Source: Myxococcota bacterium (GTDB lineage Bacteria > Myxococcota > JACRCW01). From it: a stretch of 25,309 bases of DNA. The notes beneath the pieces were generated by a model. It was given only the letters and a program-made list of their open reading frames with translations. It had not been told where the DNA came from and ran no database searches. Where the stretch lies: the NCBI GenBank assembly GCA_040752415.1, contig JBFMGU010000158.1:1-25309 (forward strand), given 5' to 3'. This document shows positions 1 through 25,309 of this stretch, piece after piece. Numbering within the stretch: the stretch's first letter is position 1; each line of letters starts with the position of its first letter. A program made the position numbers and the translations under genes.

Positions 1-2360
<2,360 letters not shown>

Positions 2361-2366
2361 AACCGC

Positions 2367-2394
2367 CGTCCACGTCGGAGCTCCGGCGTGGACG
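2367..2394 (+). other. Strong intergenic hairpin between infB and the DUF503 gene
   Basis: CGTCCACGTCGG-agct-CCGGCGTGGACG: 12-bp stem with one G-U pair, no U-tract. Confidence 0.55.
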
Positions 2395-2409
2395 CCGTGA
2401 CACAACAAC

Positions 2410-2694
2410 ATGGTTCTTGGAGTTCTTGAGCTGACGCTCACCTTCTACGCGGAGTCCCTCAAGGACAAGCGCAGCGTGGTCAAGCGCGTCATCAATCGGT
2501 GCCAGCAGAAGTTCAACGTGGCCGTGGCGGAGGTGGAGGAGAACGACGTCATCAACACCGCGGTGCTGGGCTTTGTCACCGTGGGCAATGACGCCCGTTT
2601 CATCCGCAGCGTCATGGACAAGCTGGTCAACTTCGTTGACGAGCTGGAGCTGGCGGAAATCGTGGACCAGGAGCTCCAGGTGGAGCATTGGTGA
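2410..2694 (+). CDS. DUF503 / YlxP-like protein
   Basis: 94 aa with SLKDKRSVV...KFNVAVAEV signature; conserved position between infB and rbfA. Confidence 0.9.
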   Translation: MVLGVLELTLTFYAESLKDKRSVVKRVINRCQQKFNVAVAEVEENDVINTAVLGFVTVGNDARFIRSVMDKLVNFVDELELAEIVDQELQVEHW

Positions 2695-2698
2695 CGTC

Positions 2699-3217
2699 AT
2701 GGGCAAAGGCGGCAGAGGACCAGGCGGCGGCAGCCACAGGCCGGAACGGGTGGGAGAGACCATCCGGGAGGTGCTGGCGGAGCGCCTGGTCCGCGGCCTG
2801 AAGACGCCTGGCGTGGGCTTCTGCACCATCACCGGTGTGGAGGTCACGCCGGACATGTCCCACGCCAAGGTCTTTGTCTCGGTGTACGGCAGCGCCGCGG
2901 AGCGGGAAGGCACGCTCAAGGCCCTCAACCGCGCGTCCAGCTACCTGCGCGGGGAGGTGAGCCGCGCGCTGCGCATGAAGGTCACCCCCACGCTGGTCTT
3001 CCACTACGACGAGAGCCTGGACCGCGCCGCCCGCGTGGATGCTGCGCTCAAGCGTGCGCTGGAGGAGGATAGGGCGCTGGCGGCCCAGCGTGGGGAGGGG
3101 GCACCCTCCGACGCACAAGGAGACGGCCATGGAAAGAGCACCCCAGCCCCAGACGGCCAAGACGGAGGAGGAGGCAAGGACCGGGGTCGCAACGCGGGCG
3201 CACGACGGGGCAGCTGA
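2699..3217 (+). CDS. rbfA: Ribosome-binding factor A with a low-complexity C-terminal tail
   Basis: RPERVGETIREVLA, TITGVEVTPDMSHAKVFVS, LRMKVTPTLVFHYDESL. ATG at 2699, 4 nt after the DUF503 stop; infB-rbfA-truB synteny. Confidence 0.95.
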   Translation: MGKGGRGPGGGSHRPERVGETIREVLAERLVRGLKTPGVGFCTITGVEVTPDMSHAKVFVSVYGSAAEREGTLKALNRASSYLRGEVSRALRMKVTPTLVFHYDESLDRAARVDAALKRALEEDRALAAQRGEGAPSDAQGDGHGKSTPAPDGQDGGGGKDRGRNAGARRGS

Positions 3218-4226
3218 GCCCGCCGCTGCCCACGTGGCGGATGCCATGGCCGCGGTGCTGTTGGCGTCGCGCCGGGTGCTGGTGACGGGGCACGCGGACC
3301 CGGATGGCGACGTGGCGGGCGGGTGCAGCGCCCTGTTCTGCGCGCTCCGTCGGCTGGGGAAGGACGTGGTGGTGTTCAACCCGGACCCGTTTCCGCCGGG
3401 CTACCGCCATCTCCCCGGCGCGGAGGCCCTGGTCCACCGCCTCCCCGACGACGCCCACTTCGACGCCACCGTGATCCTGGATGCCGCGCAGCGCGTGCGC
3501 GTGGACGCGTTCCTCCCGCGTGCGGCGGCCGACCGCGGCAAGGTGCTCTGGATTGACCATCACCCGCTGATCGCTCCGTCGGGTGACCTGGAGTGGGTCG
3601 ACGAGGACGCCTCCTCCATGGGGGAGATGCTCTTCCACCTCATTCCGCTGCTCGGCGTGCGGGTGGACCGCGAGATCGGGATGGGCCTCTACGCCAGCCT
3701 CCTCGCCGACACCGGCGGCTTCCGCTACGAGTCCACCACCACCGCGGCGCTGCGCCTGGCCGCCAGTCTCCTCGAGGCGGGCGTGCACCCCTGGGAGGTG
3801 GCGGAGCAGGTCTATGAGCGACAGCCGGTGGAGCGCGTGATGCTGCTCTCCCGCGTGCTCTCCACGCTGCGCCTCAGTGGGAGCGGCCGGTTTGCCTCGG
3901 TGGTGGTCCGGGAGCGCGACCTCACGGAGACGGGCGCCACCGCCGCCATGACCGACGGAATGATCAACCACGCGCGCGGCATCGACGGGGTGGAGATGGC
4001 CGGGCAGCTGGAGGAGCTGGGCGCGGAGCGGTGGCGGGTCACGTTGCGCTCGCGCGGGGGGATGGAGGCGGGGGCGGTGAGCAAGCTGCTGGGGGAGCGC
4101 GGCCACCGCTTTGGCGCGTGTTTCGTGCGCACGGGTCCGCTGGACACGGTGCGCGCGGAGCTGGAGCGCGCCGTCGACGACGTGGCGAACACCCTGGGCC
4201 TTCCGCCCGCATCCCCGGACCGATGA
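3129..4226 (+). CDS. nrnA: DHH/DHHA1 phosphoesterase (NrnA-like nanoRNase / pAp phosphatase)
   Basis: GHADPDGD, WIDHH and DTGGFRY motifs; AAGGAG at 3117-3122 ahead of ATG 3129 (alternative ATG near 3246); lies between rbfA and truB as in many Deltaproteobacteria. Confidence 0.88.
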   Translation: MERAPQPQTAKTEEEARTGVATRAHDGAAEPAAAHVADAMAAVLLASRRVLVTGHADPDGDVAGGCSALFCALRRLGKDVVVFNPDPFPPGYRHLPGAEALVHRLPDDAHFDATVILDAAQRVRVDAFLPRAAADRGKVLWIDHHPLIAPSGDLEWVDEDASSMGEMLFHLIPLLGVRVDREIGMGLYASLLADTGGFRYESTTTAALRLAASLLEAGVHPWEVAEQVYERQPVERVMLLSRVLSTLRLSGSGRFASVVVRERDLTETGATAAMTDGMINHARGIDGVEMAGQLEELGAERWRVTLRSRGGMEAGAVSKLLGERGHRFGACFVRTGPLDTVRAELERAVDDVANTLGLPPASPDR

Positions 4227-5134
4227 AGCTGCAGGAACAAGGCGCTTACCTGGTGGTGGACAAGCCCGTGGGCCCCACCAGCCATGACGTGGTGGCCCAG
4301 GCGCGCCGGGCCCTGGGCACGCGTGACGTGGGGCATGCGGGCACGTTGGACCCGTTTGCCAGCGGCGTGCTGGTGCTGTTGGTGGGCGCCGCCACGCGCC
4401 TGGCCGACGTGGTGGGCGAGGGCACCAAGCGCTACCGCGCGGAAGCCCTGCTGGGCGTGGAGACCACCACCGACGACCTCACCGGCGAGCCCACCTTCCG
4501 CTCCGACGCCGACGTTTCCGACGAGGCGCTGCTCGGCGCGCTGGACGCGCTGACCGGGCATCAACTGCAGGTCCCGCCGGCGTACAGCGCCAAGCACGTG
4601 GGCGGTCGACGCGCGTATGAGCTGGCGCGGGCGGGTGAGCAGGTGGCGCTGAAGCCGGCGGAGGTCCACGTGGAGGACATTGCGCTGGTGGCCCGCGACG
4701 GACGGAAGGTGATCTTCGACGTCACCTGCGGCCGCGGCACGTACATCCGCGCGCTGGCGCGTGACCTGGGCCGTGCCCTCGGCGTGGGCGCCCACCTCAC
4801 CGCGCTGCGACGCACCGCCGTGGGGCCCTGCACCGCGGAGCGCGCCACGCCGCTGGCCGAGCTGGCACCGTCCAAGCTGGGCTCCGCGGCGGAGCTGGGC
4901 ACGCTGCTGCCCCACGTGCGGGTTCCCCCCTCCGACGTCACCCGCCTCATCCAGGGCGGCGCGTTCCGCGGGGGGACGGTGGGGACCACGCCGTGGCCCG
5001 CGGGCACGTCGGGCGTGGTGCTCTCCGACGCGGGCCTGCTCGCCGTGGGCCGCAGCACCGCCACGCTGGCGCCGGGTGAGCCGGTGGGCCCGGCGCAGGT
5101 CACGCTGGGACGCCGGTTCCCGTCTCTGTCGTGA
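4223..5134 (+). CDS. truB: tRNA pseudouridine(55) synthase
   Basis: DKPVGPTSHDVV, VGHAGTLDPFASG (catalytic Asp), QVPPAYSAK, GTYIRALARDLG. ATGA overlap with the upstream stop. Confidence 0.96.
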   Translation: MKLQEQGAYLVVDKPVGPTSHDVVAQARRALGTRDVGHAGTLDPFASGVLVLLVGAATRLADVVGEGTKRYRAEALLGVETTTDDLTGEPTFRSDADVSDEALLGALDALTGHQLQVPPAYSAKHVGGRRAYELARAGEQVALKPAEVHVEDIALVARDGRKVIFDVTCGRGTYIRALARDLGRALGVGAHLTALRRTAVGPCTAERATPLAELAPSKLGSAAELGTLLPHVRVPPSDVTRLIQGGAFRGGTVGTTPWPAGTSGVVLSDAGLLAVGRSTATLAPGEPVGPAQVTLGRRFPSLS

Positions 5135-5143
5135 AATGCCGTC

Positions 5144-6622
5144 TCAGGCGGCGATCTGGAACTGCAGGATGGGATGGACCTCACCCATGTCATGCAGCTC
5201 TTCCAGCGCGCGCACCACGTCGCCATCCAGGTGCGTGTTGCGCCAGTTGCGGATCATGTCCAGCGCCACGTCGGGCGGGGAGGCCTCGCGGTAGGGGCGG
5301 CGGCTGGTCAGCGCATCCATGACGTCGGCCACGGCCACCACGCGCGCTTCCATGGGGATCTCCAGCCCCTTGAGCCCGTCCGGGTAGCCCTTGCCGTCCA
5401 TGCGCTCGTGGTGGTGGCGGATCATGCTGAGCGCGCACTGCAGGCTCGTGACGTCCTTGAGGATCTCGTAGCCCAGCGTGGTGTGCACCTTGATGAGCTC
5501 GCGCTCCTCCGCGGTGAGTGGGCCCGGCTTGAGCAGGATGTCGTCGCGCACGCCGATCTTGCCGATGTCATGCAGCAGCGCGCCCACCCGGATGGCCTCA
5601 CACTGCGACTCCGGCAGGGCCATGTGCCGCGCCAGGCGCACGCTGAGCGTGGAGACGCGGTCGGTGTGGCCGGCGGTGTAGCTGTCGCGTGCTTCCAGGG
5701 CCCGGATGATGGCCTCCAGCACCTGGAACTGGGTGCGCTCCAGCTGGACCTCCTTCGCGCGCAGGTCGCGGTTGGAGGCCATCAGCTCGTGCATCAGCAC
5801 GCCGTAGCGACGGCGACGGTTGCGCTCCGCGTTGGCCCGCGTCACCCGCGCGGTGAGCTCCTTGGGGTCCACCGGCCGCTCCAGGAACGCCAGCGCACCG
5901 GCATTCACCGCCGCCATGACGGCGTGCGCGCTGGGAGCGCTGGCCATGACCACCACCTGCAGGTCCTTGTCCACCGCCAGCGCCGCCCGCATGACCTCCA
6001 GGCTGCTCAGCCCCGCAATGGACAGGTCCAGCACCAACACGTCCACGGTGGTGCTCATCAGGCGCAGTGCGGCCTGGTCTCCGCTGGTGACCAGCGTGAC
6101 GGCAAAACCCGCGCGCTCCAGGTCGGCCTTCAGGGGCGTGGCGTGGTCCTGGTCCCCGTCGGCCATCAGCACCATGGGCAGCCCGGTGAGGCCCGTGCCG
6201 CTCTTCTGCGCCTCCCGCAGCGCCGCCACCTGCGCTTTGAGCTCCGCCTCCTCCCCCCTGTCCCGCACCAGCTTCAGCACGGTGTTCTTCATCTCCACCG
6301 GCTTCAGCGGCTTGCCGAAGAAGCGGTGGATCTCACCCCGGTTCACCGCGCTGACCACGTTGTCGTAGCTGTGGTGCGCGGTGATGAGCACGCGCACGGC
6401 GTGGGGCGCGCGCTCCCGCGTGGCGTCCAGCACGTCAATGCCCGTGCAGCCCGGCATCATGTGGTCGGCCACCACGGCGTCGGGGCTGATGCGCTGCAGC
6501 GCGTTGACGGCCTCGGTCCCGTCGCGCGCCTGCACCACCTCAAAGTCCGCGCGGAAGGCGCGGCTGAGGAGCTCGCGCACGGCGGCGTCGTCGTCAGCCA
6601 AGAGGAGGAGCGGCTTTCCCAC
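5144..6622 (-). CDS. Response regulator with two receiver domains and a C-terminal HD-GYP cyclic-dinucleotide phosphodiesterase
   Basis: REC1 (LADDD...ADHMMPG...GKP), REC2 (MADGD...LDL...ERP), helical linker, then YTAGH, LHDIGK, HHHERMDGKGYPDGL, ADVMDALTSRRPYR. Start taken as GTG 6622 (track uses TTG 6631). Confidence 0.92.
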   Translation of the reverse strand: MGKPLLLLADDDAAVRELLSRAFRADFEVVQARDGTEAVNALQRISPDAVVADHMMPGCTGIDVLDATRERAPHAVRVLITAHHSYDNVVSAVNRGEIHRFFGKPLKPVEMKNTVLKLVRDRGEEAELKAQVAALREAQKSGTGLTGLPMVLMADGDQDHATPLKADLERAGFAVTLVTSGDQAALRLMSTTVDVLVLDLSIAGLSSLEVMRAALAVDKDLQVVVMASAPSAHAVMAAVNAGALAFLERPVDPKELTARVTRANAERNRRRRYGVLMHELMASNRDLRAKEVQLERTQFQVLEAIIRALEARDSYTAGHTDRVSTLSVRLARHMALPESQCEAIRVGALLHDIGKIGVRDDILLKPGPLTAEERELIKVHTTLGYEILKDVTSLQCALSMIRHHHERMDGKGYPDGLKGLEIPMEARVVAVADVMDALTSRRPYREASPPDVALDMIRNWRNTHLDGDVVRALEELHDMGEVHPILQFQIAA

Positions 6623-6693
6623 GTTGCACAACCCCGGCCCCGGGTGGGGCGTTTTTCGGCGGGCAGACTACCAGTGCGCTCGGCGGAAGTTCA

Positions 6694-7380
6694 CTAGAAG
6701 TTCAAGCGGATGCGCTCGGGCGGCACACCCAGCTCCGTGAGACGACTGGTCGCTTGCTTGACCATGGCCGGGACACCGCAGAGGAACGCCACCGTGCGCT
6801 CGTAGGGGAACGCGCCAGGCTGAAGCGCGTCCACCAGCCACCCACGCGCGTGCCGGTCCGCCAACTCGCCCTGGCTCACAAACACCCGCACCTCCGCCTG
6901 GCCCCGCTCCTGGTACGCGCGCAGCTCCGGCAGGAACGCCAGCTCCTCCAGGAAGCGACCACCGTAGAGCAGCGTGGGACGAAGCTTCAGCGCCACCAGC
7001 GCGGACATCAGCGGCCTCACCGGGGCAATGCCGCTGCCCGTGGCGCAGAGCAGGGGCGCGGTGCCCTCCGAGAGGTCGGTCACCCGGAAGCCCGCGCCCT
7101 GGGGCGCCGTGACGTCCAACGGGGTGCCTTCCGGGGCCTGCAGGAGCCAGTCGGCCACCGCGCCCCCTTCCTTCACCAGGAGCTCCAGGGCGCTGCCGGG
7201 CTGGTTGGCCAGGGCAAAGAACGCGTCTCCCGCGGGCGTGCGCACTTTCACGAACTGTCCGGGGGTGGTGTAGGCGGCCAGGACGTCCCCGGCCAACCCA
7301 AGGGTCAGGAGCGCCTGGCTCCGCGCCACCGGTCGCCGGCTCCAGCGGGGCACCCGGTGCCAGGCGTTCTCCACGTCCAT
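6694..7380 (-). CDS. FAD/NAD(P)-binding oxidoreductase, ferredoxin-reductase (FNR)-like
   Basis: PGQFVKV, ATGSGIAP, FLCGVPAMV and C-terminal aromatic residue (RLNF); no Fe-S cysteine cluster. Start uncertain (7380 or 7392). Confidence 0.82.
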   Translation of the reverse strand: MDVENAWHRVPRWSRRPVARSQALLTLGLAGDVLAAYTTPGQFVKVRTPAGDAFFALANQPGSALELLVKEGGAVADWLLQAPEGTPLDVTAPQGAGFRVTDLSEGTAPLLCATGSGIAPVRPLMSALVALKLRPTLLYGGRFLEELAFLPELRAYQERGQAEVRVFVSQGELADRHARGWLVDALQPGAFPYERTVAFLCGVPAMVKQATSRLTELGVPPERIRLNF

Positions 7381-7540
7381 GGGCCAGGCCATGCCATGGC
7401 ACCCCACCCCGCGCAACTTGCGCGCGAAGGAAGCGGGGAAGGGGCTGCGGCGTTAGATCCGGCGGCCGCGCTTGTCCCCGGCTCGCCAGTCTGGTAGGCG
7501 GGCAGATCCTCCCTCCCGCCTTGTGCGGGCAGGGGGAAAA

Positions 7541-7626
7541 CCACACGCGCCCGGTGCGAGGTGGGGGTCCCTGGAGTCCAGGGCCTAGCTCGCGAAGTCC
7601 CCGAGGCGCGGAGGAACCAACCCCCC
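7541..7626 (+). ncRNA. rpsB 5' leader (S2 leader / t44-like cis-regulatory RNA)
   Basis: CCACACGCGCC...GGGGGT-CCCTGG(agt)CCAGGG...GGCGCGGAGG-AACCAACCCC. Outer stem 7546-7551/7605-7610, inner GCGAG/CTCGC, and GGGGGT (7563-7568) complementary to ACCCCC (7620-7625), matching the known S2-leader pseudoknot. Directly upstream of rpsB. Confidence 0.8.
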
Positions 7627-7693
7627 AGGGCGTTGCGACGCCCTCGGGTCCGCCCGGAGCGGGCCCGTTGCAGAAGCAGTCTGGAGAGCAGTC

Positions 7694-8563
7694 ATGTCCG
7701 CAATCACCATGCAGCAGATGTTGGAGGCCGGCGCCCACTTCGGGCACCAGACCCGCCGCTGGAACCCCAAGATGAAGCCGTACATCTGGGGCGCGCGCAA
7801 CGGCATCTACATCATTGACCTCCGTCAGACGCTGGGCATGTTCCGCAATGCCCTGCAGTTCCTGACCAACACCACCGCGCGTGGTGAGAAGGTGCTCTTC
7901 ATTGGCACCAAGAAGCAGGCCCAGGAGCCCATTGCCGAGGAGGCGCAGCGCGCCGGTCAGTTCTTCGTGCACAACCGCTGGCTCGGCGGCATGCTCACCA
8001 ACTTCAAGACCATCAAGGGCTCCATCGACCGGCTCAAGCAGATCGACAAGATGGCCACCGACGGCACCTTCGAGCGCCTCCCCAAGAAGGAGGTCCTCAA
8101 GCTGACCCGTGAGAAGACCAAGCTGGAGAAGAACCTGCTGGGCATCAAGGAGATGAACCGGCTGCCCGGCGCGGTCTTCGTGATCGACCCCAAGAAGGAG
8201 CACATTGCCGTCGAGGAGGCGCGTCGCCTGGGCATCCCGATTGTGGGCCTGGTGGACACCAACTGCGATCCCGAGGGCATTGAGTACGTCATCCCGGCCA
8301 ATGACGACGCCATCCGCTCCATCCGCCTGTTCACCTCCAAGGTGGCCGAGGCGTGCATGGAAGGCGCGGCGGTGTGGGCCGAGAAGCAGGCCGCGCGTGG
8401 CGCCGAGGGCGAGGAGAAGGGCGGGGCCGAGGCTGCCGAGGAGAAGAAGCCCGAGGAGCGGCCGCGTCGGCGTGGCCCGCGCGTGGAAGTGGTCAAGCGC
8501 CAGGGCAACATGGGCACGGACACCGACGACGGCGCCGAGTCCCTGCCCGAGGCCCAGGCGTAA
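7694..8563 (+). CDS. rpsB: 30S ribosomal protein S2
   Basis: [47 protein letters not shown] upstream; charged C-terminal extension. Confidence 0.99.
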
Positions 8564-8667
8564 GCGGCCCTCCCGCAACGTCAACCCGCGGGCGCGGACG
8601 CCGGGGCCCATGCCTGACGGCGTGGCGCACCAACCGGCCCGCGGGCCTCCTGCTTGCAGACAACCCA

Positions 8668-8708
8668 GGGCATCCGGCGGCGCACGTGCTGCCGGCGCCC
8701 ACCTTTTT
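8668..8708 (+). terminator. Intrinsic terminator / attenuator-like hairpin between rpsB and tsf
   Basis: GGGC-at-CCGGCGGC-gcacgt-GCTGCCGG-c-GCCC followed by accTTTTT. Confidence 0.5.
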
Positions 8709-8757
8709 CACATTGAGATGGCGGCCGTGGGCCGCATGATTGCACGGAGACGGACAC

Positions 8758-9411
8758 ATGGTTTCAGCGGACGCGGTCAAGGATCTGCGCGCCAAGACGG
8801 GCGCCGGGATGATGGATTGCAAGAAGGCCCTGTCGGAGTCCGGCGGGGACATGGACAAGGCCATTGAGTGGCTCCGCAAGAAGGGGCTCTCCAGCGCCGC
8901 CAAGAAGGCCGGCCGCGTGGCCACCGAGGGCGCCGTGGGCAGCTACATCCACATGGGCGGCAAGATCGGCGTCCTGGTGGAGGTCAACTGCGAGACGGAC
9001 TTTGCCGCCAAGAACGAGGAGTTCGTGGAGCTGGTCCGCGACGTGGCCATGCACATCGCCGCCACCGCGCCCAAGTACGTGCGTCGTGAGGAGGTCCCCG
9101 AGGCCGAGCTCCAGAAGGAGAAGGAGATCGCCATCGAGGTGGCCCGCAAGGAGGGCAAGCCGGAGAAGGTCCTCGAGAAGATCGCCCAGGGCAAGGTGGA
9201 GAAGTACTACGAGCAGGTCTGCCTCATGGACCAGAAGTTCGTGAAGGACCCGGACAAGACCATTGCCCAGCTGGTGACCGACAAGGTGGCCAAGGTGGGC
9301 GAGAACATGACCATCCGCCGCTTCGCCCGCTTTGTGCTGGGTGAGGGCATTGAGAAGAAGACCGGTGACTTTGCCGCTGAGGTTGCCGCGGCCGCCGGTA
9401 CGCAGAGCTGA
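8758..9411 (+). CDS. tsf: Elongation factor Ts, short form (217 aa)
   Basis: [38 protein letters not shown] at 8746-8749; rpsB-tsf synteny. Confidence 0.98.
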
Positions 9412-9424
9412 AGTGGGATGTGAC

Positions 9425-9459
9425 GCGGCGTCCTGACGCTACCTCCGTCGGGGCGCCGC
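9425..9459 (+). terminator. Hairpin just after tsf, possible terminator
   Basis: GCGGCGTCCTGACG-ctacctc-CGTCGGGGCGCCGC: 14-bp stem with two G-U pairs; no U-tract. Confidence 0.4.
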
Positions 9460-9487
9460 GCCGCGCGCTGCAGAGCACGCCCGAATC

Positions 9488-10537
9488 ATGCATGTCCTCC
9501 TGCTGGCGGTGGGGCTGGTGTTGACGGCGTTGGGGCCGTTGGCTCCCCTCGTCGTGGGCGGCGGCAAGCAGGTCGTCCAGCTGCTGGACCTGGGGCTGGA
9601 TGGCGTGGAGCCGCGCGTCACGCTGCAGGAGGTGACCGTGCTGGCCCCTTCGCCCATCCGCGTCACCGGGCTGGGCCCCACGCTGGTGGAGCTGCGGGCA
9701 CCGGTGGCCTACCGCGCGCACGTGGAAGAGGCCGTGCGGAAGGCCTCCCGGCCAGCGTCGCCTGCGCTGGAATGTACCACCAACGACGAGGCATGCCTCC
9801 ACCAGATGCTTCGCACCCGTCCGCTCTACAACCGCGCCGCCGGTCCGCTGGACGCGCTGGTGGAGGTGGAGCAGCCCGCTTCTCGCGGCGTGTGGCTGCT
9901 GGGAATGCTGGTGGGCCTGGTGGGGCTGGCGTTGACCGTGTTGAGCCTGGCCCGCTGGCGCGGCCTTGAAGGCGGCACGCTGTGGAGCGCCGTGCTGGGC
10001 ACCGCGGTGGCGGGTGGCCTGGTGGGTGGTAGCGGCGGGTGGATGCTGGCCTCTCGCGTGCACCAGGGAATGGTGGTGCGCCCCGCGTACCGTCCGCTTC
10101 TGGACACGCCGCCGGGCGCCGTCGACCACATCAACAGCGCGCACAACGCGTCTGGCCGCATCCAGTCGCCGGCGTTTCTCGACGGGCTGCGCGTCACGGT
10201 ACGCGGCACCCCGGACACCCTCAGCGTGCTGCTTCACGCGGAGGCCGAAGGGCTGGACCAGCTGCGCGCGCTGGAGCTCCGAGTGCGCGAGCACGTGATC
10301 CTTCCGGAGCAGGAGGCGGTGGCGGACTTCCTGGCGGCCGCGGAGCGCGTGGTGGACGTCACCAGCGGCGTGGCCCGGGACCGACTGCTTCAATCCGCCC
10401 AGCAGGTGAGTCCGCCGTATCTCAGCATGGGCGAGTTGGAGCCGGAGAGCCGCGGCCCGGTACGTTCTGGCGCGGCGGGGGCCCTGGCAGGCGCGCTGCT
10501 GGGCTGGGCGGCGCTGAGCCGTCGCTCTCGTCGCTGA
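9488..10537 (+). CDS. Hypothetical membrane protein, 4 predicted TM segments, possibly two tandem Wzz/PCP-like modules
   Basis: 349 aa with GC3-rich codons. Hydrophobic stretches at about aa 1-22, 135-155, 165-188 and 328-343 flank two soluble loops. Confidence 0.7.
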   Translation: MHVLLLAVGLVLTALGPLAPLVVGGGKQVVQLLDLGLDGVEPRVTLQEVTVLAPSPIRVTGLGPTLVELRAPVAYRAHVEEAVRKASRPASPALECTTNDEACLHQMLRTRPLYNRAAGPLDALVEVEQPASRGVWLLGMLVGLVGLALTVLSLARWRGLEGGTLWSAVLGTAVAGGLVGGSGGWMLASRVHQGMVVRPAYRPLLDTPPGAVDHINSAHNASGRIQSPAFLDGLRVTVRGTPDTLSVLLHAEAEGLDQLRALELRVREHVILPEQEAVADFLAAAERVVDVTSGVARDRLLQSAQQVSPPYLSMGELEPESRGPVRSGAAGALAGALLGWAALSRRSRR

Positions 10538-10562
10538 CGCTGACCACCCACCGCCGACGTCC

Positions 10563-10737
10563 GTGGGGGGAAGGCTGGCGTCACGGGGCAATCCGTGAAG
10601 GCGCGAGCTCTTTCCGACGAGAAAAATGGCCCAGGCCCCAAGGCGTGCCGAGCGCAACGGCTTGAACGTGGGGGGTTGGGTGTTCGCCGGCCCCGCCGTC
10701 ACGGGCGGATTGGTGCCCACGCAGGCCTTGCCCTTGC
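10563..10737 (+). ncRNA. Candidate rod-shaped structured RNA, family unassigned
   Basis: Nested complementarity read by eye: 10565-10581/10719-10735, 10593-10603/10694-10704, 10629-10633/10677-10681, 10647-10650/10658-10661. Lies between convergent genes. Confidence 0.4.
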
Positions 10738-10870
10738 CGCACCGAGGGCCCCGGCCGCGCCTCCTCATGCCTGGGAGTGGCGCAGGTCGCGAACAAGCTG
10801 GATGTGACCTCACCGACGCGCGGACATCCGTGGGTGATGCATCGCTCGCCGCGCCCATCGGGCGTGCCGC

Positions 10871-12151
10871 TCAGTGCTCGACGATCTTGAACTCGACGCG
10901 GCGGTTGAGCGCCTTGCCCTTGGCGGTCTTGTTGGACGCAATGGGCCGCGTCTCACCAAAGCCCACCGACTCCAGCGCGTCGGGCGAGACGCCTTCCCGC
11001 TGGATCAGGTGCATGCGCACCGCGTCCGCGCGGGACTGCGAGAGCTTGAGGTTCCGCGCGTCGGGGCCGTCGCTGTCCGTGTGGCCCTCAATCAGCACCT
11101 TCTTGTAGCCACCGGACTTGATGGCGTCGGCAACCTGGCGCAGCAGCTCGTTGCTGTCGGGCAGGATCTTCGCCTTGTTCTTGGCAAAGTGGACCTGCTG
11201 CTTGATCTCGATCTTCTCCTTGGTGACGACGATCAGGCTGTACTTCTTGGGACAACCCTGCTCCTCGGCGATGCCGTACTCCTCGGGGCAGCGGTCCACG
11301 TCGTCGCTGATGCCGTCGCCGTCGCGGTCGGTGACCGGGCAGCCGTTGTTGGTGGGCGGGCCCGGGTCATTCGGGCAGCGGTCCACGCCGTCCACCAGGC
11401 CGTCGCCGTCGTTGTCCGGGTCGGGACAGCCGTCCTCATCCATGTGGCCGTCCACGTCCTCCGGGTCCGCCGGGCAGCCGTCCTTCTCGTCCAGGATGCC
11501 GTCGTTGTCGGCGTCACGCGCGGGGCAGCCGTCGCGCTCCGGCAGGCCGGGCTCGTCGGGACACGCGTCGCGGTCATCCTGCACGCCGTCGCCGTCGCGG
11601 TCGGTGACCGGGCAGCCGTGGTTGGCCGCCGGGCCGGGCACGTTGGGACAGGTGTCCTCCGGGTCCAGCACGCCGTCGGCGTCATTGTCCGGCTCCGGAC
11701 AGCCGTCCTCGTCCTGGAACGCGTCGCGGTCCTCGGGCTCCACCGGGCACTGATCAACGTCGTCGGTGATGCCGTCGCCGTCCTGGTCGGTCTTCTCCAC
11801 GCGGATGACCACCGGCTTGTCCGCCTCCTTGATCAGCACGCGCTTGGGCCCGCACCCCTCGCTGTTCTGCAGCGCGGCCTGCGCGTTCTCCTGCGCCACC
11901 TGCAGGTGCTCATTGGCCTTGGTGAAGTTGCCCTGGTCCAGCTCCGCGTCGGCAAAGTCCGCGTGCGCCTCCGCCAACGCCAGCTCGCGCGGGCTGCAGC
12001 GCATGGCCCCGGAGGCGCGCGCCTTGTCCGTGTCCCGACGGACGGATTTCAGCTCGGTCTTCACCTGCGGGCCGGTGAGACACGCGCTCCCAAACGCGAG
12101 GGGAAGCGCCAGGAGGAAGCGCGCGGCAAGACGGGCAGTCTGGTGCGTCAT
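10871..12151 (-). CDS. Lipoprotein with DUF4398-like helical domain, thrombospondin type-3-like Ca-binding repeats and OmpA-like peptidoglycan-binding domain
   Basis: Signal peptide ending FGSA-C; repeated DxDxDG..D..D.CP; C-terminal IEGHTDS...NLKLSQSRA...NRRVEF. Confidence 0.92.
   Translation of the reverse strand: MTHQTARLAARFLLALPLAFGSACLTGPQVKTELKSVRRDTDKARASGAMRCSPRELALAEAHADFADAELDQGNFTKANEHLQVAQENAQAALQNSEGCGPKRVLIKEADKPVVIRVEKTDQDGDGITDDVDQCPVEPEDRDAFQDEDGCPEPDNDADGVLDPEDTCPNVPGPAANHGCPVTDRDGDGVQDDRDACPDEPGLPERDGCPARDADNDGILDEKDGCPADPEDVDGHMDEDGCPDPDNDGDGLVDGVDRCPNDPGPPTNNGCPVTDRDGDGISDDVDRCPEEYGIAEEQGCPKKYSLIVVTKEKIEIKQQVHFAKNKAKILPDSNELLRQVADAIKSGGYKKVLIEGHTDSDGPDARNLKLSQSRADAVRMHLIQREGVSPDALESVGFGETRPIASNKTAKGKALNRRVEFKIVEH
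11243..11788 (-). repeat. TSP3-like repeat tract built from two 91-codon units
   Basis: Six DxDxDG...CP modules; an identical 35-nt segment at 11312-11346 and 11585-11619 (offset 273 nt). Confidence 0.85.
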
Positions 12152-12684
12152 CGCGGGGTGCCCGGGGCGGGGGTGGGAGAGGGCTCAGGGGAAGGCTGCG
12201 CTTCGGGCGTCCGCTTGATGATGATCGGCGGACGACGCGCCGGCGTTCCGCTGTCCTGCGGAGGAGGCTGCGTGCTCGACGGAGCGGGCTGCGCCTGGGG
12301 AGCGGGCGCGGGCTCGGTGGGCTGCGGCGCGGGCGCGGCGGGCGCGGGCTCCTCGGGGGCCGGCTGGCCCTCGGTGCGCGTGGGACCGGAGGGGGTCAGC
12401 GGCTTGTTGGCGTCCAGCGCCTTCTTGCGGGCCTTCTGCGCGCGCTCGGTGGCAATGCGCGCGAAGCGCAGGCTGTGCTCGTAGTCTGCGTAGCTGTGCG
12501 CCTCACGGGCCTTGGCCAGGTAGGCCTCCGCGGAGACGTACTCATACGTGGCCAGGTTCTCGGCGTTGGCGGCCTTGGCACCGGCCAACGCCAGTTGCCC
12601 CTGGATGATGTACGCCGTGGTGATGGCCCCACCGCAGCCAGCAGTGGCGACCAGCAGAGCCGTCAGCAGAAGCACGCGTGGCAT
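12148..12684 (-). CDS. DUF4398-like lipoprotein with Pro/Ala/Gln-rich tail
   Basis: MPRVLLLTALLVATAG-C lipobox; ATYEYVSAEAYLAKARE helical motif; ATGA overlap with the downstream OmpA-domain gene. Confidence 0.8.
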   Translation of the reverse strand: MPRVLLLTALLVATAGCGGAITTAYIIQGQLALAGAKAANAENLATYEYVSAEAYLAKAREAHSYADYEHSLRFARIATERAQKARKKALDANKPLTPSGPTRTEGQPAPEEPAPAAPAPQPTEPAPAPQAQPAPSSTQPPPQDSGTPARRPPIIIKRTPEAQPSPEPSPTPAPGTPR

Positions 12685-12788
12685 GGCGGCAGCTCTAGCA
12701 GCGCCCGTCCACGACGCACAAGCCCGCCACCAACACCGGTTCTCCGCCGCTGGCGCGCCGACCGCAGACCGGGGCAAAAGGGAGCGTC

Positions 12789-14789
12789 GTGTCCACCAGC
12801 GCGTCATCCCTGCTTGCCCCCAACGGACGGGTGGCCCTGCGTCTGAAGCAGCCGGAGGTGCGCCCCTCGCAGCTGGCCATGGCCGACGCCGTGGCGGAAG
12901 CGCTGGGGCAGCCGGGCGCGCGGCTGGTGGTGGAGGCGCCCACGGGGACAGGCAAGAGCCTGGCGTACCTGTGTGCCGCGGCGGCGGCGCGGAGGCCGGG
13001 GCTGGGCCGACCGCTGCGCGTGGTGGTGGCGACGGGAACCAAGGCCCTGCAGGACCAGCTGGCGCAGCAGGATGCGCCGCGCCTGGTGGCGGCGTTGATG
13101 GGCTCGCCGCTGCCGGTGCCCGTCGTGGAGGTGGTGAAGGGCCGACGGAACTACCTGTGCAAGCTGCGCATGACGGCGTGGCAGCCGCCGCTGGGGCTGG
13201 ATCCCGTCGTGGCCGCGCAGGTGCGCAACTTGCGCGAGTGGGCGGGCGTCACGGAGGTGGGCGACCGGGCCGAGATGCGCGGGTTTCCCGAGGACAGCCC
13301 GATGTGGTCGGAGCTGGATGCCGACGCGGACGCGTGCCTGGGGCAGACCTGCAGCCACTACCAGGAGTGCTTCATCACGCAGCTCCGGCAACGCGCGCGT
13401 GAGGCGCACATCATCATCACCAACCACCACCTCCTCTGCTCCGACCTGCGCCTGCGACTCACCGAGGCGGGCCCGGAAGCGCGCGTGCTCCCGCCGTGGG
13501 ACGCGCTGATCATCGACGAGGCGCACAAGCTCCCCACCACGGCGGCAGGCCACTTCGGGATGAGCGTGACGCCGGGGCGGGTGGATGCGCTGTGTCGCGA
13601 CGCGCTGCGCATGCTGGATTCCCCGACGGACGCCCAGGCCCTGCGCGGCGCGGTGATTGCGCTGCAACGCGAGGCGGCCGTGTTCTTCCACGCCATCCAC
13701 GCGGCCATGGGCCAGGTTCTCGACGGAGCGCGCGTCTTGTTCCGCACTCCCGAGCATCCCGCGTGCGCCCAGGCCGCGGCGCGGATGGAGGCGGGGATTG
13801 AGGGCGTGGTGGACCAGGTGGAGGCGTGGCGCGCGGTGGAACGTGCCAAGCCCGCGGAGTGCGACGCCATTGTCCGGCGCGCGCGGATGCTGCACACGGA
13901 GCTGCACCACATCACCGCGGCCTCCGACGACAGGTTCGCCTTCTGTGCCGAGAAGCGTGGGGCGCGCGGCTGGCTGATGGCCTTCCCCGCGGACGTGGCC
14001 GACGTGTTGCGCCAGACCATGCTCGCCGGTGCGGAGCCCGTGGTGTTCACCAGCGCCACCCTGGCCGTGGCGGGGGACTTCAGCGGTTTCTGCTCGGACG
14101 TGGGTCTGCACAACCACCCCGACGTGCGGACCATGGTGCTGCCCAGCCCGTTCTCGTCGGAGCAGGCGGCGCTGTACATCCCGCGTGATCTGCCCGACCC
14201 CGACAGCCCCGACTTCCCCGCACGGGCCGCGGCGCGCGCGGTGGAGCTGGTGCAGCTCAGCGGCGGCGGAGCGTTCATGTTGTGCACCACCACCCGCGCC
14301 GTGGGGACGTACGCGCGTGCGTTGCAGGAGGCGCTCCCCCGGATGCTGGTGCTGAAACAAGGAGAAAGCTCCAAGCAGGACCTGCTGGAGCGCTTCAAGG
14401 ACGACGGCGACGCGGTCCTGGTGGCCACGCACAGCTTCTGGGAAGGTGTCGACGTGCGGGGCAGGGCGCTGCGCCTGGTCATGGTGGACAAGCTGCCCTT
14501 TGCGCCGCCCTCCGACCCGCTGGTGTCCACGCGCATGGAGCGCGCACGTCGTCAGGGACGGGACCCGTTCTACGACGTTCAGCTGGCCGACGCGGTGACG
14601 TCGCTGCGCCAGGGCTTGGGCCGCCTGCTGCGCTCCCGCGAGGACCTGGGCCTGCTGTGTGTGATGGATGCGCGGTTGCTCCGTCGGGGATACGGGCGCC
14701 GGGTCATTGCCGCGCTGGGGGAGCACCGCCTCTTGACGACGTGGGAAGACGTCGAGGAGGCCGCGCCCGCGTTGGGGCTGGACGGGTGA
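12789..14789 (+). CDS. DinG/YoaA-family Fe-S ATP-dependent DNA helicase
   Basis: Q motif (RPSQ), EAPTGTGKS, KGRRNYLC plus C...C...C Fe-S ligands, IIDEAH, TSATL, FWEGVDV, QGLGRLLR. Confidence 0.95.
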   Translation: MSTSASSLLAPNGRVALRLKQPEVRPSQLAMADAVAEALGQPGARLVVEAPTGTGKSLAYLCAAAAARRPGLGRPLRVVVATGTKALQDQLAQQDAPRLVAALMGSPLPVPVVEVVKGRRNYLCKLRMTAWQPPLGLDPVVAAQVRNLREWAGVTEVGDRAEMRGFPEDSPMWSELDADADACLGQTCSHYQECFITQLRQRAREAHIIITNHHLLCSDLRLRLTEAGPEARVLPPWDALIIDEAHKLPTTAAGHFGMSVTPGRVDALCRDALRMLDSPTDAQALRGAVIALQREAAVFFHAIHAAMGQVLDGARVLFRTPEHPACAQAAARMEAGIEGVVDQVEAWRAVERAKPAECDAIVRRARMLHTELHHITAASDDRFAFCAEKRGARGWLMAFPADVADVLRQTMLAGAEPVVFTSATLAVAGDFSGFCSDVGLHNHPDVRTMVLPSPFSSEQAALYIPRDLPDPDSPDFPARAAARAVELVQLSGGGAFMLCTTTRAVGTYARALQEALPRMLVLKQGESSKQDLLERFKDDGDAVLVATHSFWEGVDVRGRALRLVMVDKLPFAPPSDPLVSTRMERARRQGRDPFYDVQLADAVTSLRQGLGRLLRSREDLGLLCVMDARLLRRGYGRRVIAALGEHRLLTTWEDVEEAAPALGLDG

Positions 14790-16472
14790 TCACCACACTT
14801 CGCGGATGGCGTGGTTGGCCGTGTCGGCGAGGTAGAGGTGGCCCTCGTGGATCTGGATGGTGGTGGGGCTGTTGAGCAAGGCCGCATCCGCCGCGCCGAG
14901 ATCGCCGCTGTCGCCGGGGGCGCCGGTGCCCGCACGCGTGCTGATGGTCTGGTCCCCACTGCTGATGCGACGGATGCGGTGCTCCGTGGGGATGCTCAGG
15001 AACAGGTCGCCCGCGCCGTCCAACGCCAGCAGCGGCGCCGAGGGGATGCCGGCATCCAGCGCGGAAATCCCGTCGTCGGAGCTGCCCAGGTAGCTCCCGG
15101 CAACGCGGGTGAGCGTGCCGCCGCCGTCGCGCTTCATCACCAGTGGCAAGGCCGCCTGGCCCGGGCCGATCTCGTTCCCGCACATGTGCACGCTGAGATA
15201 CGCGTTGTCGTTTGCGTCGAACACCACCTGGCAGGCGTGCGGTTCCAGGCAGCCGTAGAACGTGGCGCCCACCGACGTGCAGTCCACCTCCAGCGGCGCT
15301 TCCATCCACGTCGAGATGAGCCCGGAGGTGAGGTCCACCCGTCGGATGCGGTGGCGGTTGGGCTCCGTGATGTACAGGTGCCCGTTGGCCACGGTGAGGT
15401 GCGTGGGGTGTTCCAGGTGGGCGTCGCGGGCCTGGCCGCCATCTCCGTTGTTGGGCTGGTCCGTGCTTCCTCCCCCCGCGAACGTGGTGATCACCCCGGT
15501 GCCCAGGTCCACCGCGCGGACCACGTCGTGGTTGCTGTCGGCGATGTAGAGCGTGTTTCCGTTGTGGCTGAGCGCAAGTCCCGTGGGGCCGTCCAACGTG
15601 GCGTCGACGGCGGGGCCGTTGTCTCCCGGCGCGCCGGTGCCACCGCCAGCAACGAGGGTGAGGATCCCGCCCGGGTCCAGCTTGAAGACGCGTGAGGCGC
15701 CGCCATTGGCACCCTGGCTGAGAAAGACTGAGCGGTCCGACGCCACCACGATCCCCCACGGAGCCACGAGCCGCGCCGCGACGCCCGGGCCGGGAAGGTC
15801 TGACTCCCCCGACGTGTGATCCGCGTTCACCAGCGTGATGATGGTTCCGTACGGCGGCTCGGCCACGTCGGGGCGGTAGGGGCTCAGGCCGCCCAGGAGG
15901 TGGTACGCGGTGAGCTCGTACGTGCCCGGGGTGCGACCCACGCGGCCACGCAACGTCACACGCCCGTTCTCGTCGGTGACGTCGGAGGTGGGGAAGACGG
16001 AGGTGCCGCTGGAGCCCGCGAATCCCACGGTGGCGCCGGCAACGGGCTGGCCCGCCTGGTCCTTCAGCTGGAAGACCACGGAGATGGGGCTGGTGATGAC
16101 CGGTTCCAGCGGCTGCGCGTCGACGACGAGGAGGCTGCCCCCACCCGACGAGGATGCGCTCGAGGTCGACGACGCGCCGCTGGAGCCTCCCGACGACGAG
16201 GTCACGCTGCTCGAGGAGGATGTGCTGCCCGTCCCGCCCGACGACGTGCTGCTCGAGGACGACGTGGAAGCACCGCTGGAGGAGCTGGACGAGGACGCGG
16301 ATGACGACGTTGAAGACGATGACGACGACGTTTCCCGGAGCACGCAGCGGTTCTCCATGCACTGGTGCGTCGAGGTGCACTCGGCATCCACCTGGCAGGT
16401 GTAGCGGAGCTGCGGCCCGCACGCGGTAAGGAGCAATCCCGCTGAGAAGAGCGCCAACCCACGAGTGTCCAC
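14790..16472 (-). CDS. Surface lipoprotein: Cys-rich module, Ser-rich linker, Ig-like domain, NHL (teneurin-like) beta-propeller
   Basis: LLLTA-C lipobox; CQVDAEC..HQC..NRC; poly-Ser linker; VFQLKDQAGQPVAGATVGF (Big_1-like); repeated GD.G.A..A.L..P....LYIAD..NH.IR. Confidence 0.85.
   Translation of the reverse strand: MDTRGLALFSAGLLLTACGPQLRYTCQVDAECTSTHQCMENRCVLRETSSSSSSTSSSASSSSSSSGASTSSSSSTSSGGTGSTSSSSSVTSSSGGSSGASSTSSASSSGGGSLLVVDAQPLEPVITSPISVVFQLKDQAGQPVAGATVGFAGSSGTSVFPTSDVTDENGRVTLRGRVGRTPGTYELTAYHLLGGLSPYRPDVAEPPYGTIITLVNADHTSGESDLPGPGVAARLVAPWGIVVASDRSVFLSQGANGGASRVFKLDPGGILTLVAGGGTGAPGDNGPAVDATLDGPTGLALSHNGNTLYIADSNHDVVRAVDLGTGVITTFAGGGSTDQPNNGDGGQARDAHLEHPTHLTVANGHLYITEPNRHRIRRVDLTSGLISTWMEAPLEVDCTSVGATFYGCLEPHACQVVFDANDNAYLSVHMCGNEIGPGQAALPLVMKRDGGGTLTRVAGSYLGSSDDGISALDAGIPSAPLLALDGAGDLFLSIPTEHRIRRISSGDQTISTRAGTGAPGDSGDLGAADAALLNSPTTIQIHEGHLYLADTANHAIREVW
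16134..16331 (-). repeat. Low-complexity Ser/Gly/Thr linker-coding tract
   Basis: 66 codons, mostly Ser; appears as GAC/GAG/GAT triplet runs on the + strand. Confidence 0.9.
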
Positions 16473-16520
16473 GTGATCCCCTCGCGACAGGTCCGCGGGA
16501 GGATAGCCGGGATCCGCGCG

Positions 16521-17432
16521 TCAGCGTTGCTTTCCCGTCCCCACCACGGTGTTGCCCTCCATGGCAGCCCAGGCCATGTCGCGATTCGCGGCGGCGCCCC
16601 AGCCGTGTCGGCCCACCGCCAGGATCCCCACGTCCCACTCGCCAGGGAACGACGCCACGTGGCGCTCCGCCGCGGTCTGCGCCGTCATCCCGCGCTCCAT
16701 GAGGTCATGCACGCTCCGCGAGCTGAGTCGACGGGTGAGCTCCTCGCCAATCCCGGTGGCCACCACGGCGCCGTGCGGTCCCACGTAGAACCCGGCGCCG
16801 AACAGTGGCGTGTCGCCCACGCGTCCCAGCAGGCTCCACCCCGTCCCGCCGGTGCTCCCGGCCGCGGCCAGCTTGCCGTTCCCGTCGCGAACCACCGCGC
16901 CCACGGTGTCCCCGCTGGGCGGCGGCAGCTTGAACGGCATGGGCCCCTCGAAGTTCCACAGCTTCTCGACGTCGACACCGGCCCAGCGCGGATCCTCGCG
17001 CAGGCGGGACCACGCGTCCTTCGCGCGCGTTCGACGCTCCTCCGTCCCCAGCTCCTCCTCCTCGATGCCCAGCTTGCGCGCCAACGCCTGCGCTCCAGCT
17101 CCCGTCATGAGCGTGTGGGGACTCCGTCGGACGGCGAGGGCCACGTCCACGGGGTGTCGCACGTTGTGCAGGCCGGCCACCGCGCCACAGCCCTCCTCGT
17201 CGGCCACGCCCGCGTCGACCTGGATGGTCTTCCCGTCCAGGCGGTACACCGCGCCGTAGCCGGCGTTGAAGCGCGGGTCGTCCTCCAGCACGCGCACCGC
17301 GGCCACGGCCGCCAGCAACGCGCCCTCGCCACGGGAGAGGGCCGCCATGGCCGCCTGGCACGCCGCCACGCAGCCGTCGGAATGTTGAGCGCTGGCTCCA
17401 GCGCCGCCGTGGGTCACCACCGTGGGATGCAT
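16521..17432 (-). CDS. Isoaspartyl peptidase / plant-type L-asparaginase (Ntn hydrolase)
   Basis: THGGAG, LEDDPRFNAGYG, autocleavage site GD|TVGAV, STGG, GRVGDTP, ATGIGE. Confidence 0.93.
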   Translation of the reverse strand: MHPTVVTHGGAGASAQHSDGCVAACQAAMAALSRGEGALLAAVAAVRVLEDDPRFNAGYGAVYRLDGKTIQVDAGVADEEGCGAVAGLHNVRHPVDVALAVRRSPHTLMTGAGAQALARKLGIEEEELGTEERRTRAKDAWSRLREDPRWAGVDVEKLWNFEGPMPFKLPPPSGDTVGAVVRDGNGKLAAAGSTGGTGWSLLGRVGDTPLFGAGFYVGPHGAVVATGIGEELTRRLSSRSVHDLMERGMTAQTAAERHVASFPGEWDVGILAVGRHGWGAAANRDMAWAAMEGNTVVGTGKQR

Positions 17433-17535
17433 GCCTGGCCTCCTCGGAGGAAAGCGGTCAGCTCCTGTGTTGCGCCATCAGGTTCTTGACCGTGCGGTTG
17501 TCCCGTTGCTACCCGCCTCTAACACGCCTCGCGCC

Positions 17536-18678
17536 ATGTCTGACCAGCATTCCTCCCTGGACCCCATCCCGCGCATCCGCGGCACCCACGCGCGCGTGGA
17601 CCTGTCCGCCCTGCGCAACAACTTCCAGACGCTGCGTGAGCGGTTGGGCACGCGGGAGATCCTCTGCGTCATCAAGGCCGACGCCTACGGCCTGGGCGCC
17701 GTCCCCGTGGCCCGCGCGCTGGAGCCCCATGACGTGGCCATGTTCGGCGTGGCGCTCGTCGAGGAGGGCTTGGCGCTGCGGCGCGGTGGCGTGCGCAAGC
17801 CGGTGCTGGTGCTGGGCGGGACGCTTGGCGGCGGATACCGGGAGATGGTGGCGCATGACCTGACGCCGGTGGTGTTCACGCGGGAGCACGTGCAGAGCCT
17901 CTCGTCGGCGGCGGGCGGACGGACCATTCCGGTGCACCTCAAGGTCGACACGGGCATGAATCGCCTCGGCGTCGCCGTCGACGAGCTGGACAGCTTCCTG
18001 GACGCGCTCGTCGCTGCGCGCAATCTGCAGGTGGACGGGTTCATGAGCCACCTGGCCAACGCCGACGAGCCCGGCCACCCCCTCAACGAGCGCCAGGTGG
18101 AGCGTTTCCGTGCGGCACTGTCCCGCCTGGAAGCCCGCGGCATCCGCCCGCGACGAATCCACCTCTCCAACAGCGCGGGCACGCTCACGCGTCCGTCGCT
18201 GGGAGAGACCATGGTGCGGCCGGGACTGCTCCTCTACGGGCTCTCGCCCATGGGGCCGGGGCGGATGGAGGAGGGGCTGAGGCCGGTGCTGACGTGGTGC
18301 GCGCAGGTGGTGCAGGTGCGTGACATCCCCGCCGGCACCGACGTCTCCTATGGCGGCGTGTGGACCAGCCAGCGCGCCAGTCGGATTGCCACCGTCTCCG
18401 TCGGGTACGCGGATGGTTACCCCCGGCTGCTCAGCAACAAGGGCGTCATGCTGGTGCGGGGCAAGCGCGCGCCAGTGGTGGGAAGGGTGTGCATGGACCT
18501 ATGCATGCTGGACGTCACGGAGATCCCGGAGGTCCGGGCCGGGGATGAGGTGGTGATCTTGGGCAGCCAGGGCGGCCAGCACATCAGCGCGCACGAGGTT
18601 GCCGAGATGGCCAGCACCATCCCGTGGGAGATCCTGTGTGGGATCTCGTCGCGTGTGCCGCGGGAGTACACGCCATGA
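17536..18678 (+). CDS. alr: Alanine racemase
   Basis: VIKADAYGLG (PLP lysine), HLKVDTGMNRLG, VRPG, VSYG (catalytic Tyr), GYADG, GRVCMD. Confidence 0.96.
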   Translation: MSDQHSSLDPIPRIRGTHARVDLSALRNNFQTLRERLGTREILCVIKADAYGLGAVPVARALEPHDVAMFGVALVEEGLALRRGGVRKPVLVLGGTLGGGYREMVAHDLTPVVFTREHVQSLSSAAGGRTIPVHLKVDTGMNRLGVAVDELDSFLDALVAARNLQVDGFMSHLANADEPGHPLNERQVERFRAALSRLEARGIRPRRIHLSNSAGTLTRPSLGETMVRPGLLLYGLSPMGPGRMEEGLRPVLTWCAQVVQVRDIPAGTDVSYGGVWTSQRASRIATVSVGYADGYPRLLSNKGVMLVRGKRAPVVGRVCMDLCMLDVTEIPEVRAGDEVVILGSQGGQHISAHEVAEMASTIPWEILCGISSRVPREYTP

Positions 18679-19523
18679 GCGAGACACTGCTGCCGGTCCA
18701 GAACGCGCCGCCGGAGGGGAACCGGGCCATCCGCCTCGTCGAGGCCGTGGGCCGTCCGCTCGCCGACGCCATCAATGACTTCGGCGGGTTCTGGAAGTTC
18801 GTGGTGGGCACGTTCTTCTGGATGTTCCGGCCGCCCTACCGCTGGAAGCTCGTCATCGAGCAGATGAACTTCCTGGGCGTGGGCACCATCATCATCATCA
18901 TCCTGAGCGGCGCCTTCACCGGCGCGGTGTTCACCTTCCAGAGCCTGTTCGCGTTCCGTCGCTTCGGTGGCGAGGACCTCGTCGGAAGCACGGTGGTGAT
19001 CAGCCTGGCGCGTGAGCTGGGGCCCGCCATGACGGTGCTCCTGTTCGCCGGTCGCAGCGGCAGCTCCATGGCCACCGAGCTCGCCACCATGCGCGTCACC
19101 GAGCAGATCGACGCGATGGAGACCATGGCCGTCAACGCCATCCAGTACCTCGTGGTGCCGCGGGTGATTGCCAGCTTCCTCATGGTGCCCGCGCTCGAGA
19201 TGGTGTTCACCACGGCGGGCTGGGTGGGCTGCTACTGGATTGGCACCACGCGCGAGGGCCTGGACCCCGGCAACATGATCGAGCGGACCAACTACTTCCT
19301 GGACCCGCCGGACTTCCTGGAGGGCGTCATCAAGAGCGCACTGTACGGGACGTTCGTGGCGCTGATCAGCTGCTACAAGGGCTACATGACGACGGGCGGC
19401 GCGCGCGGCGTGGGCCTGGCGGCCACGAGCGCGGTGGTGGTGAGCTCGGTGTCCATGGTGATGCTGAACTACTTCGTCACCGAGCTGATCCACCCGCTGC
19501 TCTACGCGCAGTACAACCTGTGA
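18675..19523 (+). CDS. mlaE: MlaE-family ABC transporter permease
   Basis: RELGP, AGRSGSSMATELATMRVTEQIDAMETM, LVVPR, GGARGVG.A; ATGA overlap with alr. Confidence 0.93.
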   Translation: MSETLLPVQNAPPEGNRAIRLVEAVGRPLADAINDFGGFWKFVVGTFFWMFRPPYRWKLVIEQMNFLGVGTIIIIILSGAFTGAVFTFQSLFAFRRFGGEDLVGSTVVISLARELGPAMTVLLFAGRSGSSMATELATMRVTEQIDAMETMAVNAIQYLVVPRVIASFLMVPALEMVFTTAGWVGCYWIGTTREGLDPGNMIERTNYFLDPPDFLEGVIKSALYGTFVALISCYKGYMTTGGARGVGLAATSAVVVSSVSMVMLNYFVTELIHPLLYAQYNL

Positions 19524-19527
19524 GCGG

Positions 19528-20535
19528 ATGGAGAAGATCCTCGTCATCCGGCTCTCCAGCATCGGGGACATCCTGCAGGCCAGCGCGGTGCCGCGCGTCC
19601 TGCGCAAGCGTTTTCCCCACGCGGAGATCCACTGGGTGGTGCGCAGCGACAACCTGCAGCTCATCCAGCACAACCCTCATCTCAGCCGCGTCTTCTCGTA
19701 CGACCGCAACACCGGTTTCGCCGGATTGCGCGCGCTGACGCGTGAGCTGCAGGCCCAGAAGTACACCCACGTCTACGACGCGCACTCCAACCTCCGCTCC
19801 CACTGGTTCTCGCTGTTCCTCCGTCCCAAGCACTTCATTCGTCGGGGGAAGCAGCGCTGGAAGCGGTGGCTGCTGTTCCTGCTGCGCATCAATCTCTTCC
19901 GCGGCTTCAACCCGGTGCGCAGCTTCATTGCGCCGTTGGCTCCCTGGGGCGTGACCGACGACGGACAAGGCAGCGAGATCCACCTCCCCACCGCCGTGAC
20001 GACGAAGGTGCGGGAGCGGATCAACGCGTTCGCGGGTGGCGCGGAGTGCATCGCAATGGCTCCGTCGGCGGCGTGGCCGAAGAAGCGCTGGCCGCTGGAG
20101 CACTGGTCGGAGCTGATCCGACGGATCCTCAGGGACACCGCGTACCGTGTCGTCGTGCTGGGCGGTCCGCAGGACGGTTTCTGCGCGGAGCTGGAAGCGA
20201 TTGATCCCACGCGCGTGCTCAACCTGCAGGGGAAGCTCAGCCTGCTGGAGAGCGCGGCGGCGGCGCAGGCGTGTCGCACGTTGGTGGCGGCGGACACGGG
20301 GCTGCTGCACATGGCGGAGGCGCTGGGGAAGGACGTGGTGGAGATGATTGGCCCCACGCCGTTCGGCTACCCCACGCGGCCGGGCAGCGTCGTGCTGGAG
20401 GTGCCGCTGTGGTGTCGACCGTGCACCAAGGACGGCGGCGGTCCGTGCGTGAACCCCGTCTACCAGCGCTGCATGCACGACATCACGCCCACGCGCGTGT
20501 TTGAGAGCCTCAAGATCCTGCAGGGACCCGGCTGA
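19528..20535 (+). CDS. Glycosyltransferase family 9 (WaaF/WaaC-like LPS heptosyltransferase)
   Basis: KILVIRLSSIGD, KRWP.EHW, DTGLLHMAEALG, C-terminal C..C...C...C pattern. Confidence 0.92.
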   Translation: MEKILVIRLSSIGDILQASAVPRVLRKRFPHAEIHWVVRSDNLQLIQHNPHLSRVFSYDRNTGFAGLRALTRELQAQKYTHVYDAHSNLRSHWFSLFLRPKHFIRRGKQRWKRWLLFLLRINLFRGFNPVRSFIAPLAPWGVTDDGQGSEIHLPTAVTTKVRERINAFAGGAECIAMAPSAAWPKKRWPLEHWSELIRRILRDTAYRVVVLGGPQDGFCAELEAIDPTRVLNLQGKLSLLESAAAAQACRTLVAADTGLLHMAEALGKDVVEMIGPTPFGYPTRPGSVVLEVPLWCRPCTKDGGGPCVNPVYQRCMHDITPTRVFESLKILQGPG

Positions 20536-20596
20536 CCAATTTACGATGTGTCGTAAAACGGTCTTGACCAATTTACGACGTTCCATAAAATGGTCA
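20533..20596. repeat. Two tandem 32-bp imperfect palindromes (putative operator array)
   Basis: TGACCAATTTACGA-tgtg-TCGTAAAACGGTCT followed directly by TGACCAATTTACGA-cgtt-CCATAAAATGGTCA; 26/32 identical; AT-rich in a high-GC background. Confidence 0.9.
20564..20591 (+). promoter_or_regulatory. Putative sigma70 promoter for a leaderless ATPase transcript
   Basis: TTGACC (20564-20569), 16 nt, TAAAAT (20586-20591). ATG begins at 20598; no Shine-Dalgarno in between. Confidence 0.6.
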
Positions 20597-20597
20597 C

Positions 20598-21794
20598 ATG
20601 CCGCAGCCTCGGGTCTACGAGGCCATTCTGCGCGAGCAGTTCGCCACGCTCCGCCAGATGGCGTTCGTCGCGGGTCCCCGCCAGGTGGGGAAGACCACGG
20701 TCGCGCGCCAGGTGGCAAACGCCTACTTCAACTGGGACAACGCGGATCACCGTCGGGTCATCCTTGCGGGGCCGAAGGCGGTGGCGGAGGAGGCGGGCCT
20801 GACGCGTTTGCGCGCGGATGTCCCGGTCATCGCTTTTGATGAGATCCACCGCCACGGAAAATGGAAGGCCTTCCTGAAAGGCTTCTTCGACACGTACTCG
20901 GAGCAGTGCCGTGTCGTCGTCACCGGGAGCTCAAGGTTGGATGTTTTCCGGCGTGGCGGGGACAGCCTCATGGGCCGGTACTTTCTGCACCACATGCATC
21001 CTCTCTCCGTGGGAGAGCTCCTGGAGCCGGTGGTGCCCGTCCAACCCGTTCGCAGTCCGCGCCGCATCGATGACGACGCGTGGGCCTCCCTGCAACTTCA
21101 CGGCGGCTATCCCGAGCCGTGGCTCCGCGCGGATTCTCGCTTCACGACGCGCTGGCGACGGATCCGCCTCCAGCAGTTGCTGCGCGAAGACGTGCGCGAC
21201 CTGACCCGGGTGCAGGAGTTGGCCCAGCTGGAGACCTTGGGCCTTCTCCTCACGGAACGGAGCGGGCAGCAGATTGTGCTCAGCAACCTGGCCGCGGACG
21301 TGGGGACGAGCGTGGACACGGTCCGGCGCTGGCTCTCCGTCCTGACGGGCCTGCACCACGGCTTCCTCGTGCGACCGTGGACCCGCAACGTGACGCGCAG
21401 CCTGCGCAAGGAGCCCAGGTGGTACCTGCGGGACTGGTCCGGTGTGGAGGACGAGGGGGCACGCGCGGAGACGTTGGTTGCGTGTCACCTGCTGAAGGCC
21501 GTCGAGATGTGGACGGACCTCGGGCTGGGCCAGTTCGACCTCTTCTATTTGCGGGACAAGGAGAAGCGGGAGGTGGACTTTGTGGTCATCCGCAATCGGA
21601 AGCCATGGTTTCTCGTCGATGTCAAAGCGTCCGACGAGCGCCTGTCTCCCTGGCTTGAGCACTTCCAGCAGCAGACCCGCGCGGAGCACGCCTTCCAGGT
21701 GGTCCTGGGCCTCCCGTTCGTCGACGCGGACTGCTTCAGTCGTCGGGCGCCCACCGTGATTCCGGCCCGGACGTTCCTGTCGCAGCTCCCGTAG
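20598..21794 (+). CDS. AAA+ ATPase (AAA_14) with DUF4143 / HTH and C-terminal PD-(D/E)xK-like domain
   Basis: Walker A GPRQVGKTT, Walker B IAFDEIH, VTGSS, GGYPE, HTH-like LSNLAADVGTSVDTVRRWL, C-terminal EVDFVV...LVDVK. Confidence 0.9.
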   Translation: MPQPRVYEAILREQFATLRQMAFVAGPRQVGKTTVARQVANAYFNWDNADHRRVILAGPKAVAEEAGLTRLRADVPVIAFDEIHRHGKWKAFLKGFFDTYSEQCRVVVTGSSRLDVFRRGGDSLMGRYFLHHMHPLSVGELLEPVVPVQPVRSPRRIDDDAWASLQLHGGYPEPWLRADSRFTTRWRRIRLQQLLREDVRDLTRVQELAQLETLGLLLTERSGQQIVLSNLAADVGTSVDTVRRWLSVLTGLHHGFLVRPWTRNVTRSLRKEPRWYLRDWSGVEDEGARAETLVACHLLKAVEMWTDLGLGQFDLFYLRDKEKREVDFVVIRNRKPWFLVDVKASDERLSPWLEHFQQQTRAEHAFQVVLGLPFVDADCFSRRAPTVIPARTFLSQLP

Positions 21795-21844
21795 GTCGGG
21801 TCGACATTTGACAGCGTGAAGATCCTCCGGTGAAGAGGGGCGCC

Positions 21845-23305
21845 ATGGAGCTTGCGCACGCCCTCAGCAGCCTCGGTCACCCTCGCATTGTCCTCGTGGG
21901 GGACGTGATGCTGGACCGCTACTCGTTCGGGGAGGTGCAGCGCATCTCGCCGGAGGCACCGGTACCGGTGCTGCGTGTGGGCAAGGAGGAGGAGCGGCTG
22001 GGGGGTGCCGGTTCCGTTGCTGCGGACCTGCTGATGCTCGGCGCGCGCGTGGACCTCTTGTGCGTGCTGGGTGACGACGCGGCGGGCATCCAGGTGCGTC
22101 GACTGGCGGAGAGCGCGGGCGCGCGCGTGCACGGCTGTCTCGTGGATTCCCGTCGTCAAACCATCCTCAAGACCCGGCACATCGCGCGCTCGGGTCCCTA
22201 CGGCCAGCAGGTCCTGCGCGTGGACCGTGAAGATGCGGTTCCGCTTGCCGCTGACGTCGAGGAACGCCTGCTCTCCGCCATCCGCGACGCGCTCCCGGGT
22301 GCGGACGCGCTCGTGCTCAGCGACTACGCCAAGGGCACGCTCACGCGTCGGGTGCTGAAGGAATCCATTGCCGCGGCGCGCGCGGCGAGGATCCCCGTCC
22401 TCGTCGACCCCAAAGGCGGCGACTTCACGCGCTACCAGGGCGCCACCTGCCTCACGCCCAACCGTCGCGAGGCCGCGGAGGCCACTGGCATCAGCCCCAT
22501 CGACGAGGACAGCACGCGCCGCGCGGGAAGGAAGCTGGTGGAGCTGGCGGAGCTGGACGTTGCGATCATCACGCTGGACCGCGACGGCATGGCGCTCTTC
22601 CACAAGGACGGTCGCGAGCTGATGGCGCCGACGAGGGCGCGCGAAGTCTTCGACGTCACCGGCGCGGGCGACATGGTGATGGCCATGCTGGCCCTGTGCG
22701 GTGCGGGCGGGCTGTCGTGGGAGACCGCGGTGCACCTGGCCAACGCCGCGGCGGGCGTGGAGGTCAGCAAGCTGGGCAGCGTCCCCATCACGCGACAGGA
22801 GGTGCTGCAGGCGTTGGGGGAGGGCACGCCCGCCGCCACCAAGGTGCTACCCGTCGAGGAGCTCCTGCCCGTGCTCGCCGCCAGGCGGGCCGCGGGCGCG
22901 CGCGTGGTGTTCACCAACGGTTGCTTCGACGTGCTGCACGTGGGCCACGCCCGCTACCTGGCCGCCGCGCGCACCGAGGGAGACCTGCTGGTGGTGGGCG
23001 TCAACGACGACGCATCGGTCTCGCGCCTCAAGGGTCCCGACCGCCCCATCGTCCCGCTTGCGGATCGGGCGGAGCTCCTCGCGGCGCTGGCCTGCGTGGA
23101 CTACGTGGTCAGCTTCTCCGAGGACACCCCGGCGCGGCTGATTGGGCAGGTGCTGCCCGACGTGCTGGTGAAGGGTGAGGACTGGAAGGACAAGGGCGTG
23201 GTGGGGCGTGACGTCGTGGAGGCGCGCGGCGGCAAGGTGGTGCTGGCGCGGTTGGAGCCCGGTAGGAGCACAACCGACATTGTGAAACGGATCCGAGGAA
23301 GCTGA
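21845..23305 (+). CDS. hldE: Bifunctional D-glycero-beta-D-manno-heptose-7-P kinase / heptose-1-P adenylyltransferase
   Basis: GDVMLDRY..G...RISPEAPVPV, SDYAKG, TPNRRE, DVTGAGD (PfkB-type kinase); FTNGCFDVLHVGH, LVKGED, STT (nucleotidyltransferase). Confidence 0.96.
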   Translation: MELAHALSSLGHPRIVLVGDVMLDRYSFGEVQRISPEAPVPVLRVGKEEERLGGAGSVAADLLMLGARVDLLCVLGDDAAGIQVRRLAESAGARVHGCLVDSRRQTILKTRHIARSGPYGQQVLRVDREDAVPLAADVEERLLSAIRDALPGADALVLSDYAKGTLTRRVLKESIAAARAARIPVLVDPKGGDFTRYQGATCLTPNRREAAEATGISPIDEDSTRRAGRKLVELAELDVAIITLDRDGMALFHKDGRELMAPTRAREVFDVTGAGDMVMAMLALCGAGGLSWETAVHLANAAAGVEVSKLGSVPITRQEVLQALGEGTPAATKVLPVEELLPVLAARRAAGARVVFTNGCFDVLHVGHARYLAAARTEGDLLVVGVNDDASVSRLKGPDRPIVPLADRAELLAALACVDYVVSFSEDTPARLIGQVLPDVLVKGEDWKDKGVVGRDVVEARGGKVVLARLEPGRSTTDIVKRIRGS

Positions 23306-23330
23306 AGGCCGGCTTGGCCTTGTGGTTTCC

Positions 23331-23358
23331 TTGACGCGTCGGCGGCGACCGCTACTCT
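23331..23358 (+). promoter_or_regulatory. Possible sigma70 promoter for yqeY-dnaG
   Basis: TTGACG, 16 nt, TACTCT; AAAGGAG ribosome-binding site further downstream. Confidence 0.4.
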
Positions 23359-23397
23359 CAGCGGCCCGCTTGAGGCTGGCGCAAAGGAGCACTCCGG

Positions 23398-23844
23398 ATG
23401 GCGCTGAGGGATCAGATTGATGCCGACATGAAGGCGGCCATGAAGGCGCAGGAGAAGGCGCGCCTGGACGCCCTGCGGCTGATCAAGAACGAGATCCGGA
23501 AGAAGGAGATCGACGAGAAGATCACGCTGGATGATGCCGGCGTGCACGGCGTCCTCTCCAAGCTGGCCAAGCAGCGCCAGGATTCCATTGAGCAGTACAA
23601 GGCGGGCGGTCGCCAGGACCTGGTGGACAAGGAGTCCGCGGAGCTGGCGCTCATCCAGGGGTACCTGCCGCAGCAGATGAGCGAGGCGGAGCTGAAGGCC
23701 GTGGTGGCCGACGCCATCAAGGAGAGCGGCGCGGCGGGTCCCAAGGACATGGGCAAGGTCATGGGCGTGCTGATGCCCAAGGTGAAGGGCCGTGCCGACG
23801 GCAAGCTCGTCAACCAGCTGGTGAAGGCCGCACTGGGCGGCTGA
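23398..23844 (+). CDS. GatB/YqeY domain protein
   Basis: DMKAAMKA, KQRQDSIEQY, YLPQQMSE, KDMGKVMG, GRADG; upstream of dnaG. Confidence 0.95.
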   Translation: MALRDQIDADMKAAMKAQEKARLDALRLIKNEIRKKEIDEKITLDDAGVHGVLSKLAKQRQDSIEQYKAGGRQDLVDKESAELALIQGYLPQQMSEAELKAVVADAIKESGAAGPKDMGKVMGVLMPKVKGRADGKLVNQLVKAALGG

Positions 23845-23939
23845 TTCCACCGCTTCCTGTGCATGCGCGCGTGCGCGCCCTCCGTTAGCAGCTGACACCC
23901 TTTTTCCAACCCTCTTCCTGGGTGGGATGGCTTTGGCGA

Positions 23940-25309
23940 ATGATCCCTGAGTCCGTCATTGAGGCGGTGAAGGACCGTGTGGACATCGTCCAGGTCGTGG
24001 GACGACACGTGGCCCTCAAGCGCGTGGGTCGCGCCTACGTGGGGCTGTGCCCGTTCCACACCGAGAAGTCGCCTTCGTTCAATGTGAGCCCGGATCGTCG
24101 TGGCTACCACTGCTTTGGCTGCGGCGAGGGCGGGAACGTCCTGCGCTTCCTCTGCAAGGTCCAGAACCGCTCCTTCCCGGAGGTGGTGCGCGAGCTCGCC
24201 AAGGAATACGGCATCCCCATCCCGGAGGCGCCGGAGTCCCCGGAGGATCGGGCGCGGGATGCGCTGCGCAACCGGCTCTTTGCTCTCAATGAGCGCGTGG
24301 TGACGTTCTTCCGGGAGCAGCTGTCCGCCGATACCGGCGAGGAAGCACGCAAATATCTCGAGGAGCGCGGCCTCAACCCCGGTGTGTGCGCGGAGTTCGA
24401 GGTGGGCTTTGGCGGCCCGGGCTGGGATGGCCTGTGGCAGGCGTTGGGCAAGACCGATCAGGAGCGGGAGGACCTCCTCACCCTGGGCCTGTGCGTCAAG
24501 GGCGACAACAACGTCTATGACCGCTTCCGCGGCCGCGTGATCTTCCCCATCCGCGACGAGAAGCTGCGCGTGGTGGGTTTTGGCGGTCGTGTCTTTGGTG
24601 AGCGCGCCAAGAAGGAAGGCGTTGCCAAGTATCTCAACAACAGTGAGAGCCCCATCTACGAGAAGAGCCAGGTCTTCTACCGGCTGCCCCAGGCGCTGAC
24701 GCGCATCCGTCGGGGTGAGGCCGCGGTGATCGTGGAGGGCTACTTCGACGCCATTGCACTGGAGCGCTGCGGGCTGGCCGCCATGGCCACCTGCGGAACC
24801 GCGCTCACGCCGCGGCACGCGCATCACCTGCAGCGCCTCAAGGCGGAGGTGGTGTTGTGCTGGGATGGTGACGCCGCCGGTGACCGCGCCGTGCGCAAGG
24901 CCGGTGAGGTGCTGCTCCCGCTGGGGATCACCACGCGCGTGGCCAGCCTTCCCATTGGGGATGATCCGGACACGTACGTGGCGCGCACCGGGCTGACGGG
25001 AGCGTCCCGGCTGGTGAAGGAGGCGGAGCCGCTGCCCAAGTTCGTCATCCAGGCCGCGGCGCGTGCGGCGGAGGACGCGGGGGATGACATTCCTCGTCGG
25101 GTGGCCGCCATCCGGTCCCTGGCCTGGCTGTTCCATGCCATTCCCGCCGGGCTGGAGAAGGACCTCTACCTGGACCTCGCGGCCAAGAAGCTGGGGCTCA
25201 CCCAGGAGCAGCTGCAGCGGGAGTTCCGGGAGGCCGGCCACCGACCCGTCGTCCATGCGCCCGCGGTCCACCAGGCTGCTCCCGTCCCCGCTCCCGCGCA
25301 GAACCTTCC
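23940..25309 (+). CDS. dnaG: DNA primase, 3'-truncated by the window edge (not in the ORF track)
   Basis: Manual translation from ATG 23940: MIPESVIEAVKDRVDIV..., zinc finger CPFHTEKSPSF...HCFGC, YDRFRGRVIFPI, GFGGR, KYLN, TOPRIM VEGYFD and WDGD. Confidence 0.97.
   Translation, partial: MIPESVIEAVKDRVDIVQVVGRHVALKRVGRAYVGLCPFHTEKSPSFNVSPDRRGYHCFGCGEGGNVLRFLCKVQNRSFPEVVRELAKEYGIPIPEAPESPEDRARDALRNRLFALNERVVTFFREQLSADTGEEARKYLEERGLNPGVCAEFEVGFGGPGWDGLWQALGKTDQEREDLLTLGLCVKGDNNVYDRFRGRVIFPIRDEKLRVVGFGGRVFGERAKKEGVAKYLNNSESPIYEKSQVFYRLPQALTRIRRGEAAVIVEGYFDAIALERCGLAAMATCGTALTPRHAHHLQRLKAEVVLCWDGDAAGDRAVRKAGEVLLPLGITTRVASLPIGDDPDTYVARTGLTGASRLVKEAEPLPKFVIQAAARAAEDAGDDIPRRVAAIRSLAWLFHAIPAGLEKDLYLDLAAKKLGLTQEQLQREFREAGHRPVVHAPAVHQAAPVPAPAQNL

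Follow-up and report, generated by a model that had tools for sequence, protein, structure and literature searches.

The window (the whole stretch analysed, 25,309 nucleotides of a Myxococcota bacterium, contig JBFMGU010000158.1) carries a gene for an AAA_14+DUF4143 ATPase-nuclease between a GT9 glycosyltransferase gene and an hldE-type gene (Table 1). The gap from the GT9 stop codon to the ATPase ATG consisted of unit 1 (20533-20564), unit 2 (20565-20596) and a single C. The coordinates agreed exactly with an earlier note on this DNA, which had described the gap as two abutting 32-bp palindromic units with the GT9 TGA as their first three nucleotides, and the half-site sequences given there, one of them present twice, were recovered. 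The arms paired at 11 of 14 positions in each unit, the two units were identical at 26/32 positions, and the GC content of the gap was 40% against 70% for the window. Although the earlier note framed the site as two units, the junction between them looks like the core: three dyad axes, spaced by 16 bp, run through the array, which is better described as four half-sites at a 16-bp pitch, the strongest dyad being that of the unit junction over the -35 box. This dyad was the strongest in close homologues as well, where the dyad profile was 0.66 at -34, 0.60 at -50 and 0.54 at -18.

Table 1. Features of the array, the ATPase-nuclease gene and its neighbours (positions in the window)
Feature	Position	Strand	Basis or remark
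GT9 glycosyltransferase gene, neighbour outside the cassette	19528..20535	+	Pfam PF01075, 1.2e-25; TGA is the first 3 nt of the array
Half-site 1, gene-distal	20533..20546	+	TGACCAATTTACGA
Junction dyad, 30 bp, 12/14 pairs	20550..20579	.	Best-conserved part of the array; portion present in phages
Half-site 2, inverted, left arm of the junction dyad	20551..20564	-	AGACCGTTTTACGA
Predicted -35 box TTGACC	20564..20569	+	Sigma70-like match; tuning across 49 loci
Half-site 3, right arm of the junction dyad	20565..20578	+	TGACCAATTTACGA
Half-site 4, inverted, gene-proximal, weakest, includes the -10 box	20583..20596	-	TGACCATTTTATGG
Predicted -10 box TAAAAT	20586..20591	+	Sigma70-like match; tuning across 49 loci
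398-aa AAA_14+DUF4143 gene (COG1373, PADLOC PDC-S01), predicted leaderless	20598..21794	+	Pfam, PADLOC
Winged helix-turn-helix, about residues 205-280; recognition helix 239-251	21210..21437	+	Models, fold matches
Asp240 codon, top co-varying residue for inner half-site ACG	21315..21317	+	Co-variation
PD-(D/E)XK nuclease domain, E291 D327 D341 K343	21450..21791	+	Pfam, co-variation, fold match
Lys321 codon, co-varies with the outer C of the half-site	21558..21560	+	Co-variation
hldE-type kinase/adenylyltransferase gene, downstream neighbour	21830..23305	+	No site copy between the ATPase gene and hldE

The agreement score of the four half-sites (68/84) was the highest of 10,978,400 positions in the organism's own genome (G000), where the runners-up scored 60 and 53, so the array is not a product of chance. 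A contig from the sequencing run spanned 20430-20686 with two letters different; the array is therefore no assembly artefact. When up to 3 mismatches of 28 were allowed, the palindrome was found in G000 only at the two units, and the next best site, with 7, was rejected as unrelated (contig C26, ahead of a TetR-like gene). In a repeat search of the whole window the array was not among the longest pairs listed.

As the earlier note had pointed out, the unit junction forms TTGACC and TAAAAT follows 16 nt on, with six nucleotides between TAAAAT and the ATG; this was the only sigma70-like match in the interval 19000-22500, where 0.3 would be expected. The two T of the -35 box were present in 34 and 32 of 49 loci at the proximal junction, versus 14 and 13 one unit upstream; judged by this comparison of sequences, tuning of the predicted -35/-10 pair is specific to the unit nearest the gene. 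The -10 hexamer is not independent evidence of a promoter, because it belongs to the half-site consensus. A Shine-Dalgarno-like word, said to be missing before this ATG, preceded the start in 0/29 loci of the same specificity, and the gene is predicted to have a leaderless start at 20598. In five relatives (L039, L042, L213, L214 and L218) the array sits further upstream, the -35 box being the only promoter element that it reaches.

AAA_14 (PF13173) and DUF4143 (PF13635) were matched in one chain at 84.5 and 83.7 bits, against cut-offs of 27 and 28.1, respectively, and PDC-S01 profiles were the only matches of the PADLOC search (PDLC04790, 2.8e-52). PDC-S01 has been described as an ATPase fused to a PD-(D/E)XK domain with validation pending, and is reported to rank fourth in abundance among the candidate defences of prokaryotes, about 39,000 copies having been detected (PMC12988326); its candidacy comes from gene embedding only (10.1101/2024.01.29.577857), and the function of COG1373 is listed as unknown (PMC3424549). 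The gene under study is a member of this family, and the portions of the family literature that we found mention no binding site, internal DNA-reading winged helix, autoregulation or phage-borne sites, and contain no description of a half-site array at PDC-S01 genes.

The protein was modelled as an NTPase, a winged helix and a PD-(D/E)XK nuclease, in that order. Residues 205-280 model as a winged helix (CRP, Z 7.8, rmsd 1.3, 57 aligned), and SmtB/CzrA came at the top of a separate fold search with this region. The whole model matched SSO1545 (Z 13.8, rmsd 4.8, 251 aligned) and also Orc1-DNA. A sequence search of solved structures gave no match to the protein, and the fold matches of the nuclease domain were middling (Can1, 6sce, Z 6.7, rmsd 3.5, 124 aligned; McrC, E 0.011). 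SSO1545 (2FNA), PAB2304 (2QEN) and Orc1/Cdc6 on origin DNA (2V1U) have the NTPase, helical and winged-helix core in common with this protein at an identity of only 14-16%, but here a C-terminal PD-(D/E)XK domain is added and the site lies on the gene's own promoter and not on a replication origin. Orc1 touches DNA through both its N- and C-terminal regions (PMC4599002). Walker residues G26, K32, D81 and E82 were present in 105/105 homologues, and the nuclease residues E291, D327, K343 and E/D341 (Asp here) in 104, 104, 102 and 102 of the 105, respectively.

Homologues were then compared, a palindrome being counted at 11 or more of 14 pairs within 80 nt at the gene start, with windows 250-330 nt upstream as controls; the sets of 157 and 197 homologues exclude partial genes and loci lacking a Walker A motif or a start codon. 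A palindrome lay at the start of 25/26 close, 23/39 mid and 48/92 distant homologues, compared with 1/25, 1/36 and 1/85 control windows, respectively, and about half of the distant homologues (44/92) were below the threshold. The association of the site with the ATPase-nuclease gene extends over several phyla. Palindromes before homologues, and co-variation of half-sites with helix-turn-helix residues, were checks that the earlier note had proposed, and both came out in favour of its reading.

The column scan was made on 90 of 105 loci, the 15 others, with inner half-sites agreeing at fewer than 9/14 positions, having been dropped. Among 330 variable columns, with correction for tree distance, residue 240 was the top correlate of the inner half-site positions (z 7.7, and z 9.4 for one half-site position), and residues 239 and 244 ranked next. 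The residue-base patterns that follow were picked after inspection of the data. The test of Asp240 was repeated on all 105 loci, without registration or exclusions, and an ACG half-site accompanied Asp240 in 34/37 proteins versus 1/68 of the others, that one having a Glu, with independent pairs at about 6:0 (median p 0.03); the three Asp240 proteins without an ACG site are L216, L217 and L119. In the registered set of 86 loci, from which four more loci registered on the other dyad had been removed, Lys at position 240 went with GGA (14/19 versus 0/67), Asn with GCA (8/11 versus 0/75) and Pro with AA (9/9 versus 4/77), while Lys321 of the nuclease domain went with the outer C (65/65 versus 5/21); these four associations weaken in the registration-free form and their independent pairs are too few (4:0, about 4.5:0, 3:0 and about 4:0, respectively), so that only the Asp class attains p<0.05. 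Half-sites of 41 same-genome paralogue pairs matched at 8.2/14 positions, compared with 7.7-9.3 for cross-genome pairs at equal protein identity, and paralogues within one genome thus bear different sites. Because residue 240 tracks the inner half-site and the sites of paralogues differ, the ATPase-nuclease itself very likely reads the site; the co-variation and the modelled fold both agree with a specificity that would be set by the winged helix encoded in cis.

We consider it probable that the 64-bp array serves the ATPase-nuclease next to it as cognate operator. The protein would read the half-sites with its winged helix and repress its own predicted leaderless promoter; the binding, its stoichiometry and cooperativity, the repression, the start site and any role of ATP are what we infer. 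Each 16-bp half-site would hold one protomer. Its recognition helix would use the first turn (Asp240 along with 239 and 244) to read the inner ACG, and its wing, together with a hairpin of the nuclease domain (Lys321), would read the outer GAC. At the junction dyad a pair of protomers would come together above the -35 box, and the two outer half-sites, which are weaker, would lengthen the complex. Once occupied, the array would shut out RNA polymerase, so that a nuclease whose active site is intact would stay scarce, and promoter, operator and gene would therefore make up a self-sufficient one-gene cassette in any host.

The closest parallel to such an operator is AbiE/Rv2827c, in which two to four inverted repeats over the promoter, with one protomer per repeat, are bound by a cis-encoded, cognate-specific winged-helix protein in negative autoregulation, according to the portions consulted of PMC7319586; here the repeats overlap a promoter that is predicted, as is the rest of the scheme. 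AbiE differs in having 23-bp repeats, two genes and a nucleotidyltransferase toxin (PMC7319586), whereas our array has half-sites of 14-16 bp at a strict 16-bp pitch, with reader and effector in one NTPase-nuclease chain, and the gene is single, with no conserved partner in 65 loci as a type IV toxin-antitoxin system would have. By analogy, the array may work like an AbiE operator, yet it is not a member of AbiE.

The junction dyad was also found, which the earlier note had not foreseen, in four IMG/VR contigs from three unrelated phage lineages, where 0.006-0.05 matches would be expected by chance if the collection is assumed to hold 5e10-1e11 bases. The reversed control, Pro-type and strict unit-centred patterns each gave 0 phage matches, and a looser Asp pattern brought no further phage contig. 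DUF4143 was not encoded on any of the five phage contigs checked; the contigs of these lineages are 24-88% complete. One copy is a same-length replacement inside a family-A DNA polymerase gene: in comparison with five relatives at 79-85%, the 11 codons that hold the dyad were the most divergent of 253 windows, with 1-2/11 identical to the relatives versus 6-10/11 among the relatives themselves, and with length unchanged. A third half-site in this gene is not independent evidence, because it uses ancestral codons; the two polymerase copies differ synonymously at 41/264 codons overall, which leaves synonymous conservation of the dyad too weak to use. In a second phage, three phased half-sites matching a bacterial array at 41/48 positions occupy the gap from a stop codon to the next ATG. 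A search of GenBank phages with the whole 64-bp array returned only two matches, both at E=2, which were treated as chance. Repression alone leaves unexplained why phages keep the site within a coding region.

The most fitting reading of these phage copies is that of captured binding sites, by which the protein would be titrated or pacified; they hint by analogy at a decoy like that of BstA/aba, and they keep alive an alternative of the earlier note, that the site matters for the nuclease. The protein may thus bind the array mainly to control its nuclease, the array being an aba-like self-immunity or parking site that phages copied in order to evade it. This is compatible with autorepression, and we hold it to be rather unlikely as the main role. 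The unrelated phage lineages without DUF4143, the replacement in the polymerase, the phased array of the second phage and the co-variation of Lys321 speak for it, as does aba itself, a 63-bp element at its own gene start that protects in high copy (PMC8585504). Set against it are the small number of lineages, with incomplete contigs, the lack of phage matches for the Pro-type and unit-centred patterns, the ancestral codons of the third polymerase half-site, and the fact that titration could equally derepress the gene. Furthermore, one PDC-S01 coding sequence assayed in E. coli B against T4, T5 and T7 does not appear among the protective ones in the portions consulted of 10.1101/2024.09.26.614923. 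Both systems have a cognate element of about 60 bp where a lone defence gene begins, and the protein could be evaded by DNA that bears the element, but of the 63 bp of aba 29 lie upstream and 34 are coding sequence, with protection shown by experiment (PMC8585504), whereas here a phased palindrome array has protection only as a candidate role, unrelated phages appear to have acquired it, and the AAA_14+DUF4143 protein is unrelated to BstA.

It is quite improbable that we are dealing with a selfish one-gene element whose working end is the array, at which the protein would cut or recombine so as to mobilise the cassette, orphan and phage copies being scars of insertion and loss. The gene is indeed patchy in distribution and stands alone: no neighbour family occurred in more than 2/65 close loci, except paralogues of AAA_14+DUF4143 (4). 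In a genome of the same family (G001), mlaE and hldE are syntenic with no ATPase between them and, as we read the sequence, a different glycosyltransferase-like ORF beside hldE; GT9 is matched in G001-G003 at no more than 28-37% identity, and no empty site with the same GT9 adjoining hldE was found. Contigs over the locus, at a coverage too thin to be informative, gave no joint bypassing the cassette. One genome (G071) carries an orphan array at a place that is free of one in five relatives, another (G076) retains the array followed by only residues 259-397 of the protein, and two related loci (L162 and L163) have a second site copy 83-92 nt past the stop. However, such a copy right behind the gene occurs in only 2/86 loci and not in the window, the Pfam search found no recombinase domain in the protein, and the same-length, in-frame polymerase replacement is unlike a plain insertion scar. 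The cassette is also rare on plasmids (two records at 35-47% identity among 25 listed of 121), no close homologue was found in IMG/VR with the protein's own sequence as query, and GenBank phages gave one distant homologue record.

It is hardly credible that a separate host regulator binds the array, with the ATPase gene merely one of its targets. Tandem-dyad layouts are generic for repressors, since the second-ranking tandem dyads of G000 precede TetR-like genes, but G000 has no other copy of this site. Nine of 401 genomes had a match, which lay at an ATPase gene or its remnant in 7/9, or 8/9 counting one orphan array, the remaining matches being single 3-mismatch matches that were dismissed as chance-like (G247 and G014:C180), and both matches in 301 further genomes lay ahead of the cognate gene; scattered copies before unrelated bacterial genes, for which the earlier note had suggested a scan, were thus absent from G000 and from these 401 and 301 genomes. 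In addition, paralogues in one genome differ in their sites, and the site follows the protein's own helix. Equally far-fetched is an RNA hairpin that would terminate the GT9 transcript or mark it for processing, for although the strand folds at -21.1 kcal/mol (z -3.8), such folding is common to any palindrome, there is no T tract or terminator prediction at the array and no Rfam 15 covariance-model match at E<=1 in 19400-22200, and base identity and 16-bp phasing are conserved beyond pairing and co-vary with the DNA-binding helix.

Beyond the autorepressed operator that we favour, we tentatively put forward a wider reading, in which PDC-S01 proteins would be minimal STAND-like nucleases with a re-programmable code (Asp, Lys, Asn and Pro for ACG, GGA, GCA and AA, respectively), the phased self-site would both repress the gene and quiet the nuclease, and phages would evade the nuclease by taking up the 30-bp core through recombination, even in frame within a gene for DNA polymerase.

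For PDC-S01, activity so far awaits confirmation, and neither substrate nor trigger is known. A defined cognate site and a one-residue code provide a direct substrate for work on binding, cleavage, ATPase activity and structure, with a prediction for each subfamily, and they suggest how activity may go undetected when the bare PDC-S01 coding sequence is tested. Should the phage copies be decoys, phages are under selection from the family, and captured operator DNA joins the anti-defence strategies; if escape by a captured operator is the true reading, these copies would be a naturally evolved anti-defence and field evidence of PDC-S01 acting against phages.

Re-reading of the window sequence bore out the coordinates of the array and the four half-sites described in the earlier note, as well as the TTGACC-16-TAAAAT pair and the absence of a Shine-Dalgarno sequence at the ATPase-nuclease gene. 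When the agreement of four phased half-sites was summed, the array scored 68/84, the highest value among the 10,978,400 positions of its 11-Mb genome (G000). The next-best scores, 60 and 53, both lay before TetR-like genes (TetR-like, GT4-like, lipoprotein-like and STAND-like are labels by sequence reading wherever no family assignment is cited), and a scan of the G000 assembly for further copies found none with fewer than seven mismatches to the array palindrome.

Coordinates of features in the window, in its genome (G000) and at the loci or contigs compared (L)
Location	Feature	Remarks
Window 20533-20596	Array before the ATPase-nuclease gene	Four 14-bp half-sites, 16-bp pitch
Window 20550-20579	Junction dyad	Inner two half-sites
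Window 20430-20686	Segment repeated in a contig from a coded run	2 differences
Window 21795-21844	50-bp gap before hldE; may be the native promoter region of hldE in the host	Perfect TTGACA; no promoter prediction, no operator copy
Window 10871-12151 (-)	OmpA-family protein, repeated DxDGDG calcium-binding-like motifs	Largest direct repeats of the window
L031 near 3115-3146 (G000:C26:26614); G000:C294:4827; G000:C139:9025	Palindromes, in tandem or not, immediately ahead of TetR-like genes	Autoregulatory operators, probably of the ordinary type
L032 (G000:C91 near 7050)	Distant paralogue, own differing single palindrome at start	13/14 pairs
G000:C495 near 24300	Distant paralogue, own differing single palindrome at start	9/14 pairs
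L162, L163	Extra copy of the locus's own dyad, 83-92 nt after stop	Cassettes bracketed by own dyad
L219	Extra copy of the locus's own dyad, ~180 nt before start	
L157:1469-1530 (G071:C182)	Orphan two-unit array	Between vWA gene and radical-SAM gene
L156:92-573 (G076:C452)	Array with truncated gene	
L261:1601-1628	Phage-borne dyad	Between portal gene and PAPS-reductase-like gene
L263:1582-1629 (= L264; L278 near 2862-2906)	Three phased half-sites	Small phage contigs
L203:1983-2029 (= L248, L262; relative L249)	Phage-borne dyad	In frame in family-A DNA polymerase gene

The presence of palindromes upstream of homologues was then determined in 157 distinct full-length loci, which include near-duplicates and so are not all independent. 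A palindrome of at least 11/14 pairs within 80 nt at the gene start, as expected from the earlier note, was found in 25/26 close, 23/39 mid and 48/92 distant homologues, against 1/25, 1/36 and 1/85, respectively, in control windows of equal size 250-330 nt upstream and 0/25, 2/39 and 8/91 after the stop codon. Relative to the start, the dyad axes lay at -18, -34 and -50; that of the junction (-34) was the strongest. Four phased half-sites were present in 18 of the 29 same-specificity loci (range 2-8), where consensus agreement was 11.6-11.7/14 for the inner two half-sites and 9.3-9.8/14 for the outer two, a comparison in which registration favours the inner pair. A pattern scan of 401 genomes of the same phylum gave nine with matches: six had the gene directly behind the site, one a truncated gene, one an orphan array and one a single 3-mismatch match; G014 had one additional single 3-mismatch match. 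Both matches in 301 other genomes lay ahead of the cognate gene.

The ATPase-nuclease product (398 aa, AAA_14+DUF4143) matched only the PDC-S01 profiles in PADLOC. The whole-protein model (mean pLDDT 89) comprised an NTPase domain, a helical part and a C-terminal alpha/beta domain, together with a winged helix at ~205-280 whose recognition helix spans 239-251; its fold matched SSO1545 (Z 13.8) and PAB2304 (Z 13.2), and the top Foldseek match was Orc1-DNA. For the C-terminal half modelled alone (pLDDT 94), fold matches included CRP (Z 7.8, rmsd 1.3, 57 aligned) among other winged-helix regulators, with a weaker match to the nuclease Can1. The Walker and PD-(D/E)XK residues were near-invariant across 105 homologues. 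The gene is solo, no neighbour family occurring in more than 2 of 65 close loci except paralogues of the family itself. Its distribution is patchy: a close copy was found in 4/201, 10/201 and 26/151 genomes of three other phyla, and the mlaE-hldE interval of G001, from the same family as G000, lacked the gene. In the close homologues L230, L238 and the plasmid match H1 (NZ_CP104165.1), the gene carries an internal stop or is split in two pieces, which suggests that its inactivation is frequent.

Co-variation was measured on a tree of the 105 close and mid homologues by correlating half-site similarity, corrected for tree distance, with every protein column; 90 loci were kept. The expected co-variation of half-sites with the HTH was found: of 330 columns, the top-ranking was residue 240 (z 7.7), which lies in the recognition helix at its first turn; residues 239 and 244 came next. 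Asp at this position went with ACG, Lys with GGA, Asn with GCA and Pro with AA. In a registration-free repeat on all 105 loci, an ACG half-site accompanied Asp240 in 34/37 loci and other residues in 1/68 (~6:0 independent pairs, median p 0.03); the Lys, Asn and Pro classes showed the same direction, below significance. The outer C of the half-site tracked residue 321, which belongs to a nuclease-domain hairpin (Lys 65/65, others 5/21, three of those five being Arg; ~4:0 pairs), and wing residues 267-272 also ranked high for the outer positions. The window's protein has Asp240 and Lys321 with a GAC...ACG site, matching the prediction of the code. Paralogues within one genome had sites that resembled one another no more closely than did those of proteins from different genomes at the same identity level, which rules out a host regulator common to them. 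That the protein encoded by the adjacent gene binds the array is well supported by this co-variation and appears very probable.

The predicted -10 hexamer is built into an inverted half-site and is therefore weak proof of a promoter on its own. At the proximal junction, the two T residues of the -35 box were found in 34/49 and 32/49 loci, against 14/49 and 13/49 one unit further upstream. Resemblance to TATAAT was greater in the proximal -10 slot than in its distal counterpart (third T, 13 versus 4; fifth A, 40 versus 29). A leaderless transcript of the ATPase-nuclease gene is likely, because both boxes are tuned proximally and no Shine-Dalgarno-like word occurs in the 14 nt preceding the start at any of the 29 same-specificity loci. 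Most likely, one protomer would bind each half-site, two protomers would come together over the -35 box, and full occupancy of the array would block transcription of the gene, which encodes a nuclease with a predicted intact active site. That such repression is the main purpose of the array is less sure than self-binding; overall, we consider it reasonably probable.

Scanning of IMG/VR for the junction dyad gave one contig, and a looser pattern gave four contigs from three unrelated lineages, where 0.006-0.05 dyad matches are expected by chance if IMG/VR holds 5e10-1e11 bases. The reversed control, Pro-type and strict unit-centred patterns had no match there. In L263/L264 the dyad fills the interval between a stop codon and the ATG of a lipoprotein-like gene that precedes a holin-like gene; with a third phased half-site, the copy runs across this start codon and matched a bacterial array at 41/48 positions. 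In the L203/L248 polymerase the dyad replaces, without change in length, an 11-codon loop that precedes motif C; it was also found in a 97% relative, and 11 other relatives had a different loop there. Compared with five same-length relatives, which agree mutually there, these 11 codons were the most divergent of 253 such stretches, and the dyad looks like captured host operator DNA. None of five phage contigs checked, 24-88% complete, encoded DUF4143. The phage-borne copies point to a role in conflict. An array acting as aba does for BstA, protecting the DNA that carries it, would likewise presume self-binding by the ATPase-nuclease and is unlikely as the main purpose.

An array serving mobility, which also presumes self-binding, is very improbable: an orphan array in G071, absent from the same site in five relatives, the truncated gene in G076 and a copy downstream of the gene in 2/86 loci favour it, but the window contains no second copy of the site. 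In G071 (92% complete), the query used matched no member of the cognate subfamily, and the G076 array is followed within ~6 bp by the final third of the ATPase gene alone, an internal deletion that starts at the array's end.

Titles and abstracts, subscription journals excepted, yielded no binding site for the DUF4143/PDC-S01/COG1373/AAA_14 family (PF13635, PF13173). The supplements of the PADLOC candidate preprint (Tables S3-8) may hold notes on PDC-S01. Compared with autoregulatory operators, the array is of a known kind and a variant not described before in the literature searched. In a cold-seep study, one PDC-S01 coding sequence was assayed from an expression vector against T4, T5 and T7, and it did not number among the four protective systems (10.1101/2024.09.26.614923).

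On the sequence evidence, we regard the array as a real, family-wide element, likely a cognate operator with a one-residue code. The gene that it precedes is among the most abundant uncharacterised candidate defence genes, and the code is testable; the array offers a credible path to something more unusual than an autoregulatory operator.
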